Positions 1-64,000 of a stretch of 64,000 nt of DNA are shown here, one piece after another. The translations under genes were made by a program, and so were the position numbers. This DNA comes from Escherichia phage vb_EcoM-VR5. The stretch is taken from the sequence record NC_028881.1; one strand, 5' to 3'. How positions within the stretch are numbered: position 1 is the stretch's first letter; each line of letters opens with the position of its first letter. The notes under the pieces are model-generated. The model worked only from the letters and a program-made list of their open reading frames with translations. It did no database searches and was not told the origin of the DNA.

Positions 1-363
1 AAGGTGGCGTTGAGCTTCGGCAACACCTGCACGGTCAAATTCATCAATAACAATTACTTTACGCTTACCTTCGATAGATTTGGAAGATGCAAAACGAGTA
101 AGTTCATTACGAACGAAATCAATACGGCAGTCAGAACCATTAACAAACAGCATGTCTGAATTTGTATCAGCACACAGTGCTTTAGCTACGGTAGTTTTAC
201 CTGTACCCGGTGAAGCAGAGACTAGGATAATGTTAGGGATTAGGCCCTTATTAACAATAGCTTGGAGAGTTTCTTTATCATGGGCGGGTAGAATACATTC
301 AGATAAAGTACCTGGACGATATTTCTGTTCCCACATGAATTCATTATTATTTACTGTAAGCAT
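1..363 (-). CDS. 44: clamp loader large subunit gp44, N-terminal part (gene continues past window start)
   Basis: Minus-strand translation from ATG at 363 gives MLTVNNNEFMWEQKYRPGTLSECILPAHDKE...SASPGTGKTTVAKAL (Walker A), collinear with T4 gp44; SD GAGGAAA upstream; lies just downstream of gene 45 as in T4. The plus-strand track ORF 80..442 is its antisense shadow. Confidence 0.85.
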   Translation of the reverse strand, partial: MLTVNNNEFMWEQKYRPGTLSECILPAHDKETLQAIVNKGLIPNIILVSASPGTGKTTVAKALCADTNSDMLFVNGSDCRIDFVRNELTRFASSKSIEGKRKVIVIDEFDRAGVAEAQRHL

Positions 364-424
364 ATTAATTTCCTCAGGTTTGTTTTTACATTATACTCCA
401 AGGGAGGAATTTCCTCCCTATGCT

Positions 425-1123
425 TTAGAACGAGTGGCTTGAGCCTGCTTCCATGGCTAATACATAAGAAGCCTGTGCGCCTTCAAATTTAGCGGCGAAT
501 CGAGCATCTTGGCCTTCACCGCGCGCCCATAACAACACATGATAATCAGCTGGCATCATTTTCATATTAGTTTTGTTAATGATGAACTTAAAGTCAGGAC
601 CGTCATGATCGGCTACTACCAAAGAATACAGTGGACGAGTTAATTCTTTATCGTCGACTTGTTTATAACCGTTGATAACAATTTTACCGTCGTCTACGGT
701 GATTGCAAATGTATCAATACTCAATCCGGAAGATACTCGCATCAGTTGCTGATAATCTTCAGCTTTCAGATCGAAAATAACTTCAGCTACAGGGAACGGG
801 ATAGCTTTGCTTGGGAATGCGATTGTGCTTGGGTCGGCAATAGGCCACTTAATTGTTGAACGTTGGTCTTTAATAATTAAGGTGGTTTGGTCTTCACTTA
901 CCGAAACTTCAGCACTTTCTGACACCAAAGACAGAATACTTAAGAAGCCATTCAGGTCATAGATTGCAGCTTCGATATCAAAGGTATCACTTACAGTAGC
1001 TTCACCATAACTTGCACCGGTAACAGATCGAGTCAGAATGGTGTTGCCAGGTTTAAGCATAATGCCAGGGTTAATACCGGAGAAGTTTTTAAGAATGTTA
1101 AGAGTATCTTTAGAGAATTTCAT
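425..1123 (-). CDS. 45: sliding clamp gp45 (DNA polymerase processivity factor)
   Basis: 232 aa; MKFSKDT...IYDLNGFLSILSLV...FIINKTNMKM...AMEAGSSHSF is collinear with T4 gp45 (MKLSKDT...THDF); ATG start at 1123. Confidence 0.9.
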   Translation of the reverse strand: MKFSKDTLNILKNFSGINPGIMLKPGNTILTRSVTGASYGEATVSDTFDIEAAIYDLNGFLSILSLVSESAEVSVSEDQTTLIIKDQRSTIKWPIADPSTIAFPSKAIPFPVAEVIFDLKAEDYQQLMRVSSGLSIDTFAITVDDGKIVINGYKQVDDKELTRPLYSLVVADHDGPDFKFIINKTNMKMMPADYHVLLWARGEGQDARFAAKFEGAQASYVLAMEAGSSHSF

Positions 1124-1146
1124 AATGTTTCCTTTTCAAGTCAAAA

Positions 1147-1575
1147 TTAAGCAATAACGATCATTTGTTTGCGAATGGATTCAGGCAGAGATTCAATATA
1201 CTCTGGAATTTGTGAAGCAACAATACCACCGGCTTCAAGCAGTTGTTCGTCAAAATCTACACAATAATCATCTTCGAGACGTTCAGAACCATCACGGTCG
1301 ATAACCAGTTTAGCACCTGCAGCCAGTGAGTCATTATAATGGCGGCGCATAATTTCTACCCACTTATCGGATACGTCGTTATCAATGATGCCGTAGAGCA
1401 TGAACTTAGTTTCTTGTGGAAGAGACTGCAGACGACGTGCAGAGTCGGTATCAATGTTCAGTACCCATGATTTGCGGATACGGTTTTGGTTATGCGGATT
1501 GGAATCGGTACGGATGGTTTTAACTTGGATATCTTTAACAGTAATAGTGTTAGCAAACATAATATTTTCTCTCAT
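1147..1575 (-). CDS. rpbA: RpbA-like protein (position of T4 rpbA between genes 45 and 45.2/46); start uncertain
   Basis: Track ORF begins with TTG at 1602; first in-frame ATGs at 1575 and 1560. Size (~137-142 aa) and position match T4 rpbA (129 aa). Assignment is by synteny only. Confidence 0.4.
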   Translation of the reverse strand: MRENIMFANTITVKDIQVKTIRTDSNPHNQNRIRKSWVLNIDTDSARRLQSLPQETKFMLYGIIDNDVSDKWVEIMRRHYNDSLAAGAKLVIDRDGSERLEDDYCVDFDEQLLEAGGIVASQIPEYIESLPESIRKQMIVIA

Positions 1576-1622
1576 TTGGTTGGTAGATGTATTATAAATC
1601 AATATTTTAAAGCACTTAACGA

Positions 1623-1814
1623 TTAATCAAAGTATTCATAAACGAACCATGCCGGATTTCTATTTGACATGATTTTATCATATTCTGACTTAAAAGCATT
1701 TCGGAGATAATCTTCAGTAACAAGATGTTCGTCTCCAGAGAAGTTGTTAACTAAAACGTATCTCTTTATTTCTGGGACGGCCAACAAATGCTGGCCTGTT
1801 ATAAAATCACTCAT
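1623..1814 (-). CDS. small conserved protein at the position of T4 gene 45.2
   Basis: 63 aa ORF; ATG at 1814 overlaps the gene 46 stop (ATGA); size matches T4 gp45.2 (62 aa). Confidence 0.45.
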   Translation of the reverse strand: MSDFITGQHLLAVPEIKRYVLVNNFSGDEHLVTEDYLRNAFKSEYDKIMSNRNPAWFVYEYFD

Positions 1815-3493
1815 TCCATCACCGTGAATCGTCCAACTTTCTTCATCTGAAGATGTTGGCCGTAAGCTTGTGGGTCATGGTCTCGGTGAGAGATAATGAA
1901 CACGTTCGTATCTTCAAGGCTATTCAAGATGGTTGCAATGCTCTTAACGCCTTCAGAGTCAGTTGCACTATCAAACACCTCATCAAGAATTAGTGTAGAT
2001 ATATTAACACCGGATACCTTAGAAGCAATATCACGCCATGTAAAAAGAAGTGCGATATCAATACGTGCTTTCTCACCCTGTGAAAATGAAGCGTAACTAA
2101 AGTCTTCACGTCCACGTGATTTAATCGTCTCATTGAACTCTTCGTCAAGTGTAAAGACGTAGTCGGCTTCCATAATCTTCAAATAAGAATTTATCTGCTT
2201 ATTAAAGATTGGAATGTATTTCTTAATAATGGAACCTTTAATACCGGTATCCTTCAACATTTCTGTTAGAATTCCACGATGATATTTTTCCATTACTAAG
2301 GATGATTTGGTAGAGACGATTTTATCAAGCTCTGCTTGAAGCGTAGCAATCTCTTCGGTATTACTTACGAACTCAGCTGCCGCTTGGTCAATTAATAGCT
2401 TAACCTTTTTAGCTTTCTCTACAGCAGTAACAGCTTGTTGTTTATGGGTAGCTATCTGGGATTTAATAGCCAACGCTTTATTGCGTTGTTCGGTTACTTG
2501 GTCTTTAATGAGCTTGAGTTCTTGGTATTGCTCATTAATCTTATCTAAAGATTTTTGAAGCTCAAAGTTTTTATCCTTAATTTTAGTAAGGATGTTTCCG
2601 TGCTCTTCTAACCCTTGCATACACGTAGGGCAGTGACCACCTGTTTCATAAAGCTTAACCACCTTTGTAAAGGTAGCCATATCATTTTTGATTGCAAATC
2701 CTTTATTACTCAGGTCACTCATGGAGTCGCTAGGGTCATCATCCACGATGACATTGAGTAATTCATCAGTTAGTTTTTCTATGTTGCTCTTGGCAGTCCT
2801 GGCTTCTTTAACTAGCTCGTCATACATTAACTGTAGCCGTGCTGCATTTTCGCCTGACAATTTACGTTGACGTTCTTCGTTGTCATTATAAATTTTAATT
2901 TGTTGGGTAATAGAATCTTGTTTAACGTCTATTACTTGGATTTGGCTATTGGTCTCGCGAATCAAAGATTTGTTCAACTTATCCATATCCGCTAATACGG
3001 AAACCTCTAAGAGATCTTCGACGAGTTTTCTTCTTGCAGGAGTGGATAGGCCCATAAAAGGGGTATATCCAGCTGTGCCGAGTACGACAATCTGTTTGAA
3101 GCTTGCATAGGACATTCCGATAAGCTGTTCAAATTCTGCTTGGAAGTCTTTACTGCTGGCAGATTCATTAAGACGTTCACCGCCACAAGAGATTTCAAAA
3201 ACATTGGGTTTTTGCCCACGTTTGATATAGTATTCTTTGCCATCGTATTCCATCCACAATTCGACCAAAAGGTCTTTTTTATTACTCGAGTTAATCAACT
3301 GGCCTTTCTTAACGTCACGAAAAGGCTTACCAAACAAAGCAAATGTAACGGCTTCAAGGAATGTTGATTTCCCTGCACCATTTTTACCAGTGACTAAGGT
3401 CTTTTGGACCTTGTCAAGTTCTACAGTAATAGCCTGCTGCCCTACCGACATAATATTTTTATACGTTACTTTCTTTAACTTAAAAGTCTTCAT
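1811..3493 (-). CDS. 46: recombination endonuclease subunit gp46 (SbcC/Rad50-like ATPase)
   Basis: Start trimmed to second ATG (MKTFKLKKVTYKNIMSVGQ...), 560 aa; Walker A GKNGAGKST; CxxC zinc hook CPTCMQ; C-terminal LILDEVF...FIISHRDH; collinear with T4 gp46. Confidence 0.92.
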   Translation of the reverse strand: MKTFKLKKVTYKNIMSVGQQAITVELDKVQKTLVTGKNGAGKSTFLEAVTFALFGKPFRDVKKGQLINSSNKKDLLVELWMEYDGKEYYIKRGQKPNVFEISCGGERLNESASSKDFQAEFEQLIGMSYASFKQIVVLGTAGYTPFMGLSTPARRKLVEDLLEVSVLADMDKLNKSLIRETNSQIQVIDVKQDSITQQIKIYNDNEERQRKLSGENAARLQLMYDELVKEARTAKSNIEKLTDELLNVIVDDDPSDSMSDLSNKGFAIKNDMATFTKVVKLYETGGHCPTCMQGLEEHGNILTKIKDKNFELQKSLDKINEQYQELKLIKDQVTEQRNKALAIKSQIATHKQQAVTAVEKAKKVKLLIDQAAAEFVSNTEEIATLQAELDKIVSTKSSLVMEKYHRGILTEMLKDTGIKGSIIKKYIPIFNKQINSYLKIMEADYVFTLDEEFNETIKSRGREDFSYASFSQGEKARIDIALLFTWRDIASKVSGVNISTLILDEVFDSATDSEGVKSIATILNSLEDTNVFIISHRDHDPQAYGQHLQMKKVGRFTVME

Positions 3494-3743
3494 CGTTATA
3501 AGCATCCTTGATGCATGATTCGGCCATGTGGATTAATGTTTCTGGAGTATCATCTTCCATTACATTAAAACTAAATTCTACAGCCCAATCGGTAGCAACA
3601 TAAACTTTAATAAGCTCGTTGGTATCACGAGTGCTCACAGCTTCAAACCAGAACTTAATAATGTTCGTTTGGTTATCGTCATCGACAACCAGGCAGTCAT
3701 GTTCAAGCTCAAGGCCTGATTTTTTGAATTCATCTAAAGTCAT
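3480..3743 (-). CDS. hypothetical acidic protein (T4 46.1 position)
   Basis: 87 aa ORF between genes 47 and 46; ATG at 3743 overlaps the gene 47 stop. Confidence 0.4.
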   Translation of the reverse strand: MTLDEFKKSGLELEHDCLVVDDDNQTNIIKFWFEAVSTRDTNELIKVYVATDWAVEFSFNVMEDDTPETLIHMAESCIKDAYNDEDF

Positions 3744-4762
3744 CGTGTAACCTCATTATAAAGTTGGGCAGCCATAGTCTTAAGGGCTTTAAGGTCATCT
3801 TCAGTATGGCCATCAGGAAGAGCATCGATATAATCATACATCATATCCAAGAGCGACTTAACTTCGTCTTCCTCTTCAGAATCATCAATATCAACGCTGT
3901 TATCTACCTTAGACACAATACGTAAAGAGTGGACCACCTTTTCAAGTTCAGATTCAAACTTAGTAAGCCCGTCATCGATTTTATCGACTATAACACGAAC
4001 TGCAATATTTGTAAAATCTTTGTAATCGATGGTTGCATTAGGATAATGAATCTTACGATGCCAACAGGTTTCATTGATAACAAAATCCATTTTATGGGTT
4101 TCAGTATCGAAAATCCAGAAACCGCGAGGGTCGTTCTCATCGCCTGCAGTAAGGGTCCATGGAGTACCGATGTACTTAACGTTTGCGGCATCAGAAATAG
4201 TATGGAAGTGGCCAGACCAAACTTGCTTATACTTTTTAAGGAAATCAGGTTCTAAACCGTGAGATTTCATTCCTTTATAGAAATAGAACCCATTTAATTC
4301 CCAGTGACCAATACAGAAATCTGCTGTAGTATTTTTGATATGTTCCATGATATCAGTCGTGTTTTCTTCACACATCCACGGAATCAAATCAATTTCGGTG
4401 CCATCAAAGTTTACTGTTGTAGGTTTCTCGATAACCTTGATATGGTCATATTTACCGAGAACTTCAGAAGCGGCATTCGGCGTTAAGGTATTTTTGTAGT
4501 GCATATCATGATTACCAACAACGGTATACATGGTAATGCCATTAGCTTTAAGCAAATCAGAGATTTCGCGAGCGAATTCCATACACTTATGGGTAATTGC
4601 TTTACGAACGTCAAAGATATCACCGTATTGAATCCATACAGTAATGCCATTTGCTTTAGAATAATCAATAGCGTCTTGGATACCTTGGCGTTGGATATTT
4701 TGTACCCACACATCATCGGCTTTCACTCCAAGGTGCCAGTCACCTGTGTTTAATATTTTCAT
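3740..4762 (-). CDS. 47: recombination endonuclease subunit gp47 (SbcD/Mre11-like phosphoesterase)
   Basis: Track ORF 3740..4960 trimmed to internal ATG (MKILNTGDWHLGVK...), 340 aa; metallophosphoesterase motifs GDWHLG, GNHD, GHWE; T4 gp47 is 339 aa. Confidence 0.92.
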   Translation of the reverse strand: MKILNTGDWHLGVKADDVWVQNIQRQGIQDAIDYSKANGITVWIQYGDIFDVRKAITHKCMEFAREISDLLKANGITMYTVVGNHDMHYKNTLTPNAASEVLGKYDHIKVIEKPTTVNFDGTEIDLIPWMCEENTTDIMEHIKNTTADFCIGHWELNGFYFYKGMKSHGLEPDFLKKYKQVWSGHFHTISDAANVKYIGTPWTLTAGDENDPRGFWIFDTETHKMDFVINETCWHRKIHYPNATIDYKDFTNIAVRVIVDKIDDGLTKFESELEKVVHSLRIVSKVDNSVDIDDSEEEDEVKSLLDMMYDYIDALPDGHTEDDLKALKTMAAQLYNEVTR

Positions 4763-4946
4763 AAGCCAAGCACCGTTATCGCAATGCAAAATAAAATTAT
4801 TGAAATGAACCCGTCTGGAGTGGAAAAGAATCCTATCCAACAAGCTCGTGTGAATGTGTAGAATGCCATGAATAACACGACATATCCTAAAAATAATTCC
4901 ATATGTTCTCCTCAGTTGGTTCATTTTATCATCCCGAATATAAAGC

Positions 4947-4969
4947 AAAAAAGGAAGCACTAGGCTTCC
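4947..4969 (-). terminator. rho-independent terminator-like hairpin upstream of gene 47 (approximate coordinates)
   Basis: RNA sense GGAAGC-CUAG-UGCUUCC followed by UUUUUUGC; closes a 57-codon unlisted minus ORF (about 4960..5133). Confidence 0.5.
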
Positions 4970-5375
4970 TTTCCAATTAATACACCGTACAGAGGTTCAC
5001 GATTAGACGTGAACTTGATGGGTTTATAGGTAATAGTACCTTCATTTTCTGCTTTAATACGAGCGGCTTCAAATTGAAGCATCATCTCATTTTTGTCAGA
5101 TTTAATCTTATCAAAATCCGTCGAACTCGTCATTCATATGACCCCTTAAAAATCTGGATGTTCGTCATTCATTAGCCAGCCGTCCATGTTATCATCGCTG
5201 CCACCACTTCTTAAGTTGATGAGAATCCACCCAAACCTTGGCTACAGGCTCAATCTGAAAAATTCCATCAGATAACCTGCCTACCATTTTGTATTCGGTT
5301 TCAGACTGCTTAATACAGATATTACCGTACGAACGAAGTCTGAAAGCGGCTCCAATAAGAAGCCGTTTAAAGGGT

Positions 5376-5687
5376 TTATTTACTAGCGCCATTGATAATT
5401 TCCCAAATCTGTTTACGTGTAGTTTCCCACATAACTCTAACGATTTCATCGGTAGTCGGTTGTCGGTAAATACCACGCAATTTAATTATAGCATATTTGT
5501 AAGCTTCGAAATTGTTTTCGAGAACAGCACCCTGTGCATGTTTATTAAGACGTGTAATTTCACGAGCATTCTTTTTAAGGATTTTAGCAGCCTGTGAATC
5601 GGCTTCTTTAGCATTGTTCTCTTCTAAACGCTTCTGAGCTTCTTCAATCTGCTTATCAGTCAATTGAGAAATGTCGGTGCTTTGCAT
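5376..5687 (-). CDS. hypothetical protein (charged, helical)
   Basis: 103 aa ORF in the 47-55 interval where T4 carries a-gt/47.1; no recognisable motif. Confidence 0.4.
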   Translation of the reverse strand: MQSTDISQLTDKQIEEAQKRLEENNAKEADSQAAKILKKNAREITRLNKHAQGAVLENNFEAYKYAIIKLRGIYRQPTTDEIVRVMWETTRKQIWEIINGASK

Positions 5688-5688
5688 A

Positions 5689-5916
5689 TTAATCCTTGTA
5701 ATTCAATTTTATATAAAAATCTTCGTCAGTAACGTGATAGTTATAAGTTAATGTTCCTTTTTCAGTTTTAATTTCTACCGAATCGGGGTGTTTTGGGTCT
5801 ATTACAATAGGAAGTTTGGCAATATCCTTAAGATACATTTTAAGAACATAAGGAATTGCCGAATACTCTCCATCTACTTCTTCTAAAAGGCCTACCAGGT
5901 TAATCTTGAGTTCCAT
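5689..5916 (-). CDS. hypothetical protein
   Basis: Track ORF 5689..5952 trimmed to internal ATG ([13 protein letters not shown]...); short overlap with the gene 55 stop. Confidence 0.35.
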
Positions 5917-6457
5917 ATAAAAAATCCAGCTCACCAACTTTAGATTCAGCACTCTTATCAGACCCTGGCGCTTTAACTAAAGAGGTTTCATACTGAGTCA
6001 TTTTGTCGTAAATATCCTGGATAAAAGTTTCATCTGCGATACCTACCATGTCGTCGTCATTAGCGTCATAAACGTTATGGACGAAGTAGCTATATTTCTT
6101 TGCCATTTCTTTACGTTCTTTCTTGATACGCTGAACAAAGGCATTAAAACAAGCCATAGTGATATATGCATGTGGGTTGTCGTATTTTGTTTCGTCGAAG
6201 TTGTGAAGACCTTTAATAGAAGCTTCGATTCCATCAGCAATCATTTCTTGCTTCCAGGATTGGGTATATCCGGAGAAGTTAAAACGTTTACTTAGGCCTT
6301 CAGCAATGAGCATAATAGCCAAGCCGATAACGTCGTTCTGACGAACTATTTTATTAGGGTCGGTATTTTCTCGGAGCTCTGTTTTCCACTGGGTAATGGC
6401 TTTCAGAAGCTCCTTATTATTTACATAGTTATTTTTAGTCAGTTTAATTTCGGTCAT
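5900..6457 (-). CDS. 55: late-transcription sigma factor gp55
   Basis: 185 aa; ...NYVNNKELL...[57 protein letters not shown]... matches my recollection of T4 gp55 (185 aa) almost residue for residue. Confidence 0.95.
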
Positions 6458-6523
6458 TGTTACCTCAGATAACTCAAATCATAGGTCTATTATATCATAG
6501 TATTTGGAGACCCGTTTAAAGCA

Positions 6524-6787
6524 TCAACGGAGTAAGCAATAAGCCTGAAATACTGTTTCAAGGATTTGTGTGAACTCAGAATAAGAAATTGTATCAGTGC
6601 ATCCGTGTTCAGACATGTATCCGCAAAATTCTTTAAAAAGACCCGGATATTCACGATGGTTGTATTTGGAGATGTGAGACTTCCATACTAAAGAAGTCTC
6701 GCCACAAACAAACTCTACATCCATACAGTTATCTATTAAGAAAAATCCGAGACCTTCGTAAGCGAGGGTGCTAGATATAGGTTTCAT
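6524..6787 (-). CDS. hypothetical Cys/His-containing protein
   Basis: 87 aa ORF; stop overlaps the start of the next gene downstream. Confidence 0.4.
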   Translation of the reverse strand: MKPISSTLAYEGLGFFLIDNCMDVEFVCGETSLVWKSHISKYNHREYPGLFKEFCGYMSEHGCTDTISYSEFTQILETVFQAYCLLR

Positions 6788-7056
6788 TGTAGGAATCGGG
6801 CTCCTTCTAGTGCATCATCAAGGTTATCAAACTCATCAACGTAATCAATACCACCAACTTCATCCTTTGCATACAGCCAGTACTGTTTAAATTCATATTC
6901 GATAATAAAGTGGTCGCCTTCGATTTGAAGTACGCCAGCATCATTTTCACATACGGTATAACCAACCAGTCGAATGTCGTTCAAGAGTTCGTTTTTCATA
7001 GTAATTGTTTCCAGGTTCTTCTCGTAATTAGAGAGTTTAATTTTAGGTAAAGTCAT
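6784..7056 (-). CDS. hypothetical acidic protein
   Basis: 90 aa ORF, tightly packed (ATGA-type overlaps on both sides). Confidence 0.4.
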   Translation of the reverse strand: MTLPKIKLSNYEKNLETITMKNELLNDIRLVGYTVCENDAGVLQIEGDHFIIEYEFKQYWLYAKDEVGGIDYVDEFDNLDDALEGARFLQ

Positions 7057-7382
7057 TTCGCAGCCTTAACAATTTTCAGGTCAACGAATTTTTTCTTACG
7101 TTGGTTTTTCATACGTCGAATAGTTTTATCTGTGATTTCACCCGGGTGCCAAGCTTTAGATTCAACACCAAAGGCAGCAACATCAAACTCGTCAAGGATA
7201 TATTGAACCAGGATTTCACGAATACCGTTATGACCGATTTTTTGGTCTTTAGAGCGCATGATTGGTAACAGTTCAGCAACCCATTGGTCAAGAATCTGAG
7301 GAGTTACAAAGCCAGTTTTCATCAGTTCGTTAACTTTATCGAAAGCGAAAGAGTTCAGTACGTTTTTGATTGCTTGTGACAT
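7053..7382 (-). CDS. hypothetical protein
   Basis: 109 aa; preceded by promoter cassette and leader ACTGAGGAAATTATTATGTCACA, nearly identical to the leader and first codons (MSQAI) of the unrelated gene at 13962..14807. Confidence 0.45.
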   Translation of the reverse strand: MSQAIKNVLNSFAFDKVNELMKTGFVTPQILDQWVAELLPIMRSKDQKIGHNGIREILVQYILDEFDVAAFGVESKAWHPGEITDKTIRRMKNQRKKKFVDLKIVKAAK

Positions 7383-7419
7383 AATAATTTCCTCAGTTTA
7401 TTAAAATTTATAATCCGTA

Positions 7420-7454
7420 GGACCATTATACTCTGGTCCCAAGAGTTTGTAAAC
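7420..7454 (-). promoter_or_regulatory. early sigma70-type promoter inside a stem-loop (PeSL-like cassette), approximate coordinates
   Basis: RNA sense GTTTACA-N17-TATAAT; -10 box flanked by inverted repeat GGACCA/TGGTCC; SD GAGGAAA and ATG of 7053..7382 follow. Confidence 0.65.
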
Positions 7455-7654
7455 TATTTTTGTGCTAATGCACCTTTCCAGCCTTCATACATCATTCCGG
7501 CTGAAAGTAACAAAGCGCCTGAACAGCTTGAGTGTTTGTGATTCCAAAACCAATTCAGAAAAACTTCGTCATCAATACCTTGAGCTATCATATTTTCAAA
7601 GAACTGACGACGAGCTTCGGCAATACGTTGTGACAGTAAAGATTGTGGATTCAT
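7454..7654 (-). CDS. hypothetical small protein
   Basis: Track ORF 7454..7747 trimmed to internal ATG (MNPQSLLSQRIAEARRQ...) preceded by SD GAGGAAAA; 66 aa. Confidence 0.35.
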   Translation of the reverse strand: MNPQSLLSQRIAEARRQFFENMIAQGIDDEVFLNWFWNHKHSSCSGALLLSAGMMYEGWKGALAQK

Positions 7655-7661
7655 ATTTTCC

Positions 7662-7955
7662 TCAGCTATAACGATAACATTCGTTTGATTTACGTTTTGC
7701 AACTCGATGAGAAGTATTGTAATCAGGTTCATCGTCGTTGTAAACATCTTTTTTCAGCTTTCTCACTTCTTTACGAAGCTGACGATTCATTTCATTCTTA
7801 ACTTCGGAATCAACACCACCCATACGTTTCCACTTATCAGAACGGAAGATATTCTCTTCAACTTGTTCCTGACTTACACCGTCCGGTGCTTTACGACGTC
7901 CTGAATAACAAAAATCTTTTACAGACAATTCTTTACGACGAATAGTTTTACCCAT
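7662..7955 (-). CDS. hypothetical basic protein
   Basis: 97 aa, Lys/Arg-rich (RKLKKDV, RVAKRKS). Confidence 0.4.
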   Translation of the reverse strand: MGKTIRRKELSVKDFCYSGRRKAPDGVSQEQVEENIFRSDKWKRMGGVDSEVKNEMNRQLRKEVRKLKKDVYNDDEPDYNTSHRVAKRKSNECYRYS

Positions 7956-7957
7956 AG

Positions 7958-8212
7958 TTACCTCAGCAGTTTGTATCCAATAAGATTTTTGATATACTGA
8001 ATATCTTTGATATCCAAATCCAACTTAAGGTCTTTCAGACGTTCAGCCAGAGTAAGAAATGTTACTCGCTTCCAATTTTTAACAGGGCAGCAATAAGTCT
8101 TAGGCCCATTTGCAATTTCAATATTTTTATCTGTGATGGTGAGAAAAATCAGGCGCTCATCATCAAGGTTCAGGGTGATGACATTTTTCATTGCATGTAA
8201 TTTCAGGCTCAT
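7958..8212 (-). CDS. hypothetical protein
   Basis: 84 aa ORF co-oriented with neighbours. Confidence 0.4.
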   Translation of the reverse strand: MSLKLHAMKNVITLNLDDERLIFLTITDKNIEIANGPKTYCCPVKNWKRVTFLTLAERLKDLKLDLDIKDIQYIKNLIGYKLLR

Positions 8213-8391
8213 GATTTAATTTCCTTTGCTACTGAACAAAACACAGAGCGGTCACACACCATCAACGGGGCATCAGGCCAATTCAAAGGTTGATACCAGA
8301 CATCCAGACTTGATACTTTAGTTACTTGAACAGGATAGCCGTTTACTGAAAAATACTGGTCAACTTTAATTTCTTTATCTTGAATAGTCAT
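8209..8391 (-). CDS. hypothetical small protein
   Basis: 60 aa ORF immediately downstream of a promoter cassette. Confidence 0.35.
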   Translation of the reverse strand: MTIQDKEIKVDQYFSVNGYPVQVTKVSSLDVWYQPLNWPDAPLMVCDRSVFCSVAKEIKS

Positions 8392-8404
8392 AATGTTCTC
8401 CTCA

Positions 8405-8450
8405 TGTGTTGATAGGATAGACTATAACACACAAGGAGAGGAAGTAAACA
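8405..8450 (-). promoter_or_regulatory. early promoter cassette, divergent PeSL-like copy (approximate)
   Basis: RNA sense GTTTACT-N16-TATAGT followed by CTATCCTATCAACAC; window shows ttgataggatagactataaca, a variant of the conserved 20-mer. Confidence 0.55.
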
Positions 8451-8768
8451 CTAATCTTCAATTAAATCTCGGTCATAACCAAGTTCAATCAAAAGTGTCT
8501 TAAAAGAAGGAATATTTTCTATTTTCTTATTATCAACAAAGATAACAGGATAACGTATAGCTAAGCTCTTGAAGCCGGCACGTTTGGCCAATGATACTAT
8601 AAGAGGCTTGTCATATACTGCACCTGACGGCGTCTGGTTAATCACAGGATAGAAAGTATATTGAATGGAAAGGGAATTTAGGAGCGATAGAACTGCAATG
8701 CACCCTGGACAGCGCATGACTGTCTCAGGGATACCGTAGATTTCGATTTTAGTTGACTTTTGGTCCAC
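8451..8768 (-). CDS. glutaredoxin/NrdH-like redoxin (CPGC active site); start uncertain
   Basis: C-terminal ~100 aa of track ORF 8451..8993 reads KIEIYGIPETVMRCPGC..., a thioredoxin-fold beta1 strand plus CxxC motif. Upstream gene ends at 8749, so start is probably GTG at 8768 (SD GGAG) or ATG at 8813. Confidence 0.45.
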   Translation of the reverse strand: MDQKSTKIEIYGIPETVMRCPGCIAVLSLLNSLSIQYTFYPVINQTPSGAVYDKPLIVSLAKRAGFKSLAIRYPVIFVDNKKIENIPSFKTLLIELGYDRDLIED

Positions 8769-9048
8769 AGGAAATAACTCCTTGGTAGTCCCAAGTTTTG
8801 ATAACTTCTTCATCATCAATGGTTTTATACGGGACATAAACCTGAATAAGGAAACCGGTGTCATCGAAAGAGAAATAAACCGTTGGTTTGATTCCATGAA
8901 TCTCAGATAGAGCATAGATATCTTTAAGGTCTTCTTCTTTATCAGCAAAGAATTCCGGGTTAAGGTCGCAGTCATGGAAGTACCAGTCATCACCGAACTT
9001 GTCCCATTCGGTCCAATTGGTAGCTACATATTCTTCGAAACGTTTCAT
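8749..9048 (-). CDS. hypothetical acidic Trp-rich protein
   Basis: 99 aa ORF (MKRFEEYVATNWTEWDKFGDDWYFHD...). Confidence 0.4.
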   Translation of the reverse strand: MKRFEEYVATNWTEWDKFGDDWYFHDCDLNPEFFADKEEDLKDIYALSEIHGIKPTVYFSFDDTGFLIQVYVPYKTIDDEEVIKTWDYQGVISCGPKVN

Positions 9049-9260
9049 TCTTTCACCTTCAGCATTTTTGCGATAACACTATGAATAGCCTGGATACGTT
9101 TGTTGAACTCAGACTCTTCAAGACCCTTTTCAGTACTCAGCCATCCGATGATAACAAACAGCAATCCGAACGGAATAGCCAGGATTAAAAGGCACACGAT
9201 AAACAAGACCAGTGTAATGTTAGCCAGAATATCAGAAGCAGCATTACGAAAATTATTCAT
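9045..9260 (-). CDS. small membrane protein
   Basis: 71 aa with one strongly hydrophobic segment (ITLVLFIVCLLILAIPFGLLFVIIGWL). Confidence 0.4.
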   Translation of the reverse strand: MNNFRNAASDILANITLVLFIVCLLILAIPFGLLFVIIGWLSTEKGLEESEFNKRIQAIHSVIAKMLKVKE

Positions 9261-9381
9261 AGGATAACCCAGGTATTATTGACAACAAATAACCATAGAG
9301 CTGGATACTCTACACCCATACGACGGATAATATCATTCATAGCTTCAGTTAGAGCATAGAACGTGTAACCATAAAAATTAA

Positions 9382-9855
9382 TCATTTAAGCGATTTCCTC
9401 AGTTGTTTTTTAAATGAATCAACCATTTGTTTCTTAGTGTCGGATTCATTATAAGTCATTCCATGTGAAAGCATTTCAGCAATCATTTCTTCCTTACCTA
9501 ATCTACTGAACTCTTTGGTTTTATCAGGAACGAAATTCGGGTGGATATTATTTTCAGTGTAATCGGTTTTCAGATAGACTAGCAAATTCTCTAACCATTC
9601 GAGGTAGTCAACGTTTTGACCTTTCAAACCAGAACGGTTGAACTTATGCTTCATTTGTCCCTCTGCAGCATTGCACAGGTTACATAGTAAACCACGAACC
9701 TTACCAGCTTTTGGCCCGTTCAATTCATGGTCGTGGTCAAGGTGGTTACTTTGAACATCAGGGTTTAATTCACGTTTACAAATCAAACACTTACCATCCT
9801 GTGCATCATAAAGTTTTTGTTTTTCTTCTTTGTATAATTTGCCAGTCAACAACAT
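9382..9855 (-). CDS. 49: endonuclease VII (Holliday junction resolvase) gp49
   Basis: 157 aa; MLLTGKLYKEEKQK...CLICKRELNPDVQ..NHLDHDHELNGPKAGKVRGLLCNLCNAAEGQMKHKF... matches T4 gp49 (157 aa) including the zinc-binding Cys and HNH-like core. Confidence 0.95.
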   Translation of the reverse strand: MLLTGKLYKEEKQKLYDAQDGKCLICKRELNPDVQSNHLDHDHELNGPKAGKVRGLLCNLCNAAEGQMKHKFNRSGLKGQNVDYLEWLENLLVYLKTDYTENNIHPNFVPDKTKEFSRLGKEEMIAEMLSHGMTYNESDTKKQMVDSFKKQLRKSLK

Positions 9856-9860
9856 AATAA

Positions 9861-9885
9861 ACCCTTACCTGTATTAGATAAGGGT
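9861..9885 (-). promoter_or_regulatory. leader hairpin sequestering the gene 49 ribosome-binding site (approximate)
   Basis: RNA sense ACCCUUAUCUAAUACAGGUAAGGGU places the SD AGGUAAGGG in the 3' arm of a stem directly before the ATG; a late-promoter-like AATAAATA sits just upstream. T4 gene 49 is known to use RBS sequestration in its long transcript. Confidence 0.45.
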
Positions 9886-10356
9886 ATTTATTAAATATTA
9901 TAAAACGAGCGATGCAACCGTTTAAATTGTCGAATCATCTTTTTAGTAGGATGAGTATATAATCCTACGCAGGTGACCATAAACCGGTCAGTAGGACTTC
10001 CTTTGATAAGAAGTTTCCAGACCTTACCACCATTTAACTTTTCGGTATAGACTAATACAGTTTTCATTAGAACGCCTTATCAGAAAAGCGAAGTTGAGCT
10101 TCAAGCCAATGGATATAATCAGCCGCGGCAAAAATTAAATCAGATTCTTCATCAGATAACTTACGGGAATCCGACAGCTCGTAAAGAGAATGTTCAATCA
10201 GACGACCTTTATGTCGGCCAACTTCAATTTTGGTACTCATACCCAAACTCCGTATCGATTAATTCATTGTTTGAAGGTTCATTATACTCTATTTCGGAAT
10301 CGTTGTAAACCGGTTCCTCTGGCTCGGTAGTTTCCCACCGAGCGACATACCATGGC

Positions 10357-10665
10357 TTAACGGTCACACCACCAACTACTTACTTCAAAATCGGGTTCAC
10401 CGTCTTCCCAGAACCAGGGGCCAACCGGATGCCAATCGCCATGCTTATCTTCTTCATATTCTTCAGATTCAAGTCCAACGTATTGCCATTGGACTTCATA
10501 AGCAATGTCGCCGATTACAACAGTGTTCTCGCCATACGGGTTAGCCACAACAAAGTCAATACCTTCTGCTTTAGCCAACCAAACCATGTATTCATATAGC
10601 TTATATTCTAGGTCATCTTCGGTACCGTCACCTAGAAAAATGGTCTGTTCGTTTAATTCAATCAT
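10357..10665 (-). CDS. hypothetical acidic protein
   Basis: 102 aa ORF, Trp/Glu-rich. Confidence 0.4.
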   Translation of the reverse strand: MIELNEQTIFLGDGTEDDLEYKLYEYMVWLAKAEGIDFVVANPYGENTVVIGDIAYEVQWQYVGLESEEYEEDKHGDWHPVGPWFWEDGEPDFEVSSWWCDR

Positions 10666-10850
10666 AATTCCACCATAAATTCAAATAGCTGGTCACGTAC
10701 ACAAGTATCAGTCCAACCCCATTCGTTGGCTTCTTCTTTTAACCAATCCGGGAGATTTGCCAATACGATTTCTTTACTAGGCGCAGGAGTATCAAACTCT
10801 CTTGCAAACTCTCTTGCGCAGGTTTCATAAGCTGTATCAAATTCGGTCAT
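10662..10850 (-). CDS. hypothetical small protein
   Basis: 62 aa ORF overlapping the downstream gene start. Confidence 0.35.
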   Translation of the reverse strand: MTEFDTAYETCAREFAREFDTPAPSKEIVLANLPDWLKEEANEWGWTDTCVRDQLFEFMVEL

Positions 10851-11010
10851 TTAAAGTTCCAGAATGAAGCACCAACCAGAAATAAAGGCCAACAAATCAT
10901 AGACGTCAGCCACCAACAAAAATCACCTACACCGAAATCATCTAATTTAGCTAGGGTCTTAGCATAACCAATACCGATGATAATATACAAAACACCCAAC
11001 ATTAATTCAA

Positions 11011-11274
11011 TCATTTGAAATATTCTCGCAGTTCAGTGAATCCACCAATATGACTTCCGTCAGGAGCAAACACTTGTGGCATAGTCAAGCCAATTTGGGA
11101 TTCGCGACCAAGTTTAGCCAGGAGTTGAGCAATCTTCTCATCATCAAACACGCCTTTTTCTGGCATAACGTTCACGAACTCGTAAGGTTGTTTCTTAACA
11201 TCCAAAAAACGTTTAGCATTATCACAGAAAACACAACGATGAATATTTGAATCATAACCATAAATTTTAAACAT
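11011..11274 (-). CDS. nrdC: thioredoxin NrdC
   Basis: 87 aa; MFKIYGYDSNIHRCVFCDNAKR...QVFAPDGSHIGGFTELREYFK is collinear with T4 NrdC (87 aa) with a C-x-x-C active site. Confidence 0.92.
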   Translation of the reverse strand: MFKIYGYDSNIHRCVFCDNAKRFLDVKKQPYEFVNVMPEKGVFDDEKIAQLLAKLGRESQIGLTMPQVFAPDGSHIGGFTELREYFK

Positions 11275-11275
11275 T

Positions 11276-11512
11276 TTAAATTCCTAATACTTGTTTGAAG
11301 GTCTCAGTATAATCAGGGTATTGACCGGTTTGTTCTTTATGTTTGTCCATAATATCATAAACTTCTGAACGCACATTATTATACGAGCGAGTTAAAGCGG
11401 ATTTCAATACTGAATAACTATCCGGAAATTTACCGTGTTCTTTATAATAGGCCAGAGTTAATTCACGGACCGCCTTATCAGCAGTCTCAAGATATTCTTT
11501 ACGCTTTGCCAT
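11276..11512 (-). CDS. hypothetical protein
   Basis: Track ORF 11276..11644 trimmed to internal ATG ([15 protein letters not shown]...) because the upstream gene ends at 11499. Confidence 0.4.
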
Positions 11513-11810
11513 TTTCGTCTCGCTCAAATTTGTGTTTACAATGACGGCATTTATAACGAAGATTGCTAGTCTGCCAATGCACCAGTTGGACCTGTTCAGT
11601 TCCGCATTCCGGACAGTTAGGAACATTCTTGGAAGCTTGTTCACGACGACTAACCATAGCCATCACAGCATCCCAATTAACAGGGCTATAATCATCGCAC
11701 CCATGAATTTTTCCAATCAATTCAACTTCATCGTCCTCGGCTTCTTTAATAAATTTCAATAAACCTGTATTAGAGGCTGCAGCAATATCTTCTCTTAAAC
11801 GATTTTTCAT
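11499..11810 (-). CDS. zinc-ribbon protein
   Basis: 103 aa with CPECG...(16 aa)...CRHCKHKF, a 4-Cys zinc ribbon. Confidence 0.45.
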
Positions 11811-12814
11811 TTCAGCAGCTCCAGAGCGTGTTCAAGACGGTCTAAACGATTAGTGGACTCTTCCCAAAGTTTCTTAGCAGCAGTATATTGTCCAGTCAGT
11901 TTTTTGTTAATAGCAAGGGCGTCTTTATATGCTTTTTCCAGAGCAATTATTTCCGGCAACTTGGATTTAGTAATTGGTGTAGGGGCCATGATAGGGCTAT
12001 TCAAGTCATTAATCAAGTCTTCTAATGTAGCAGGCTCTTTATCAGTGTTCACAATTTCCTCACATTTTTCTTGGTAAATTTCGGCGTCAGTTTTTGGAAC
12101 AGCACATTTGATTTCGCGAACTTTTACTAGGACTTCATATCCTTTCCAGCCTAAGGTGCGTTTGATTTCTTGAGTCTCATATTTCTCTACCGTATCCATC
12201 AGGGCTAAAGCCTGTTCGACGGTATTCAGAGTTTCATAAGAAATATCTTGGTACTTTACAACTTCCGCTTCATCTTTAGGTTTCCGGTTTGGTGACCAGA
12301 TAATAGAAATAAGCACCCTTCCTTTATAAGCATTTGTTTTAATCATGCAATTCGCCAATGGGTGGATAGTACGACCGTCACCGGCAACTACAGTTTTAGT
12401 GGCTGCTTTGAGAATTAATGCAGAGTTAGCCTTAAATTCGGCGGCCCAACGTTGTGGAAATAGGGTACTAAGGTCCATACCTTTAATTTTGATATACCCT
12501 TTTAAAACATCACCAAACCATTTGTAGTTAACATGAGCCGGACTACGATATTTCTCTTTGCCAAAGTCGGAAAGGAGGTCCTTATTGACCAAGCGTGAAA
12601 GCAGTCGAGACCCTTTAAAAGTTTCAGTGATATCAGAAATAAACAAACGGCCCGCAATCTTTTCGATTTCAGATTTAAAACACCGTGACAAATCTTCATC
12701 AATTTGGTCAACCCATTTACTGATATTAGAAACTATTACCTCATACGGCGTTAATGGAGGCGTAGTGGTAGTAATATACGCAGTGAAGGCTTTGATATAT
12801 TCGTTACGTGACAT
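11807..12814 (-). CDS. hypothetical protein (335 aa)
   Basis: Track ORF 11807..12853 trimmed to ATG preceded by SD GAGGAGAA (MSRNEYIKAF...); promoter cassette directly upstream. Confidence 0.5.
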   Translation of the reverse strand: MSRNEYIKAFTAYITTTTPPLTPYEVIVSNISKWVDQIDEDLSRCFKSEIEKIAGRLFISDITETFKGSRLLSRLVNKDLLSDFGKEKYRSPAHVNYKWFGDVLKGYIKIKGMDLSTLFPQRWAAEFKANSALILKAATKTVVAGDGRTIHPLANCMIKTNAYKGRVLISIIWSPNRKPKDEAEVVKYQDISYETLNTVEQALALMDTVEKYETQEIKRTLGWKGYEVLVKVREIKCAVPKTDAEIYQEKCEEIVNTDKEPATLEDLINDLNSPIMAPTPITKSKLPEIIALEKAYKDALAINKKLTGQYTAAKKLWEESTNRLDRLEHALELLK

Positions 12815-12841
12815 GATATTCTCCTCAGTAGATTTAGAAAG

Positions 12842-12872
12842 ATTATACTCCATCCGTCCTTGGATGTAAACA
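12842..12872 (-). promoter_or_regulatory. early promoter with adjacent stem-loop (PeSL-like), approximate
   Basis: RNA sense GTTTACA-N17-TATAAT; CATCC/GGATG inverted repeat in the spacer; leader CTGAGGAGAATATCATGTCAC resembles those at 7382 and 14807. Confidence 0.6.
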
Positions 12873-13742
12873 CTATTTTAGAGCTTTTACTGCAGCGCGA
12901 AGCTTGTCACGCTGGATTTCCATATTCTTGATGCGAATCAATACGTCTTGAATACTCTTTTTCTCATCTTCGATCTGACCGTTTAAACGGTGGATTGATT
13001 CCTGGATGTAGTCCTCATGATACTTCTCGATAGGTTTCATCGTAGGGTTAGTAACAACCATAGAATTATCAGGTGTAATTTTCCAATGATACGGTTTGGA
13101 ATTGAATGGACTAGGCACCGCGGTGGTTTTGAATTTGTCATAGGCTGCATACTGGCCTACACTGTCACATGATACTGCAGAGATACGACGTTCCATTTGT
13201 GGTTCCTTTTGTTGGGATTGATAAGGGGCATAAGACAAAAGATATTGTCGAGTTAGTTTAACTCTGATATACACGGCATCGGCTCGCCCGGAACAATCAG
13301 CATATTCATCGGTTGTAACTTTATATGATTCTACTGCCTTAATACGAGTCATTGCCTCTCTGAATAAGGTTTCGAATGCTTCACGAAGGGCCTTATTACC
13401 TTTTGAGGTAGGACGGAAACGAACTTGGATACCGTCAGCCAGAATATTAATGACTAAGTTACGAGGGGTAAAATTAATATTCTTGATATTAACAGGAACC
13501 GTAACAATGCGCCCTGCTGTAGACAAAAGGTCTTTGATATTAGCTCGTAATGTTGCAGCAAATAAATGAGCAGGGCTACGGCAGTAATCATTCAAAGAAG
13601 AGATATAAGTTCCTTTACGACCTACGCCATAAGTATAACTACCATTACAAATATAGCCAAAGTCAGCTAGCCGGTCAATAGCGATACGACGAGTCGTGTC
13701 ATGGTCATATATAGAGTATTCTTTACGTGTTTTAATGTTCAT
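12873..13742 (-). CDS. hypothetical protein (289 aa)
   Basis: Track ORF 12873..13811 trimmed to internal ATG (MNIKTRKEYSIYDHD...) because the upstream gene ends at 13744. Confidence 0.5.
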   Translation of the reverse strand: MNIKTRKEYSIYDHDTTRRIAIDRLADFGYICNGSYTYGVGRKGTYISSLNDYCRSPAHLFAATLRANIKDLLSTAGRIVTVPVNIKNINFTPRNLVINILADGIQVRFRPTSKGNKALREAFETLFREAMTRIKAVESYKVTTDEYADCSGRADAVYIRVKLTRQYLLSYAPYQSQQKEPQMERRISAVSCDSVGQYAAYDKFKTTAVPSPFNSKPYHWKITPDNSMVVTNPTMKPIEKYHEDYIQESIHRLNGQIEDEKKSIQDVLIRIKNMEIQRDKLRAAVKALK

Positions 13743-13743
13743 A

Positions 13744-13959
13744 TTAAAGTCCAAATAATTTTTCATAGAGTTTAGCGAATGGCCACAGCACGACCATAAC
13801 TGCACAAACAAACCAAAGCAAAGGCCATACTAGTGTAATGAATACTGCATCATAACTTGACTCAATTTCGACCGGATTCCAATCACCGGATTTATGAATA
13901 AAGACGGCCGTTATGAATCCTAATACAAAATAAAGGAAAATAAAACCTAAGATTTCCAT
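13744..13959 (-). CDS. small membrane protein
   Basis: 71 aa, two hydrophobic segments (ILGFIFLYFVLGFITAVFI; LVWPLLWFVCAVMVVLW). Confidence 0.4.
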   Translation of the reverse strand: MEILGFIFLYFVLGFITAVFIHKSGDWNPVEIESSYDAVFITLVWPLLWFVCAVMVVLWPFAKLYEKLFGL

Positions 13960-13961
13960 AA

Positions 13962-14807
13962 TTAATCCTTAAGAAGATTTAGAATATCAAGATATTTTTG
14001 ACGTTCGGCCTTGGCTTTAGCATTCAGACCGGAAAGTCGGAAAATCTCATCGTCTTGGCGCTGGATTTCAACATTCAAGCAAGTAATCAAATTAGTAAAA
14101 TACTCAAGCTGGGTTTGGTGTTTCTCATTGCTACGCACTGGTACAGGTTCCGCTTTAGGAGCTTGTTCTGAATGATTCTTAACTTCATTGCCTGGCCTAA
14201 TAAGTTTAATACGCCAACCTGTATTGGTATGAACATTATCGAAGGTAAGAATACCACTACGTTCAAGTTCGGTCAACGCCAATCGGAGATGGAATTTCCA
14301 GTTGTCGTATTGACATCCACTAAAAGTGGAAGTAAGATACTCGTTTTCATTACCTGGTTGGTTAACAATATTAAAGATAATCCAATCACCAGAGCCATTG
14401 GTCTTAAATGGCATTTGCTTATCTTGGCCTGAAGCCATACGAGCACCAAGTGCTAGTAAACGACGTTGGTTGGTACGAAGGTCTTTAACAACTTCATCAA
14501 ATGTCATCGCCGGGATTAAACGACCATAGAGGTCATAGCCTTTGTTATAATTTTTAAGAATAATTTTGGCGTTAGCACGAGACAACATACCTGCCCTGTG
14601 AAGAGATTTCATGACTCGGTCTTCTAACGTAAACAAACCTTTAGTCTTGTCAAAGATTTTAGTGAATTCATCTACAGCAATACAAACTTCAAACTTTTCC
14701 CACATCATGGCCAAAACCTTTTCAACCACTTCTTTATTCAGTGGAATACGACCAAATTTAATAACTTTTTTAACTTCAGAACGAATTTGATTAATTGCCT
14801 GTGACAT
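13962..14807 (-). CDS. hypothetical protein (281 aa)
   Basis: Starts MSQAINQ... behind a leader nearly identical to that of 7053..7382; no assignable domain. Confidence 0.5.
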   Translation of the reverse strand: MSQAINQIRSEVKKVIKFGRIPLNKEVVEKVLAMMWEKFEVCIAVDEFTKIFDKTKGLFTLEDRVMKSLHRAGMLSRANAKIILKNYNKGYDLYGRLIPAMTFDEVVKDLRTNQRRLLALGARMASGQDKQMPFKTNGSGDWIIFNIVNQPGNENEYLTSTFSGCQYDNWKFHLRLALTELERSGILTFDNVHTNTGWRIKLIRPGNEVKNHSEQAPKAEPVPVRSNEKHQTQLEYFTNLITCLNVEIQRQDDEIFRLSGLNAKAKAERQKYLDILNLLKD

Positions 14808-14844
14808 AATAATTTCCTCAGTAAGTAATTAAGAACCTAGAACC

Positions 14845-14870
14845 ATTATACCATCCTTGGTATAAAGCGT
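14845..14870 (-). promoter_or_regulatory. middle (MotA-type) promoter-like element, approximate
   Basis: RNA sense aaaCGCTTTA (MotA-box-like, one mismatch to TGCTTtA) - 12 nt - TATAATGGTTCTAGG; overlaps the stop of the upstream gene. Confidence 0.5.
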
Positions 14871-15395
14871 TTATGCGAGAACCGTCTTTAAACGCTCTTC
14901 AAATTTCTGAAGCAGAGCTTGGCGTTCAGCTCGTTGTGATTTGTACTGCTCGATACGTCCTGAAGTGAGGGCGTACTGTTCGTTTACTGATTCCCGCATA
15001 AATTCAGGAATTTCTTTACAAGCTTTGATTTCGTCAAACTTATCAATAACCGCTTGTTCCTCGGCAATCAGATTATCGAAATAAGCGATATCTGATTTAA
15101 CGTTTGCCAGGTCAGATTCGGTAGGCATTAAACGTTTGTTACGTTCAGATTGATAAGCTTGGTTGGTTTCACGACTCCAGTGAAGAGTACGTTTTTTGTT
15201 AGTATTTTTATAGAGCTCTACAATACCTACTGAATCGATGATAGCAATCCAGTTCCAACGGCTTTTGTAAATCTCTCCTCCAGATACGGTAATCTCATTT
15301 CCACAAGCAACATCGTTAAAGAACTTGCTTTGTTTTTCAGATTTAAAATTACCGTTATTAAAATTAATCAGTGAAAAAATATCTTTAGCGTTCAT
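14871..15395 (-). CDS. hypothetical protein (174 aa)
   Basis: ORF directly downstream of the PeSL at 15402-15450; Asn/Lys-rich N-terminus. Confidence 0.5.
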   Translation of the reverse strand: MNAKDIFSLINFNNGNFKSEKQSKFFNDVACGNEITVSGGEIYKSRWNWIAIIDSVGIVELYKNTNKKRTLHWSRETNQAYQSERNKRLMPTESDLANVKSDIAYFDNLIAEEQAVIDKFDEIKACKEIPEFMRESVNEQYALTSGRIEQYKSQRAERQALLQKFEERLKTVLA

Positions 15396-15401
15396 GTTAA
15401 C

Positions 15402-15450
15402 CTCCAGTAGTTGATAGGTCTATAGTATCATTCCTACTGGAGATGTAAAC
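15402..15450 (-). promoter_or_regulatory. PeSL-like promoter/stem-loop cassette, approximate
   Basis: Conserved 20-mer ttgataggtctatagtatca between perfect 9-bp inverted repeat ctccagtag/ctactggag, then gtaaac; RNA sense GTTTAC-N17-TGaTACTAT (extended -10). Confidence 0.7.
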
Positions 15451-15452
15451 AA

Positions 15453-15794
15453 CTAATAGAAACTTTTTTCGCCGGCTTGTCCACTAAACCAGGCTGATTG
15501 GGTATTAGGTTTCCGTTGTTGCTCAATACGGGTACGATATTCTTTTCTTATGGCACAGAGGTCATCCTGGAAGTCGGCTGCCAACTTTACCTGCTTGCGG
15601 TCTAGATTTATTAAGGCCTGAGTCTTAGCTGCCAAGGCCAGTCTCTTGTAGTCTCCTTCTTCACAATCGGTTTTATAAACTCTACTAGCGTATCCATCGA
15701 TAAATTCTTTATCATAGTCTTTGATAGACTGTTCCATGGCATTAGAGTACTTCAACTCTGCTTTTATAAGGTCATAACTAAATTGTTCAAACAT
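15453..15794 (-). CDS. hypothetical protein
   Basis: 113 aa ORF downstream of the ATPase gene. Confidence 0.45.
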   Translation of the reverse strand: MFEQFSYDLIKAELKYSNAMEQSIKDYDKEFIDGYASRVYKTDCEEGDYKRLALAAKTQALINLDRKQVKLAADFQDDLCAIRKEYRTRIEQQRKPNTQSAWFSGQAGEKSFY

Positions 15795-15803
15795 AATTTA
15801 CCT

Positions 15804-16799
15804 TTATTTCAGAAGTGTAACTTCGGCAATTTCAGACCAATCATTAGAATCAGTAGCAATGAAATCAGCCAAATAGAGGGCGGTACGCAATGAAACATTA
15901 CGCAAACGTAATACATTAGCCTTCATCCATGAGAGTGCCTGGTAAGTCTGAGCGTCAGTCAGACCACGTTTCTGCATCATATCTGTAGACAGAATAACAT
16001 CTTCAACACGAACCATAATCTCTTCGTTAGAGTGAACACCGAGGTCTAAGTAAACTGAACGTGATACTAAAGCCTGAAGGTGTGGAGCAAGTTTAGTACC
16101 ACGTTCCAATTCACGGTCAATATCAACGTTAGTGATGAATACGATGGTGCCTTCAAACTCGAATTCTTTATCGATATTTTTATCATCGAGATAAGAACTT
16201 GAAGTGCTCCAACATACCTTACGTTTCTCACCGGTGTCCAATGCCGCTTTCAGAAGATTCAGAATATCCATATCAGAGAATACATCAACATCATCGATAA
16301 GAAGAACACTATTAGGGCCGCGGTTATTCCAAAGCTGCTCGTAAAGACCGATTCCACTAATCTTTCCGTTGATTGATTTATATTCGATAGTTTCATTTTC
16401 GTGGGCATTCTGTAATGCTTTATCCAATGAATATGTTTTACCAATACCTGCGGCACCAGAGATGATAAGGGAACGAATTTTACCATCGATGATTCCATTA
16501 GTCATCATGTTCATTACTTTAAAACGTTTGTTGATGCGGTGTTTCATTTCGTCCTGGGATTCAGTTACGACTGCAGGGGTTTCAACACCTTCAGTTTCGA
16601 TATCAGATTTGAACACCCATACACCACGCTCTACACCATCAATCTGAACAAAGACCTTACCATCGCCGAGGTGGGCTTCTGATTCATGAATTTTATTAGG
16701 GAACCAGGTTTTACCTGAACTCATGAACGTACCGGAGATTTCGTTACCGCGGTAGATGCCTTTGTTGATTTTGATAGTTAACATTTTATTATCCTTCAC
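15804..16799 (-). CDS. P-loop NTPase, AAA+-like ATPase of unknown function
   Basis: 331 aa; Walker A ISGAAGIGKTYS, Walker B VLLIDDVDVF, sensor-like IVFITNVD; N-terminal ~110 aa extra domain. Confidence 0.6.
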   Translation of the reverse strand: MKDNKMLTIKINKGIYRGNEISGTFMSSGKTWFPNKIHESEAHLGDGKVFVQIDGVERGVWVFKSDIETEGVETPAVVTESQDEMKHRINKRFKVMNMMTNGIIDGKIRSLIISGAAGIGKTYSLDKALQNAHENETIEYKSINGKISGIGLYEQLWNNRGPNSVLLIDDVDVFSDMDILNLLKAALDTGEKRKVCWSTSSSYLDDKNIDKEFEFEGTIVFITNVDIDRELERGTKLAPHLQALVSRSVYLDLGVHSNEEIMVRVEDVILSTDMMQKRGLTDAQTYQALSWMKANVLRLRNVSLRTALYLADFIATDSNDWSEIAEVTLLK

Positions 16800-16808
16800 T
16801 CATTTGTT

Positions 16809-16849
16809 TTGATAGGTCTATCTTAACACGATTAATCAGGTTGTAAACA
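16809..16849 (-). promoter_or_regulatory. promoter cassette, divergent PeSL-like copy (approximate)
   Basis: Window ttgataggtctatcttaaca ... gtaaac; RNA sense GTTTACA-N17-TAAGAT (weaker -10). Confidence 0.5.
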
Positions 16850-16867
16850 TTTTTTTGCACTAAACCC

Positions 16868-16889
16868 AAAAAAGGAACCCGAAGGTTCC
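16868..16889 (-). terminator. rho-independent terminator (approximate)
   Basis: RNA sense GGAACC-UUCG-GGUUCC followed by UUUUUUGGG, directly after the stop of 16896..17906. Confidence 0.65.
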
Positions 16890-16895
16890 TTAATA

Positions 16896-17906
16896 TTATC
16901 GATAATAGGCGTTGTGGTTTTCTAGATAAACCTCTTCAACAAATTTGTCCCAGAACTTCATATCTACCTTATCAGGCATACCGTTCTTGGCCGCCCAGAC
17001 GGCATTGGTTTCGACTTCATCGACGATTGCTTCAAGTTCAGCTTGTACATCTTTAAAAGCGTGTAGGCCTTGTTTGATTTCAAGGATAAATGGAGCCGTA
17101 CGTAAAGGATATTGGAGATCGCCTGTTTGATAGATTTCCTTTAACTGATATCCAGCGCGATAAGCATGACTCAGCGCTTTCCAATCAATACCTTCGTTAG
17201 CTTCAGCCTTACGAGCACGTTCGCCGTATTCAGCATCCAGTTTGTTCAGAGATTGCTTAAGCTCGATTAATGACAAAGTAGTTTGGTATTTACGTCCTAA
17301 GACAGTATAGAACGTTTGTGGGCCGGTTTTCTCATGGTTATGAAATACCCATTCACAGAATTCGTTCTCTGGAAGTCGATGCTTAATATCTTCAACTTTA
17401 GTACGACGATGTTTAGTCGAACCATCTTCTTGGTAGTCAACCCACTGTTCAGGAATCTGGTTAACAATTGACAGTACACCACGTAATGCAGCTAAACGAG
17501 AACCCTTAACACCATACTTAGAAGCTTGCTTACGGACGTACCCTAAATAGGCTTTCATGTTAGTCGTATAGAACCGAGAACGGTTGTCTTGGATAAATTT
17601 CCATACATCAGGTAAATCAGATTTGACCACTAGTTCAGGCGGGGTGTGGATCATATCCAGAGCTACAGTTTCACCTTCAGCAGCCAGTTTAAAGAAATAT
17701 TTCAGGCTGTAAAGCTCATGGTCAACATCGTCTTTAGTGTTTTTAGAAGCTGTGTTATTCGTGTTCAAGTTGGTATGGTTCATTGCCGTACCTAACAGAA
17801 TGTCACGCGCTGCAGGAACAAAGATTTCCTTAAAATCGACATCAGATTCCGGAGTACTTGTTCCATAAAGATGGCTACCGAAGTAGCCCTTCATAACTGT
17901 TCTCAT
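16896..17906 (-). CDS. Pol-beta-superfamily nucleotidyltransferase, substrate unknown
   Basis: 336 aa; N-terminal YFGSHLYGTSTPESDVDF fits the G[SG]x9-13Dh[DE] nucleotidyltransferase signature (KNTase/MNT-like), third acidic candidate in ETVALDMIH; helical C-terminal domain; start overlaps the upstream membrane gene (ATGA). Confidence 0.6.
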   Translation of the reverse strand: MRTVMKGYFGSHLYGTSTPESDVDFKEIFVPAARDILLGTAMNHTNLNTNNTASKNTKDDVDHELYSLKYFFKLAAEGETVALDMIHTPPELVVKSDLPDVWKFIQDNRSRFYTTNMKAYLGYVRKQASKYGVKGSRLAALRGVLSIVNQIPEQWVDYQEDGSTKHRRTKVEDIKHRLPENEFCEWVFHNHEKTGPQTFYTVLGRKYQTTLSLIELKQSLNKLDAEYGERARKAEANEGIDWKALSHAYRAGYQLKEIYQTGDLQYPLRTAPFILEIKQGLHAFKDVQAELEAIVDEVETNAVWAAKNGMPDKVDMKFWDKFVEEVYLENHNAYYR

Positions 17907-18355
17907 TTCTTCGCCTCAAAATGGATTACCGGACACATCTTAGATTTACGAGCTTTGATATATTGAATGAAAACGTTTTCTTTAGTTTCTAGGCCTTCAC
18001 GCTCAGCTTTAATTCGTTCCCATTCCTTTTCTTCTTTATGTGTATCGTACCAGGACCATAAATTCATTAGACCATACATTAAACCAAATGCTACCGCCAG
18101 AATAAGAGATAATGTAGCTAGTCCTAAAATAAACCCTAACCCTAAACCAACAGGAATACTTAATACAAAGAACTGGTCCAATACACCAGCACCTGCAACA
18201 GTTAAGGCGAAGATTGTACTACCAATAAAAACTGCACAAACAAAACAAGCCCATACAATTTTCCAGAAGTAAGCACACAAAGAGTGTGGTCGAGAATGAC
18301 GGTCATAAAAACGGTCGTGGAAACGAGCGTGCCAAGAGTTCGTATTGATAATCAT
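17903..18355 (-). CDS. integral membrane protein
   Basis: 150 aa; His/Arg-rich N-terminus, about three hydrophobic helices, charged C-terminal tail (EEKEWERIKAEREGLETKE). Confidence 0.5.
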   Translation of the reverse strand: MIINTNSWHARFHDRFYDRHSRPHSLCAYFWKIVWACFVCAVFIGSTIFALTVAGAGVLDQFFVLSIPVGLGLGFILGLATLSLILAVAFGLMYGLMNLWSWYDTHKEEKEWERIKAEREGLETKENVFIQYIKARKSKMCPVIHFEAKK

Positions 18356-18365
18356 AATATTTTCC

Positions 18366-18920
18366 TTAAGGGTTCATAGTTGGGATAATAGTGTTCAGGT
18401 ATTTTACCAGAACTTTTAATTCGTCTTTAGTGAATACTACTTCAGCTTCACCATCGTGGGTCTGGATGATAGATAACATATCACGACCCTCGTGTTGATG
18501 GACACTGAATTCAGTATTATAATCGCCTTCTTCATCACCTTCAAAGGTTTCGCTTGAATGTATAATAGCATCACAACCAGGAATTTTCCACTCGAGCTCA
18601 GGTACACACTCTTCTTGGAACAGTTTAAAAATTTTCTCTAAAAATTCTGAACGGTTTTTAATGGATAAACAAGCCCATTCGGTTTCCAGATTAAAGCCAC
18701 TTTCACCTCGATACAACCAAGCCATAACTTCATCGTTAATTTTAAAGACACGATTATGAGTTTGAATATACTGCTCTGCATCAATAACAGACAACTCATA
18801 CAGGTTCTGAATATCTTGAATGGTCAAAACTACTGTATCATCTTCTTGTTTAAGCACGATTGCATTATCAATTACATCGGCAGTCAGGTCACCAAACAAT
18901 TCAGCTGTTTCAATAATCAT
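18366..18920 (-). CDS. hypothetical acidic protein (184 aa)
   Basis: ORF at the head of the membrane-protein/NTase transcription unit. Confidence 0.45.
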   Translation of the reverse strand: MIIETAELFGDLTADVIDNAIVLKQEDDTVVLTIQDIQNLYELSVIDAEQYIQTHNRVFKINDEVMAWLYRGESGFNLETEWACLSIKNRSEFLEKIFKLFQEECVPELEWKIPGCDAIIHSSETFEGDEEGDYNTEFSVHQHEGRDMLSIIQTHDGEAEVVFTKDELKVLVKYLNTIIPTMNP

Positions 18921-18930
18921 TTTCTGTTCC

Positions 18931-19113
18931 TCATTTCACATTTTGTTTAATAAATTTTAATAATTCTTTAAGAGCTTTATCTTCTTCTTTGGAAAGCCTA
19001 GTACAATCATCAACCGAGTAATGGCGGCAAAATGCTGTTTCGAATCTAGCAACTGTATCTGCATAGGCCTCGATAAGCTCTTCAAGCTTTAAGTGCTTTT
19101 CTTTAGTTTTCAT
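18931..19113 (-). CDS. hypothetical small protein
   Basis: 60 aa ORF. Confidence 0.3.
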   Translation of the reverse strand: MKTKEKHLKLEELIEAYADTVARFETAFCRHYSVDDCTRLSKEEDKALKELLKFIKQNVK

Positions 19114-19116
19114 AAA

Positions 19117-19326
19117 TCACCGGTTATGTTTTAAAATACTATAAAGCTCTTCAACTTGGCTCGCATCCAGATAAATGACCTCGTCATCTTGTTCCAGGAC
19201 AATCCCACCCTTAACAATATTCCACTCTACTACTTCAACAGTCATATCATCACCGGAACCTGCTAATGTTTCAGGCTCTAAAGCAATAACGCCATTTTCA
19301 GAATTACCACTTGGATCGTATAACAT
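19117..19326 (-). CDS. hypothetical small acidic protein
   Basis: Track ORF 19117..19401 trimmed to ATG preceded by SD GAGGAA (MLYDPSGNSENG...). Confidence 0.35.
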   Translation of the reverse strand: MLYDPSGNSENGVIALEPETLAGSGDDMTVEVVEWNIVKGGIVLEQDDEVIYLDASQVEELYSILKHNR

Positions 19327-19417
19327 TACAGTTTCCTCGCTAACCATGAAAAGAATAAACCAATTAAAACAGGCCCTACAACCATTGTTAACCAAGCCCA
19401 AGGTTCAAGATAGTAAA

Positions 19418-19675
19418 TCATCTCATGCTCCTATGCCAACAGTTACGTGGCTCACGTTTAAAAATTTCATCATGCATCGCTTGACAACCAACACAATATA
19501 TCACACCCTTTATAGCTTGGCGTCGTGCTTCAGGAATTTTTTCATCGCAGTCAAAACAATATTCAGCGGATTCACGTTCAACAGCTACTTGCTTACGAGC
19601 GTGTACTATAGCGGCCTGGACGACCGCTTCCATTTCGAGCTGTTCGGCTCCGTCCTTAGCAAATCCAACAGCCAT
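19418..19675 (-). CDS. DksA/TraR-type C4 zinc-finger protein
   Basis: 85 aa with CFDCDEKIPEARRQAIKGVIYCVGCQ (C-x2-C-x17-C-x2-C), the TraR/DksA zinc-finger spacing. Confidence 0.5.
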   Translation of the reverse strand: MAVGFAKDGAEQLEMEAVVQAAIVHARKQVAVERESAEYCFDCDEKIPEARRQAIKGVIYCVGCQAMHDEIFKREPRNCWHRSMR

Positions 19676-19857
19676 TATGCTTTCAACTCATTAAGATACT
19701 CAACCAAGGCTGCTTTAGAGTTAGCCAAATCTCGTTTACACTGTTCTATCCCAGAATATGAATAGCCTTCGCAATGTTCTACTGCAATATCATAAGAATC
19801 GCGTTCAATAGCAGTAGCGAGTTTAATAATTTTTTCAATCTGTTCAGCGGTTAACAT
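19675..19857 (-). CDS. hypothetical small protein
   Basis: 60 aa ORF (MLTAEQIEKIIKLA...). Confidence 0.35.
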   Translation of the reverse strand: MLTAEQIEKIIKLATAIERDSYDIAVEHCEGYSYSGIEQCKRDLANSKAALVEYLNELKA

Positions 19858-19861
19858 AATA

Positions 19862-20098
19862 TCACCAGTATTTGTTGATGGTAGAAATTAATTCTTGGGC
19901 CTGAGTAGTCTTCAGCTTGCACCCACATCCATTTAATGTATCTTTAAGGAGCCATGGCTCCTTGAGCTCGTCCTTTTCTAGGCGAATTCTGTATCCTCGG
20001 TAATCAGCAAAGATACTTCGGTCATCAAATATCTTAATCTCAAGGAGACGGTTATTGATTTCGTATTCCAACGAAACCGTAGTACTTGTAAGTTTCAT
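19862..20098 (-). CDS. hypothetical protein
   Basis: 78 aa ORF directly downstream of the PeSL at 20105-20156. Confidence 0.4.
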   Translation of the reverse strand: MKLTSTTVSLEYEINNRLLEIKIFDDRSIFADYRGYRIRLEKDELKEPWLLKDTLNGCGCKLKTTQAQELISTINKYW

Positions 20099-20104
20099 AA
20101 TGTT

Positions 20105-20156
20105 CTCCTCATTAGTTGATAAGTCTATAGTATCATGTTCCTAGAGGATGTAAACA
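20105..20156 (-). promoter_or_regulatory. PeSL-like promoter/stem-loop cassette, approximate
   Basis: ttgataagtctatagtatca (1 mismatch to the 20-mer) flanked by cctc..tag / ctagagg, then gtaaac. Confidence 0.65.
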
Positions 20157-20164
20157 CCTAAACG

Positions 20165-20190
20165 AAAAAAGGTCCCACCGAAGTGAGACC
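20165..20190 (-). terminator. rho-independent terminator (approximate)
   Basis: RNA sense GGUCUCAC-UUCG-GUGGGACC followed by UUUUUUCG, after the stop of 20196..20582. Confidence 0.6.
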
Positions 20191-20195
20191 TTTGA

Positions 20196-20582
20196 TTATT
20201 CTAACGTTAACAAATACTTAGTTTGGTAAAAGACACCAGTGATGTCGTCCAAAGTCGATTGGATGGCCTTAGGAAGATTTTTGTAGATTTTATCAGATGC
20301 TTTAATAAGTTCATCAAGAAAATCTATAGGGTCTTTAGGCAGTTCTGAAGCAGACGGCAGTGATGCTTTATATTCTTTACCACTAAATCCTAGATACTGC
20401 TCACTGAACTGGTCTAGTGGTCCTTGAACTTCCGTATAATAGAAGTCGTATGCTTTGTGTCTTGCATAGCTTTTGGTTTCCAAATGGGCTGACTTAAAAT
20501 AGGCTAAAGAAACCAACAGCCAGCCAATATAAGAATCTACTTCAGTCCCTCGACTAAGTACGAAATCATTGAATTTCATCAT
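20196..20582 (-). CDS. hypothetical protein (128 aa)
   Basis: ORF immediately downstream of rI; short overlap with the rI stop. Confidence 0.45.
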   Translation of the reverse strand: MMKFNDFVLSRGTEVDSYIGWLLVSLAYFKSAHLETKSYARHKAYDFYYTEVQGPLDQFSEQYLGFSGKEYKASLPSASELPKDPIDFLDELIKASDKIYKNLPKAIQSTLDDITGVFYQTKYLLTLE

Positions 20583-20859
20583 CTACCTTCATTAGTTTAG
20601 CGTATCGTTCTCCGACCGCCCGACCTTCAATCGAGCAAGACTCTATTGTATTGCAATTTGAAAGTTTCCAAGAAGCAGTTACATAAGCCCAGTAGTCTTC
20701 AGAGGCCTTTACGCTAGGTTTACTCATTTGCGCATAAACTGGCATCGCACTACTAGCAAAGGCATCCATCAATTTAGGATCAGATTTGTTTGCTAGTGAA
20801 ACTGATGGGCTTAAACATCCGATCATAAGGATACAAGCCACTGTACGGAAAATACCCAT
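20566..20859 (-). CDS. rI: lysis-inhibition regulator RI-like protein
   Basis: 97 aa, same length as T4 RI; N-terminal signal-anchor; SNCNTIESCSIEGRAVGERYAKLM parallels T4 RI ...NDPCSSDFECIERGAEMAQSYARIM; located upstream of tk as in T4. Confidence 0.7.
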   Translation of the reverse strand: MGIFRTVACILMIGCLSPSVSLANKSDPKLMDAFASSAMPVYAQMSKPSVKASEDYWAYVTASWKLSNCNTIESCSIEGRAVGERYAKLMKVDDEIQ

Positions 20860-20951
20860 ACAAAAGTCCTTTGTTATTTTATACGAATTTGCCTTTCGGC
20901 CTTAACCGATAGCGTTTCCAAAAGCAAAAGCTCTATGGTTAGTAATTGTAT

Positions 20952-21230
20952 TTATAGCTTTTTAAGCTTACTACAATAAGCATAAAATACATCGTTAAAA
21001 TTTTCAGAAACCCATCCACGCTGTATAGGCGAAGTAATTGAAAGCAGATAATGTGCTTTAATTAGCTCCATCCCATTTTTATTAGGGCATTCTTTATTAT
21101 TAGCATTATACGTCGCTGCTACAACCTCTATCTCTCTTTTGTAAGCCGTATCATCCATGATAGGCAAAAGAACAATATAAGAAATAGCCACAGCTACCGC
21201 TAGAATTAAAATCTTTGAATTTAGGCCCAT
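20952..21230 (-). CDS. small membrane-anchored protein
   Basis: 92 aa; N-terminal hydrophobic helix (ILILAVAVAISYIVLLPI). Confidence 0.4.
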   Translation of the reverse strand: MGLNSKILILAVAVAISYIVLLPIMDDTAYKREIEVVAATYNANNKECPNKNGMELIKAHYLLSITSPIQRGWVSENFNDVFYAYCSKLKKL

Positions 21231-21237
21231 AGTACCC

Positions 21238-21810
21238 TCAACTCGTTATTTCTATCCAATGCTTCCTGCATAATGACACGTAAGAATCGTTGCCACCTAT
21301 AGAAACTTGGTCGCCATCCTTAATTGCGATACCATTTTGGATACGAGCTGTCATAGTAGCCTTACGTCCACAATGGCACACACCTTTGTACTCAACGAGT
21401 TTATCTGCTGTAGCTAATAATTCAGCAGAGCCAGGAAACAGTTTACCCTGAAAATCAGTTCTTAGACCGTAACACATGACCGGTATATTATAATTATCTA
21501 CTATCTTTGCCAATTGTTTTATTTGCAAAGGTTCTAAGAACTGTGCTTCATCCACAAATACGCAGTGGATATCTTTTTGAGATTCAGCCCAACGATAGAA
21601 CTCGTATAGGTCCATGTCTGGAGTCACTGCATTAGCCTCTTGGCTAATCCCTATACGAGACGAAATTCTATGGCTTGATTCTCTATTATCTATCGCAGGC
21701 TTTAAAAGGAGTACACCCATACCACGTTCTTTATAGTTATGGGCAGCCGTTAGCAATGAAGAGGTCTTCCCAGAATTCATCGCCGCATAGTGAAACATCA
21801 AACTTGCCAT
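21238..21810 (-). CDS. tk: thymidine kinase
   Basis: 190 aa; P-loop MNSGKTSSLL, VFVDEAQF, C-terminal zinc ligands CHCGRKA...SLCRKH; T4 Tk-like size and position. Confidence 0.93.
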   Translation of the reverse strand: MASLMFHYAAMNSGKTSSLLTAAHNYKERGMGVLLLKPAIDNRESSHRISSRIGISQEANAVTPDMDLYEFYRWAESQKDIHCVFVDEAQFLEPLQIKQLAKIVDNYNIPVMCYGLRTDFQGKLFPGSAELLATADKLVEYKGVCHCGRKATMTARIQNGIAIKDGDQVSIGGNDSYVSLCRKHWIEITS

Positions 21811-22535
21811 TTAGATACAATTCCTCTATAAGAACAATCGGGATAACCTTTACTCAAGGCTATCTTTTTAAACATATACGCCGAGGGTTTATTAGATTCT
21901 TCCCATAGTATTTTCAATTCATCATAATATTTCCAAGTCTCATTTCTAATAGGAGAAGGTTTTCCTTTCATTGCGCCCTGTTTACCAAACATAGGATTCT
22001 TTTCACCCTTTTTAGAATCGCTCATGTTTTTAATAGTAGCACATGAATGCTTAAAGCCTTTTAATTTTTTAGAAGCGAGACCTATTTTAGCCTTATGTTC
22101 ATCCGTAAATCCTATTCTATTCGAATAGTGGTTTGCGCCTTTATTAGAAGTGGTATATTTAGAAGCTTCTATTCTCGCAGCACTCCATTTAACTCCTTTT
22201 TTGGACCTGGACATTTTACATTTAGTTAGCAATGATAACTTAGTTCCTTTCTTTTTGCCGCGTCCGCCATCGGCAAAATTTAAAGAATGCTTTCCATATT
22301 TTAATTTAGCTTTTTCTACTAAAGGAACTTCAGCATCGTAAGCTTCATCTTCAGTTTCAAAGAATTTTAATATACGGGTTTTATAAGGGTGCTTTTTGCA
22401 AATATTTTTAACAACAGTGCCACTTCCAAAATACCCATCAGAAAGATTATCAGTAGAATGTTTTCCTACGTAATAATATTTTGCCTTGAGGGTTTTTATT
22501 ACAGTTAAATAATTATAATGGAATTCCTTTACCAT
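21798..22535 (-). CDS. GIY-YIG-type homing endonuclease (Seg-like), free-standing
   Basis: 245 aa; N-terminal NYLTVIKTLKAKYYYVGKHS...GYFGSG resembles the GIY-YIG module; Lys-rich NUMOD-like repeats in the C-terminal half; 3' end overlaps the tk start. Confidence 0.55.
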   Translation of the reverse strand: MVKEFHYNYLTVIKTLKAKYYYVGKHSTDNLSDGYFGSGTVVKNICKKHPYKTRILKFFETEDEAYDAEVPLVEKAKLKYGKHSLNFADGGRGKKKGTKLSLLTKCKMSRSKKGVKWSAARIEASKYTTSNKGANHYSNRIGFTDEHKAKIGLASKKLKGFKHSCATIKNMSDSKKGEKNPMFGKQGAMKGKPSPIRNETWKYYDELKILWEESNKPSAYMFKKIALSKGYPDCSYRGIVSKWQV

Positions 22536-22544
22536 ATTACCTTC

Positions 22545-22727
22545 TTAAAGCGTATTCACGTAAGCAATTAATTCGTTTTCTTTCTCATCAAACTGTTCGG
22601 CGATTTTTTCGTAATCTTCAGCACTCACAGGACCCCATTCATCGTATGATTGCATTCCAGAATTCTCTTCTAGAAGCTCATGGATAAGCTCAAACAATTT
22701 ATCTTTTTGTTCTTTACTTAGGCTCAT
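22545..22727 (-). CDS. hypothetical small acidic protein
   Basis: 60 aa ORF. Confidence 0.35.
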   Translation of the reverse strand: MSLSKEQKDKLFELIHELLEENSGMQSYDEWGPVSAEDYEKIAEQFDEKENELIAYVNTL

Positions 22728-23169
22728 AATCTACCACCACTAAATTAATATCAGGAGTAAACAAATTAATCAATTGATAAACCTTGTCCCAATCACCGCC
22801 AGCAATACCACAGCCAATGCGAGGAATATAAATTCTCGGTTTAAACAAAAGACCCTTTGCAGTACGGTTTAATTCTATCATACAGTTTACTAAAGCACCA
22901 TAATCAAGATTAGGACCTGGTTCATATTGGGTATAAAGATTATAGCAAATTTGCCCATTATTGCCTGTGGCTTGAGTAAATGTTCCAAGTTTTGCAGAAT
23001 CACCCAAATAAGTGGCTTCTCTATCAATGGCAAGAATAGGTGAATAAGCCTTAGCCAATTGACCTGCTACGCCCGAACCCATAGTATGAAAACAGTTACA
23101 CCCATGAGCAACGTTATTACCTTGAAGAAACAGGGCGACGATATCGCCCTTAATATAATCAATAATCAT
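22714..23169 (-). CDS. macro-domain-like protein (putative ADP-ribose binding/processing)
   Basis: 151 aa; GDIVALFLQGNNVAHGCNCFHTMGSGVAGQLAKAY aligns to the macro-domain core (GDIT..VNAAN...GGGGVDGAI) as a divergent variant. Confidence 0.45.
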   Translation of the reverse strand: MIIDYIKGDIVALFLQGNNVAHGCNCFHTMGSGVAGQLAKAYSPILAIDREATYLGDSAKLGTFTQATGNNGQICYNLYTQYEPGPNLDYGALVNCMIELNRTAKGLLFKPRIYIPRIGCGIAGGDWDKVYQLINLFTPDINLVVVDYEPK

Positions 23170-23522
23170 TTAGAGTTTAGTCCTCGGTTGTAAGAGTCAA
23201 CGAGTCTGTCTACCATAGACGCGCACATTTCTTTATACTTTTTATCAGATGGAACACATTCAGTAACGTTTAGACGTTGCTCGTATCTTTTAGAAAGAGT
23301 TTTCTCTTTCATTCGACGATGCTCGACGTCATTCTGCCCATCTTTAAAAGCAGCTGTTATTTTTGAACTGAATTCAATAACACATTCAGTATTACTTGGA
23401 TGACAATAATCTTTTGCTGTACGGGTAGCATACTCGACAATTGAATTATTGGTATCATCAACCTGTGACGCTAATACTCCCGGAGCAATCAACATAAGCG
23501 CTATAGTCATCTGTTTAATCAT
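23166..23522 (-). CDS. exported Cys-containing protein
   Basis: 118 aa; signal peptide MIKQMTIALMLIAPGVLAS; four Cys in the mature part. Confidence 0.45.
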   Translation of the reverse strand: MIKQMTIALMLIAPGVLASQVDDTNNSIVEYATRTAKDYCHPSNTECVIEFSSKITAAFKDGQNDVEHRRMKEKTLSKRYEQRLNVTECVPSDKKYKEMCASMVDRLVDSYNRGLNSK

Positions 23523-24062
23523 TTAATATACCGCCTCAAACATCTTTTTAGATTTTAGGTAATTGGCCTTTTCTAGAACTTCCGAAGCATATTTACTACC
23601 TGCTTTGGCATTCCAGCCCGCATTATAAGAAGCAATCGCTTTTCTCAGGTCACCTTTGTGAACATTAATCCAATACGACAGTTCAATGTAGGCCCAAGAG
23701 GCACTGTTCTGTCGGTTTTGGACCATACGAATTATTTCTTTATCCGACATCTTCCAACCTACCTGTTTAACACGACTTCTTAACGTAGGCAAGTAATTTT
23801 GGAACATGCCATAAGCATGGTGCTTATCTTTATTTAAACCTTGATTAATCCCAGCAGATGATTCCTGCCATAATAATCCGGCCATTATATATCCTAATCC
23901 TTTTTGATTAGGGGTTTCTTTGAACTTTCCCGACTTTTGGTATTGTTCACCGAAAGCATACGCGTAATGTAAATTATCGAGTTGTTCATTACTGAAAGTA
24001 GGCTCTACGCTATAGGCAGACATACTAACTGTCAATAGTAAAGTGGCTAATACTTTTTTCAT
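23523..24062 (-). CDS. exported lytic-transglycosylase-like protein (SLT-type)
   Basis: 179 aa; signal peptide MKKVLATLLLTVSMSAYS; LLWQESSAG...AYGMFQ resembles the SLT catalytic E-S and GLMQ motifs. Confidence 0.45.
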   Translation of the reverse strand: MKKVLATLLLTVSMSAYSVEPTFSNEQLDNLHYAYAFGEQYQKSGKFKETPNQKGLGYIMAGLLWQESSAGINQGLNKDKHHAYGMFQNYLPTLRSRVKQVGWKMSDKEIIRMVQNRQNSASWAYIELSYWINVHKGDLRKAIASYNAGWNAKAGSKYASEVLEKANYLKSKKMFEAVY

Positions 24063-24074
24063 GAGACCTCATTA

Positions 24075-24533
24075 TTAAAGATAGATTACTTTCGTGCTAG
24101 TTTTACCTTCTAAACGTTTAGAGTTAACAAATGCCATACGACATTTTAATGAATATCCTTTATCAGGATGTTTACGATCTACAGTCATACCTAACCATAA
24201 GGTTTTATCGGTAATCTCGAGACGCAGTGGACGATACACTTTACCTGGGACAATTTCAGATTCTACATCAGGCAGAGGTTCCTGGATTAAAAATTCATGG
24301 ATTTCTTTAACATGGTTATGGAGTTGCTTGAATAAAGCAAAAACGTATTTTTCGTCAATTTCACGTTGGATAGCACGGTCCAATAGGTGATTAGAGTACT
24401 TAATAAAGAAAGCTGGGACTCCACTCTTAATGGCGGCTTTTTTGATGGATGTATTCAGTTCACGAAATTCGGTTTCGAACTGACGACGTAATTTGTTGCG
24501 GCGGATGAATACTTCTGAATTAATTTCTGACAT
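24075..24533 (-). CDS. regB: RegB site-specific endoribonuclease
   Basis: 152 aa; EVFIRRNKLRRQFETEFRELN...HLLDRAIQREIDEKYVF... is collinear with T4 RegB (153 aa). Confidence 0.85.
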   Translation of the reverse strand: MSEINSEVFIRRNKLRRQFETEFRELNTSIKKAAIKSGVPAFFIKYSNHLLDRAIQREIDEKYVFALFKQLHNHVKEIHEFLIQEPLPDVESEIVPGKVYRPLRLEITDKTLWLGMTVDRKHPDKGYSLKCRMAFVNSKRLEGKTSTKVIYL

Positions 24534-24540
24534 TTTGTTT

Positions 24541-24590
24541 CTCCTGTAGTTGATAGGTTTATAGTATCATGCCTACAGGAGATGTAAACT
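24541..24590 (-). promoter_or_regulatory. PeSL-like promoter/stem-loop cassette upstream of regB, approximate
   Basis: ttgataggtttatagtatca between perfect inverted repeat ctcctgtag/ctacaggag, then gtaaac. Confidence 0.7.
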
Positions 24591-24593
24591 GCT

Positions 24594-24803
24594 TTATTCT
24601 TGGAATGGTGTGAGTTTTCCAGCTATCGAACAAATTTCTACCATTGCAGGATAAAACTCTTTCACTTGTTCAAGGCGCTGGACAGCGTACCGCATTTCGC
24701 CTTCTTCAAGACAAGCCACTTGGTCATCGAGCAAATATTTGTGGTAACCAGTACAGGCTTCACTAATGATACGTTGGAATTCTTGCAAACTTTCAATTTT
24801 CAC
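24594..24803 (-). CDS. hypothetical small protein (T4 vs.3 position)
   Basis: 69 aa ORF. Confidence 0.35.
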   Translation of the reverse strand: MKIESLQEFQRIISEACTGYHKYLLDDQVACLEEGEMRYAVQRLEQVKEFYPAMVEICSIAGKLTPFQE

Positions 24804-25066
24804 TAGTATTTTTCCTCAGGTCGAAATACTGCACGACATGCCCACATGCTGGCTTCTTTTAGATGTTGCTTAGCATACTTAAGAGCCTGCACTGCATCCA
24901 TATCTTCTTTGGTTTGTTGCTCGGTTTCATTTTCTTTAAAGATATATGCTTCTTCAATCAGAGCATCAAACATCAATCCAAGACGGACTTCTGCATCTTT
25001 AATAGCGTTCACTTTACCGATTTTATCGTCGGTATGTGGCTTGTAACCTTTGATATCTTCAATCAT
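24803..25066 (-). CDS. hypothetical small helical protein (T4 vs.4 / Acb2 position, by synteny only)
   Basis: 87 aa; second gene past regB toward denV, where T4 carries vs.4. Confidence 0.35.
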   Translation of the reverse strand: MIEDIKGYKPHTDDKIGKVNAIKDAEVRLGLMFDALIEEAYIFKENETEQQTKEDMDAVQALKYAKQHLKEASMWACRAVFRPEEKY

Positions 25067-25320
25067 TTCACTTCCTCACCTGTTGCAATATCATATTCAA
25101 CTAAACGAAGACCATCTGTCCACCCTTGAACAGAGATATAGGTGGTCGGGTAAACCAGTTCTTTACCATTCCACTGACCGCCGTCCCAAACTTCTAGAAA
25201 GCTTTGTTCGCCTGGTCCATTAAACCATTCAACGAATCTTTTCAAGGCTGCATCAGAGCCTTCGATCGTCAGTTTAGACATATTTTTTCCAGTCATTAAC
25301 CATACGAACCTCTTGGTCAT
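25063..25320 (-). CDS. hypothetical Trp-rich small protein
   Basis: 85 aa ORF. Confidence 0.35.
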   Translation of the reverse strand: MTKRFVWLMTGKNMSKLTIEGSDAALKRFVEWFNGPGEQSFLEVWDGGQWNGKELVYPTTYISVQGWTDGLRLVEYDIATGEEVK

Positions 25321-25570
25321 ATGTCAGGAGGCTACGAGTTATAATACCCTTACACGGTCCTGAGATGAACTCGAGAGTGAAGTAAGGAACCTGTTTCATT
25401 AATCGGATACTTGGAGCATGGCATCTAAAACGAGAGCCCGTAAAGGGCCCTGACATGAACACGTATTCTAATGGGTAGAAATAAGCATATTCAAAATTTA
25501 TAGTAAGGTCTTCTCTTCGAACCTTACGTGAGAAATAGCAGAACTCAAAAAGCTCTTCATCAGTCATCAT
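25274..25570 (-). CDS. hypothetical protein
   Basis: 98 aa ORF; overlaps neighbours on both sides. Confidence 0.3.
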   Translation of the reverse strand: MMTDEELFEFCYFSRKVRREDLTINFEYAYFYPLEYVFMSGPFTGSRFRCHAPSIRLMKQVPYFTLEFISGPCKGIITRSLLTYDQEVRMVNDWKKYV

Positions 25571-26094
25571 TGCATTCCTATCACAAAGAACAAGGGCAGA
25601 GGTTTATTACCTTGGCACATAAATTTATTCATCATTACCTGGTAAGCTTCATAGAACTTATCCATCGCTGGAAGTCGCATAGGCTCTTCGATAATAATCA
25701 ATAATCGAGTAACAGATAATCCACGATACTTATGGAAGTTATCTTCGTCTAAAAATGAACGAACGGTATCATAGGCGATAAATCCAGGGCGTTCTACTTG
25801 AAGATGTGGTTGTGCCTTAGAAACCTGTTTTATTACATTACAGATTTCTCGTGAGCGATGTGAAGAACTTGACATAACAATAACATCATTACCCTTAGAG
25901 ACCCAATCAGCTGCGAACTGGGCAAGGGCACTTGTTTTACCTGTTTGACGACCGCCATCAAGCCTAAGAGTACCAAACTCTTGCATTCTTGAAGTGGGTT
26001 CATACCAGGTGTATTGGTCTGAGTCTAAACGTTCAATGGCGCGTTCAGCGAAGGCGTGCATTAAGGTTAGATAAATTGGAGTTAAAAATTTCAT
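25567..26094 (-). CDS. small P-loop NTPase
   Basis: 175 aa; Walker A DGGRQTGKTSA and Walker-B-like LLIIIEEP. Confidence 0.5.
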   Translation of the reverse strand: MKFLTPIYLTLMHAFAERAIERLDSDQYTWYEPTSRMQEFGTLRLDGGRQTGKTSALAQFAADWVSKGNDVIVMSSSSHRSREICNVIKQVSKAQPHLQVERPGFIAYDTVRSFLDEDNFHKYRGLSVTRLLIIIEEPMRLPAMDKFYEAYQVMMNKFMCQGNKPLPLFFVIGMQ

Positions 26095-26226
26095 AGTTGT
26101 CTCTTAGTAGGGGCCATTCCTTGGCACATAATTCATCCCTTTCTGCATTTACCCATTACCGCACTTGGGCTCGACCTTATTACAGGTTGGTGGGAGTCCC
26201 TCAGTATTGAGGTCCAGGTTGCTCCC
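26095..26226 (-). other. GC-rich structured intergenic element downstream of denV; likely gene-end remnant (approximate)
   Basis: Hairpins CCUCA-AUAC-UGAGG and GCCA-AGGAA-UGGC; segment ccttggcacataattcatcc repeats the 3' coding end of 25567..26094 (ccttggcacataaatttattcatc); homologous to the element at 27008-27140. Confidence 0.45.
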
Positions 26227-26643
26227 TTATGCATAAATCGCCTTACTGTAATATTTATACCAGGTAGGGCGTTGTGCAATTTTTTCGTCTAAACGGGCCT
26301 GTGATATAACGATAGAAGCTTCATGGGGGATATAATCACCACGGAATTCCTGAGGAATATCACTAATATCCTGGACTGTAGTATCCTTGATATTAAACCC
26401 ACGTTTTAGACATTCGTCTATAAGCTCAATTTGACGTTTACGTAAGAACTCGAGCTTATCGTAAAAGAATGTAACATGACCTGTGCCAAGGATAAAAGTA
26501 GGACTGATTTTAAAATCACGAACCCGTTTACCATTAGCAACATGCTTACGAACTGCACCAAAAACACGTGGTAATTCACGATATTCGGCCATTAAGTGTT
26601 GGTCAGCCAATTCAGATACTAAAGTAAGGTTGATACGAGTCAT
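26227..26643 (-). CDS. denV: endonuclease V (pyrimidine-dimer DNA glycosylase) DenV
   Basis: 138 aa; [53 protein letters not shown]... is essentially identical to my recollection of T4 DenV. Confidence 0.95.
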
Positions 26644-26649
26644 TTTAAT

Positions 26650-26699
26650 CTCCTGTAGTTGATAGGTCTATAGTATCATACCTACAGGAGATGTAAACT
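26650..26699 (-). promoter_or_regulatory. PeSL-like promoter/stem-loop cassette upstream of denV, approximate
   Basis: Consensus 20-mer ttgataggtctatagtatca between perfect inverted repeat ctcctgtag/ctacaggag, then gtaaac. Confidence 0.7.
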
Positions 26700-26707
26700 A
26701 CTATGAA

Positions 26708-27007
26708 CTAGAAAGAACCAGAGCCTTTAATTGTGTTCTGGCGTCCTTTATTTTCTACTTCAGAGTGGTCGATTTCGTAAGCTTGTGCTACACCAAAGGA
26801 TTTTTTAATTTTGGCCAACGACCCTTTAGAAATAACAATGTTAAAGGTATTGCCTTTAGAAAAATCTACCAAATCTACAGTAACGCCGTTATTGGTTAAA
26901 CTATTAACAATAGCATCAACATATTGTTGGTCTAAAGTTCCCTGAACGCCGATTTGAAAAGCTTTAGGTGCTTTAGCTTCAGTGATAAATTCTTGATATG
27001 TTTTCAT
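26708..27007 (-). CDS. ipII: internal protein with capsid-targeting sequence (IPII-like)
   Basis: 99 aa; N-terminal MKTYQEFITEA is the T4 capsid-targeting sequence; size and position (between denV and ipIII) match T4 IPII. Confidence 0.6.
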   Translation of the reverse strand: MKTYQEFITEAKAPKAFQIGVQGTLDQQYVDAIVNSLTNNGVTVDLVDFSKGNTFNIVISKGSLAKIKKSFGVAQAYEIDHSEVENKGRQNTIKGSGSF

Positions 27008-27140
27008 TTCAAATCCTAGCTGGTTTTAATTAAAAGCCATTCCGTGGCTCATTAGTTAAGGTTAATCCCTTCCTGCAGTACCTGTTCGAGTGCTCGGGCC
27101 CTCCTCATAGAGGTTAGACCCTGTTAGACTTTATTAGGAA
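27008..27140 (-). other. GC-rich structured intergenic element between ipIII and ipII (approximate)
   Basis: Hairpins CCUC-UAU-GAGG and GCCA-CGGAA-UGGC plus conserved GCAGGAAGGGAU block; homologous to the element at 26095-26226. Confidence 0.45.
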
Positions 27141-27710
27141 TTAACGGGCTGCATTAGCAACAGCGTAAGCGTACTGAATATTAGCGTCTTTAAACTTACC
27201 TTTAGAGGTATCTATTTCTGCCTTAAAGCCGCCTTTAGTCATAACATCGGCAAATTCTTTACGGAAAGCCATTGCATCAAGACCTTTCCATGATGATTTA
27301 TGCTTGGCAAATTCAAGACCTGCGAAGTTGACAGCTTTAGCCAATTTATTATCAATAGCCCATTTACCGGCTTTAGGCACAAACTTCGGGCCCTTCTGTT
27401 TAGAGAACAGTTTTAAATTCCAGCGGCGAAGGTCCGAATCAGCTTTAACAAATTCGGAGTCTAAATTACTAGCAACAACATCGTCAATATGAGCGAATTT
27501 AAGTCCGTCAACTTCAATATTTAGGTCGTTACGCCAGCGAAGTCCTTCCCAGGCGAAAGCTTTAAAGTCAGAAGCTTTTGTAGCTAAGTACCGTTCAATA
27601 GGAGCTGTTTTAGCGTCAAAACCGTTTCCTCGGTAGGTCCACTCATCTTTGTTAATGCCTTGGGCTTTTCCTACAGAAGCTTCGGCGATAAATTCTTTAT
27701 ATGTTTTCAT
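27141..27710 (-). CDS. ipIII: internal protein with capsid-targeting sequence (IPIII-like)
   Basis: 189 aa; N-terminal MKTYKEFIAEA; size and position (immediately upstream of e) match T4 IPIII (193 aa). Confidence 0.6.
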   Translation of the reverse strand: MKTYKEFIAEASVGKAQGINKDEWTYRGNGFDAKTAPIERYLATKASDFKAFAWEGLRWRNDLNIEVDGLKFAHIDDVVASNLDSEFVKADSDLRRWNLKLFSKQKGPKFVPKAGKWAIDNKLAKAVNFAGLEFAKHKSSWKGLDAMAFRKEFADVMTKGGFKAEIDTSKGKFKDANIQYAYAVANAAR

Positions 27711-27798
27711 GTGTTTCCTTTAAATATTTTAATTAGCGATTTGACTGTTTAAGTAACTGTGAATATAGTATCATGACCACAGATCAAAGTAAACAAAT

Positions 27799-28293
27799 TT
27801 ATAGATTTTTATACGCGTCCCAAGTGCCAGTTCTAAACGTTGCAATGACTCGCTTAGCTCGGTTGGGGGTCTGTTTGTACCAACGAGATTGCGCTAGGTT
27901 AACTGCGGCCTCATCCCAACGTTTTTGTTGGAGCATACGAAGAGAGTTAGTAAATCCTGCTACACCAGCTTCACCCATTTGGAAGACCATATTAATTAGT
28001 GCGCAACGACGAACTTCGTCAAGCACATCATAAACAGGTTTCAATTTAGGATTACGCAAAATAGCCCTACGAGCATTTTCCACTGAACGATTAAAGAGTT
28101 GTTCTGCTTCAGTCATTGTAATACGACCATTACAAACTCGACCCATAAGTTTATCAAGTTCAGCACGAGCAACATCTTTAGAAGGATTCTTGGTTATCAA
28201 TTGGCCGATGCCAATAGTCCAATAACCTTCGGTGTCTTTATAAAGATTTAAATCAAGACCTTCGTCTTGACGTAACATATCAAAAATATCCAT
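27799..28293 (-). CDS. e: endolysin (T4 lysozyme, gene e)
   Basis: 164 aa; [35 protein letters not shown]...[44 protein letters not shown]...[10 protein letters not shown], collinear with T4 lysozyme including catalytic E11/D20/T26. Confidence 0.95.
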
Positions 28294-28294
28294 A

Positions 28295-28318
28295 ATACCT
28301 CCTGAGTATAGGAGGTAT
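28295..28318 (-). promoter_or_regulatory. leader hairpin sequestering the gene e Shine-Dalgarno (approximate)
   Basis: Window palindrome atacctcct-gagtat-aggaggtat; in RNA sense the SD AGGAGG forms the 3' arm of a 9-bp stem directly before the ATG, as described for T4 gene e early transcripts. Confidence 0.5.
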
Positions 28319-28327
28319 TTATTATTC

Positions 28328-28777
28328 TTAGAACATTGAGCTCAGAACCTTATACATCGACTGGCCCATGACATATTCCCATTGTGGACGTTTAATCAAG
28401 GCGAAAGCATCGAACTCAGGAATACTACGACCGTCAGGGAACGTATGATAAGCCGTACATTTGCAATTCTTGAACTGCTCGTGTTCCACAGGCACAGTAT
28501 ATAAGAACAGGTGTAGATTCTTATTGCTGGAATATTTGAACTCACCTAGGTCTTTCAGGAACGCAGGGTCATATGCAGTGAATCCAATCTCTTCTTCGGT
28601 TTCACGCATAGCAGCTTGGATAGGCTCTTCACCTGATTCAACATGACCTTTAGGAATGTCCCATTTATGACGCATATTCTCTGGATTACGAGAACCTGTT
28701 ACACGACCCATGACTAGTTCTTTATCAACGGTCATGAACAAAATACCAGCGGATAATTCTTTAACTTTCTTACTCAT
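28328..28777 (-). CDS. nudE: Nudix hydrolase NudE
   Basis: Track ORF 28328..28906 trimmed to internal ATG ([14 protein letters not shown]...), 149 aa; Nudix box [23 protein letters not shown]; adjacent to e as in T4. Confidence 0.8.
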
Positions 28778-29006
28778 AATCACGTTCCCAAGATTTTTTA
28801 AAGATTTCGGCCATAATAATTTCAATGCGTGTTTCTGTTGAAGGAGATTCACTATCAGAAGTTTGAACTCTGTATTCAGAAATCGGGCGTAACAAGTCCA
28901 GGTCAATTTCTAAATCATCTTTGATTTCAACTTCAGGCGTACCTTTATCATAGGAATACAGGTAAGAATCACATGACTCTGATTTAATATAAATTGCAAT
29001 ACTCAT
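28770..29006 (-). CDS. hypothetical acidic protein
   Basis: 78 aa ORF. Confidence 0.35.
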   Translation of the reverse strand: MSIAIYIKSESCDSYLYSYDKGTPEVEIKDDLEIDLDLLRPISEYRVQTSDSESPSTETRIEIIMAEIFKKSWERDYE

Positions 29007-29596
29007 TTACGACATTCCTCAATAAAATCATTTAAGTTCTTTTTAGTTTTACCTTCGTCATAAAGACGTTGTTGACGACGTAAACGCCATGGCATTTCAA
29101 TAGCCAGACACCAGATACTTAAGGCAACGCCTGCGGTAAAAAGGTTCATTAACCCGGCGCCAATAATGGTTCGTTCTAACGCATCATTCCAGTTTACATC
29201 AATTAAAAACGAGCTCAGCACTAGCATCGGAAGTAAAGTAATAAGATATGCCACTACATATCGTCCAAACGTAAGCCATTCGGTATCAATGAGCTTTGCC
29301 TTTCCATCTTGGAAGCAAATATACTTATCGTCAGTGCGAGTAATTTTCTTTGCAGGTTGCCAGCCATTTACAATATAACCCATTTTATATTCCTCAATTA
29401 AAAGCTCTTTCATATGACGGTTACAATGCGACCAATCTACTGTACTAGCTGCAATTCCTTCATCACCATCATCAAGATTTCGCCAGGACTTTTTAATAAC
29501 CATATTTTCACCGCTTGGTACAATGATTCCGGCGTTTTCAGAACGACGGACGAAGTTCACATCTAGGCCCATACATCCGGGTTCATAAAGAGCCAT
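29003..29596 (-). CDS. membrane protein with C-terminal FIEECRK tail
   Basis: 197 aa; hydrophobic helices in the C-terminal half; ends ...KNLNDFIEECRK, a motif shared with 33817..34353 and 33471..33824. Confidence 0.45.
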   Translation of the reverse strand: MALYEPGCMGLDVNFVRRSENAGIIVPSGENMVIKKSWRNLDDGDEGIAASTVDWSHCNRHMKELLIEEYKMGYIVNGWQPAKKITRTDDKYICFQDGKAKLIDTEWLTFGRYVVAYLITLLPMLVLSSFLIDVNWNDALERTIIGAGLMNLFTAGVALSIWCLAIEMPWRLRRQQRLYDEGKTKKNLNDFIEECRK

Positions 29597-30282
29597 TACC
29601 AGCCCTCCATAGGGAATTCAAGATAAACTTGAGCATTGACACGGATTTCATTGGTAATATTTTTAACACGGTCAGTGTTACGAGATACACGTCCAAACCA
29701 GCGCCATCCATTACTTACCGTACGAGAACCGGTATGCCAGGTTTGCCAATCAAACTGCAAGAGTGTACGGTCTGGAGCTTCCCACTGTTCCAATTCACCT
29801 GATTCAATTTTAGCCAAGACTTCTTTGTGCCATTGGCGATAAATCAATTCACCTTCCGGGATTTCACTAAAGGTAGCTTCACCGGTAGCAAAATGGGTAG
29901 GACACACATCAGCGTTAACAAGACCAAGAATGTGTTCAGACAAATAGCGAGGATTGTCATAATCAGGTTGTCCTGCAGTAATAAAATGTTGGCCTGTTGG
30001 AATAGGTGGACGAGGAACATCGTCATGGTGATAACCTGGGATAGCCGGATACCAGCCTGGCATCAACATATGCACACGCGAATCAAACACTACTTGGTCA
30101 TTGTTCCAATCATCAGGCAAGTTCATAATAAAAGAGCGTGTAATACGGTCACCGTTATTATAAGCAAATTCTAAACTACAGTTGAAGAACATCGGTTCGT
30201 TCTTGATTTTATCATTAGAAATACCGCCAGCAAAACCACCTACTGCACGAGCTTGACTATTAAAAGTTTTAGGACCGTTCAT
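29596..30282 (-). CDS. hypothetical protein (228 aa)
   Basis: Track ORF 29596..30366 trimmed to internal ATG (MNGPKTFNSQARAVGG...); His/Asp-rich stretch GYHHDDVP. Confidence 0.45.
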   Translation of the reverse strand: MNGPKTFNSQARAVGGFAGGISNDKIKNEPMFFNCSLEFAYNNGDRITRSFIMNLPDDWNNDQVVFDSRVHMLMPGWYPAIPGYHHDDVPRPPIPTGQHFITAGQPDYDNPRYLSEHILGLVNADVCPTHFATGEATFSEIPEGELIYRQWHKEVLAKIESGELEQWEAPDRTLLQFDWQTWHTGSRTVSNGWRWFGRVSRNTDRVKNITNEIRVNAQVYLEFPMEGW

Positions 30283-30295
30283 AATATTTTCCTCA

Positions 30296-30508
30296 TTACT
30301 TTTTATTGAAAAAGTACATTTTACCTTTAGGAGATAAAGATACACGAAGCGCGTTACCGATACCAACTGAACATTTAACCAGGTCAGCAGATTTCAATTC
30401 ACCAAACGCTTGACGAAGGTCACCATCACGAGTGTTAACCATCAGGCATTTAGCACCAGCTGCACGAACTTCGTTTAACATGTTGATTGCGTTAGTAGAA
30501 AGTTTCAT
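30296..30508 (-). CDS. hypothetical small protein
   Basis: Track ORF starts with TTG inside the promoter; trimmed to ATG behind SD GGAGAA (MKLSTNAINMLNEVRAAG...), 70 aa. Leader GGAGAATAAAATGAAA is shared with 37449..37634. Confidence 0.4.
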   Translation of the reverse strand: MKLSTNAINMLNEVRAAGAKCLMVNTRDGDLRQAFGELKSADLVKCSVGIGNALRVSLSPKGKMYFFNKK

Positions 30509-30534
30509 TTTATTCTCCATTTCACTCTGTTGTT

Positions 30535-30575
30535 TTGATAGGTCTATAGTATCACACCTATAGACCTTGTACACT
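30535..30575 (-). promoter_or_regulatory. PeSL-like promoter/stem-loop cassette, approximate
   Basis: Consensus 20-mer ttgataggtctatagtatca with perfect inverted repeat ggtctatag/ctatagacc; -35-like GTGTACA in RNA sense. Confidence 0.6.
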
Positions 30576-30586
30576 GTTTTATGCAA

Positions 30587-31546
30587 TTATTTTTCGAAAG
30601 GTCGAATTAAATGATGATTGTCTTGGAATCGCTTGATGTAATCATTTTCACCTAAAGCCTTATACATATTCACTACAGCTTGATAGTTTTCCCACGCGTA
30701 TTCGCGGAACCACCCGGAAGTGATAGAGGTGCACACTTTCTCAAGAGCCATATAGAAACTTGTGGCCGCTGGGATATTGAAGTCATTAGGAACCTGTGAA
30801 CGTTCTAGGGCCAGGACACAAGTTTCTTCGTATACGCCGGCCAGTTTAATAGCTTCAGGCAAAGCTTCAAACTTCTCACGAGAGGTCATGACTTCAGACC
30901 CATCTTTCATATAAAAGGTATACGCTGGACGTCCGGCCAGGGCCACAGCTTCATGGATAGAGTCGTGGTCTAATGTATAAATGATATCATTAAAGAATGA
31001 AGATTTGTTAACGTCTAGTTTAGGGTGAGAATAGCTCAACGTTTCTTTCTGACGTTGCAGCATGATTTCTCGGAGCTCTTCGTTCAGGGTTACACCCTTA
31101 TTACGAAGGTATTTGATATGGGACATCGTCTTCAAAAAGAACGGGTTGTTCTTCAAATAACGGTGGCTCATTTTGATAGCTAGACAGATATCAGGTGTAG
31201 CCCAATAGAAACCTGTCATACGATCTTTCTTAATATGATTTTCAGCATATTTCAGAAGACGATAGCTTGAGGTGAAGTCTTCATCTTGAAGCTCATCAGT
31301 GATTTCTCGTACGTTAGTCAAAGCGCGAACGATATAAGCTTCAAAATAGGTTTCTTTACCGTTGTGCATACATTTGAAAGCCTGAACATCAGGGTTATCT
31401 ACGTGTACATGGGCACCGAACATCTGCGCTTTAAAGTTATTCCATGAACCCTGGTCGGCAATGAAATCCCAATCAGAATTTTCGATATATTTACTTTCAA
31501 TTAATCCGGCATGGTGCAGGGCCCGAGAGCCAATAACTAACATCAT
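30587..31546 (-). CDS. hypothetical protein, possible nucleotidyltransferase-fold N-terminus
   Basis: Track ORF starts with TTG; trimmed to ATG behind SD GAGGAAAA (MMLVIGSRALHHAGLIESKYIENSDWDFIAD...), 319 aa. The GS...DWD pattern is NTase-like but the spacer is long; weak call. Confidence 0.4.
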   Translation of the reverse strand: MMLVIGSRALHHAGLIESKYIENSDWDFIADQGSWNNFKAQMFGAHVHVDNPDVQAFKCMHNGKETYFEAYIVRALTNVREITDELQDEDFTSSYRLLKYAENHIKKDRMTGFYWATPDICLAIKMSHRYLKNNPFFLKTMSHIKYLRNKGVTLNEELREIMLQRQKETLSYSHPKLDVNKSSFFNDIIYTLDHDSIHEAVALAGRPAYTFYMKDGSEVMTSREKFEALPEAIKLAGVYEETCVLALERSQVPNDFNIPAATSFYMALEKVCTSITSGWFREYAWENYQAVVNMYKALGENDYIKRFQDNHHLIRPFEK

Positions 31547-31565
31547 AATATTTTCCTCAGTAAAC

Positions 31566-31805
31566 TTAAATTTCTGCAACGTAATCGTTATGCAATTCCC
31601 ACATATCGTCAGAATTACTCTTCACGATAGGAATTATCTCATTAGAGATTTCTTCTGCATAAGGGTCATTGATACAATGAGCCTCTTCAAAACGAACACC
31701 GTAATCAGACTTCTTATAGGCAAACCCATAAATCTTTTTAAACTTGGTCCGACTAATGCGCGCCGGCTCATCAGATTTATCAGACAACGGAGAGTAATAC
31801 CACAT
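31566..31805 (-). CDS. hypothetical protein
   Basis: 79 aa ORF (MWYYSPLSDKSDEPARISR...). Confidence 0.4.
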   Translation of the reverse strand: MWYYSPLSDKSDEPARISRTKFKKIYGFAYKKSDYGVRFEEAHCINDPYAEEISNEIIPIVKSNSDDMWELHNDYVAEI

Positions 31806-31849
31806 AATGTTCTCCTCATGTTTGTGTATGGTAATAGTACCACAGTTTT

Positions 31850-32179
31850 CTAGAGTTGTACATCACTTCTGCAATATTCTAAAAATAATTTATTGTTGTC
31901 AACTGTATCCCAACGTCGCCAAGATGGATTCCAGACCAAAGCGTTGTCACCACAATCATTGAGCTTAAAATGGTCATAGTACATAGCTATATGTCTAGTC
32001 TCGTCACCAGAGAACCCTAGTATAGGCTCACCATGAGTATGATACATATGATGATGCATTGAGAGGTCGCATTTATAAAACATCTCACGTTTACCACGAA
32101 TGAACAAGAAAGCTTGTCCGTTCATATAGAATTCTTTATCTGTTTTCAAAAGATATTTGAATACTGAATCTTTGTGCAT
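31850..32179 (-). CDS. hypothetical His-rich protein
   Basis: Track ORF starts with GTG; trimmed to ATG behind SD GGAGGA (MHKDSVFKYLL...), 109 aa; HHHMYHTHGEP cluster. Confidence 0.4.
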   Translation of the reverse strand: MHKDSVFKYLLKTDKEFYMNGQAFLFIRGKREMFYKCDLSMHHHMYHTHGEPILGFSGDETRHIAMYYDHFKLNDCGDNALVWNPSWRRWDTVDNNKLFLEYCRSDVQL

Positions 32180-32217
32180 AAGTCCTCCTACCACATCCGT
32201 GTGATTATTATATCCTA

Positions 32218-32442
32218 TTAACAGCTACTTGGATACCAGATTTTACCATCAGCTTGGGCAACGAAGGTGCGGCCAGCTTCTTCACCATAACAAGAGCTAT
32301 TCAGCCAATCTTCAAGACGAACTTCGCCGTCATAATCGTCGAGCTCGACACCGAAATTTTGGGCAGAAGCCATATCTTTAACTTTCTTATACAATGCGGC
32401 CAGTTCAAGAGCAGCTTTTTCCAATTCATTAATATCAGACAT
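32218..32442 (-). CDS. small acidic protein, paralog family with C-terminal SSC tail (copy 5, most divergent)
   Basis: 74 aa; ends ...GKIWYPSSC; last of five tandem genes. Confidence 0.5.
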   Translation of the reverse strand: MSDINELEKAALELAALYKKVKDMASAQNFGVELDDYDGEVRLEDWLNSSCYGEEAGRTFVAQADGKIWYPSSC

Positions 32443-32451
32443 TTTTATTCC

Positions 32452-32673
32452 TTAGCAAGACATAGAGGAGGTAAACCAAAAACCTTCACCATCATTAATA
32501 CCATAATCACTGCGAACCCAGTCGTAATCTTCGTACTCAGGATTCTTCGGTGAAATATATTGTCCACGACCAGAAACATGGAAATCTTCACCAGTTTCAT
32601 CAGCCACGCTCTGACCTTCACGAACTAAAGCTCGGATTTGGTCTTCAATTTCTCTAACAGTTTTAGTAGTCAT
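32452..32673 (-). CDS. small acidic protein, C-terminal W-x-S-S-x-x-C paralog (copy 4)
   Basis: 73 aa; ends ...GEGFWFTSSMSC. Confidence 0.5.
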   Translation of the reverse strand: MTTKTVREIEDQIRALVREGQSVADETGEDFHVSGRGQYISPKNPEYEDYDWVRSDYGINDGEGFWFTSSMSC

Positions 32674-32682
32674 TTTATTACC

Positions 32683-32880
32683 TTAACATTCGTAAGAGGA
32701 GGACACCCAAGAGGTACCGCTAATAGTAATGCATCCATTATAAAGCTCAATATGCCTGTCTAAGTCACGAACACCATCGATATAGATATCAGCTTCTTCA
32801 CGTTCTTCTTTACAAATCTGGATAACATTTTCAATAGCCGCTTTAGCAGTACGGATTGCACAATCTAATTCACGAGACAT
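32683..32880 (-). CDS. small protein, C-terminal W-V-S-S-S-x-x-C paralog (copy 3)
   Basis: 65 aa; ends ...GTSWVSSSYEC; 3' coding sequence ttaacattcgtaagaggaggacaccca is near-identical at DNA level to copies 1 and 2. Confidence 0.55.
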   Translation of the reverse strand: MSRELDCAIRTAKAAIENVIQICKEEREEADIYIDGVRDLDRHIELYNGCITISGTSWVSSSYEC

Positions 32881-32889
32881 AATATTTCC

Positions 32890-33171
32890 TTAACATTCAG
32901 AAGAAGAGGACACCCAACCACCTTTTTCAAGGTCGGTGGTGTAGTCGTGGGTGTTAACGATAGCGTATTGAGGCTCACCATAGTTTTCCCAATGAGCAAG
33001 GTCGGCTTTCAGGGCGCCAGGAGAATAATAGTCACCGCCCATACCGCGAGCAGGGTATATATTAAAATGAGTCTCATATTTGTCTGCAATTTCCTCAGCT
33101 CGGCGAATAGCTTTATGGATTTCATTTACTGCGTTAGCCAGTTCTTTATTTTTACTGTAATCGTTCATCAT
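32890..33171 (-). CDS. small protein, C-terminal W-V-S-S-S-x-x-C paralog (copy 2)
   Basis: 93 aa; ends ...KGGWVSSSSEC. Confidence 0.55.
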   Translation of the reverse strand: MMNDYSKNKELANAVNEIHKAIRRAEEIADKYETHFNIYPARGMGGDYYSPGALKADLAHWENYGEPQYAIVNTHDYTTDLEKGGWVSSSSEC

Positions 33172-33180
33172 AATAAACCC

Positions 33181-33474
33181 TTAACACATTTGAGAAGAGG
33201 ACACCCATGCACCAGAAGTAACGATACCGTTTTCATCGACTTCGCCACCATTGTTTTCAATTTCATCACGCATCCAGCGAGAGCATTCATAACCAACCGG
33301 ATAATAGGTGCGTCCAGAACCATATTCACCTACATCAAACGAGACACCATACTTATCTGCAATAATAGTAGCTTCATTCTCGATATGGTCTTGGGCCCGA
33401 AGAAGTTTGCTGATAGCGTCCGTTGCGGTTTGAACGTCATTGTATTCAGGGATAGCGATTTCAATTTTATTCAT
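33181..33474 (-). CDS. small protein, C-terminal W-V-S-S-S-x-x-C paralog (copy 1)
   Basis: 97 aa; ends ...SGAWVSSSQMC. Confidence 0.55.
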   Translation of the reverse strand: MNKIEIAIPEYNDVQTATDAISKLLRAQDHIENEATIIADKYGVSFDVGEYGSGRTYYPVGYECSRWMRDEIENNGGEVDENGIVTSGAWVSSSQMC

Positions 33475-33824
33475 GATTTACATTCCTTAATAAAGGTTTC
33501 AAGTTCATTACATTTGGTTTGTTTTACATACTCATTATAATTAGCCATAGCTAAAGCATATCTCTTACGGGCCGGGGCATTCAAGGCGTTTGTGTAACAG
33601 ATATCATACACAACCGGGATAAAATAGGCCACAACAGCCGGAGCAATTATCATAAAGAAGCCCATCTCAATAGGCATGACTCCCTCGATTGCCGCCATAA
33701 CCGTGGTCATTACCAGACCAACTAGACCGCCGAGCATACCGGTAGCAAGGCCTGCAAATAAAGTAATGGCTATATCGTAATCGGCTAATGCGTAACTAGG
33801 GTCGGTTTTACTAGGCTTATGCAT
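33471..33824 (-). CDS. polytopic membrane protein with C-terminal FIKECKS tail
   Basis: Track ORF 33471..33842 trimmed to second ATG; three or more hydrophobic helices; ends ...ELETFIKECKS. Confidence 0.45.
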   Translation of the reverse strand: MHKPSKTDPSYALADYDIAITLFAGLATGMLGGLVGLVMTTVMAAIEGVMPIEMGFFMIIAPAVVAYFIPVVYDICYTNALNAPARKRYALAMANYNEYVKQTKCNELETFIKECKS

Positions 33825-34353
33825 TTTGGGCCTCTTTAGCATATTCGCGGCATTCTTTAATAAAACGATTAAGCTTACGTTGCTGTTTACGACTTTCTAA
33901 TGTATACTCGTCGGCCAAAATAATAAGCTCACCTTTATCGTAATTTTTAATATCAGAGTAAGATGGCCGCCGGTCAACCATTCCAAATAAATCACCGTTT
34001 TCTAGCGCCGCATAGCATACTAAATGATAATCGTCATCAGCATTAATAAGCTGCTTATAATCGCTAGGTTCGTTTAAAGCGTACACCGAATATCTTACTC
34101 CGGCGAATTCAACTCGCTTTATATCTAATCCAAGGTCAATAATTTCTAAAGCTTCTGCAAAAGAAAGGTCTTCTGCTAAAGCAAAAATAAAAGGTAATTT
34201 AGTAGTATAGCTACGGTTATTTGTTCTGCTTAAGAAATCATTAGAATAACCTAGGTCCTGGCGAATTCTATAAAGAACTGCATTAGTTTCATGGGCAAGA
34301 CCGCTATGTTTAAACCAATCAATATTTGATATAAGGTCATCATATAAGCTCAT
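33817..34353 (-). CDS. hypothetical protein with C-terminal FIKECRE motif
   Basis: 178 aa; ends ...KLNRFIKECREYAKEAQNA; SD GGAGAGGAG upstream. Confidence 0.45.
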   Translation of the reverse strand: MSLYDDLISNIDWFKHSGLAHETNAVLYRIRQDLGYSNDFLSRTNNRSYTTKLPFIFALAEDLSFAEALEIIDLGLDIKRVEFAGVRYSVYALNEPSDYKQLINADDDYHLVCYAALENGDLFGMVDRRPSYSDIKNYDKGELIILADEYTLESRKQQRKLNRFIKECREYAKEAQNA

Positions 34354-34376
34354 AATATTCTCCTCTCCTCCAAAGA

Positions 34377-34394
34377 GGGAGACCGAAGTCTCCC
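34377..34394 (-). other. UUCG-tetraloop hairpin between co-directional genes (approximate)
   Basis: RNA sense GGGAGAC-UUCG-GUCUCCC without a strong U tract; probably a stability or processing hairpin rather than a full terminator. Confidence 0.45.
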
Positions 34395-34401
34395 AGTAAC
34401 A

Positions 34402-34995
34402 TTACTTAAGTGAATTGATGTAGTCTTCGATATCAGCTGAAGTCGTATCCATTCCAACTTGAGGGCCTTTAAACGTTTCTACACGCATCAGGGTATCTTC
34501 AATATCAATCTTAGTCAGTGCAGCGATTTCAACAACATCGTCAGCAGTAGCAATACCTAATGCAGCCATATTACGAGTTTCACGGATGTATTCAAGCTTA
34601 ACTGCTAGTTCTTGTCGAGAGTCATCAAGTTCCTTAACCTTAAGCTTGATTTCATTACGCATTTCGATATAATCGTCGGCTTTCTTACGAAGTTGAGTAG
34701 CTGTACGACGATAAAGGAGGCCGAGTTTAGCATGTACCTGGACATCGGCACCTTCAGCAATCAATTTACGGATTTCACGTTCTTTAGAACTAGCCAGTTG
34801 GTCCTTTTCGTTAGCGAGTTCACGAATACGTTTTTCTTCACTTACAGACTTAACGTGAGCAGTCTGGAGCTCGGTAATTTTATCAATTAGAGTAGAAGCA
34901 GCTTTAGTGTATTGGTCTTCAATTGACAGGTTCTGGGCCATTGCGGTACCAAGTTTAGAGCGGATGAATTCAACGATTTTCTTTAAAGTGTTCAT
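34402..34995 (-). CDS. coiled-coil protein, possibly PspA/IM30-like
   Basis: 197 aa, charged heptad-like sequence throughout; N-terminus loosely resembles PspA. Weak call. Confidence 0.35.
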
Positions 34996-35022
34996 AGTAT
35001 TTCCTTCAGTGGTTGTTTCGTT

Positions 35023-35063
35023 TTGATAGGTCTATAGTATCACGTTTAAAGGTGATGTAAACT
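35023..35063 (-). promoter_or_regulatory. PeSL-like promoter/stem-loop cassette, approximate
   Basis: Consensus 20-mer ttgataggtctatagtatca, atcac/gtgat inverted repeat, then gtaaac. Confidence 0.65.
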
Positions 35064-35105
35064 GCTTTGTGAAATTATTTTTGGTCTAACCCCCTAAAAG
35101 GAGAC

Positions 35106-35126
35106 CGAAGTCTCCTTTCATTATTT
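35106..35126 (-). terminator. rho-independent terminator (approximate)
   Basis: RNA sense AGGAGAC-UUCG-GUCUCCU followed by UUUUAGGGGG, after the stop of 35154..35708. Confidence 0.55.
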
Positions 35127-35153
35127 ACAGGTCTTTTCGAACTGGGCAGTGAA

Positions 35154-35708
35154 TCAGTTCTTGTAGAACCGGAATGGGTTTATGTGGAAGGCTAACATGG
35201 CTTTATGGATTTTACGAGACAAAAGACTCTTAAGCTTCCAGCCACAGTACACGCGAAGGTAAAATGTGATTCCACCAACCTTAAGATAAGGAACTGAAGC
35301 AAATACACCCCAGGCATCATCATTCCACATCCATAACCAACCATGGTGAGCTTTATCAGGAGAACCAGATTCTACATCAGGATTACCGCGATAATGGAAT
35401 TCTGAACTACAATCACGTCCTAGTTTATGGTAAGCAAAGTTATAAGCTTTATTTCGCCATAGCCAAGCTACTCTCTGGAGATAAACACCACCAGGCATTT
35501 TCCTGATTTTAGCCCAACGTTTAATATGACCTTTGTCGCCGTCAATTGGATTATCGTATGTCATCATCCAATCAAAGCCATAAGGCAATTTACCGGTCTT
35601 TTTATTGTAGAAAGGAACTACAAAAGGCGCAAGGATAACGGCTAGAACCATAGAGATAAAATCTAGTGGGACCAACAGAATCCAACTCAAATATTTTAAA
35701 AGTTTCAT
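35154..35708 (-). CDS. membrane-anchored Trp-rich protein, apparently late-expressed
   Basis: 184 aa; N-terminal hydrophobic helix; preceded by TATAAATA late-promoter motif and SD AGGAAAT. Confidence 0.45.
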   Translation of the reverse strand: MKLLKYLSWILLVPLDFISMVLAVILAPFVVPFYNKKTGKLPYGFDWMMTYDNPIDGDKGHIKRWAKIRKMPGGVYLQRVAWLWRNKAYNFAYHKLGRDCSSEFHYRGNPDVESGSPDKAHHGWLWMWNDDAWGVFASVPYLKVGGITFYLRVYCGWKLKSLLSRKIHKAMLAFHINPFRFYKN

Positions 35709-35734
35709 ATTATTTCCTAAGTTAGTTTACTACA

Positions 35735-35742
35735 TATTTATA
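35735..35742 (-). promoter_or_regulatory. late promoter motif TATAAATA (minus strand), approximate
   Basis: Window tatttata = TATAAATA in RNA sense, about 25 nt upstream of the ATG at 35708. Confidence 0.5.
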
Positions 35743-35743
35743 C

Positions 35744-35771
35744 AAAAAAGGCCCAACCTTTCGGAAGGGCC
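35744..35771 (-). terminator. terminator-like hairpin downstream of the tRNA cluster (approximate)
   Basis: RNA sense GGCCCUUCC-GAAA-GGUUGGGCC (GNRA loop, internal UU mismatches) followed by UUUUUUG. Confidence 0.45.
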
Positions 35772-35941
35772 TTTAACCTAGGGTAACCTTGTCGGGGTTC
35801 CACCTGCTAGGCAAGTGTTCGGTGCGCCGTTTCAGCTGTGATATAAGGGGGCATTAACAAAACATAAAGATTTATTAATGCCAGTCCTTAAACAGAGAAC
35901 TTCAGTCCGACGACTTACCGGTAGCGACCCGGTTTCTTGTT

Positions 35942-36017
35942 TGGTCGAGACAGTAGGGATCGAACCTACGACCTAGGACTTAGAAGGTCCTTGCTCTTCC
36001 TTCTGAGCTATGCCTCG
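35942..36017 (-). tRNA. tRNA-Arg (anticodon TCT, reads AGA); approximate coordinates
   Basis: Hand-folded: acceptor CGAGGCA/TGTCTCG, D arm GCTC/GAGC, anticodon stem AGGAC/GTCCT with loop CTTCTAA, T arm GTAGG-TTCGATC-CCTAC, encoded ACCA end. Confidence 0.75.
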
Positions 36018-36023
36018 TGTTTG

Positions 36024-36150
36024 TTCATAGCGGGGTGGACTCGAACCACCAATATTAAGTCACTCATGCTCCAAGCATGCTAGGGCACTTACCCCGGACG
36101 GAATCGAACCGCATCTACAATACCTATCGCCATGATAATTTAAAATAAGT
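36024..36150 (-). other. tRNA-like fragments / possible small stable RNA between the two tRNAs (approximate)
   Basis: Two T-arm-like motifs (RNA GGUGG-UUCGAGU-CCACC and GCGG-UUCGAUU-CCGU) only about 62-66 nt apart, plus hairpin CAUGCU-UGG-AGCAUG; no full cloverleaf could be folded by hand. Confidence 0.3.
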
Positions 36151-36151
36151 T

Positions 36152-36225
36152 TGGTGGCCCTGGGTGGAATCGAACCACCATCCAGCGATTATGAGTCGCT
36201 CGCTTGACCGTCCAGCTACAGGGCC
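36152..36225 (-). tRNA. tRNA with CAT anticodon (Met, or Ile2-type reading AUA as in T4); approximate coordinates
   Basis: Hand-folded: acceptor GGCCCTG/CAGGGCC, anticodon stem AGCGA/TCGCT with loop CTCATAA, T arm GGTGG-TTCGATT-CCACC, encoded ACCA end. Confidence 0.7.
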
Positions 36226-36303
36226 TTAATTCTATTATGAAAGGCTCTTTGAGGGAAGAACCTTTGGTAATAGAGGGTACTTATTAATAATAACACATAA
36301 CTC

Positions 36304-36774
36304 TTAAAGCATATTAAGTGCTTTAACTTTCGGGATTTGGATTTCTTCTTCGATGATGTATAATTTTACCCACGAAACTACGCGCATAAAATCACTATCA
36401 TATTCCACTGGCTCACCCAGCAATTCCTGGAGAGAACACATTAATTCAAATTCCTGGCCATTGTCACCATCAACCAGATTTTCAATACAAAGTGTTTTGT
36501 TAATGAAGTCAGGAGTTAATTGACCGGATTTTACACCAGATTCAATGTGTGCGATAATCAAGTGCTTAACCACATCCCATTCTGAATTACCACATTTATT
36601 GCGGTTATTACAATGAGAGCCTTGAAAAAGTTCCAGGATATATTTGTACTGTTGGATTTCTTGTTCTTCTACACCAAATATTGTCTGGGTTTTGTAGTTG
36701 TCACCGTCATTTTCCCAGGTTTCAATTTCAATCACATAACCTTTAGGGATGGTTTGTCCGAATTTAATTTCCAT
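36304..36774 (-). CDS. hypothetical acidic protein (156 aa)
   Basis: ORF upstream of the tRNA cluster; Cys/His pairs in HCNNRNKCGNSEWD. Confidence 0.45.
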   Translation of the reverse strand: MEIKFGQTIPKGYVIEIETWENDGDNYKTQTIFGVEEQEIQQYKYILELFQGSHCNNRNKCGNSEWDVVKHLIIAHIESGVKSGQLTPDFINKTLCIENLVDGDNGQEFELMCSLQELLGEPVEYDSDFMRVVSWVKLYIIEEEIQIPKVKALNML

Positions 36775-37064
36775 TAAAATATACTCGCATATTGATGTTT
36801 GATTATATCAAGACCTAAAGGATTTTTAAAAATATCATAATCCTCTGGACCTGTTTCAGTTTCAATAAAGAAATTAAAATTCACAGTATTGAATTTACGG
36901 TCTTCCTTAACCAGTTTAACATTAGAATGACTACGACCTATTTCCAAACGTTCAACTTCAAAACAAGTTAAGATGCCATAATCATCAATCAACTGCTTTG
37001 CGGCATCTTGGTCTGATTTATACCCGTTATTAGCCTTGTCACCTATCGTAGCATAAAGAATCAT
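36774..37064 (-). CDS. hypothetical protein
   Basis: 96 aa ORF with stop/start overlap with neighbours. Confidence 0.4.
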   Translation of the reverse strand: MILYATIGDKANNGYKSDQDAAKQLIDDYGILTCFEVERLEIGRSHSNVKLVKEDRKFNTVNFNFFIETETGPEDYDIFKNPLGLDIIKHQYASIF

Positions 37065-37066
37065 AA

Positions 37067-37447
37067 TTAACCTTCATCAACAATAGTATGGGTATTAGCA
37101 TTAACAATCTGCCACCAGTCAAAACGGTTAGAACCATATTGAGGCTTATTCTCGTTTTCTTTAATGATATCACGCAGTTCATCTTCGGTAGCGGCTTTTG
37201 CGATTAGGTCTGCATAACCGCCACGGGGATAATAGCTATCGCCAGCAAAGAGTAAAAAGTTTGTTTTGATATTCTTGAATTCTTCAAGAGTAATAACCGT
37301 TCCAGATGGTTGAACAATATCTACGTAACTATATCCTAATTTCTGGGCTTCATTTACTGCTTCAAGCAGGGTGTCATGGGCCCATCCGATTTGACAATCC
37401 GGTTTTTCAGATGGATTTGCTTGATAATCTGCGTACACTTTATACAT
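37067..37447 (-). CDS. hypothetical protein
   Basis: Track ORF 37067..37495 trimmed to internal ATG (MYKVYADYQANPSEKPD...), 126 aa. Confidence 0.4.
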   Translation of the reverse strand: MYKVYADYQANPSEKPDCQIGWAHDTLLEAVNEAQKLGYSYVDIVQPSGTVITLEEFKNIKTNFLLFAGDSYYPRGGYADLIAKAATEDELRDIIKENENKPQYGSNRFDWWQIVNANTHTIVDEG

Positions 37448-37448
37448 T

Positions 37449-37634
37449 TTACTCACCTTTAGAGATTTTATCCATAACGAAAGAGATTGAACCAATTAAA
37501 AATGCCACTACTAAAGAGATTGTATTCTCGGAAGTTGTAAGCAAATCCAACATGAATCCTGCAAACATGCTAAAACCAAAAGCAGTAATAGCAACAAGCG
37601 CAGTAACATTTCTAATTAATTCACAACGTTTCAT
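37449..37634 (-). CDS. small membrane protein
   Basis: Trimmed to ATG behind leader GGAGAATAAAATGAAA (MKRCELIRNVTALVAITAFGF...); two hydrophobic segments. Confidence 0.4.
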   Translation of the reverse strand: MKRCELIRNVTALVAITAFGFSMFAGFMLDLLTTSENTISLVVAFLIGSISFVMDKISKGE

Positions 37635-37659
37635 TTTATTCTCCAATCACTCATTTGTT

Positions 37660-37701
37660 TTGATAGGGCTATAGTATCACCACTAGAGCCCATTGTAAAC
37701 A
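37660..37701 (-). promoter_or_regulatory. PeSL-like promoter/stem-loop cassette, approximate
   Basis: ttgatagggctatagtatca (1 mismatch) with inverted repeat gggctatagt/actagagccc, then gtaaac. Confidence 0.6.
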
Positions 37702-37702
37702 A

Positions 37703-37975
37703 TTATTTTAGATAAATTGCATATTTTTTATAGCCAGCTGTCTCGTGGCGCAACCCTTTGTCATTAGCAAAGCGTTCAATATTATTAATTTGATTTTGGT
37801 CGAGTTCTGAAATATCAAATACAAAAAAGTTTCGCTTATTGCCTAAAGTTACATGATTAGTCAAATCGATGTTATAGAGATGATTTATATTATCAATCAT
37901 GGCCTTAACAGATTTGCTAATTTTTACTTCTTCATTAAGAATAGATTCAGCGATAAATTCTTGATAGGTTTTCAT
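37703..37975 (-). CDS. internal-protein-like protein with capsid-targeting sequence
   Basis: Trimmed to MKTYQEFIAESILNEE...; N-terminal capsid-targeting sequence; about 90 aa. Confidence 0.5.
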   Translation of the reverse strand: MKTYQEFIAESILNEEVKISKSVKAMIDNINHLYNIDLTNHVTLGNKRNFFVFDISELDQNQINNIERFANDKGLRHETAGYKKYAIYLK

Positions 37976-37976
37976 T

Positions 37977-38201
37977 TTATTCTGCACCAGCAGCTTTCAA
38001 AAGTTTTTTAAGATTGGCTGTGCCCTGAGCAGAAAATGTGACCTTGCCACCTTTTTCACTGATAGAACCAACCAATTTAGCAAGTTTATCATTAGGAATT
38101 TTTTTAAAATCAGCCAATGTTCCATCAAAGGTTTTTGAAACAAAAGGCAGTTCGTCTTCGTGTCTTTTAGCTTCGGTAATAAATTCTTGATAAGTTTTCA
38201 T
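37977..38201 (-). CDS. internal protein with capsid-targeting sequence (IPI-like position)
   Basis: 74 aa; MKTYQEFITEAKRHEDELPF...; lies just upstream of 57B where T4 carries ipI. Confidence 0.5.
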   Translation of the reverse strand: MKTYQEFITEAKRHEDELPFVSKTFDGTLADFKKIPNDKLAKLVGSISEKGGKVTFSAQGTANLKKLLKAAGAE

Positions 38202-38223
38202 TTTAAATCCTTAAGTAGTTGTT

Positions 38224-38264
38224 TTGATAGGTCTATAGTATCATATTTATAAATGCTGTAAACA
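38224..38264 (-). promoter_or_regulatory. PeSL-like promoter cassette with overlapping late-promoter-like TATAAATA, approximate
   Basis: Consensus 20-mer ttgataggtctatagtatca followed by atatttataaat (TATAAATA in RNA sense), then gtaaac. Confidence 0.6.
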
Positions 38265-38275
38265 ACTTTTTGAAA

Positions 38276-38953
<678 letters not shown>

Positions 38954-38961
<8 letters not shown>

Positions 38962-39715
38962 TTTTATTTCCTAATAATTTATCAATAGTAGTGTATAGTT
39001 CAGAAAGGGTTCCGTTATTTTCAACAACAACGTCACCAGGTAAAATTGGTAGACCCGCTTCAGTAATGTGCGAGTCTTGTACTTGACCGGTATCAGCGCG
39101 AACTACGTGAATAATCGTAGCACCCATCGCCCTGAGCGAATCAATTTCATGTGTTTGACGAACATCAGGTACGACATAGTATTTCGCATCAGAATATATT
39201 TTATCAAAATAGTCTAAAGCGAATAACTTAACCCAATACATTTTATCAAATTGGTTAACAATAATATCGGTCCCAAGGGTCTGCATGAGACGACGTACTG
39301 ACCAATTGTTAATACTATTTATTACTTCAAACAGATGGTCTTTTGTTTCTTCAGACAAATACTGGACTGGGGTAAGACCATAATGATATGCAGTACGGAC
39401 ATCAATTCCGGGAATAGGAAGCATATTATTCAGTTTAACGATAGCATGTTCAAAGATGTCAATAACATCATATGGTTTTAAAGGAAGGATTTCTTCGCGG
39501 TTGTATCCAATACCTTCAAAACAGTTAAAATCTAGTTTAGGCATATAACTACGATCGAATACAGGGTCATCAGATATATATTCGTAGGCTTCTGCTAGAT
39601 ACTTTTTAATAGGCCCAGCGAGCTGGAATTTAACAGAATCCATATTCTCAATTACATAGTTAGCAACGGTGTCCTTACCGCTACGTTTGAGTCCTACAAT
39701 TGATATTAGTTTCAT
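38954..39715 (-). CDS. 1: deoxynucleoside monophosphate kinase gp1
   Basis: 253 aa; P-loop GLKRSGKDT; WSVRRLMQTLGTDIIVNQFDKMYWVKLFALDYFDK...MGATIIHVVR is collinear with T4 gp1. Confidence 0.9.
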
Positions 39716-40305
39716 TATTTTCTCATAGATGGATGCATAGACATACGTGCCACACGTTGTTCGGCATACGAATCAATTTGTGGACGACCTGTAACTATTG
39801 TACCATCTATTTCTACAGCAAATGACTTAAAGTTGAATGTTGCCGTAGCGATTATCGCAGGGTCAGAATCTTCTTTATAAGAGTACTGAATCTCGGAAAG
39901 GTCTGACGGCCACCCACCATAGTAATGGATGCTCATTACGATTTTCTGTTTGTTGTTATCAAGGATATGAAGCGTAATCGCTTCAGGCAGGCCTTTAGGA
40001 TGCCAGGCTTCGGATTCATGTGTTACATAGTTGTTTAATGATAGCATCCATTTATAAATGTCCAGCCATGATTTCAGTTCTTTGTCTACAAGAAAGTTTA
40101 CAATCAAGGGATCGAATTCTACAGTAGAACCTGGCAGCTTAGCACGATGTATGCCCTGGGTCGATCCTGGGACATCTGAAATCGGAATATGGATACCTGG
40201 TAGTGTTACATCTTGCACGTTTAATTTGAATGCCTGCGTCATTCCTGCGTCACTAACCTCTAAGATAAAGTTAGTAGTGTTAGTTTGGTTAAATAAACCG
40301 TTCAT
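39715..40305 (-). CDS. 3: tail completion / sheath stabiliser gp3
   Basis: 196 aa at the gene 3 position (between 1 and 2); T4 gp3 is 176 aa. Confidence 0.7.
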   Translation of the reverse strand: MNGLFNQTNTTNFILEVSDAGMTQAFKLNVQDVTLPGIHIPISDVPGSTQGIHRAKLPGSTVEFDPLIVNFLVDKELKSWLDIYKWMLSLNNYVTHESEAWHPKGLPEAITLHILDNNKQKIVMSIHYYGGWPSDLSEIQYSYKEDSDPAIIATATFNFKSFAVEIDGTIVTGRPQIDSYAEQRVARMSMHPSMRK

Positions 40306-40316
40306 AGTATTCCTAT

Positions 40317-40380
40317 ATTGCTTAAACCCTAGCCAGTGTATAATGGTCCTAGGTCTGTTCCATTCAATAACTGGCTGGGA
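40317..40380 (+). promoter_or_regulatory. promoter-like cassette in inverted (plus-strand) orientation between genes 3 and 2, approximate
   Basis: Plus strand reads aTTGCTTaa-N13-TATAATGGTCCTAGG; the same TATAATGGTCCTA core occurs in minus-strand promoters at 7420 and 14845; flanked by inverted repeat ccctagccagt/actggctggg. Would drive transcription antisense to gene 2. Confidence 0.4.
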
Positions 40381-40393
40381 TAATAGATTAAGA

Positions 40394-41230
40394 TTATGCG
40401 TTCTTCCAAACTTTCTGAGCTGAGTAACGCTTGCCTTTAGACATGAACTGCTGGAGAGGCATCATTACTACATTAGCCCAATCAGATGGTTTTATCTCTA
40501 CCAAAGGACCTTTTATATTTCCTGGGATATAAGCTTTAATCATCATGTCGGCACCAGAGAATCCTTTAACTTTACTCCAATCTATTTTTAATTTCGTCGA
40601 GTTAGTAATGGTCGGCGTGCTCGCGTATTGCTTCAGCAATTCTTCTAGAAATTGTTGGCGTGCTTTAGGTGGAATATAGTGTAAGTTCAACCCGTACATA
40701 AGATTATGCTTACCAAGCCCTAGATAAATGATTAAAGGATATTTGTCCCAATACGGTAATGTATCCTTGTGTTTGGCATCATAGATATAAGCATAAAGCT
40801 TACCAGGAGATGGTTTAGACACCTGGTGTCCACGAATTCCTTTCTTTAATGTTTCTGTAAACCATTTAGCCGATTTATTGTTTACAGCAGCACCTTCGTT
40901 TGCAATCTTATCACGAATACTCTTTCTAAAACTATTTACCAAAATTAATTGTCGTTCAGCTTTGGTTAATTTATTGCCAGGTTTCTTCTGAAGTTTTTCG
41001 ACTTGTACAGCGGTTTTAATTCGACTCGAGTATCGAGACATCGCAGATGTAAAGCTAGAATACTTGATGCCTTTATCTTCAGCGAATTTCTTAGCCGAGA
41101 CACCTTTAGCCTTAGCTTTGGCATATTCAACACCCAAAGCTATCCATTGTTGTTCTGAACGAGTAGGCTTAGAACCTTTTGTGGTTTCAGTAGCCTCATT
41201 GATGTAGGAAAATATACTCATCCTTTCCAT
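40394..41230 (-). CDS. 2: DNA end protector gp2
   Basis: 278 aa basic protein at the gene 2 position; T4 gp2 is 274 aa; ATG at 41230 overlaps the gene 4 stop. Confidence 0.75.
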
Positions 41231-41667
41231 CCTAATTTTTTCAGTGAGTTTTCAGTTATCAATCTAAAATTGATTCCCATTTTATCTGCTGTGGCTTTAG
41301 CAGCTTTCCATTTATCTTTATTTACACTCCATGTATAATGTTCGTTGATATATCTCTTTTTAGCGGCTGTAGTCATTTTAACAGGCGCCGCTGGAGGATG
41401 GGTTTCTTTAAAAGGTTTGACTTCAAAAAAGAATTGTTGGCCGTTATCAAACTTAACCCAGAAGTCCATAAAATAACGACGTTTCTTTCCATCCGCATTA
41501 CTAAAATATGGGATTATCACTTCCTCCGAATTCCACTGGACCACGTTAGGATGATTATCAAGCCATCGCATGAGCCATGCTTCCCATGAGGAACGATATT
41601 GGATTTTCTTCCAGTCACCTTTATATTTTTGTAAGTTAGTAGGTTTAAATTTCCCTGAGTAAGCCAT
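41218..41667 (-). CDS. 4: head completion protein gp4
   Basis: 149 aa (T4 gp4 150 aa), divergent from gene 53 as in T4. Confidence 0.8.
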
Positions 41668-41678
41668 AGTCGCCTCCT

Positions 41679-41701
41679 TATAAATATTAATATTATTTAT
41701 A
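41679..41701. promoter_or_regulatory. divergent late promoter region (TATAAATA on both strands) between genes 4 and 53, approximate
   Basis: Plus strand TATAAATA about 28 nt before the gene 53 ATG; minus strand TATAAATA about 27 nt before the gene 4 ATG; SDs GGAGG on both sides. Confidence 0.6.
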
Positions 41702-41713
41702 CTCGGAGGCTCT

Positions 41714-42316
41714 ATGCTCTTCTCATTTTTCGATCCTATCGATTACGAATCAAAAACAGTCAAGCCGGATTCAGGCTCATTAACTAATGCCGATGTATTG
41801 AGCGTGCCGATGACTGATATATTTAGAAATTATAAAGAATATTTTGATAAAGTGGCTAAAAATTATACACTAAAAACTCATTACATCAACGGAGCACCTC
41901 GCCCGGAAGAATTGGCCCATATTCTTTATGGTAATGTCCAATTATATTGGGTTCTACTGATGTGTAATAATATATACGACCCTTATTATGGGTGGATTAC
42001 CGGACAAGAAGCAGCATATCAAGCGGCTATCCAAAGATATTCTACCGCTGGCGGAAACCAGGTCCTTTATCATGTTAATGAAAAGGGTGAGAAATTCTGG
42101 AATCTTGTTAACACACCAGAAAATCCATATACTTGGTATGACAAAGGTGATACAGAAAAACGGTATCCTCAGTACGAAGGCCCATTGGCCGCAGTAGATA
42201 TTTACGAGGATGCTATTCGTAAAAATGAATATAAGCGTGAAATAAAAATTATAGACCCTAACGATATCGAGTCTTTTGTTTCTGCTCTTATTCGCGAAAT
42301 GGAGAAAGCCCTCTAA
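41714..42316 (+). CDS. 53: baseplate wedge protein gp53
   Basis: 200 aa (T4 gp53 196 aa), first gene of the plus-strand baseplate block. Confidence 0.85.
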   Translation: MLFSFFDPIDYESKTVKPDSGSLTNADVLSVPMTDIFRNYKEYFDKVAKNYTLKTHYINGAPRPEELAHILYGNVQLYWVLLMCNNIYDPYYGWITGQEAAYQAAIQRYSTAGGNQVLYHVNEKGEKFWNLVNTPENPYTWYDKGDTEKRYPQYEGPLAAVDIYEDAIRKNEYKREIKIIDPNDIESFVSALIREMEKAL

Positions 42317-44058
42317 TGATTAACATGTCTGATAACGTAAGTTGGTTCGTCGGTGTAGTTGAAGACCGAATGGACCCTCTGCAACAAGGTCGAGTACGTG
42401 TACGTGTATGGGGTATGCATCCTTATGAAAAGGTACAGGGTCCTGTAAAGGGCCTTCGTACTGAAGATTTACCCTGGATGTCTGTATTGATGCCTACATC
42501 TTCAGCTTCTGTTTCTGGCATCCAGACAGCAATGACTGGCATGGTTCCTGGTACACAGGTTTATGGCCACTTTCTTGATAAGTGGAAATTAAATGGATTA
42601 GTAATTGGTACTTACGGCTCTGCTTCAAGACAAAAGGCAAATACAAACGAAGGTTTCGCCGATCCTACAGGACAATATCCACTTTATTTAGGTAATGACG
42701 CCGCTGCACTAAACAGAGGTGGTGAAGTTGGATACGACGCCACATCTAATATAATACAAGATGCAAACACCGATGTAGGTATTAATCCTGATGGATTAGA
42801 CTTAAGCCAAGTCAAGCCTGATGATAATCCTAATTTCACAATAGAAAACATGCTTCATCGTGATGAGGGACTTCGACTTAAGGTATATTGGGACACAGAA
42901 GGATATCCTACTATAGGTATAGGCCATCTTATTACTCCACAACCTATTAGAGATATGAATCAGATAAACAAAATATTATCTAATCAAATAGGCCGTGAAG
43001 TTAAAGGTAACCCTGGCGCAATATCAATGGACGAAGCTTCTAAGTTATTCCAAGAAGACCTTAAAAAAGTCCAAAACGATATAGGCAAACATAGTGTCGT
43101 AGGCCCTGTTTACAATAAAGAAAACCGCTCTAGACAAATGGCTCTTGAAAACATGGCTTTCCAAATGGGCCTAGGCGGACTCGCCAAATTCCGTGGTATG
43201 CTCGGTGCAATGCTAATAGGCGATTATAAAAAGGCATTTGAGGAAGCTCGAAATTCGGTATGGTTTAACCAAACTAAGGGCCGCGCATCAAGGGTATCAA
43301 TGATTATCCTTACAGGTAATATGGAATCATATGGTATTATGGCCCCTAAAGAAAGAGAATTTAACGGGCGTTCATATAGAATGATTCAAACCTTTGCCGC
43401 CCCTACAAATTCCGATCCAGCCGATCCATGGACTCCAGAAGATTCAAGGATTCTTTTTAAAGAACCTGATTCTAGCTATAAAGGCGAATATCCTTATGTC
43501 CAAACTATGCAAACTGAAGGCGGGCATATTCAAGAATTCGATAACACCCCTGGACAAGAACGTTATCGTTTAATCCACCCTACAGGTAGTTATGAAGAAG
43601 TTGCTCCTGATGGACGTAAAACAGTTAAGACCGTAGCCGATGGTTATTATATGACCCAAGGAGATTCTAGTACTTACGTGGGCGGTAATAATAAAGTCAA
43701 CGTGGGCGGTGACGAAACCTATTACAATATGGCTAACGTGCGACGTCAAACTGACGGTTCTGAAAGCATTCATATTCGTGGTAATGAAACCAAAACAGTA
43801 GAAGGCGATGGGACCCTTATTGTTAAAGGAAATGTTACGGTTATTGTTGAAGGCAATGCTGATATAACTGTTAAAGGTGATGCAAAAACTTTAGTTGAAG
43901 GCAACCATGATTATACTGTTAATGGAAACGTTACTTGGTCGGTAAATGGAAATGTTGATATGACCGTCGCTGGTAATTGGTCTGAAACTATGTCGACTAT
44001 GAGTTCTATTGCATCCGGTCAATATACTATTGATGGTTCGAGGATTGACATTGGCTAA
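42316..44058 (+). CDS. 5: baseplate hub / cell-puncturing device with lysozyme domain gp5
   Basis: 580 aa; N-terminal OB region, central lysozyme domain (ENMLHRDEGLRLKVYWDTEGYPTIGIGHLI...), C-terminal beta-helix repeats (VEGNADITVKGDAKTLVEGN...) ending GQYTIDGSRIDIG, as in T4 gp5. Confidence 0.95.
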   Translation: MINMSDNVSWFVGVVEDRMDPLQQGRVRVRVWGMHPYEKVQGPVKGLRTEDLPWMSVLMPTSSASVSGIQTAMTGMVPGTQVYGHFLDKWKLNGLVIGTYGSASRQKANTNEGFADPTGQYPLYLGNDAAALNRGGEVGYDATSNIIQDANTDVGINPDGLDLSQVKPDDNPNFTIENMLHRDEGLRLKVYWDTEGYPTIGIGHLITPQPIRDMNQINKILSNQIGREVKGNPGAISMDEASKLFQEDLKKVQNDIGKHSVVGPVYNKENRSRQMALENMAFQMGLGGLAKFRGMLGAMLIGDYKKAFEEARNSVWFNQTKGRASRVSMIILTGNMESYGIMAPKEREFNGRSYRMIQTFAAPTNSDPADPWTPEDSRILFKEPDSSYKGEYPYVQTMQTEGGHIQEFDNTPGQERYRLIHPTGSYEEVAPDGRKTVKTVADGYYMTQGDSSTYVGGNNKVNVGGDETYYNMANVRRQTDGSESIHIRGNETKTVEGDGTLIVKGNVTVIVEGNADITVKGDAKTLVEGNHDYTVNGNVTWSVNGNVDMTVAGNWSETMSTMSSIASGQYTIDGSRIDIG

Positions 44059-44092
44059 TATCCTACCAATGAGCACTGATTTAGGAGACTCC

Positions 44093-44590
44093 ATGGAAGG
44101 GGCCTCAATCGATGTTACGTTTACCGCTCAATTAGAAACAAACGAAACATTAGTCGAAATAAATATAACTGAATATGAGCCAACAGAAGGCATTATTGTC
44201 GATGGGGCTCGATTATACGGAACCTATGAATCGGTATTTGGATTCTCTGAAGATGCGTTAAAATATCGATTAGGTGATGAATTTAAAACTGCAGGTTCAT
44301 GGAAAGACCTACCGACCGATAGTAATGCCCAATTATACCTCTGGAAAGCTCCTGGTAATCTTCAGAAGACATTTTCTTACACAGTCACATTAACCTATGA
44401 CTTTCAAGAAGAGACGTCAGGAGGCGATACAGGGAACTCAGGCGGCAGTAACTCTAGGGCTGGCACTGAAACCGATCCACCTCCTGCTCCTGTAAGAAAA
44501 ACTCTTACCAAGGTTTATACCAAGGTTATAGTCGGAAATTGGAGCAAGTGGGCTAACCAATTAAGAGAATATGTATATGCGAGGGATTAA
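44093..44590 (+). CDS. 5.1: gp5.1-like protein
   Basis: Track ORF 44009..44590 trimmed to ATG behind SD AGGAG (MEGASIDVTFTAQLE...), about 165 aa. Confidence 0.5.
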   Translation: MEGASIDVTFTAQLETNETLVEINITEYEPTEGIIVDGARLYGTYESVFGFSEDALKYRLGDEFKTAGSWKDLPTDSNAQLYLWKAPGNLQKTFSYTVTLTYDFQEETSGGDTGNSGGSNSRAGTETDPPPAPVRKTLTKVYTKVIVGNWSKWANQLREYVYARD

Positions 44591-44884
44591 ATGGCTGGGT
44601 TAAGTTATAACCAATGTGTGACAGCGGGTCATGAAGCGTGGCCTCCTACCATAATTAACGCCACCCAAGGTAAAGTATTTACCGGTGGAATTCCTGTATT
44701 AGTTGATGGTGACCCTATTACAGAACATACTGAAATTAAAAAGCCATATGAAACTCATGGTGGAGTTACTCAACCTCGTACGTCTAAGGTATACGTAACC
44801 GGAAAGAAAGCTGTTCAAATGGCAGACCCGATTTCATGTGGTGATACAGTCGCCCAAGCCTCAGCAAAAGTGTTTATAAAATAG
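44591..44884 (+). CDS. 5.4: PAAR-repeat spike-tip protein gp5.4
   Basis: 97 aa, same length and position as T4 gp5.4. Confidence 0.75.
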
Positions 44885-44892
44885 GAAAACTA

Positions 44893-46851
44893 ATGGCTAC
44901 TCCTACGAATTACCAATTAACAAGAACCGTTAACGCTATCCCAAAAGTATTTGTGGGAGCTACGTTTGAAGAAATTAAAAAGAACATCATTGACTGGCTT
45001 TCTAGCCAGGAAGAATTTAAGGATTACGATTTCGTTGGTTCTCGAATGAATATCCTTATTGATATGCTTGCTTATAATACATTGTATATGCAGCAGTTTG
45101 CTAACACAGCTTTATACGAATCTTTTATAGGAACGGCCAACCTTCGTTCTTCGGTTGTCCAGGCAGCACAAGATAACGGATATCTCCCTAGTTCTAAATC
45201 CGCAGCCAAAACTACCGTAATGCTTACTTGTACTCAGGCCCTTAATGAAAAGAATATTCGTATCCCTAGAGGTACTAAATTCTTGGCTTATGCTCGTGAT
45301 ACATCAGCAGACCCGTATGCTTTTGTTACCATGGAAAACGTTATTGCCGTACGTGATGTTAATAACCAATATCTCCCTATTGTATCTTTAGCACAAGGTC
45401 GTATTATTCGTACTGAACTTAAATATGACCCTAAAACCCCTATTCTTATTCGGGACCCGGACATTGATAGACAAGAAGTTAAACTTTATGTCGATGGTGC
45501 AGAATGGACCAACTGGACTAATAAATCCATGGTTCATGCTGGTAGTACATCAACCATTTACTATATGCGTGAAACCGTAGATGGTAATACCGAATTCTTC
45601 TTTGGTGAAGGAGTTGCCGAAAAATCAGTTGCAGGTGGTGTATTAGAAGCTAATTATATTGGTGGTTTAAAACCTGTTAAAGATGCTACCGTTGTTATAG
45701 AATATCTTCGCACCGATGGTGAAGTTGCTAACGGTGCAGTGGATTTCAGTTATGCAGACTCATTGGCTTATATAACCGTAGAAAAAATTACAGAAAACTA
45801 TAATGACGACCCAGATTATGTGGGTGCTGACGGTGGTGGTGACCCTGAAGATATTGAACGTATTCGTGAACTGGCTGTAGTTAAACGCGAAGCCCAGATG
45901 CGTGCCGTAACCGGTACAGATTATGATACATTCGTTTCAGAGCGATTTGGTTCTATTGTACAGGCAGTACAAACCTTTACAGACCCAAATAAACCAGGTT
46001 ACGCCTTTGTTACCATTAAACCTAAATCAGGATTGTATTTGACAGCGGTTCAACGCGAAGATATCCAAAATTATCTTTCAGAATTTAACCTGGCGCCTAT
46101 TACTCCTTCGGTTATTTCTCCTGACTACTTGTTCTTAAAGCATAAAATTAAGGTTTCATATGCACTGAACAAATTACAGGAATCCGAACAATGGCTAACG
46201 GCTCAAATCCTTTCCCAAATAGACCGTTATTATATTAACGAAGTTGAAATATTCAACCATGGATTTGCCAAGTCTAAAATGTTGACTTATATTGATAATG
46301 CGGACCACAGTATCCTTGGCTCTTCGGCTACGGTAACAATGGTTCGCGAAGTATTAAACTTCTTCAAAACACCTGAAGCGGGTATTAAATACTATAATCA
46401 ATATACCAACCGTTCTGTAACTTCTAGTGAATTTGAGTTCGTCCCGACAAACGTATCGGATGATATTAAATCTTATAACGTACGTATTGTTGCCACAGAT
46501 AAAGACGAAAGAGGCGATGGTAAAATGGTTATAGGTCCTTTCCGACCAGGTGATGTAATTGAAAACCAGTACATCCAACCTTACACCGGAGATGACTTCG
46601 ATAAAATGGCAGCTCCTGCAGACCAATCAGTCTACTATGTTATTGGCGAAATTGATTATTACTCAGACTTTATTTTCTGGGATATCGCCGCAATAGGCCT
46701 TACTTCTGACCGTTTTGAAGTCCAGTCTATTGAACTTTATGCAGGACCAGACCAAGACAACATCTTTACCAAAGACGGTTCTTTAATCGTATTTGAAGAT
46801 GACCTTCGTCCTCAGTACACAACTATAGAGTTGGAACCAATTACAATATAA
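44893..46851 (+). CDS. 6: baseplate wedge protein gp6
   Basis: 652 aa (T4 gp6 660 aa) in conserved order. Confidence 0.9.
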   Translation: MATPTNYQLTRTVNAIPKVFVGATFEEIKKNIIDWLSSQEEFKDYDFVGSRMNILIDMLAYNTLYMQQFANTALYESFIGTANLRSSVVQAAQDNGYLPSSKSAAKTTVMLTCTQALNEKNIRIPRGTKFLAYARDTSADPYAFVTMENVIAVRDVNNQYLPIVSLAQGRIIRTELKYDPKTPILIRDPDIDRQEVKLYVDGAEWTNWTNKSMVHAGSTSTIYYMRETVDGNTEFFFGEGVAEKSVAGGVLEANYIGGLKPVKDATVVIEYLRTDGEVANGAVDFSYADSLAYITVEKITENYNDDPDYVGADGGGDPEDIERIRELAVVKREAQMRAVTGTDYDTFVSERFGSIVQAVQTFTDPNKPGYAFVTIKPKSGLYLTAVQREDIQNYLSEFNLAPITPSVISPDYLFLKHKIKVSYALNKLQESEQWLTAQILSQIDRYYINEVEIFNHGFAKSKMLTYIDNADHSILGSSATVTMVREVLNFFKTPEAGIKYYNQYTNRSVTSSEFEFVPTNVSDDIKSYNVRIVATDKDERGDGKMVIGPFRPGDVIENQYIQPYTGDDFDKMAAPADQSVYYVIGEIDYYSDFIFWDIAAIGLTSDRFEVQSIELYAGPDQDNIFTKDGSLIVFEDDLRPQYTTIELEPITI

Positions 46852-46878
46852 GCCTCTTCGGAGGTTTAAGGAGATTTA

Positions 46879-49800
46879 ATGTCTGTACAAGCGCCTTATG
46901 TTACTAGTCTGAGAATTGATAAACTCTCGGCTAACCATGTGAGCATTCTTTGGGATGACGTAGGCGCCAACTTCTATTATTTTGTAGAACTGGCCCAAAC
47001 GAAGGATGCGGGTGTAGAAATTCCCGATGAAAATTTATTTTGGAGAAATTTAGGTTACACCCCTAACAACGAATGGTTTGAAGAGACATTCATTTCTCCT
47101 AATTCGTTCTATAAGATGCGGGTGGCTGTTGCAGCCCAAGGCTTTGAACAGTCTGAATGGGTTTATACCGAAGAATTTGAAACCTTTGCCACGAACGCGT
47201 ATACGTTTGAACATATGCGCGAATTCACTTTATCTAATAAGTTTATTGAAGAAAAATTCACAAACAATAACCAGAATTATGTGAACTTTAATACTGATGC
47301 CATTATGGCTTCCTTAATGACGGAAGATTTTAACTTTACACCGGCTTATTCTCATTTATCGTCTATATCCAATTATGTTTTAAAAGCTGAACGTTTCCAT
47401 GAAATCCAAGGAAGTATTCAAGCGGTATGTAAAGACCCTAAAAGGTCCATACTTATGGAATTAGGTGGAGTTCTGTATCTTTTAGAAAGATTCCAAAGCA
47501 CCGCTAAAGTTTCTAATGATAAAGGACAGAACTGGCATTATATTAGATTGTTTAACGATAGAGTAGGTAATCCGGTATCTAGAACGGTGCATTACCAAAC
47601 AGAAACTACTACATATGTACTAGGTTATGACCAAATATTTTATGGGCGTAAATCAAGTGATATCCGTTGGTCTGCTGACGACGTCCGCTTTAGTTCCCAG
47701 GATGTAACATTTGCTAAAATCGGTAGTGATATTGACCTCCCGTTTGAAATAGAAATATTTGGGTCATACGCAAAACTTCCTTTGCCTATTTCTACTATTG
47801 CTGAAGCCATATGTGCTTCAGATGATTTCATTTATGTTGCAGGTAGAGACAGAGTTTATAAAGCAAAAACATCTGAGGCCCCTATAGATACCGACCCTAG
47901 CTCACCAACTTATGGCGAGAAGATATTTGAAAGCGGATATTCTACTATTACCGGGAATCCAAAAGCTGTTTGTTATAAATTAGATTCTATCCAAGGACAC
48001 ACGTTTGCTTTAATTACAGGCGAAGTTAAAGAAGAAAAAATGGACCCTACAGTAGAGGCCAACGTAATTGATTCTGAATCTAAAGGTGTCTATTGGTTAG
48101 ATGTAGAAACAGATACTTGGACTCGAGTATTCGGTAATACTGAAGAAGAACGTCGTAGAATAGAACATGGATATACTAGCATGTCTACAGATGGCGAAGA
48201 GTTATTTTTTAGTTCTAGCAACTTTAGATATGAGGTAGAGGTTGATTCTGAACTTCCTTTGGAATATCCTGAAATTGTTACTTCGGCCGTTAAATACGTT
48301 AAAGACGAACAGTGGATTCATGATAAGCATTATTTGATGATGAGTTTTAGGTCTAACTCTAAATCGGATTTTAAAGAATTCAAACCAGGCCGTATGGCTT
48401 ATTACGCTGAACCATTCTTTAGTTGGTCTCGCCGTGATGGGACCCGTTCTTGGATTACTACAGGTGACCATGCAATGGTCGTTTATAATGATGCTTTGTA
48501 TCAGAAAATAATCGACCTTAATAGTGGTTCATCGCCGGAGCGTATTGTTCATGAGATTTGGAATAAAGGTTTTTGTAAAGTTACATCGCCTAATATAGAG
48601 TTCAATGGCTTTAAGAAATATTCTTCCGGAATGATGATTCATAAATCAACAGGTGAATTGGTTGGGTATTTTGAATTCGACTACCGGGTACGCGATGAAG
48701 TTCGTGTTATTTGGAAGCCAAAAGAAATTATGTTTACGGCCGAACTTCAAAACCAAGAACATGAAATCCCATGGAAACCTAAAGAAGAAGTTGGTGAACA
48801 AGACCCAGACCTCCAACCGTTATTAGTTAAAATGATTCCAGATAGTTATTTGCTTCAAGATTCTAACTTTGAGAAATTCTGTGAATATTACTTACAGTTT
48901 ATTAGTGATGGCTCCGGTACGCATTATAACAATTTGTTGAATCTTATTCGTAACCAATATCCACGTGAAGAAGATTCATGGGAATATCTGTGGTCAGAAA
49001 TCTATAAGCGAAATATCTATTTGTCGAAGGAAAAACGTGATGAAGTGGTTCGTTTCTTCCAGGCTCGTCAATCAGATTTTTGGTCAACTAAAGGCACTGA
49101 AGCTTCATATAAATTCCTGTTTAAATTGCTTTATAATGAAGATGTTGAAATCGATATTGAGTCTAAAAACTCTATCGAATATGATATTATAGTTGAATCT
49201 GATAACATCAGTGAAGATATCGTTGGGCAAACCATTTATACCCCTACAGGTCGCAGTAATGTTACATACATTGAACGTAACTATAAACAAGGTAAATTGC
49301 AATGGCGTTTAACCATTCATAACCTTTTAGGTCGTTTTATAGTTGGCCAGGAAATCAAATCCGAACGTACTTCATTTAAGGGTATGATTGTACAGGGTGT
49401 GCGTGGTAAAGAGCTTTTGAGTAACAACATCGACTATATCAACCGTAACCGTTCTTATTATGTGATGACTATTAAGTCTAATCTCCCTACCTCTCGTTAT
49501 CGCAACGATGTTTTGAGATTTGTACACCCTGTCGGCTTCGGATTTGTAGGTATAACTTTGCTTTCTATGTTTGTTAACGTCGGATTGACACTAAAACATA
49601 CAGAAACTATTATTAATATCCTTAAGAACTATAAATGGGACGCCGGGTTGCCATCTGAATGGTATGATAGAGTTGCTGTAATAGGTTTTGATGGTAATAT
49701 AGAAAGAGACCCTCGTACAGGTGCTCCTGTGTATAATGTTGGGCCTAAAGCAGGAGAACCATTTGATATTCCCGCAGATTATGATGCAGAAAATGATTTC

Positions 49801-49974
49801 TCTATATTCCAAGGTCAATTACCACACGAACGTGTTAAAAAGCACAGTCCTCTATTCGACCAAAGTGCGGTGACTTTTGCTAATTGGCGAGAACTGGTTG
49901 ACAAACGCCTTAAAGACGATATTGGAAACCCTAGAGACCCTAAAGTTCCAACTCAGGTAAAACTTAATGATTAA
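46879..49974 (+). CDS. 7: baseplate wedge initiator gp7
   Basis: 1031 aa (T4 gp7 1032 aa); SD AAGGAG; preceded by a CCUC-UUCG-GAGG hairpin. Confidence 0.9.
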   Translation: MSVQAPYVTSLRIDKLSANHVSILWDDVGANFYYFVELAQTKDAGVEIPDENLFWRNLGYTPNNEWFEETFISPNSFYKMRVAVAAQGFEQSEWVYTEEFETFATNAYTFEHMREFTLSNKFIEEKFTNNNQNYVNFNTDAIMASLMTEDFNFTPAYSHLSSISNYVLKAERFHEIQGSIQAVCKDPKRSILMELGGVLYLLERFQSTAKVSNDKGQNWHYIRLFNDRVGNPVSRTVHYQTETTTYVLGYDQIFYGRKSSDIRWSADDVRFSSQDVTFAKIGSDIDLPFEIEIFGSYAKLPLPISTIAEAICASDDFIYVAGRDRVYKAKTSEAPIDTDPSSPTYGEKIFESGYSTITGNPKAVCYKLDSIQGHTFALITGEVKEEKMDPTVEANVIDSESKGVYWLDVETDTWTRVFGNTEEERRRIEHGYTSMSTDGEELFFSSSNFRYEVEVDSELPLEYPEIVTSAVKYVKDEQWIHDKHYLMMSFRSNSKSDFKEFKPGRMAYYAEPFFSWSRRDGTRSWITTGDHAMVVYNDALYQKIIDLNSGSSPERIVHEIWNKGFCKVTSPNIEFNGFKKYSSGMMIHKSTGELVGYFEFDYRVRDEVRVIWKPKEIMFTAELQNQEHEIPWKPKEEVGEQDPDLQPLLVKMIPDSYLLQDSNFEKFCEYYLQFISDGSGTHYNNLLNLIRNQYPREEDSWEYLWSEIYKRNIYLSKEKRDEVVRFFQARQSDFWSTKGTEASYKFLFKLLYNEDVEIDIESKNSIEYDIIVESDNISEDIVGQTIYTPTGRSNVTYIERNYKQGKLQWRLTIHNLLGRFIVGQEIKSERTSFKGMIVQGVRGKELLSNNIDYINRNRSYYVMTIKSNLPTSRYRNDVLRFVHPVGFGFVGITLLSMFVNVGLTLKHTETIINILKNYKWDAGLPSEWYDRVAVIGFDGNIERDPRTGAPVYNVGPKAGEPFDIPADYDAENDFSIFQGQLPHERVKKHSPLFDQSAVTFANWRELVDKRLKDDIGNPRDPKVPTQVKLND

Positions 49975-50971
49975 TTCTACAGTAGTTTATCGTTCTATTG
50001 TGACTTCTAAATTTAGAACGGAAAAAATGTATAACTTTTACAGAACCATAGGTGATGGCGAAGACCAGAATACGATGTATGTATCTTTCGGAAGGGCCCG
50101 TCCATGGGCCGATAACGAAAACGACCCCGGGTTTGCACCACCATATCCTGTAGATGATTCTGAAGGCGTAGAAGACGTCTGGACCAACATGATGGGTTGT
50201 GTTAAGGTTTATAAGAGTATGTTAGATTGTGTTGTTCCTCGTAAAGACTGGGGCGATACCTCTTATCCTAACCCATTTACTTTCCAAATCGGTGAAATTG
50301 TGGTGGCTAATAGTCAACCACAAAACCGTACTGATGTTGGTGCTGGCTGGATGGTTTACCGTTGTGTAGACGTGCCTGAATCAGGAACTTGTTCTATTTT
50401 ATCTCTTGATAATAAGACCGAATGTATTAAACTAGGCGGAAAATGGACTTCCAATGTCCAATCTGTAAAAGCTCCTGCGGGACAAGGCGATACTGAAGGT
50501 ATGGTTGATACAGGCGATGGATATCTCTGGGAATATTTGTATGAGATTCCACCTGATGTAAGTATTAACCGTTGTACCAATGAATATATTGTGGTTCCAT
50601 GGCCGGAAGAAATTGCTGAAGACCCGGAACGTTGGGGATACGAGAATAATCTCACTTGGCAACAAGATGATTATGGATTAATTTACCGTATTAAAGGCAA
50701 TACTATTCGCTTTAAAGCATTCTTGGATTCAGTTTATTTCCCTGAATTTAGTCTCCCGGGAAACAAAGGTTTTAGACAGCTTTCGATAATTTCTAACCCG
50801 TTAGAAGCTAAAGCCCACCCATCCGATCCAATCATTAAAGCCGAAAAAGAGTACTATGATGTTATAGACCTCTCCCGCCACTCCGGTGAAATGATTTATA
50901 TGGAAAACCGTCCTCCGGTTATTCGTTCTATGGACCAAACCGAAGAAATTAACATTGTCTTCGAATTCTAA
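49967..50971 (+). CDS. 8: baseplate wedge protein gp8
   Basis: 334 aa (T4 gp8 334 aa); start overlaps the gene 7 stop. Confidence 0.9.
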   Translation: MINSTVVYRSIVTSKFRTEKMYNFYRTIGDGEDQNTMYVSFGRARPWADNENDPGFAPPYPVDDSEGVEDVWTNMMGCVKVYKSMLDCVVPRKDWGDTSYPNPFTFQIGEIVVANSQPQNRTDVGAGWMVYRCVDVPESGTCSILSLDNKTECIKLGGKWTSNVQSVKAPAGQGDTEGMVDTGDGYLWEYLYEIPPDVSINRCTNEYIVVPWPEEIAEDPERWGYENNLTWQQDDYGLIYRIKGNTIRFKAFLDSVYFPEFSLPGNKGFRQLSIISNPLEAKAHPSDPIIKAEKEYYDVIDLSRHSGEMIYMENRPPVIRSMDQTEEINIVFEF

Positions 50972-50974
50972 TAA

Positions 50975-51005
50975 GGGCCGCAAGGCCCTTTCGGGCTTAT
51001 AAATA
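50975..51005 (+). terminator. GNRA-loop hairpin followed by late promoter TATAAATA before gene 9 (approximate)
   Basis: GGGCC-GCAA-GGCCC then TTTCGGGCTTATAAATA; ATG of gene 9 about 27 nt downstream. Confidence 0.55.
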
Positions 51006-51031
51006 CATTATATCAATAATGAGGCATACCT

Positions 51032-51892
51032 ATGATTAAGCAAACTGGTAAAGAACTAATTGACGTCGGCGAAATTGGTAATGCCAGCACCGGCGACATC
51101 CTTTATGATGGTGGTGTTAAACTGAACACCGACTTAAATAACATCTATAACACTTTTGGCGACCAACGTAAAACTGCTTTAACCGGTGAATTGACCGGCC
51201 AGAAATTACATGCTACAGGATATTATCAAAAATTCGGAGATACTGACCAGGCAAGTTCTGTTGATTTAGGCTCTTTAGTTGACATTGACGCCTCTACTGG
51301 TTCTATTGTACTGACTACTGTAAAAGGTGCAGTCGGTGAAGGGATAGAAATTATTAACTCTAATGGAAGTATTTCACCTACCAACTATCTTGAAATCCGT
51401 ATATTAGATACTTTTGCAGGCCATCCTACTTCGACTCTACGTATTGTAACACCATATACAAGGGTTCTTTTATGGTGTGTATCGGATACAAACGGTATCG
51501 CGGTATGGGATTATTCTATAGAAAGTATGTTCGGTGACAAACGGGTTCCATTAAATAAGACATACAACATATCTTCTGTTGCCCGCGATATCCCGGTTGT
51601 TTACTCAGGCCAATATTCGCTTGTTAAACTTTTGGTAACAGCAGTTAATGCAAACGAGACTATATACAAAGCTTCGGAGTATCTAGTGTTTATAGATAAC
51701 CAAGCTAAAAAGATTTATTCTACTGAATACGCCGTTATTAAACGTGGGCAGACTTCAGACGAAGATGAAATTTATGCGTTAGATTTTAAATTTGACACAT
51801 CAAACTATATTATCGCAACCGTTTCTTCTGTTAATCCTATGAGATTGGCAATTAAGGTTGTAGAAACTCAAACTATCGGAGTTCCAGTATAA
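51032..51892 (+). CDS. 9: baseplate wedge / long-tail-fibre socket protein gp9
   Basis: 286 aa (T4 gp9 288 aa). Confidence 0.9.
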   Translation: MIKQTGKELIDVGEIGNASTGDILYDGGVKLNTDLNNIYNTFGDQRKTALTGELTGQKLHATGYYQKFGDTDQASSVDLGSLVDIDASTGSIVLTTVKGAVGEGIEIINSNGSISPTNYLEIRILDTFAGHPTSTLRIVTPYTRVLLWCVSDTNGIAVWDYSIESMFGDKRVPLNKTYNISSVARDIPVVYSGQYSLVKLLVTAVNANETIYKASEYLVFIDNQAKKIYSTEYAVIKRGQTSDEDEIYALDFKFDTSNYIIATVSSVNPMRLAIKVVETQTIGVPV

Positions 51893-53703
51893 TGAAACAA
51901 GACTTAAAAGTAGGTTCCGCTGTTGATGACGGGTCCGGTGATTACCTGCGCGCAGGCGGTCTTAAAATTAATAATAACTTCAATGAACTTTATTACCAAT
52001 TAGGTGACGGGAATAATCCGCATGCCGCCGGCGCATGGAAACAACATTCTACTGAAGACGGTGCTTTGTTGAATGCTGTAATGGGTCATAGTTATACATT
52101 GAATACCCAAGGTGGACGTATCAACGTTCAACTTCCTAAAGGTTCTCCAGAAGAATATAACTTTGTTATTCGTGTACGTGACGTTTATTCTTCATGGCAA
52201 GCGAATCCTGTAACCTTAATCCCTGCTACAGGCGATACTATTAAGGGTTCGGCTACACAAGTAGAAATTGCTCGTAACTTCTCTGACCTTGAATTGGTTT
52301 ATTGTGCTCCTGGTCGTTGGGAATATGTTGAAAACAAGCAAGTAAACCGCATTCCAAATAACGACCTCGCTACTGTAGCAACTAAGCAGTTTATTGCTAC
52401 TGAAGGCCAAACAGATTTTTTAGATATTTTCCCAGGTCTTTCTTATAATGTAGCGAGTTTAAGTGTTTCACAACGTGGTAACAACCTGTTTTATGGTATT
52501 GACGATATTTTCGATGAAGCTACCGCAGAATTTGGTTCTCCTGGTGCTAATCCGGGTGAGTTGGTTCCGTTGAACGGTAAAGATATTAGATTAAAGTATC
52601 CTTGCGAAGCCGGTGACACTGTTATAATTAAATCATATAATGATGGGCTGGCACAGTGGCGTAGTTCTTATAACCGTCGTGATATAACAATAAAAAGTTC
52701 TGAATTAACAAAAGATGCTTCTATTCCTGGGTCTTCTTTCGTAGCGGATTTGAATACTTCACATGTAATATCTGCTGCTGATTTGAATATTTCTGTTAAT
52801 AGTCCTATCAACCCTAATGCTTGTCAAGTTATGTTGAATAGTACATTACTTCATCAAGCTGGGACTGCAGGTCTTCCTTCGTTTTATTGTGAAGGCGCAG
52901 ATGGTCGTACTGCTACAGAATGTTTTAACGCAGGTGGACAATGGACCCAATCTAAATCAGATTATATTTTTAATTTGACTCCTGAAGATAAAATTGAAGC
53001 TATTGAATTTGGACGTGACTTTGAACATGGCGATATCCTTACGGTAATTTGGTATAATAATGATATCGGCACTACTATGGAAATAGATGAAATTTTGGAT
53101 TACACCAACAACATCTATATTTCTAAGGGTCCTTCTATCGATATAACAGGACAAGTCCGTATTACTGATGTAGACAATCCTTTTGCACCAAACGTTGAAC
53201 CGGTAGCCTCATCTAATATTACAATAGATACTGCAGCGACATTTTTTGATTTAATCTATCCTGTAGGAACCATCTACGAGAACACGGTGAACCCTAATAA
53301 CCCTAAAACTTATATGGGCTTTGGTTCATGGAAGCGTTTATCTGATGTGTTCTTAGTTGGTTGGTCACCGGACGCTGGTTCTTTGTTTAATGCAAACAAC
53401 AACGATTTGGATTCTGCAGGTATTCCGCAGTCATCTGCTGGAGGTACCGGTGGTAATCATGTTGCTAACTTGAAATATGAGAATATCCCAGAACTTAATA
53501 CAGATGATAAAGTCCTTATTGCTGATAACGACGGCCCTATTTTTGTAGGTGGATGTTTAGTTGACCCTGATTCACAAGGACCTGCTTATACAAAATATCG
53601 TGAAGATAAAGCCAGTATTAATAAGGCTCAAGGAACCAGTCCTATTCCTGTTAATACATTACCACCATATTTAACCGTTCATCGTTGGATGAGGATTGCA
53701 TAA
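51892..53703 (+). CDS. 10: baseplate wedge / tail pin protein gp10
   Basis: 603 aa (T4 gp10 602 aa); TAATG overlap with gene 9. Confidence 0.9.
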   Translation: MKQDLKVGSAVDDGSGDYLRAGGLKINNNFNELYYQLGDGNNPHAAGAWKQHSTEDGALLNAVMGHSYTLNTQGGRINVQLPKGSPEEYNFVIRVRDVYSSWQANPVTLIPATGDTIKGSATQVEIARNFSDLELVYCAPGRWEYVENKQVNRIPNNDLATVATKQFIATEGQTDFLDIFPGLSYNVASLSVSQRGNNLFYGIDDIFDEATAEFGSPGANPGELVPLNGKDIRLKYPCEAGDTVIIKSYNDGLAQWRSSYNRRDITIKSSELTKDASIPGSSFVADLNTSHVISAADLNISVNSPINPNACQVMLNSTLLHQAGTAGLPSFYCEGADGRTATECFNAGGQWTQSKSDYIFNLTPEDKIEAIEFGRDFEHGDILTVIWYNNDIGTTMEIDEILDYTNNIYISKGPSIDITGQVRITDVDNPFAPNVEPVASSNITIDTAATFFDLIYPVGTIYENTVNPNNPKTYMGFGSWKRLSDVFLVGWSPDAGSLFNANNNDLDSAGIPQSSAGGTGGNHVANLKYENIPELNTDDKVLIADNDGPIFVGGCLVDPDSQGPAYTKYREDKASINKAQGTSPIPVNTLPPYLTVHRWMRIA

Positions 53704-54368
53704 TGACTTTAACTGAAATGAAAAGCGGGTTAAAATCCCGCTTAGCCGATTATTTAGAATTATCTTATACCAGTGATAAGCCTACTGCTGTCGCTGACCA
53801 ACGTCCTATTGGTGGTCCTTCTGCAAACCAAACACAGAAGGGTGTTTATTTTCCTACCGTTCAGAGTGCAATAGATGATATTGCATTCCGAGCAGAACTT
53901 CCTGTGAACTCTGTTATTATTACTACAGAAAACAGAGCACCTGGTTTTATCCAACAATCAGATAAAATTACCTTTACTGGTTCCATTTCTTCCGGTGGTG
54001 AACTTGGCGACCCGGTTATTATTAAAGTGTTTGGGCTTCCTGTAGAGGTCATTGTTGGCGATTCATCTGTGCTAGTCGCATCTAAAGTAAATGATGTGTT
54101 TTTAGATGCAATTGCTAATAGCTATATTTTGGCTGAAACTGCTATTGATGCCTTAGACCAATCTACCTTGAATATTAAATACAATGACTATCAGAACCAT
54201 ATTTTTTCACCATATAAACAATCGGGTTGTACAATTTCCCATACTATAGTCCAGCAGCCAAGGTCTGGATACGGTAAGTGGGAATACTTAGGTAACTCTA
54301 CCCAATCGTTAGCAGGTGGTACAGTTAACGGCACGATTCCTTTATATTACTATAAGAGATTATATTAA
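53703..54368 (+). CDS. 11: baseplate wedge / short-tail-fibre attachment protein gp11
   Basis: Track ORF 53685..54368 trimmed to ATG overlapping the gene 10 stop (MTLTEMKSGLKSRLADYL...), 221 aa; T4 gp11 starts MSLLNNKAGVISRLADFL. Confidence 0.88.
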   Translation: MTLTEMKSGLKSRLADYLELSYTSDKPTAVADQRPIGGPSANQTQKGVYFPTVQSAIDDIAFRAELPVNSVIITTENRAPGFIQQSDKITFTGSISSGGELGDPVIIKVFGLPVEVIVGDSSVLVASKVNDVFLDAIANSYILAETAIDALDQSTLNIKYNDYQNHIFSPYKQSGCTISHTIVQQPRSGYGKWEYLGNSTQSLAGGTVNGTIPLYYYKRLY

Positions 54369-55894
54369 TGTCAACAAACACACTAAAACACATTAGTGAT
54401 AAATCGGAATTCAAATCATTCGACCCTACTGGGTCGAATTTCCCGCCTGATATTACTAATGTTCAAGAAGCATTGGCAACTATTTCATTAATCGGCGTCA
54501 CAGGTAATGTCCCTTCAGCCACAGAAACATCCCAAGGTATTATTCGTCTTGCCACAACACAAGAAGTAATGGATGGGTTGGATGCTTATAGTGCAGTGAC
54601 TCCGGCAACTTTAAAAGCACGTTTAGATATTCCTACTCAGGCAACAGAAACTTATGTAGGTATCACCCGTTATGCTACTAACGCTGAAGCTATAGCAGGC
54701 ACAGAGCCCCAGGCTGCAATCGTAGCAACCTCTTTGAAAGCGGTAATGGATTATACATTTGAGAACCGGTTATCAACAGAGAATGCTACAGGCGTTATCA
54801 AGATTTCAACTACACCTGCCGCATTAGCTGGTACAGATGATACCACAGCAATGTCCCCACTTAAAGTATCTCAAGCAATTGGTGCGGCCACAGCAGCGTT
54901 ACCGGTTTATTCTACGGCAACGACCACAAATGAAGGTTTAGTTCGTTTAGCAACAAACGGTGAAGTAGGTAATGGAAATCTTTCTGTCGGTATTGCTATT
55001 TCTCCTGCTGGCTTGGCCACATTAACTTCTACCGAATCACGAAGTGGGATTATTAAACTTGCCGGTTGGGATTTAGTGTCAAATGGTACTGACCATACTG
55101 CCGCTGTTACTCCGGCATCTTTGCTAGCTCGTACAGGTAATACAGGACGAATTGGGTTGGTGCGTTTAACTACTACAGTAGGTCAAGGTGACGGTAATAC
55201 TGCCTTAGCTTATAACGCTAACGTTATTTCTACTTCAGGTGGTGATATTTGGGGAACATTAAACGTTAACGGAGCCTTACGTCGTAATGGTGTTGATGTT
55301 GTTACACATGACCAATTATCAGATAGTGTTCCTGTTGGTACTATTTGTATGTGGGGTGGAAATGAAGGTAATATCCCAGGTAAATGGCGAGCTTGTGTAG
55401 GTGGGACTTATACTGGTGGTGCATATTTAAATGCTGTTGGTGGGCGTTGGGGATGGTGGGGTGCTATTCCGGATTTCCGTGGATTATATCCTCGCGGCGC
55501 TAACATGGTTGGTGGATATTCTGAAGGTGAAGTAAACCCACATATTGCAGGCAATCGTGGTGAAGACGGTAAAGGCAAAGCCCGTTTAGGTAACGGTGTA
55601 GGTTCGTTCCCACAATCTTCAGTCCAGGCACAAGCATTAAGATATCATAAACACGCAGGTGGATTTGGCGAACACGATAACGCAGGCGCTTTTGGTAATA
55701 CTGCAAACCAAGGTTATGCAGGTACTCGTAAAGGCCTTGATTGGGACAACCGCAGTTATTATACCAACGAAGGTTTTGAGACAGTTGATGCATGGCAACG
55801 TGACGGTTATACCACACTGAACAGTGAAGGTCTTATTGCCAATGAAACACGTCCATGGACAATGTCCGTTCTTTTTATTATTAAAGTAGAATAA
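54368..55894 (+). CDS. 12: short tail fibre gp12
   Basis: 508 aa; MSTNTLKHISDKSEFKSFDPTG...FPPDITNVQEA...; C-terminal ...YHKHAGGFGEHDNAGAFGNT..RKGLDWDNRSY.TNEG...GNETRPW... is collinear with T4 gp12. Confidence 0.93.
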   Translation: MSTNTLKHISDKSEFKSFDPTGSNFPPDITNVQEALATISLIGVTGNVPSATETSQGIIRLATTQEVMDGLDAYSAVTPATLKARLDIPTQATETYVGITRYATNAEAIAGTEPQAAIVATSLKAVMDYTFENRLSTENATGVIKISTTPAALAGTDDTTAMSPLKVSQAIGAATAALPVYSTATTTNEGLVRLATNGEVGNGNLSVGIAISPAGLATLTSTESRSGIIKLAGWDLVSNGTDHTAAVTPASLLARTGNTGRIGLVRLTTTVGQGDGNTALAYNANVISTSGGDIWGTLNVNGALRRNGVDVVTHDQLSDSVPVGTICMWGGNEGNIPGKWRACVGGTYTGGAYLNAVGGRWGWWGAIPDFRGLYPRGANMVGGYSEGEVNPHIAGNRGEDGKGKARLGNGVGSFPQSSVQAQALRYHKHAGGFGEHDNAGAFGNTANQGYAGTRKGLDWDNRSYYTNEGFETVDAWQRDGYTTLNSEGLIANETRPWTMSVLFIIKVE

Positions 55895-55903
55895 GGGTAA
55901 AAA

Positions 55904-58210
55904 ATGATTAACAAATTGGAACTTAGTGAGTTACCATTTGTTGACGGCGTACCTGAAGCTCCTCAAAAGCGTATCCAATGGATACGCGAGGGTGATTGTA
56001 TGTCTGCAGCAAAAACAAAATACGGCAATGAAGGTAATTTGAACGCTGCTGCTTTAGGAGTTCAGAAAAACGTAGAAGCTCTTGATGCCAACGATTTAAA
56101 AACTGCTGATAAAGTTAATGAGCTTATAGAAAACGTTAATATTATCAATGATGCTTTAGAAGTGTCTACAGATATTTCGGTTATCCAACAAATTGAGAAA
56201 AACCGTGTTGATATTGTAAACCTTAAAAAAGTCACTGAAGATACAACAGAAAAATTGGACACTTTAACAACCAATTTTGATTTCTTGCGTGAAGATGTTG
56301 GATATCATGACCCTTTACAAGATGGTCCATATTTAACCGTACGTGAAAATATCGTTCTTCTTAAAAATGAAATTGGCCACTATGAAAACCAGGATATAAA
56401 CGGTAATCCTTTACCCCCTGGTGAAACTAATGAAGCCACTGGTATTAAACGCCGCATCATGGATAATACCACTGAATTGGTCGACCATCGCCTTCGTATT
56501 GATACTCTTGAAAGGAATTATGAAGATTCTGATGTAGGGCAATTAGGTATTAAACTAAATGAAATTCGTTCGGAACTAGGCCCTCATTCCGATACGGTAG
56601 GTAAACAACCTGCTTATACCCGAATTTCAGTATTAGAAACGGCTGCAGTTAATTTTAATACGGCTATTGACGAAATTAAGGATAATATTGATTTCTCCGG
56701 CATGCCTATAAAGGACCGAGTAACTACTTTAGAAAGCAAAACTCTTACCTTAGAAAATTCGGTTAACGTTGATTTAAAACCTAGAGTAACTTCTATAGAA
56801 ACTCAAATCGGGTCCGAGGCCACACCTGCATCTATTAACGGACGTTTAAGCGGACTTCGTACTGATGTAAATGATTTAAAAACCATTGTAGGTAATAGTT
56901 CTAGTGAAGGGCTTCGTTTCCAGGTTTCCGATATTAATCGACGCCTTGGTAGTGAAGTGTCTCCTGCTGCCGGGACGCTTAATAAGCGTTTGAATGATGT
57001 TATTATTCAAGCAAACCAATCCACCTCGTCTATCCAGGATATTCAGGTAGAAATTGGTAACAACCAATCCGGTATAAAAGGTACTTTGCTTAAGCTCACA
57101 AATAAGGTTGACGGGACGAACCCTAACGGAGCTACTGTAGAAGAACGTGGTCTTATTAATGCGGTTACTTCTTTAGAAACTCAAATGCAAGGTAAATTAG
57201 GGGACGCACCTTCTGATGGTAAACTCTATGCACGTCGAAATGCGGCATGGGCTGAAGTTGTTAATAACTCCATGGAAATAGAATCTGTTAAGGCCGATTT
57301 AGTTGTTACCAATGGTAAAGTGACCACTTTAACTTCTAGAGTCGATGGTAATGATACCTCAATTTCTTCTCTTGATACTCGCACCGGTGCTTTAAACACC
57401 TCGGTAGGAGAAATTAAAGCCGATATTGTTTTGTTAAAATCTAAAGATACAGATCAGGATAATCGTATTACTGCTTTGGAAGAAAGTGACGTAACAATTA
57501 ATGGCAAAATAACGGCATTAGAAACCAAGACAGATACCACAGATTCTGACGTTACTGCTTTGGCTTTAGATGTGAGTTCTATAGAATCGCAATTAATTCC
57601 TATTAAAGCTGATATAACCAAGAATAAAGGTGATATCGTTACTTTAACCGGGCGAGTAGCAGCCAACGAAGGTGAAATTACTGATATTAAATTAGATACC
57701 GCTAAAATAGCTCCTTTGACTACTAGAGTTACTACCGCTGAAGGTAAAATTTCTACTCTTGAAACAGGTTTAGCCGCAGTTAAAGTTGAATCGGATAAAG
57801 TTGCAGGAATTGATACTCGCCTTGGCACTGCAGAAGGTGACATCGGAACACTTAAAACAGGTTTAGCTGCTGTTAAAGTCGAATCAGATAAAGTAGCGGC
57901 TATAGATACCCGTTTGGGTGTTGTTGAAGTTGAATCAGGTAAAGTAGCAGGAATCGATACCCGTTTAGCCACTGTTGAAGGTGAAGTTAGTACTCTTGAA
58001 ACAGGTTTAGCTGCTGTTAAAGTCGAATCAGATAAAGTTTCAGGAATTGATACTCGTTTATCTGCAGCCGAAGCTAAAATCACTGCACTAGAAACTGAAC
58101 TAGGTAAACGTCCACCGGTGGCTCCTGCTGCAGACGGACTTCCGTATGTTCTGGTTGATAATGCATGGGTGCTATTGTCAGATTTTGTGACTTTAAACCC
58201 GGCACCATAA
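55904..58210 (+). CDS. wac: fibritin (whisker antigen control, wac), expanded coiled coil
   Basis: 768 aa versus about 487 aa in T4; long coiled coil with tandem repeats; C-terminal foldon-like ...GLPYVLVDNAWVLLSDFV. Confidence 0.88.
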   Translation: MINKLELSELPFVDGVPEAPQKRIQWIREGDCMSAAKTKYGNEGNLNAAALGVQKNVEALDANDLKTADKVNELIENVNIINDALEVSTDISVIQQIEKNRVDIVNLKKVTEDTTEKLDTLTTNFDFLREDVGYHDPLQDGPYLTVRENIVLLKNEIGHYENQDINGNPLPPGETNEATGIKRRIMDNTTELVDHRLRIDTLERNYEDSDVGQLGIKLNEIRSELGPHSDTVGKQPAYTRISVLETAAVNFNTAIDEIKDNIDFSGMPIKDRVTTLESKTLTLENSVNVDLKPRVTSIETQIGSEATPASINGRLSGLRTDVNDLKTIVGNSSSEGLRFQVSDINRRLGSEVSPAAGTLNKRLNDVIIQANQSTSSIQDIQVEIGNNQSGIKGTLLKLTNKVDGTNPNGATVEERGLINAVTSLETQMQGKLGDAPSDGKLYARRNAAWAEVVNNSMEIESVKADLVVTNGKVTTLTSRVDGNDTSISSLDTRTGALNTSVGEIKADIVLLKSKDTDQDNRITALEESDVTINGKITALETKTDTTDSDVTALALDVSSIESQLIPIKADITKNKGDIVTLTGRVAANEGEITDIKLDTAKIAPLTTRVTTAEGKISTLETGLAAVKVESDKVAGIDTRLGTAEGDIGTLKTGLAAVKVESDKVAAIDTRLGVVEVESGKVAGIDTRLATVEGEVSTLETGLAAVKVESDKVSGIDTRLSAAEAKITALETELGKRPPVAPAADGLPYVLVDNAWVLLSDFVTLNPAP
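57750..58075 (+). repeat. tandem ~93-nt (31-aa) repeats inside the fibritin gene (approximate)
   Basis: About 3.5 copies of gaaacaggtttagc.gc.gttaaagt.gaatc.gataaagt.gc.g.aat.gatac.cg, encoding TLETGLAAVKVESDKVAGIDTRLG.AEG.I. Confidence 0.7.
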
Positions 58211-58211
58211 T

Positions 58212-58233
58212 AAAAGGGCTTCGGCCCTTTTTT
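58212..58233 (+). terminator. rho-independent terminator after wac (approximate)
   Basis: AAAAGGGC-TTCG-GCCCTTTTTT (UUCG tetraloop plus U tract). Confidence 0.75.
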
Positions 58234-58235
58234 GC

Positions 58236-58243
58236 TATAAATA
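58236..58243 (+). promoter_or_regulatory. late promoter TATAAATA for gene 13 (approximate)
   Basis: CTATAAATACGG about 22 nt upstream of the gene 13 ATG. Confidence 0.65.
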
Positions 58244-58264
58244 CGGTTATTAGAGGAATAAAAC

Positions 58265-59200
58265 ATGGCAAGTGAATCGTATAACCCTAAACAACTCAAG
58301 GACGCAATCTTACGTCGCCTGGGTGCGCCAATAACAAATATTGAAGTAACTACTGACCAAGTATATGATTGTATCCAGAGGGCTCTAGAGCTCTACGGTG
58401 AGTATCATTACAATGGCTACAATAAAGGCTATCAGGCTTTTTATATTGGCCATGATGACGAAGAAAAATTTCGAAACGGGGTATTTGACCTTAAAGGACG
58501 TAATATATTTGCGGTGACACAAATTTTAAGAACTAATGTCGGTTCTTTAACATCTATGGACGGGCAAGCAACTTATCCATGGTTTACCGACTTTGTATTA
58601 GGTTTGGCAGGTATTAATGGAGGTCTCGGGTCTTCATGTAATAGTTTCGGCCCTAATGCCTTTGGTGCAGACCTTGGATATTTTACCCAATTGATGCAGT
58701 ATCGTTCTATGATGCAAGACCTTTTAGTTCCACTACCAGATTATTGGTATAACGATGCCACAGAACAATTAAAAGTAATGGGTAACTTTGTTAAAGGCGA
58801 TTTTATCGTAATTGAAGTTTATACTCGCTCTTTTAACGGAGTTGATTCCATGGTAGGAAATACCGCAGGGTACGGCTATGCTTCCGGTGGCTGTGATGAA
58901 AACGAATGGAGTCCAGGGGCTATTTGGGACAATCCTGCACGTCGAATTTCAGGCATGAGAGCTGGCGAGGACCTTGGTCTACAAGACGGTGCATATAACA
59001 ACCGTTGGGTTAAAGATTACGCTACTGCATTAGTTAAAGAAGTCAATGGCAATATTCTAGCCAAACACCAGGGTATGCAATTGGCAGGTGGAACCACTGT
59101 AGATGGTATCCGATTAATTGAAGAAGCTCGTTTAGAAAAAGAACGTCTTCGCGAAGAATTAGATTTGCTCGACCCACCAACACCTATTTTAATTGGATAA
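58265..59200 (+). CDS. 13: neck protein gp13
   Basis: 311 aa (T4 gp13 309 aa). Confidence 0.9.
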
Positions 59201-59202
59201 TT

Positions 59203-59976
59203 ATGGCTACTTTCGATTCGAGTTTATTCGCTAAGCTAGAAAATAATACTGGCTATGCCACTACGAACGAAACTGAAATAATGAACCCTTTCGTCAACTT
59301 TTATCGCCATGAGAACACCCAAACATTGGCTGATGCTTTAGTTGCTGAGTCTATTCAAATGCGTGGTATCGAGCTTTATTATATACCACGTGAATATGTT
59401 AAACCCGACCAGCTATTTGGCGAAGACCTTCAGAATAAATTTACTAAGGCCTGGAAGTTTGCGGGTTATTTGGATTCCTTTGAAGGTTATTCTGGTGACA
59501 ATACTTATTTCAGTAAGTTTGGTATGATGGTTAATGATGAAGTAACAATCACAATTAACCCTAACCTTTTTAAACATCAATGCAATGGTACTGAACCAGC
59601 TTCAGGCGATTTGATTTATTTCCCTATGGATAATAGTCTATTCGAAATTAACTGGGTTCAACCTTACGACCCGTTCTATCAAGTTGGTACAAACGTCCAG
59701 CGTCGTATTACTGCTACCAAGTTCATTTATAATGGCGAAGAACTTCGTCCTGAATTACAGAGAAATGAAGGTATTAATATTCCTGAATTCAGTGAGCTTG
59801 ATTTAATGCCTGTTAAGAATATTGATGGGTTGGCTGATATCTCAGATATCCAATATGAAGAGGTTAATGAGATTAATGCTGAAGCGGCGGAATTCGTACA
59901 CCCTTATGTGGTGATTAATGGTAGAGGAGCATCTTCTCCTCCTACAGCATTTGATGATGCTTTTTTAGATGATTAA
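59203..59976 (+). CDS. 14: neck protein gp14
   Basis: 257 aa (T4 gp14 256 aa). Confidence 0.9.
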
Positions 59977-59985
59977 ATAATACAT

Positions 59986-60005
59986 GGCGCGTGGTGCGCC
60001 ATTTT
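59986..60005 (+). terminator. terminator-like hairpin between genes 14 and 15 (approximate)
   Basis: GGCGC-GTGGT-GCGCC followed by ATTTT, then SD AGGAGG of gene 15. Confidence 0.5.
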
Positions 60006-60015
60006 AGGAGGTTTG

Positions 60016-60878
60016 ATGTTTGGACATTGGTATAATAGTTCGCTACGTCGCTATATTGTTTTGATGGGTGATTTATTTTCCCATGTTCAAGTAGCGCGTC
60101 AAAGAGAAGACACAGGGCTTAAATTTATTAAAGTTCCTATTACTTATGCTTCTAAAGAAAGATTTATGGCTAATTTAGGTAAGTGGACGGCAGTTCAAAA
60201 TATCCCAAACCCTAATATGTCTCCTAAAGAAAGGGCTGAACAAAAAGCTAAAGTGGAAACTGTTCTTCCACGTATGAACCTTCAAATGGTTGACATGCTT
60301 TATAACTCACAATACAAAACAGCCCTTCAAAATAGAACACAAATACAATTTGAGAATGGGGACCCGCGAAAACGAGTCAGCCAATATTCTCCTACTCCAG
60401 TAAAAATGATTTTTGAATTAGGCATTTACACTAGAACTCAAGATGATATGTTCCAAATTGTGGAACAAATTATGCCGTATTTCCAACCTCACTTTAATAC
60501 AACAATTACCGAACTCTATACAAACGAAATTAAATTTGACCGTGATATTCGTATTGTATTTCAATCTATAGCAATGGATGAGCAATTAGAAGGTGATACC
60601 AGTTCGCGTCGTCGCTTGGAATGGTCTATGATGTTTGAGGTTAACGGATGGCTGTATCCTCCTGTTAAAGAAATGGAAGGCGAAATCAAAACCATTTATC
60701 TTGATTTCTTTGCCAACTCTAAAGAACTCGCTCCTGAAGGTAATTTTGAATCTGTTGATAGTGAAGTGGTTCCTAGAGGCGTAGAAGAAAAAGAATGGGA
60801 TGGTAAATCCATTCAAACATATTCACAAGATATTCCGGTGCCTGTTGAACCAGAACCTCCAGCACCAAGGAGAAACTC

Positions 60879-60882
<4 letters not shown>
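60016..60882 (+). CDS. 15: tail sheath stabiliser / tail completion protein gp15
   Basis: Track ORF starts with TTG at 60013; ATG at 60016 gives [24 protein letters not shown]... matching T4 gp15 MFGYFYNSSFRRY... Confidence 0.92.
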
Positions 60883-63192
<2,310 letters not shown>

Positions 63193-63221
63193 ACAATAAA
63201 GCATAACCAAGAGGATTCAAA

Positions 63222-64000
63222 ATGGCTTTATTATCACCGGGCATTGAGCTCAAAGAAACGTCCGTACAGAGTACTGTCGTTCGTAACGCAACGGGTCGTG
63301 CAGCGCTGGTTGGTAAATTCCAGTGGGGCCCTGCTTTCCAGGTAACTCAGATTACTAATGAAGTTGAACTGGTCGACTTATTTGGTGGCCCTAATAACGA
63401 AGTAGCAGATTACTTTATGTCTGGTATGAACTTCCTCCAGTATGGTAATGACCTTCGTACGGTTCGTGTTGTTAGTCGCGACCACGCTAAAAACGCATCA
63501 CCAGTTGCAGGTAACATTGAGACCACTATTACTACGGCAGGTTCCAACTATGCAGTAGGCGATAAAATCAATATTAAATATAACCAAACTGTTGTCGAAT
63601 CTGAAGGTCGTGTGACTTCCGTAGATACAGATGGTAAAATTCTTTCTGTGTTTATTCCATCAGCAAAAATTATTGCTTATGCCCGTTCTTTAAACCAGTA
63701 TCCTACCCTAGGCCCGGCATGGACCGCTGAAGTTACTTCTGCTTCTTCTGGTGTGTCTGGTACTATTACTGTTGGTAAAATCGTAACCGATTCCGGTATT
63801 CTTTTGACCGAAGCCGAGAATAGTGAAGAAGCTATTACTTCTCTTGAATTCCAAGCGGCCCTTAAGAAATTTGCTATGCCAGGCGTCGTGGCTCTTTATC
63901 CGGGTGAAATTGGTTCTACTCTGGAAGTTGAAATTGTTTCTAAAGCAGCTTATGATGCTGGTTCTTCTAAAATGTTGGATATTTATCCAAATGGCGGCAC
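63222..64000 (+). CDS. 18: tail sheath protein gp18, N-terminal part (continues past window end)
   Basis: MALLSPGIELKETSVQSTVVRNATGRAALVGKFQWGPAFQVTQITNEVELVDLFG... is collinear with the T4 gp18 N-terminus. Confidence 0.92.
   Translation, partial: MALLSPGIELKETSVQSTVVRNATGRAALVGKFQWGPAFQVTQITNEVELVDLFGGPNNEVADYFMSGMNFLQYGNDLRTVRVVSRDHAKNASPVAGNIETTITTAGSNYAVGDKINIKYNQTVVESEGRVTSVDTDGKILSVFIPSAKIIAYARSLNQYPTLGPAWTAEVTSASSGVSGTITVGKIVTDSGILLTEAENSEEAITSLEFQAALKKFAMPGVVALYPGEIGSTLEVEIVSKAAYDAGSSKMLDIYPNGG

Follow-up and report, generated by a model that had tools for sequence, protein, structure and literature searches.

The main outcome of this analysis is an annotation: by orthology, Escherichia phage vb_EcoM-VR5 (NC_028881.1) carries an AdfM-type anti-DarTG2 macrodomain. 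Within the stretch of 64,000 nt that we analyzed (the window), positions 22545-24062 hold four closely packed minus-strand genes, which are the orthologs of T4 tk.2, tk.4, vs and vs.1 (Table 1). Based on sequence comparisons and predicted models, we consider it likely that the locus encodes both a Tk.4/AdfM protein directed against DarT2 and an exported enzyme, Vs.1, together with a translationally coupled and also exported Vs. These would constitute two functionally separate units, Tk.4/AdfM on one side and Vs.1 with Vs on the other.

All four genes are syntenic with their T4 counterparts, and the order vs.1-vs-tk.4-tk.2 matches that of T4 except that in T4 tk.3 lies between tk.4 and tk.2. 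The source phage is of the JS98/Dhaka type of T4-like phages, and the genes correspond to genes of the T4 early region. The vs start directly abuts the vs.1 stop (TAA-ATG), the vs stop overlaps the tk.4 start (ATGA), and the tk.2 start overlaps the tk.4 end by 14 nt. The three ORFs of the original prediction are present exactly as claimed; they lie on the minus strand and encode 151 aa containing NNVAHGCNCFHTMGSGVAGQ, 118 aa with four Cys, and 179 aa with WQESSAG...YGMFQ. They are not chance ORFs, because each has many homologs (288, 27 and at least 100 homolog clusters, respectively) as well as a syntenic T4 ortholog. The gene content was nevertheless incomplete, as the tk.2 ortholog had been overlooked, and the 118-aa ORF had been taken for a nameless exported protein whereas it is vs, annotated as a valyl-tRNA synthetase modifier. 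We also considered the 60-aa ORF as a candidate for T4 tk.3 and rejected this since the two have no similarity. The gene identities contain nothing new, as these are known genes whose function is mostly known. Scanning for promoters and terminators gave counts equal to the shuffled expectation and hence no usable signal. A GIY-YIG/NUMOD3 homing endonuclease gene (21798-22535), also left out of the original prediction, lies between tk and the four genes.

Table 1. Genes, predicted signal peptides and key codons of the tk.2-vs.1 locus, in window coordinates.
Feature	Position	Strand	Basis
tk.2 ortholog, 60 aa, DUF7438	22545..22727	-	Pfam DUF7438 1.4e-16; phrog_653; 56% to T4 Tk.2
tk.4/adfM ortholog, stand-alone 151-aa macrodomain (by sequence)	22714..23169	-	Pfam Macro above gathering; 53% to T4 Tk.4
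Gln81 codon (NLYTQ)	22927..22929	-	Invariant in 33/33 sequences; HMM alignments with TARG1 'LITKK' and SCO6735 'NMIGQH'
Asn25 codon (HGCNC)	23095..23097	-	Invariant in 33/33 sequences
vs ortholog, 118 aa, predicted Sec-exported four-helix protein	23166..23522	-	phrog_1256 4.3e-34; 45% to T4 Vs
Vs predicted signal peptide, aa 1-19, MIKQMTIALMLIAPGVLAS/Q	23466..23522	-	n/h/c architecture; low AF2 confidence
vs.1 ortholog, 179 aa, predicted periplasmic GH23/SLT family-1-type lytic transglycosylase	23523..24062	-	phrog_600; 67% to T4 Vs.1
Glu67 codon (WQES), predicted catalytic acid of Vs.1	23862..23864	-	Invariant
Vs.1 predicted signal peptide, aa 1-18, MKKVLATLLLTVSMSAYS/V	24009..24062	-	n/h/c rule; 44/44 homologs signal-peptide-like

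As judged from its sequence, Tk.4 consists of a stand-alone macrodomain that belongs to the TARG1/DarG/SCO6735 clade. It scored 30.1 bits against Pfam Macro (PF01661; cut-off 22), with residues 22-133 aligned to profile positions 2-117 of 118, and the sequence alone matched BT1257 in the PDB at 7.6e-9, in agreement with the macro-domain core that had been proposed for the 151-aa protein. The family profile retrieved BT1257 (2.8e-20), SCO6735 (1.3e-17), TARG1 (2.3e-17) and Poa1p (1e-13) from the PDB, and DarG structures at 1.2e-9 (Mtb DarG) and 2.2e-8, so that the nearest solved relatives over the full length are those of the ALC1-like clade (TARG1/DarG/SCO6735/Poa1p). The macro fold is thus assigned on the basis of sequence profiles and the published T4 model. 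DarG was also the sole match in NCBIfam, at 20.3 bits against a cut-off of 250 for the DarG equivalog NF048014 and over model positions 12-149 of 338, which does not make Tk.4 a DarG equivalog. Eighteen residues are invariant in the Tk.4 family (33 sequences), and all of them, including N25 and Q81, are common to the VR5 protein and T4 Tk.4. Asn25 is probably the counterpart of DarG N22 and PhiKZ AdfM N23, the Asn that has a role at the ADP-ribose site of both proteins (PMC13309987). Gln81 aligns with the catalytic Lys84 of TARG1, Lys80 of DarG and the catalytic Gln85 of SCO6735 ('NLYTQY' vs 'NMIGQH'), three residues described as equivalent (PMC9967889). With this invariant Gln in place of the catalytic Lys, and Ala123 at the position of TARG1 Asp125, Tk.4 does not fit the DarG/TARG1 type of hydrolase; it fits the SCO6735 type, in which Gln sits where the catalytic Lys would be (Q85, essential in SCO6735). 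Since the catalytic site has Gln and not Lys, T4-type AdfM is closer in this respect to SCO6735 than to DarG or PhiKZ AdfM.

The VR5 and T4 Tk.4 proteins align over their full length (153 columns, E 7e-64), which identifies the former as an ortholog of AdfM. T4 Tk.4 was named AdfM (anti-DarT factor Macrodomain) in 2025 because deletion of tk.4 sensitizes T4 to DarTG2; when T4 was screened on DarTG2, no gene other than tk.4 reached significance, and the result was confirmed with a clean knockout (bioRxiv 10.1101/2025.11.20.689424). The idea that the macro protein reverses a host ADP-ribosylation-based defense is therefore supported, given that the T4 ortholog is needed against DarTG2 and that the family-invariant residues are all kept, and it is correct but was published already. 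The further suggestion of a role against Thoeris or on Alt/Mod modifications found no support. We propose that Tk.4/AdfM, acting in the cytoplasm, most likely binds the ADP-ribose that host DarT2 places on thymidine in single-stranded phage DNA and would hydrolyze the ADP-ribose-thymidine linkage via a water positioned by Gln81, in an SCO6735-type chemistry, and not via the Lys of DarG. Removal of the linkage would free replication and thereby defeat DarTG2. The anti-DarTG2 phenotype was shown for the T4 ortholog; the enzymology and the extension to the VR5 copy are inferred. ADP-ribose hydrolysis by T4 AdfM has been graded only as 'seems likely' (bioRxiv 10.1101/2025.11.20.689424), and among AdfM proteins it is the Lys-containing one of PhiKZ alone for which ADP-ribose removal has been proven biochemically (PMC13309987). 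The lack of the DarG/TARG1 catalytic Lys and of the TARG1 Asp also counts against our proposal for Tk.4. SCO6735, which likewise carries Gln here, strips thymidine-linked ADP-ribose from DNA (PMC9967889).

Export signals were assessed with a home-made n/h/c rule, which asks for a basic n-region, an uncharged hydrophobic h-region of at least 9 residues, and small residues at -3/-1. Among the 85 long ORFs in the window, 5 passed, the clear ones being RI, Vs and Vs.1. By the same rule, a signal peptide is present in 25 of 27 Vs homologs and in all 44 homologs of Vs.1. In Vs it has been kept while its sequence varies, with a conservation of 0.56 for the signal peptide and 0.76 for the mature part. 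Distant Vs homologs keep the signal peptide together with the Cys residues, and one of them, P0251, has a lipobox (LSGC). Secretion signals are independently marked on both Vs and Vs.1 in the GenBank annotation of Acinetobacter phage Konradin.

The similarity of Vs.1 to SLT enzymes has been on record since 2006. In 44 diverse homologs, motif residues E67, S69, G85, Q88, Y146, N147, G149 and Y158 are invariant, and all four motifs can be recognized: motif I, with S68 conserved in at least 90% next to the invariant E67 and S69, motif II (G-L/M-M/F-Q), motif III (A/S-Y-N-A/S-G) and motif IV (Y-x3-V, V162 at least 90%). In an alignment with salmon g-type lysozyme, Glu67 falls on the catalytic Glu ('SRES'). 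The VR5 sequence itself scored 18.5 bits against Pfam SLT (PF01464), below the gathering threshold of 21.3, and 38 of the 44 homologs matched this profile at E<=0.01 (best 1.3e-7). The AF2 model (pLDDT 87.6) has a lysozyme-like alpha-helical fold, for which the top Foldseek matches were all of GH23 type (GH23 chitinase, MltD, g-type lysozymes and Slt70), with probabilities of 0.99-1.00 for the top 19 and 0.90-0.91 for Slt70, TM scores of 0.40-0.53 and E values of about 1e-2. No second acidic residue is conserved after the catalytic Glu in the 44 homologs, which makes us lean toward a transglycosylase rather than a hydrolase, an indication that is not decisive. Motifs, predicted fold and conserved signal peptide thus bear out, at the level of sequence and fold prediction, the exported SLT-like enzyme of the original prediction. 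Exported by Sec, Vs.1 would cut glycan strands in the periplasm as a GH23/SLT-type enzyme with Glu67 as catalytic residue, and in the infected cell it may remodel the peptidoglycan instead of driving end-stage lysis. The VR5 Pfam score below gathering and the Foldseek E values of only about 1e-2 count against this reading.

Both of these functional assignments have alternatives. Tk.4 may have a different substrate from DarT2-modified DNA, such that protection from DarTG2 would be secondary, candidates being ADP-ribose-1''-phosphate, O-acetyl-ADP-ribose, and proteins or RNAs ADP-ribosylated by phage Alt, ModA or ModB. This would be consistent with solved relatives that include Poa1p (an ADP-ribose-1''-phosphate phosphatase) and TARG1/OARD1 (active on protein and O-acetyl-ADP-ribose), with the de-modification of proteins by SCO6735 (PMC9967889), and with the label 'phosphatase' that the Tk.4 family bears in databases. 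We nevertheless regard another main substrate as quite unlikely, as tk.4 alone emerged from the DarTG2 screen and, in T4 transposon data, had no fitness effect without DarTG2 (log2FC -0.07 to +0.13). Similarly, the sub-threshold Pfam score of the VR5 Vs.1, and a comparison of its sequence with solved structures that returned nothing significant, could be indicative of a lysozyme-fold protein that is catalytically inert or merely binds peptidoglycan. We think this very improbable, because the catalytic Glu, G85/Q88 and Y146-N147-x-G149 do not change even in sequences of about 41% identity and because homologs in other phage families retain the motif residues too; those of Felix-O1-like and Vi1-like phages keep the signal peptide as well.

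Vs is more difficult to interpret. In the classical T4 literature, genetics define Vs as a modifier of the cytoplasmic valyl-tRNA synthetase, and the purified modifying factor was about 10 kDa in size. Its place in the ValRS_modifier family rests on the phrog_1256 match and on homologs that carry PF26829. The sequence predicts export, in conflict with a cytoplasmic target, because an exported protein could not reach the cytoplasmic synthetase. Four Cys (C40, C47, C89 and C100) are invariant. In the AF2 model (pLDDT 78), with helices at 23-39, 45-68, 73-89 and 94-115, they flank the two helical hairpin loops, so that all four are located at the same end of the bundle. Two disulfides may thus hold together the small four-helix fold of mature Vs. 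Comparison of the Vs sequence with solved structures yielded nothing significant, and no likeness to T4 Spackle or Ivy was detected in sequence or fold. An exhaustive profile search of 1.84 billion proteins, meant to detect non-phage relatives, returned only 8 representatives, all from phages or fragments. One apparent hit, P0248 (3694 aa, E 9e-11), was discarded as an artifact, since its match comes from 17 identical repeats that score low and lack Cys.

Several observations connect Vs with Vs.1. In VR5, T4, Konradin and two further loci (L002 and L003), the stop codon of vs.1 overlaps or abuts the start codon of vs. Transposon data for T4 set vs and vs.1 apart from all their neighbors, as counts for these two were about 10-fold lower following liquid growth and dropped further in M9 (log2FC -2.19 for vs). 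The suggestion that the 118-aa protein is a partner of Vs.1 therefore remains plausible in view of the stop/start coupling, the conserved adjacency and the common fitness signature, even though it was made without recognition of the ORF as vs. We propose that Vs is translated in coupling with Vs.1, is exported too, and may act with or on it. We also considered a single three-gene system that would join the macro gene to vs and vs.1, and rejected this because Konradin separates them, with no macro gene annotated at the vs.1-vs locus beside rI that we fetched, and because the T4 phenotypes are unrelated.

It is a serious possibility, although not the one we favor, that Vs is what its annotation says, a cytoplasmic protein that binds host valyl-tRNA synthetase and alters its properties, with vs.1 a mere neighbor and the hydrophobic N-terminus either unused for export or exporting just a minor fraction. 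The classical vs genetics and biochemistry (cited in PMC8076793) are in its favor. So is the nutrient dependence of the T4 delta-vs defect, which is specific to M9 (bioRxiv 10.1101/2025.11.20.689424), easily explained by a translation factor, and at least as compatible with a translation role as with an envelope role. Vs.1 is also far more common than Vs (about 2,084 vs about 794 phage records) and therefore does not need it. The shared fitness signature could reflect polarity of vs.1 insertions on vs, and the Cys cluster at one end of the bundle could bind metal in the cytoplasm rather than form disulfides. Against a cytoplasmic Vs are the canonical n/h/c signal peptide retained despite sequence drift, the lipobox in one homolog, the invariance of the four Cys, and the positive-inside rule, which puts the helical domain outside the membrane. 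The purified factor of about 10 kDa also suits cleaved T4 Vs (predicted mature size 10.9-11.1 kDa) better than the 13.1-kDa precursor. Moreover, His-tagged full-length Vs was insoluble in E. coli (PMC8076793). Alternatively, Vs may be truly exported and form, with co-translated Vs.1 and beside the rI lysis-inhibition genes, an envelope-acting module of T4-like phages, with the link to valyl-tRNA synthetase being indirect, a moonlighting activity of Vs that stays unexported, or a historical ORF mis-assignment; we offer this joint interpretation tentatively. A more specific version, in which Vs is a periplasmic inhibitor or regulator that keeps the Vs.1 muramidase harmless until lysis or a signal, appears unlikely to us, even though it agrees with the translation coupling and conserved order of vs.1 then vs, the export predicted for both proteins, their common fitness signature, and the contiguity of the Konradin pair with rI, which encodes the periplasmic lysis-inhibition sensor, in a row of five genes whose products carry a secretion annotation.

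The AdfM annotation helps to predict which DarTG-bearing hosts VR5 can infect, and Gln81 in T4-type AdfM predicts a chemistry and an inhibitor sensitivity other than those of DarG and PhiKZ AdfM. The residual interest of the locus lies in the localization paradox of Vs. If Vs were truly periplasmic, a T4 gene function that stands in the textbooks would have to be reconsidered, and experiments could address what the predicted transglycosylase of some 2,000 phage records does.

Compared with known systems, the closest counterpart of the VR5 macrodomain is T4 Tk.4 itself, as both are syntenic single-domain proteins of 151-155 aa with all 18 invariant residues in common; they differ in phage genus (JS98/Dhaka-like for VR5), and the protection phenotype is known for the T4 copy only. 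The best-scoring solved relatives, SCO6735 (PDB 5E3B) and BT1257 (2FG1/2AFC), share with Tk.4 the Gln at the catalytic-Lys position and a PRIGxGxAGG phosphate loop, although they are cellular proteins and not phage counter-defense proteins, and SCO6735 has a longer central loop (PMC9967889). DarG (PDB 5M3I, 5M31/5M3E) and PhiKZ gp104 AdfM belong to the same clade, have the conserved active-site Asn and share the proposed job of undoing DarT2. They carry a catalytic Lys (Lys80/Lys78) where Tk.4 has Gln81, and DarG also has a C-terminal DarT-binding domain that Tk.4 lacks (151 aa vs a 338-position model).

Vs.1 has the ES, GxxQ, YNxG and Y-x3-V motifs and the predicted lysozyme-like fold in common with Slt70, MltD and g-type lysozymes. 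In contrast to GH23/family-1 enzymes, it would be a minimal mature catalytic domain of 161 aa with no accessory domains, and it is encoded by a virulent-phage gene at a T4 early-region position, separate from endolysin E and tail lysozyme gp5. T4 Spackle, which inhibits the gp5 lysozyme, and Ivy, which inhibits lytic transglycosylases, are small exported controllers of muramidases, to which Vs and Vs.1 may be compared by analogy only. T4 Vs and VR5 Vs have the same four Cys, a signal-peptide-like N-terminus and the same place between vs.1 and tk.4, and in both copies alike the sequence features of the family, a predicted export signal and paired Cys, clash with the textbook cytoplasmic function.

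The original prediction placed three ORFs of 151, 118 and 179 aa at 22545-24062. All three are present with exactly the lengths and motifs claimed, so the observation is confirmed; the genes are known, named T4 genes. Judged by orthology and synteny against the annotated T4 genome, they correspond to tk.4, vs and vs.1, and the interval also holds a tk.2 orthologue that the prediction left unmentioned. The phage is T4-like, with JS98, JS10, Bp7 and IME341 (Dhaka-type) as nearest relatives (~91-99% DNA identity over the region), and all genes from tk to regB lie on the minus strand. vs begins directly after the vs.1 stop (TAA, then ATG), the stop of vs and the start of tk.4 overlap in ATGA, and tk.4 and tk.2 overlap by 14 nt, a packing that probably reflects coupled translation of the four genes. 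In a scan for promoter and terminator consensus sequences, sites were no more numerous than in shuffled sequence. Within codons 7-13 of tk.4, a G+C-rich hairpin and the T-run after it (AGGGCGATATCGTCGCCCT GTTTCTT) scored as terminator-like; T4 tk.4 shares the stem (AGGGCGATATTGTCGCCCT), which may be a mere by-product of the conserved KGDIVAL codons.

Features of the window between rI and regB and the evidence for their assignment
Feature	Coordinates	Strand	Evidence
rI	20566-20859		
phrog_6298 gene	20952-21230		
tk	21238-21810	-	Pfam TK 1e-56
GIY-YIG/NUMOD3 homing endonuclease	21798-22535	-	Domain matches
tk.2 orthologue, 60-aa DUF7438 ORF	22545-22727	-	56% identity to T4 Tk.2
tk.4 orthologue, 151-aa ORF	22714-23169	-	T4 Tk.4 53% identity, E 7e-64, syntenic
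Terminator-like hairpin in tk.4	23132-23150	-	
vs orthologue, 118-aa ORF	23166-23522	-	T4 Vs 45% identity, 6e-31, syntenic
vs.1 orthologue, 179-aa ORF	23523-24062	-	T4 Vs.1 67% identity, 6e-90, syntenic
regB	24075-24533	-	Pfam REGB_T4 6e-69

Between tk and tk.2 lies a homing endonuclease of 245 aa whose stop overlaps the tk start. Of 661 related phage records, only 2 reached or exceeded 80% coverage of the query region; for most close relatives the figure was ~79%, consistent with these lacking the ~740-bp endonuclease gene. This gene appears to have inserted recently as a mobile element, at the position of T4's tk.1.

The window Vs.1 scored below the Pfam SLT threshold (18.5 versus 21.3 bits), and 38 of its 44 homologues matched this family. 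Across these homologues, with identity down to ~41%, E67, S69, G85, Q88, Y146, N147, G149 and Y158 are among the invariant residues and S68 and V162 are almost invariant; together they make up the ES, GxxQ, (A/S)YNxG and Y-x3-V motifs known from family-1 lytic transglycosylases. AlphaFold modelled the protein with confidence (pLDDT 87.6), and the best PDB fold matches of the model are all GH23-type (a Ralstonia GH23 chitinase, MltD, goose-type lysozymes, Slt and Slt70), with probabilities of 0.99-1.00 for the top 19 and 0.90-0.91 for E. coli Slt70, TM 0.40-0.53 and E ~1e-2. In a weak profile alignment, E67 falls on the catalytic Glu of salmon g-type lysozyme. After E67, no second acidic residue is conserved, which tends to favour a transglycosylase over a hydrolase. 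At the family level, sequence and model thus provide strong evidence for a predicted SLT-type enzyme. In all 44 N-termini, a basic n-region precedes an uncharged hydrophobic core 11-17 residues long, with small residues at -3/-1, and the homologues of Felix-O1-like and Vi1-like phages share this architecture. Vs.1-like genes occur in ~2,084 phage records, and our literature search returned no paper giving vs.1 a role. In Felix-O1-like phages, a homologue with a signal peptide (Salmonella phage FO1a gp3, 1501-2049 of our extracted locus) lies directly downstream of rIIA-rIIB, another case in which a Vs.1-type enzyme accompanies rapid-lysis (r) class genes.

The 118-aa Vs belongs to the "valyl-tRNA synthetase modifier" family (phrog_1256/PF26829). 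Its range is narrow: among 1.84 billion representatives, an exhaustive profile search found 8 proteins, all phage proteins or fragments save one repeat artefact, and tblastn placed the gene in ~794 phage records. A canonical signal peptide is present in 25 of 27 homologues, and the other two appear to be cut short by their start calls. Conservation is lower over the N-terminal 22 residues than over the remainder (0.56 versus 0.76), which fits a targeting signal and not a binding surface. All four Cys are invariant; in the AlphaFold model, a four-helix bundle (pLDDT 78, N-terminus of low confidence), one Cys pair brackets the helix1-2 loop and the other the helix3-4 loop, at variable spacing (C-x5-6-C, C-x9-11-C), an arrangement typical of putative hairpin-stapling disulfides. 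Two distant homologues retain signal and Cys, one with a lipoprotein lipobox (LSGC). When the signal rule used for the Vs.1 and Vs homologues was applied to all 85 long ORFs of the window, only five were export-like, the clear ones being Vs, Vs.1 and RI, a known periplasmic protein. The GenBank annotation of Acinetobacter phage Konradin independently assigns a "putative periplasmic secretion signal" to both homologues. Two variants were also seen: an 85-aa Vs in Escherichia phage vB_EcoM_005, which lacks helix 2 and the first Cys pair through an internal deletion, and an 80-aa protein (P0250) joining the C-terminal half of a T4-type Vs to an unrelated N-terminus; they suggest that some phages can do without vs or are losing it.

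While these predicted features point to export, in classical T4 work vs encodes a small factor binding the cytoplasmic valyl-tRNA synthetase (ValRS), and we retain this annotated function as one of two readings. An exported, disulfide-bonded Vs, however, cannot reach ValRS. T4 Vs has a predicted size of 10.9-11.1 kDa when mature and 13.1 kDa as precursor, versus ~10 kDa for the purified ValRS-modifying factor, so sizes do not settle the question. A nutrient-dependent defect of T4 delta-vs, described in a 2025 screen (bioRxiv 10.1101/2025.11.20.689424), suits a translation role. Full-length His-tagged Vs was insoluble in E. coli (PMC8076793), and fold searches gave no functional lead. In the other reading, which we regard as possible and rather doubtful, Vs works with Vs.1 and is mainly an envelope protein.

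Several observations bear on the link between the two genes. In the window, T4, Konradin and two divergent metagenomic T4-like loci (L002 and L003), the vs start lies against the vs.1 stop or overlaps it. In T4 transposon tables, vs and vs.1 had 26.6 and 22.6 reads per site after liquid LB, ~10-fold below their neighbours (regB 178.6, tk.4 289.6, vs.3 652.1). In M9, log2FC was -2.19 for vs (adjusted p 0) and -0.87 for vs.1 (p 0.0055, adjusted 0.155); on clinical isolate CFE299, it was -1.20 for vs.1 (adjusted p 0.015; Extended Data Table 6, bioRxiv 10.1101/2025.11.20.689424) and -1.04 for vs (not significant). The main-text passages searched in that preprint do not mention vs.1 (0 occurrences). 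The signature shared by the two genes could in part reflect polarity of vs.1 insertions on vs. The exported enzyme with a partner proposed originally is plausible given signals, coupling and fitness signature, the 118-aa partner being the already named vs. Konradin carries vs.1, vs, phrog_4957, phrog_6298 and rI consecutively (L004 1474-3320), all five annotated with secretion signals, and in the window the same phrog_6298 gene adjoins rI, 2 kb from vs/vs.1. This suggests an ancestral contiguous envelope/lysis-inhibition module, later divided by tk and the tk.x genes. T4-like phages that are more distant encode, directly after vs and with overlapping stop/start, a third protein with predicted export (L002 4724-5143, L003 778-1185, L004 2321-2746); this phrog_4957 protein of ~135-141 aa has two conserved Cys, and its gene is absent from the window and T4.

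The macro gene forms a unit independent of the vs.1-vs pair. A 2006 paper (PMC1524935) already reported that tk.4 resembles the A1pp "phosphatase" domain and that vs.1 has marginal SLT similarity; the function of the macro gene was published in 2025. The proposed macro domain and role against host ADP-ribosylation defence proved largely right, with Pfam Macro above threshold (30.1 versus 22 bits) and a DarTG2-sensitive T4 knockout. In bioRxiv 10.1101/2025.11.20.689424, T4 transposon insertions were screened on a host expressing DarTG2, with tk.4 as the single significant hit. Clean deletion of tk.4 made T4 more sensitive to DarTG2, and tk.4 received the new name adfM; in that paper, enzymatic removal of ADP-ribose from DNA by T4 AdfM is only inferred. 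A separately named AdfM of PhiKZ-like phages strips ADP-ribose from DarT2-modified DNA in vitro (PMC13309987). All 18 invariant family residues are common to the window and T4 proteins, and a shared AdfM function may safely be inferred.

Used as a single query sequence, the window Tk.4 matched the solved macrodomains BT1257 (7.6e-9), Poa1p, M. tuberculosis DarG (8e-4) and TARG1, and a profile of 33 members matched BT1257 (2.8e-20), SCO6735 (1.3e-17), TARG1 (2.3e-17), Poa1p (1e-13), Mtb DarG (1.2e-9) and T. aquaticus DarG (2.2e-8). The sole NCBIfam match was the DarG antitoxin model, at 20 bits versus a 250-bit cut-off and over its macro part only. These profile matches and the partial, low-scoring DarG match identify Tk.4 as a macrodomain that stands alone and belongs to the ALC1-like clade, and not as a DarG. 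HMM alignments put the invariant Gln81 of the family opposite the catalytic Lys84 of TARG1, and Ala123 opposite its Asp125. Lys84 is equivalent to DarG Lys80, and SCO6735 and BT1257 have Gln in its place; SCO6735 hydrolyses thymidine-linked ADP-ribose and its Gln85 is essential (PMC9967889). Of residual interest are the Vs localisation paradox and the active site of T4-type AdfM, which is of the Gln type. With Gln81 at the catalytic-Lys position, as in SCO6735, T4-type AdfM, window copy included, is best described as a putative SCO6735-type (Gln) enzyme, unlike PhiKZ AdfM, which retains the Lys (K78; PMC13309987).

Follow-up and report, generated by a model that had tools for sequence, protein, structure and literature searches.

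On balance we favor the view that element A, the spacer downstream of denV in Escherichia phage vb_EcoM-VR5, is a copy of a phage-specific structured RNA that is probably stable and trans-acting, and that element B, the spacer downstream of ipIII, is a second copy whose junction has been lost. The two elements lie in a 64,000-nt stretch of DNA (the window), in the following order with respect to transcription. The initial annotation had placed the spacers at these same coordinates, and in both cases the gene context is that of the minus strand.

27141-27710, minus strand: ipIII, upstream of element B (phrog_5341, E 1.5e-115)
27008-27140, minus strand: spacer with element B, between ipIII and the internal-protein (IP) gene
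26708-27007, minus strand: internal head protein gene, downstream of B (phrog_2667)
26227-26643, minus strand: denV (endonuclease V), upstream of element A (Pfam PF03013, E 7e-15)
26095-26226, minus strand: spacer with element A, between denV and the vs.8 homologue
25567-26094, minus strand: vs.8 homologue, 175 aa, with the P-loop motif GGRQTGKT, downstream of A

Residues 1-175 of the vs.8 homologue align to positions 1-177 of the 177-position phrog_1488 profile, and the protein is 39% identical to T4 vs.8 from T4 residue 44 on. The gene that follows B had been named ipII, but its match to T4 ipII is limited to the first 12 residues, and we reject it as an orthologue of that gene. A study of ipIII (PMC9391042) deals with the function of the protein and does not cover the spacer.

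Element A consists of a structured domain followed by a 3' tail that leads into vs.8. Its helices, derived from alignments A1 and A3 together with the pair counts, are arranged as follows.

26143-26226, minus strand: structured domain of A, comprising helix Pa, pseudoknot P0, hairpin P1 and the three-way junction P2-P3-P4
26192-26226, minus strand: 5' domain of A, helix Pa enclosing hairpin P1
26226-26222 with 26196-26192, minus strand: helix Pa, GGGAG with CUCCC
26217-26215 with 26145-26143, minus strand: pseudoknot helix P0, CUG with CAG, which crosses Pa
26212-26208 with 26203-26199, minus strand: hairpin P1, CCUCA with UGAGG
26153-26190, minus strand: three-way-junction core, with P2 CCA/UGG; P3 ACCU[GUAAUA]AGGU; J CGA; P4 GC[CCAAGU]GC; J GGUAA
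26095-26142, minus strand: 3' tail of A, containing AGGGAUGA (read from the sequence)
26125-26113, minus strand: tail hairpin GCCA-AGGAA-UGGC, in the 3' tail of A
26105-26100, minus strand: Shine-Dalgarno-like AAGAGA, preceding the vs.8 start at 26094

The family is defined by its conserved core of 38 nt, which had been overlooked in the initial annotation and is missing from B. Its consensus, CCUGURNNAAGG-YC(N)A-short hairpin-CGGUAA, is almost invariant and is closed by the covarying helix P2; within it are P3 with a GURRNA hexaloop, the very short hairpin P4, and an invariant GGUAA strand that returns to P2. In T4-like phages, Pa, P1 and P0 surround this core to give a fold of about 85-110 nt. 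A model of the core (R1) matches A at 26142-26200 with 68.7 bits (E 1e-17), and this is its sole match in the window. A second model (R2), which was built from other T4-like subtypes only, with A and its subtype excluded, matches at 26138-26231 (62.3 bits, E 4e-14), and in its alignment GGGAG/CUCCC of the window falls on Pa, while CUG...CAG occupies the columns of P0. The exact core pattern occurs once in the window, at 26156-26178, and in none of 100 shuffles. Element A is a member of a phage three-way-junction RNA motif, with both the core and the T4-like peripheral helices.

The fold is supported by covariation. Among 66 distinct core copies (MAFFT alignment), 16 columns are invariant, and the closing pair of P2 is found as AU30/UA19/CG8/UG7/GC2 with no unpaired case, the closing pair of P3 as AU62/GC3/CG1, and the second pair of P4 as CG48/UA14/GC2. 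For P0, both sides change at all four pairs (alignment A3, columns 17-20/114-117); the middle pair is CG14/AU4/UA4/GC2, again with none unpaired. In the same alignment the Pa pair at columns 13-60 is GC13/CG9/AU1, and the equivalents of Pa range from GGGAA/UUCCC in T4 and GGGAG/CUCCC in the window to AAAGG/CCUUU, AAAGC/GCUUU and AAAGA/UCUUU in other subtypes. Altogether, five of the six helices of the A-type element, the pseudoknot included, have compensatory changes. The covariation score is 0.247 for the core (66 copies), compared with 0.097±0.010 in shuffles, and 0.304 compared with 0.096 for the full-length T4-like copies (24 sequences), although sequences within a subfamily are closely related, so that shuffle controls overstate the significance. 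More reliance can be placed on the slid-partner controls and on how many different pair types are seen: in the 24 full-length sequences, 94.9% of cells are paired, against 19-48% with slid partners. The fold belongs to the transcribed strand, because its G-U pairs (UG7, UG14, UG10) would be A-C on the other strand. On comparative grounds, then, A demonstrably folds as a sense-strand RNA that is conserved well outside the T4-like phages. One of the two readings first offered for the spacers, that of a conserved structured RNA, is therefore strongly supported for A, for which both conservation (~1,000 phage genomes) and covariation are found.

Folding energy gives a different picture from covariation. 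Compared with dinucleotide shuffles, the thermodynamic folding of the spacers is unremarkable (z +0.79 for A, -0.54 for B), so that “structured” is not readable from stability in either one; the minimum-free-energy fold of A is not more stable than those of the shuffles, and RNAfold alone misses the covariation structure. It is on covariation that the structured status of A rests, and B has no such support. The spacers had also been described as unusually GC-rich. Their GC content is indeed raised (50% in A and 44% in B, against 39% for the window), but the rise is just moderate.

The blocks that A and B were said to share are borne out. Their local alignment scores 30, compared with 15.1±2.2 for shuffles (maximum 28; 0 of 500 reach 30), and spans UGCAG(A/G)AAGGGAU...AUG(U/A)GCCA(A/C)GGAAUGGC. 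The hairpins are likewise present, as CCUCA..UGAGG in A, CCUC..GAGG in B, and GCCA-NGGAA-UGGC in both. The shared blocks correspond to the peripheral 5' hairpin and the 3' tail of the element, and A and B are related but not equivalent.

The other reading first offered, that the spacers are decayed gene ends, belongs with the idea that the element is coding sequence, either as remnants of gene 3' ends or as a true N-terminal extension of vs.8. We consider this extremely unlikely. It draws on the RefSeq record of T4, where vs.8 is annotated from an ATG within the element (219 aa), so that the element is the annotated N-terminus; on weak peptide echoes (KFMCQG vs QFMCHG); and on the similarity of A to the 3' end of vs.8 in VR5. 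This last repeat, put at about 25 nt in the initial annotation, is real (score 27 vs 15.7±2.1) but shorter, an exact match of 13 bases (TTATGTGCCAAGG) that grows to 17 if one gap is allowed. Only phages of the Dhakavirus lineage have it; T4, S16 and the other element-bearing phages do not. The peptide GMNYVPRNGPY-stop, which had been read in frame from A, is literally right but is not conserved as a reading frame: one and the same stretch of 3' nucleotides reads MCQGMAP, VPRNGP or CAMEWP depending on the phage. The nucleotides of the 3' tail, which B shares, are kept in T4-like copies, yet in three different frames. The frame is closed in the window and is not the same from phage to phage, the element varies in length by steps other than three nucleotides (the core may be 29, 30 or 31 nt long), and the substitutions are compensatory rather than synonymous. 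Both the pairwise homology of vs.8 and its PHROG profile begin at the downstream ATG, which we take as the corrected start of the gene. These comparisons show the predicted RNA element A to be non-coding. Few genomes have been annotated as thoroughly as that of T4, yet the fold has been hidden there under the annotated vs.8 start.

With blastn, the element was found in 1,061 phage records using the whole of A as query and in 1,091 using the core. These phages include T4, T2, JS98, S16, CC31, Klebsiella and Vibrio phages and rV5-like phages; the element also occurs in a group of 45-kb phages. Pattern scans gave ~60 genuine IMG/VR loci and ~40 metagenome contigs, and no match in 185,579 bacterial and archaeal genomes; the scans demanded the conserved core, and both the diversity of the family and its absence from bacteria hold at that stringency. 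A blastn search of 5,426 E. coli genomes gave no match to the element either. It is apparently confined to phages, and an origin in, or mimicry of, host sequence was rejected on the basis of the E. coli and pattern searches. The fold matches no family in Rfam 15 (4,227 models). At the gathering threshold, the models find two tRNAs in the window, neither of them on the element; at E≤10, a search of the 1.5 kb that surround A and B gives no match on either, and at 14 other loci there is none on the motif. ARAGORN and Rfam RF00005 place no tRNA on the element, the tRNAs of the window being confined to 35942-36225. Searches of the literature, whether by gene name, by topic or by literal sequence, turned up no account of the element.

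The context of the element differs between phage groups. In T4-like phages all 56 copies lie in the 5' leader of a gene, which is nearly always vs.8; in KPV15-like phages and one further locus (L053) the element is upstream of the IP gene, and vs.8 there is without one. Outside the T4-like phages the element usually lies inside tRNA clusters, on the tRNA strand: of the 70 copies from non-T4 phages, 38 lie no more than 1 kb from a tRNA, on the same strand every time. At two loci (L035 and L094), the element is followed within ~30 nt by what looks by eye like a terminator, a GC-rich hairpin with a U run after it; in L094, 46 nt separate the element from the end of the last tRNA, upstream of it. 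Karamvirus-like phages have tandem copies, and rV5-like phages have a sigma-70-like promoter (read from the sequence) between the element and the next ORF. We looked for a downstream gene family shared across the phage groups and found none, the downstream ORFs being unrelated. In the 45-kb phages, an enclosing stem (GUUGUGAC/GUCACAAC) was considered and is doubtful, as its bases are shared with adjoining long hairpins.

This context bears on whether the RNA acts in cis or in trans. As a cis-regulatory leader, the junction would be an aptamer or protein operator that controls translation of, or read-through into, the downstream gene. The position of every T4-like copy directly upstream of a gene start agrees with this, as does the conserved hairpin of the 3' tail, which presents GGA in its loop 15-25 nt ahead of the start codon. 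The order of element, terminator-like hairpin and ORF in L035 and L094 is typical of attenuating riboswitches, and near-invariant junction bases with variable helices are what one sees in aptamers. Despite these points we think the cis role unlikely. The gene that follows the element is not the same in all phage groups, beyond the T4-like phages the element is in tRNA operons or just ahead of a terminator, and one copy per genome is apparently enough, all of which make a switch for the downstream gene less probable. In addition, the rV5-like promoter intervenes between the element and the next ORF, the vs.8 genes of KPV15-like phages do without the element, the IP gene of the window retains a copy whose junction is destroyed, and no riboswitch family matches.

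From the context we infer that the RNA is better explained as stable and trans-acting than as a regulator in cis. Element A would be transcribed on the minus strand inside the early denV-vs.8 message, and would most likely be released from it as a stable species acting in its own right, with the invariant junction presented to a conserved partner, which could be a protein, an RNA or a small ligand. The occurrence of the element in T4-like, rV5-like and unrelated 45-kb phages of enterobacteria and vibrios suggests a partner that is common to these infections. The 56 T4-like leaders count against a role in trans, as they are also compatible with one in cis. T4 genetics make the function of the element directly testable, and the covariance model is now usable for the annotation of phage genomes.

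Another reading is that of a self-cleaving ribozyme or dedicated processing signal that would cut polycistronic early or tRNA transcripts at the element, which we judge quite improbable. The junction is small (about 40-60 nt) with ~16 invariant bases, a size and conservation that resemble the hammerhead type; it lies in tRNA operons, which need processing, and it is in tandem in Karamvirus-like phages. On the other hand, known ribozyme families give no match at E≤10, and no cleavage-site signature was identified. Both the hammerhead ribozyme and the purine-type riboswitch aptamers likewise have three short helices, a near-invariant junction and covarying helices in 40-60 nt, but the core sequences that define them are absent from the element, and neither is matched in Rfam at E≤10. 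Somewhat less improbable, though still unlikely, is the broader proposal that an undescribed class of functional RNA, carried by T4 and more than a thousand other virulent phages, has the junction as its active centre. Such an RNA could be a new self-cleaving ribozyme or a mimic of the tRNA elbow or of a ribosomal site. In the mimic version, the RNA would be co-expressed with the phage tRNAs and would bind a conserved host factor, for example a tRNA-processing enzyme or a tRNA-targeting defence enzyme. The GURRNA hexaloop is a candidate mimic of the tRNA elbow, since its second base is always U and its sixth always A, which would suit a T-loop. Mimics of this kind, with a T-loop, include the tRNA-like domains of the bacterial Y-RNA-like YrlA and the distal region of T-box stem I, and the motif is associated with tRNA genes. 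The element is unlike tRNA mimics in having no acceptor-like or anticodon-like arm, and ARAGORN and the Rfam tRNA and Y-RNA models are negative. The GCCA-(A/C)GGAA-UGGC hairpin in the tails of A and B resembles what we take to be a CsrA-type operator, in which a GGA hairpin lies near the Shine-Dalgarno sequence; its stem is invariant and hence without covariation.

Several other likenesses were dropped as coincidences of 6-9 nt, because they conflict with the positions at which the family varies and because the Rfam models are negative. These were RNase P CR-II, the 16S 530 loop, the 23S GTPase-centre hexaloop, the twister loop (CCCAAG..CGG), 5S rRNA and the 5' end of group II introns (GUGCG). 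A closer parallel in setting is that of the T4 stable RNAs C and D (species 1 and 2, rnaC/rnaD), which are small structured phage RNAs of unknown function at the end of a tRNA cluster, much as the motif is placed in rV5-like, 45-kb and many uncultured phages. The T4 motif itself is ~6 kb from rnaC/rnaD, inside an mRNA leader. The motif and these RNAs are unrelated in sequence and structure, and R1 matches neither RNA.

Element B occupies the site at which a full copy precedes the same internal-protein gene in KPV15-like phages. Its parts are as follows.

27105-27140, minus strand: 5' part of B, UUCCUAAUAAAG...CCUC-UAU-GA, with a hairpin (27113-27103) that extends two bases past the part
27053-27104, minus strand: middle of B, 52 nt that replace ~100 nt of the full copies, with no junction motif
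27013-27052, minus strand: 3' part of B, AUGAGCCACGGAAUGGC (hairpin 27048-27036), UUUUAAUUAAAAC and CUAGGAU, the alignment ending at 27013
27012-27008, minus strand: UUGAA, beyond the 3' part and ahead of the internal-protein start codon at 27007

The two ends align with full copies from three loci (L019, L046 and L053), with local scores of 28-30 for the 5' part (36 nt; shuffles 11.5-11.8±2) and 29-31 for the 3' part (40 nt; shuffles 13.4-13.7±2.2), and in each case 0 of 500 shuffles reach the score. Global and local alignments show that the stretch of the full copies replaced in the middle of B holds Pa-3', P2, P3, P4 and P0-3'. With filters off, neither R1 (over the whole window) nor R2 (over 24000-30000) matches B at E≤10, and the core pattern is absent from B even with three mismatches allowed. 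Nor is there a blastn match to B in 50,697 phage records, or an exact match to its centre in IMG/VR. Because B has the position of the full copies, ends that align with them, no core and no relatives, it is best read as a duplicate, that is, a decayed paralogue of the RNA element. The conserved-RNA reading has no support for B, which has neither a covariance-model match nor any similar sequence. The suggestion that cassette recombination left a decayed duplicate does fit B, except that what decayed is a copy of the RNA element and not a gene end. Probably, a cassette of ipIII, element and IP gene recombined with one of denV, element and vs.8, after which B would have lost its junction and retained its ends alone, the 3' end presumably doubling as the translation-start region of the internal-protein gene. 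So interpreted, B illustrates how a redundant copy decays after cassette shuffling in the internal-protein region.

Such shuffling could also be the purpose of the element, as a DNA-level recombination module in which a patch of homology moves internal-protein, denV and vs.8 cassettes and the RNA fold is incidental. We hold this to be very unlikely. The element does border variable cassettes (ipIII, the IP gene or denV upstream; the IP gene or vs.8 downstream), and the two copies in the window flank an IP-denV block. There is precedent in the promoter-early stem-loop (PeSL) cassettes of T4-type phages, in which an early sigma-70-type promoter is combined with a terminator-like hairpin (PMC2839356, PMC4122927). 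Like the element, PeSLs are conserved and lie between genes at the edges of variable cassettes in T4-like genomes, and they can mediate gene shuffling. However, compensatory changes, G-U pairs included, uphold the helices of the element on one strand, and the core is kept in unrelated phages that have no IP or vs.8 genes. Recombination at the element is probably a side effect of its being conserved. The element further differs from PeSLs in its multi-helix, pseudoknotted and covarying fold and in its occurrence beyond T4-like phages. A promoter and terminator scan of 25400-28400 gave no site within 26095-26226 or 27008-27140, and hence no PeSL signature in A or B; the sole site nearby is at 26697-26670, upstream of denV, where a PeSL-like unit spans 26644-26707.

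The phage is T4-like, of the Dhakavirus/JS98 type, with ~88% identity to AnYang, JS10 and T4 in the denV/ipIII region. Every gene around the two spacers, here called A and B, is carried by the minus strand.

Features of the A/B region
28293-27799, minus strand: e gene
27710-27141, minus strand: ipIII
27140-27008, minus strand: spacer B
27007-26708, minus strand: internal-protein (IP) gene, 99 aa
26643-26227, minus strand: denV
26226-26095, minus strand: spacer A
26094-25567, minus strand: vs.8 homologue, 175 aa

The initial annotation took the spacers for either decayed duplicated gene ends or conserved structured RNA elements. The underlying observations are sound: GC content is raised (50% in A and 44% in B, versus 39% for the window), the listed hairpins are present, and the block shared by the 3' halves has a local score of 30 (15.1±2.2 for shuffled sequences, with 0 of 500 shuffles reaching 30). 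Folding stability shows no excess over each spacer's own shuffles (z = +0.79 for A; -0.54 for B).

For A, the structured-RNA reading is borne out. Spacer A matches 1,061 phage records by blastn, and in T4 the copy stands between denV and vs.8, in DNA that RefSeq assigns to the first ~40 codons of vs.8. A core of 40-45 nt also matches phages unrelated to T4 (rV5-like myoviruses, a 45-kb coliphage, Vibrio phages and others), each time in unannotated intergenic DNA. Pattern scans, which require the core in advance, gave ~60 genuine copies in IMG/VR; metagenomes of gut, marine and other origin added ~40. Of 185,579 genomes of bacteria and archaea, none matched a strict pattern, and 5,426 E. coli genomes gave no blastn hit.

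The core is a three-way junction of helices P2, P3 and P4, with the sequence (P2 5')-N-CCU-GURRNA-AGG-N'-C(N)A-(P4 hairpin)-GGUAA-(P2 3'). In a MAFFT alignment of 66 distinct copies, 16 columns are invariant, and the pairs vary as follows.

Pair counts in the core alignment
P2 closing pair: AU 30, UA 19, CG 8, UG 7, GC 2; none unpaired
P3 closing pair: AU 62, GC 3, CG 1; none unpaired
P4 second pair: CG 48, UA 14, GC 2; 2 unpaired (alignment slips)

Core pairing falls from 81% to 25-54% once the partners are slid. The T4-like copies have two more long-range helices, which also covary: Pa (AAAGG/CCUUU, AAAGC/GCUUU, AAAGA/UCUUU, and GGGAR/YUCCC in T4 and the window) and P0, a helix of 3-4 bp that crosses Pa to form a pseudoknot (CCG/CGG, CGC/GCG, CAC/GUG, CUG/CAG, UCG/CGA). 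Among 24 full-length T4-like sequences, 94.9% of cells are paired versus 19-48% when slid, and P0 has both-side changes at all four of its pairs. Covariation scores are 0.247 for the core versus 0.097±0.010 shuffled, and 0.304 versus 0.096 for the full-length alignment, comparisons that are inflated by kinship within subfamilies. Hairpin P1 and the 3' tail have no informative variation in these alignments. Because many of the pairs are G-U, the fold is that of the transcribed strand; that the element is a DNA recombination module strikes us as quite improbable. A covariance model of the core (R1) has a single match in the window, namely A (68.7 bits, E 1e-17), and a model of full-length T4-like copies built from other subtypes only (R2) matched A at 62.3 bits, placing GGGAG/CUCCC on Pa and CUG...CAG on P0.

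The gene-end reading of A is not supported by comparison between phages, since the frame is not kept: core lengths are 29, 30 and 31 nt, and the conserved 3' nucleotides AUGUGCCAAGGAAUGGCCC translate as MCQGMAP, VPRNGP or CAMEWP, depending on the phage. In the window, the frame through these nucleotides closes upstream of the vs.8 start. A coding remnant is thus hardly credible. The proposed repeat of the vs.8 3' coding end shrinks from ~25 nt to 13 exact bases (TTATGTGCCAAGG; vs.8 3' end, 25600-25640, and A 3' tail, 26113-26130, both minus strand), found only in Dhakavirus relatives and missing from T4, S16 and others with the same element; chance may explain it, or a small conversion particular to this lineage. 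Homology of vs.8 starts at T4 residue 44, and the downstream ATG marks the start of its 177-position PHROG profile, so the T4 annotation of vs.8 probably extends ~40 N-terminal codons too far, through the RNA. The start ATG of that RefSeq CDS (219 aa) lies within P1 (T4 locus L001 2537-2656, corresponding to NC_000866.4 ~64,793-64,912).

Spacer B is a different case. Neither R1 nor R2 matches it at E≤10, and no B-like sequence occurs in other phage records or viral contigs, and the structured-RNA reading finds no support here. Its position is informative when gene orders are compared (E, full copy of the element).

Gene orders
T4: ipIII-ipII-denV-E-vs.8
JS98: ipIII-ORF132-denV-IP-E-vs.8
AnYang: ipIII-IP-denV-IP-IP-E-vs.8
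T2-like: ipIII-E-vs.8
L053 (viral locus): ipIII-E-IP-vs.8
KPV15-like (L019): e-ORF124-E-IP-vs.8 (ORF124 without match to window proteins)
Window: ipIII-B-IP-denV-A-vs.8

Thus B stands where KPV15-like phages and L053 have their full copy. The IP gene that follows it had been named ipII, wrongly: its match to T4 ipII is limited to the 12-residue capsid-targeting leader, and it belongs to a different family (phrog_2667), the one found after the full element in KPV15-like phages. Two parts of B, its first 36 nt and 40 nt towards its 3' end (27052-27013), can be aligned significantly with the KPV15-like and L053 copies (scores 28-31 versus 11.5-13.7±2 shuffled), and between them 52 unrelated or heavily diverged bases stand where Pa-3', P2, P3, P4 and P0-3' are expected. 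The simplest history would be that two cassette types recombined, leaving two copies in one genome, and that the redundant copy then decayed, its ends being retained because they hold the ipIII stop region and the region where translation of the IP gene starts.

No match to the element exists in Rfam 15, and searches by gene name, topic and literal sequence returned no paper describing it, older subscription-journal literature being outside their scope. It is unrelated to T4 rnaC and rnaD and different in kind from PeSL cassettes, none of which was found in A or B. Upstream of denV (26644-26707, minus strand), an early-promoter-like GTTTAC...TACTAT with a long hairpin (CTCCTGTAG...CTACAGGAG), near-identical in T4, does look like a PeSL-type cassette; Rfam Mu-gpT-DE matches this unit weakly, below threshold.

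As to function, regulation of the downstream gene in cis appears rather unlikely. Downstream ORFs are unrelated from group to group, in rV5-like phages a promoter separates the element from the next ORF, and vs.8 occurs without the element in some phages. Copy number is usually one per genome, and the second copy in the window has decayed. A tRNA lies within 1 kb of 38 of the 70 non-T4 copies, on the same strand every time, and of none of the 56 T4-like copies; in the contig L094 the last tRNA ends 46 nt before the element, and the sequence after the element in L035 and L094 was read by eye as a terminator-like hairpin plus a U run. Since a switch serving only the downstream gene fits this context poorly, we favor, with some confidence and counting its firm parts, a stable RNA that would use its invariant junction to act on a conserved partner. 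A role as ribozyme or processing signal seems improbable. The hexaloop GURRNA resembles a T-loop, and the loop of the 3' hairpin contains GGA, both of them tentative leads.

The tRNA cluster of L094, an uncultured phage contig, also contains a 46-nt stretch (3351-3396; GGGCUUAGAAGCAGCCAUCCUUUAAAGAG) resembling the L11-binding GTPase-associated center of 23S rRNA (Rfam LSU, E 2.6e-4, sub-threshold). In Vibrio phage 184E37-3b (L030 690-2438), ~1.7 kb around the element, adjoining a tRNA and an HNH endonuclease, is annotated solely as ORFs of 30-60 aa on both strands; these small genes are probably mis-annotations within a non-coding RNA island. In viral contigs of 46-70 kb (L010 10400-10740; also L008, L013, L020, L024 and L073), the element is flanked by long hairpins, CACAACAG-RUAAKRGCAUUG...CAGUGCYMUUWY-CGUUGUG, at least one with an insert that includes a T-arm-like GCGGUUCGAUUCCGC; they may represent arrayed tRNA-like or Y-RNA-like units, for which neither ARAGORN nor Rfam made a call. 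Eighteen records of ~137 kb named "Campylobacter phage" (H177 and 17 others) have an rV5-type copy with ~87% identity to coliphage copies, and their host label may deserve checking. In Karamvirus/PEi20-like phages, vs.8 is preceded by two tandem copies spaced ~114 nt; P4 is shorter (GYC-CGC-GRC) in the second copy, and its P3 closing pair has covaried. Such copies are located at L018 5087-5256, L022 9015-9185, L031 1077-1247 and L154 371-513.

Follow-up and report, generated by a model that had tools for sequence, protein, structure and literature searches.

The question raised by this locus is what kind of RNA, if any, is encoded between the genes for tRNA-Arg(TCT) and tRNA(CAT) in the genome of Escherichia phage vb_EcoM-VR5, a T4-like myophage of the genus Gaprivervirus. 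A preliminary description had noticed tRNA-like motifs there, at 36024–36150, and had left three options for them, i.e., a decayed tRNA, an unusual tRNA whose fold could not be worked out by hand, or a small stable RNA like the species known from the T4 tRNA cluster. The spacer was followed up within the window, which is the whole stretch of 64,000 nucleotides that was analysed (sequence record NC_028881.1; all coordinates below are positions in this stretch), in a region that is 93–96% identical to phages TH15, TH22, TH40 and VR25.

The spacer and its operon

Both flanking tRNAs are placed by ARAGORN as well as by Rfam, tRNA-Arg(TCT) at 35942–36017 and tRNA(CAT) at 36152–36225, each on the minus strand, and the motifs of the preliminary description do fall between them, within a spacer of 134 nt (36018–36151). 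tRNA(CAT), the homologue of which is annotated as tRNA-Ile2 in phage KLB31, plausibly reads AUA. Directly after tRNA-Arg, and in the same operon, comes a homologue of T4 rnaD, the species 2 RNA (35821–35937, minus strand; 85.6% identity over 118 nt), and the order on the minus strand is tRNA(CAT)–X–tRNA-Arg–rnaD, with X denoting the element in the spacer. A terminator-like hairpin, GGCCCTTCCGAAAGGTTGGGCC followed by T6 (35744–35771, minus strand), was read from the sequence and is the probable end of this tRNA and small-RNA operon; a simple hairpin scan missed it, probably due to an internal mismatch in the stem. X itself lies 18 nt downstream of tRNA(CAT) on the same strand, tRNA-Arg starts 8 nt downstream of X (gap 36018–36025), and both of these short spacers are AU-rich. 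The element is placed in the operon exactly as a tRNA would be, and in Dhakavirus JS98 the slot between tRNA(CAT) and tRNA-Arg is indeed filled by an ordinary tRNA-Asn. As for coding potential over the X region, merely spurious short ORFs overlap it.

Two T-arm-like motifs had been described in the spacer, and these are located at 36098–36112 and 36034–36050. The word GGTTCGANTCC occurs three times in the 64 kb, twice in the spacer and once in tRNA(CAT), as compared with 0.07 times in shuffles, and the two T loops of the spacer start 63 nt apart, which leaves too little room for two full tRNAs, as had been argued. The pairing of the two ends of the element, 36128–36133 with 36027–36032, had been missed. 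Searches with ARAGORN and Rfam, proposed in the preliminary description as checks for a normal tRNA that had escaped folding by hand, called no such tRNA: ARAGORN with default settings finds none in 36018–36151, the Rfam tRNA model RF00005 gives no match in the spacer even at E ≤ 10, and Rfam 15 at permissive E-values returns the two flanking tRNAs, antisense ‘Plastid-ycf2’ artefacts and chance matches of 8–23 bits only.

Predicted fold and covariation

Because the 5′ end ATGGCG (36128–36133, minus strand) pairs with the 3′ end CGCTAT (36027–36032), the spacer is one nested structure and not a set of fragments. X is accordingly delimited as a predicted tRNA-like RNA of 108 nt on the minus strand (36026–36133), from acceptor position 1 to a purine discriminator, G (36026), and a covariance model, whose E-values are rough due to a shortened calibration, matches it at 36023–36135 with 109–110 bits. 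The 6-bp end stem, which shows compensatory changes, directly adjoins the T arm on the 3′ side and is therefore the acceptor stem of a tRNA. This T arm, GGTGG-TTCGAGT-CCACC (36034–36050, minus strand), is canonical and stacked on the acceptor stem; it is 99.3% paired in the alignment, with GC, GU, AU, CG and UA all occurring at its second pair, and 1 nt sets it apart from the T arm of tRNA(CAT) next to it. Stem and arm are joined by an unpaired C (36033), and an A at position 7 (36127) is unpaired on the other side, position 7:66 being without a pair in 27 of the 28 sequences. CCA is not encoded at the 3′ end, the 3′ trailers vary between phages, and each of the 18 sequences in an alignment has a purine, G or A, as discriminator. 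The outer part of X is the acceptor/T minihelix of a tRNA, with a 6-bp acceptor stem, a 5-bp T stem and a purine discriminator; since CCA is not encoded and 7:66 is mismatched, its maturation may differ from that of a tRNA.

Enclosed by the minihelix are two linkers and three hairpins, all on the minus strand. The 5′ linker TAGGTATTGTAGAT (36113–36126) contains an invariant stretch GTAGAT and an invariant GG, which may be D-loop-like even though there is no D stem. Within it, GGTA (36121–36124) possibly forms a helix, P2, with TATT (36051–36054), just 5′ of the T arm, in the alignment as GGTR with TAYT. The first hairpin, H1 (GCGG-TTCGATT-CCGT, 36098–36112), is the internal T-arm-like one, with 100% of its cells paired and with exchanges of CG for GC as well as between GU, AU and GC. 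It is followed by H2 (GGG(G)-TAAGTG-CCC(T), 36082–36095), a short capped hairpin in which all 4 pairs change on both sides, the stem being GGG/CCC in the T4-like group versus GTGG/CCAC or GTAG/CTAC in the group of phage G7C. H2 stands where a permuted tRNA module has its acceptor-like stem-loop, and in three distant members from metagenomes (L148, L116 and L178) its stem has 6–7 bp, in the latter two reaching a full 7-bp acceptor-like stem. The third hairpin, H3 (CATGC-TTGGA-GCATG, 5–6 bp, 36065–36079), had already been reported as a 6-bp hairpin and can be written as such, CATGC(T)-TGG-(A)GCATG; it is 100% paired, 4 of its 5 pairs change on both sides, and its loop is conserved as NNGGU/A (TTGGW), with GCTTGG invariant in the T4-like and G7C clades. 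Since the closing C–G pair of H3 is invariant and the GG is kept while the first loop bases vary, H3 is read as an analogue of the D arm, which would be able to dock on a T loop and would thereby provide X with two elbows. The 3′ linker AGTGACTTAATATT (36051–36064) includes the nearly invariant GACTTAATA, and its UAAGACUUA is also present in another distant member, L104. The order T, acceptor-like, D in the inner module is that of a circularly permuted tRNA. X is thus predicted to consist of an acceptor stem and T arm that enclose an inner module of H1, H2 and H3, with no anticodon arm.

The fold was assessed by comparison between sequences. Given an 18-sequence alignment, RNAalifold recovers unaided the acceptor stem and the T arm as well as H1 and H3, and in alignment A3, for which the structure was specified by hand, 99% of the pairs are standard as compared with 42–60% when the partners are slid. 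In the acceptor stem, AU, GC, CG, UA and UG are found at one position, CG, GU, UA, AU and GC at the next, and GC and CG at a third one. Alignment A6 comprises 28 distinct sequences, taking in three distant members and seven metagenome copies; it has 95.8% of its pair cells standard versus 39–58% for slid controls, a figure to which the procedure contributes, as A6 was aligned to the model’s own structure and this favours that structure. Compensatory changes, in which both sides have changed, occur in 20 of the 29 pairs of A6 and are present in every helix of X. The covariation score of A6 is 0.443 versus 0.155 in shuffles (0/500), the covariation resting on few independent changes because there is little divergence inside each clade (effective number 1.0–1.6). 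For the possible helix P2, which was absent from the model used to fit A6, 95.5% pairing is nevertheless found in this alignment; L061 and L104, two distant members, do not retain it. The strand is indicated by the frequent G–U pairs, which would be A–C mismatches on the other strand and hence place the RNA on the strand of the tRNAs. GG motifs are modestly enriched in the linkers (12 versus 7.8 and 16 versus 11.7 expected). Folding X as a single sequence was uninformative: its stability does not exceed that of shuffles (z = −0.19), and the T arm is missing from the minimum-energy structure.

Spread among phages and likeness to known RNAs

When the spacer alone was used in blastn, copies identical or 98.5% identical were found in VR25, TH15, TH22 and TH40, and copies of 95–98% identity in KLB31 (Klebsiella) and PEi20/PEi26 (Edwardsiella), all Kanagawavirus, and in CkP1 (Citrobacter; Karamvirus), i.e., X is present at 95–100% identity in eight other T4-like phages from three genera. 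The search also gave 76–80% identity over ~90 nt in ~28 N4-like podophages of the genus Gamaleyavirus, including G7C, EC1-UPM, pSb-1, St11Ph5 and PhAPEC5/7, which are otherwise unrelated to the T4-like phages and have nothing else in common with them. Seven further metagenome contigs carry X, and more distant copies are found in IMG/VR contigs. The core of X is nearly invariant in the 18-sequence alignment and the flanks diverge. With regard to a host origin, no match to X was found in 5,426 complete E. coli genomes, and among bacterial contigs from one genome per species there were 13 matches to a double-T-loop pattern, none of which contained X.

In the records listed by the blastn search the stretch is unannotated, one ‘hypothetical protein’ excepted. 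VR25 is annotated with two tRNAs only, though its spacer and that of the window are 100% identical, and the authors of the EC1-UPM genome found no tRNA with tRNAscan-SE (PMC3853248) in a phage that carries X. On this evidence, the call of a normal tRNA that would have refuted the preliminary description did not turn up. Rfam 15 gave no matches in the G7C locus or in those of the distant members L061, L104 and L044, and literature searches found no description of an X RNA. Judged by its sequence, X appears to be a conserved, unannotated, tRNA-shaped RNA gene common to unrelated coliphages.

With a canonical tRNA (RF00005) the element shares the position in a tRNA operon, the purine discriminator and an acceptor stem on a consensus T arm with a TTCGANT loop, though with the mismatch at 7:66; it differs in having neither an anticodon arm nor a D stem, in its length of 108 nt and in the extra internal T arm. 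An anticodon arm would have a 5-bp stem, a 7-nt loop, U33 and a purine at 37, and the closing C–G pair of H3 gives a 5-nt loop instead. The option of an unusual tRNA therefore holds for the acceptor stem and T arm, which are true ones, and fails for the rest, as the anticodon arm and D stem are absent and neither default ARAGORN nor the Rfam tRNA model recognises the element.

Of the three options that had been proposed, a small stable RNA comparable to the T4 species comes closest, by analogy and not by descent. The roles of T4 RNAC (species 1) and RNAD (species 2) are still unknown (PMC3014915; PMC9697503). Like X, they are encoded in a phage tRNA cluster on the tRNA strand, and X stands in a tRNA operon beside an rnaD homologue; RNAC moreover ends in a T arm and an acceptor-like stem, with one T arm versus two in X. 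Homology between them was not found, however: blastn shows X to resemble neither rnaC nor rnaD, and the covariance models R1 and R2 miss both of these RNAs in T4. The stretch ACTTAATA, common to X and rnaC before the T arm, is too short to count as homology. A blastn search of the window with word size 7 finds rnaD at 35821–35937 only and no rnaC, which is lost from this phage. VR25 and TH15 carry rnaC (97% identical to that of T4) alongside X, and X is therefore an additional RNA and not a replacement for rnaC.

The tRNA-like domain of YrlA is built from T, acceptor-like and D stem-loops in this order (Chen et al., PMC4201824), and this permuted order recurs in the inner module of X, with a conserved T loop and a GG-containing D-like loop. 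The ends differ, those of X being an acceptor stem and second T arm and not the helix that binds Ro60/Rsr. The best match to the YrlA model (RF02553) scores 14.5 bits versus a gathering score of 69, and it covers the T arm on the 3′ side of X together with the first part of tRNA-Arg (its D arm), not the inner module. At the 5′ end of X in the window, GGCGAUAG is one mismatch away from the Ro60-binding motif GNCGAAN0-1G; the motif is absent in the G7C clade, and the bases of GGCGAUAG covary as acceptor stem. E. coli is not known to have an Rsr. Neither by sequence nor by its terminal helix does X appear to be a YrlA RNA.

A comparison with the tRNA-like domain of tmRNA is suggested by the acceptor stem and T arm of X, by its GG stretch without a D stem and by its lack of an anticodon arm; in both RNAs another domain is entered where the anticodon stem would be. 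X is not itself a tmRNA: it has no pseudoknots and no tag or coding region, and a tag reading frame would not fit into its 108 nt. No tmRNA is called in the spacer by ARAGORN in tmRNA mode, and the Rfam tmRNA models score 8–18 bits on the T loops of X versus gathering scores of 47–84. The identity pair for alanine, G3:U70, is present in the copies of the window, KLB31, PEi20 and L023 and in the more distant L178 and L122 types, and pair 3:70 is A–U in CkP1 and C–G in the G7C clade. Since the window copy has G3:U70 but the G7C clade does not, alanine charging is unlikely to be the conserved function of X.

Further relatives were sought by scanning IMG/VR for two T loops too closely spaced for two tRNAs and by searching the matches with covariance models. 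The wider class obtained in this way is tentative because the search pattern itself demanded two T loops, which its members have by construction. Among 173 unique double-T-loop regions, 51 consist of a normal tRNA followed by a truncated one (e.g., L091/L087) and are not members, and in 109 neither T loop is part of an ARAGORN tRNA. A perfect 7-bp nested acceptor stem is present in 23 of these 109 regions versus 3–7 in shifted controls, and several of the 23 fold into a multi-hairpin layout by energy alone. The architecture of X is found in L061/L171, L104/L216 and L044, which score 35–45 bits with model R1 versus at most 29 for ordinary tRNAs; weaker candidates are L148/L196, L122, L077, L116/L132, L178/L186/L209, L098 and L110. 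Most elements of the wider class lie within large phage tRNA arrays, and in L178 the X-like element stands 4 nt downstream of a phage tmRNA gene. L110 has three T-loop hairpins inside one acceptor stem. L122 consists of two tandem tRNA units with nested pairing, each with a D and a T arm and without an anticodon arm, a layout that suggests how the X-like family originated.

Proposed processing, possible function and rival readings

The reading favoured here, at a probability of roughly 0.6, is that X is a stable tRNA mimic, which would be matured by tRNA-processing enzymes and would act in trans by occupying a factor that recognises the shape of a tRNA. That X is a tRNA-like RNA gene with tRNA-type processing is the part of this explanation held with considerable confidence; that it serves as a decoy is a tentative and rather doubtful part. 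In the proposed course of events, the operon tRNA(CAT)–X–tRNA-Arg–rnaD would be transcribed from the minus strand, and the spacer would give rise to one structured RNA of ~108 nt. RNase P would cut at the 5′ end of X, its cut at the downstream tRNA-Arg together with exonuclease trimming would set the 3′ end, and CCA, as none is encoded, may be added by the host CCA-adding enzyme. [quoted passage not shown] Mature X would then occupy, in trans and independently of any anticodon, a protein or RNA that recognises the acceptor end and/or the elbow, candidate targets being host toxins or immune effectors directed against tRNAs, or enzymes that process or modify tRNAs. As X keeps an acceptor end and two elbows and has no anticodon, mimicry of a tRNA in trans would be the most economical function. 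The neighbouring proteins across the X loci point to no partner protein: they include no tRNA enzyme, Ro60 or RNA ligase and are mostly unknown proteins, along with three endonucleases and one protein with a cREC (cyclic-phosphate processing receiver) domain, encoded 1.4 kb from the L044 copy.

The main rival is that X works in cis, as a module for processing by RNase P or RNase E, or for folding, that releases or stabilises the neighbouring RNAs and has no function in trans. An acceptor/T-arm minihelix is the minimal substrate of RNase P, and the outer part of X is of this type. The place of X between two tRNAs with short AU-rich spacers would also suit such a role, and a tRNA-like Y RNA is known to be cut by RNase P (PMC4201824). 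X does lie downstream of tRNA(CAT) in the window, KLB31 and PEi20, but the CkP1 copy has a protein gene on either side and no tRNA in its vicinity, and in G7C the element is found inside an ORF-free stretch of ~1.2 kb. Near X in the G7C-type phages, ARAGORN calls either no tRNA or merely a doubtful tRNA-Ile(AAT), and in EC1-UPM there was none by tRNAscan-SE, as mentioned above. A fixed link between X and tRNA(CAT) was considered and rejected, since it fails in CkP1 and the G7C group. The copies without a nearby tRNA weaken the cis reading, and the inner hairpins and loops (GCTTGG, GACTTAATA) are conserved far beyond the needs of a cleavage signal; a role confined to cis is regarded as unlikely.

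It could also be that X is mainly a feature of the DNA, i.e., the target or cargo of a free-standing homing endonuclease cassette, with the RNA fold being incidental. A putative endonuclease gene is found just upstream in three independent contexts, namely a phrog_15137 endonuclease 33 nt upstream of X in CkP1, an HNH gene ~140 nt upstream of the element in L061, and the HNH homing endonuclease gp47.1 ~700 nt upstream in G7C; the T4 tRNA cluster contains segB, and the side of the phrog_2290 gene on which X stands differs between CkP1 and the window. The upstream endonuclease genes and the change of side suggest that X moves as a small cassette. Selection on a target would not, however, yield compensatory changes that keep the helices, nor G–U pairs on one strand, and mobility and RNA function are not mutually exclusive. 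The purely DNA-level reading is therefore very improbable, and cassette mobility seems to explain the patchy spread of X but not its conservation as an RNA.

Functionless debris of one or two decayed tRNA genes, the first of the options originally offered, would agree with the blank default ARAGORN result, with the poor and conflicting models at relaxed thresholds and with the near-identity between the T arms of X and of the tRNA(CAT) beside it, which points to an origin by duplication, but it is rejected as extremely improbable, as 76–80% identity over ~90 nt is kept between unrelated T4-like and N4-like phages, with compensatory changes in every helix and covariation of the nested end pairing. 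A functional but highly unusual decoding tRNA, either with an intron or with H3 as anticodon arm (loop CUUGGAG, anticodon UGG), has hardly any probability left either. Relaxed ARAGORN (-ps80) does propose a ‘tRNA-Met(cat) with a 22-nt intron’ when introns are allowed and a 95-nt ‘tRNA-???(ctag)’ when they are not, and H3 of the window can be drawn with a 4-bp stem and a 7-nt loop having U33 and A37; the relaxed calls, which also include overlapping ones on both strands, conflict with one another, however, and none agrees with the covarying helices. The C–G pair of H3 that would need to open is invariant (26/26 cells with letters on both sides), ‘position 37’ is a U in the G7C clade, and the first loop bases vary (UU, AA, GC, GU) with the GG kept, which fits a D-like loop; RF00005 at E ≤ 10 and tRNAscan-SE in EC1-UPM (PMC3853248) speak against a decoding tRNA as well.

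If the tRNA-mimic reading of X is extended to the wider class, a joint reading can be drawn up, which as a whole is quite unlikely. Among coliphages, X would represent a widespread class of multi-elbow tRNA mimics, so far undescribed, which would act as counter-defence decoys and be spread by homing-endonuclease cassettes. In such a class the T-arm/GG-loop modules within one acceptor stem would number two or three and would go back to tandem tRNA units without anticodon arms. The mimics would be carried in phage tRNA arrays, with host effectors that attack acceptor ends or elbows as their targets; alternatively, the versions with G3:U70 might accept alanine, imitate the tRNA-like domain of tmRNA and thereby disturb trans-translation.

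The presence of small stable RNAs in phage tRNA clusters has been known for fifty years, from RNAC and RNAD of T4, and X is a candidate for a further one. As far as sequence analysis goes, it would be an unannotated tRNA-like RNA gene, structurally well supported and without an Rfam 15 family, and by analogy it would belong among the small RNAs of phage tRNA clusters and the tRNA mimics. For its study it offers a clear fold backed by covariation, a size small enough for genetics and structural work, and its occurrence in two unrelated and easily grown coliphage groups, the VR25-type T4-like myophages and the G7C-type N4-like podophages. Conserved tRNA-shaped genes may be overlooked by tRNA finders and annotation alike, as in EC1-UPM, which was reported to be tRNA-free yet carries X. 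If it is true that X is a decoy or mimic, it would be an RNA-based addition to the tools with which phages act on the tRNA machinery of their host.

The tRNA operon of the window and a possible origin of X

The tRNA(CAT) gene that neighbours X, the putative tRNA-like RNA with two T arms, lies at window 36152-36225 (-), and its anticodon stem-loop, GCGACUCAUAAUCGC, is similar to that of tRNA-Ile2, the lysidine-dependent reader of AUA, which is also the annotation carried by its counterpart in KLB31. A single base separates the T arm of tRNA(CAT) from the 3′ T arm of X, a hint that X was derived in part from this tRNA by duplication. The two tRNA genes, read in antisense, also match the Rfam family "Plastid-ycf2 5′UTR" (window 35944-36017 (+) and 36154-36225 (+), 22-35 bits, under the gathering score); these matches are artefacts.

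Directly 3′ of tRNA-Arg is a homologue of T4 rnaD (species 2 RNA; window 35821-35937 (-), 85.6% identity over 118 nt). T4 rnaC is absent from the window and present in the closest relatives, VR25 (L002, 582-719) and TH15 (L003, 621-759), in both cases 97% identical to the T4 copy, and a deletion of ~140 bp in the window phage was therefore deduced. Further along, a hairpin, GGCCCTTCCGAAAGGTTGGGCC, followed by TTTTTT (window 35744-35771 (-)), resembles, judged from its sequence, an intrinsic terminator that would end the tRNA/small-RNA operon; it was not listed by the consensus scan.

X-like elements in IMG/VR contigs

The double-T-loop scan of IMG/VR contigs led to further candidate elements. 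In L110, around the double T-loop match at 5625-5697 (-), a single acceptor stem encloses T-loop hairpins and UGGUG loops, three of each, and the element of L122 (4679-4784 (-)) consists of two tandem tRNA units, nested and without anticodon arms. Contig L178 has a phage-encoded tmRNA gene, followed 4 nt downstream by an X-like RNA (5374-5485 (-)) in which the G3:U70 pair occurs in the outer as well as the inner acceptor-like stem. In a single case, L044, a gene at 4589-5008 (-), 1.4 kb from the X-like element, encodes a cREC-domain protein (cREC, cyclic-phosphate processing receiver); such domains have been linked to RNA-repair systems.

Endonuclease genes and the surroundings of X in G7C-type phages

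Putative free-standing endonuclease genes are found just upstream of X in three unrelated contexts, i.e., a phrog_15137 endonuclease in the T4-like CkP1 (L007, 328-963), an HNH endonuclease in contig L061 (8434-9015 (-)) and the HNH homing endonuclease gp47.1 in the N4-like podophage G7C (L004, 262-759), an arrangement reminiscent of segB inside the tRNA cluster of T4.

In G7C, X (L004 1484-1600) is located inside ~1.2 kb without ORFs (966-2191) that has an annotated terminator at its end, and in which neither Rfam matches nor ARAGORN tRNAs were obtained. Six other G7C-type phages carrying X (L013, L018, L019, L027, L030 and L031) have, ~200 nt downstream of it, a "tRNA-Ile(AAT)" or "tRNA-Xle" of 75-79 nt according to ARAGORN and the deposited annotations; its anticodon and length are unusual, and it may represent a further tRNA-like RNA instead of a tRNA used in decoding. 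The ORF-free stretch of G7C contains T-arm-like hairpins besides X, e.g., TTAGG-TTCAACT-CCTAA near L004 1434-1450, and may encode further unrecognised RNAs.
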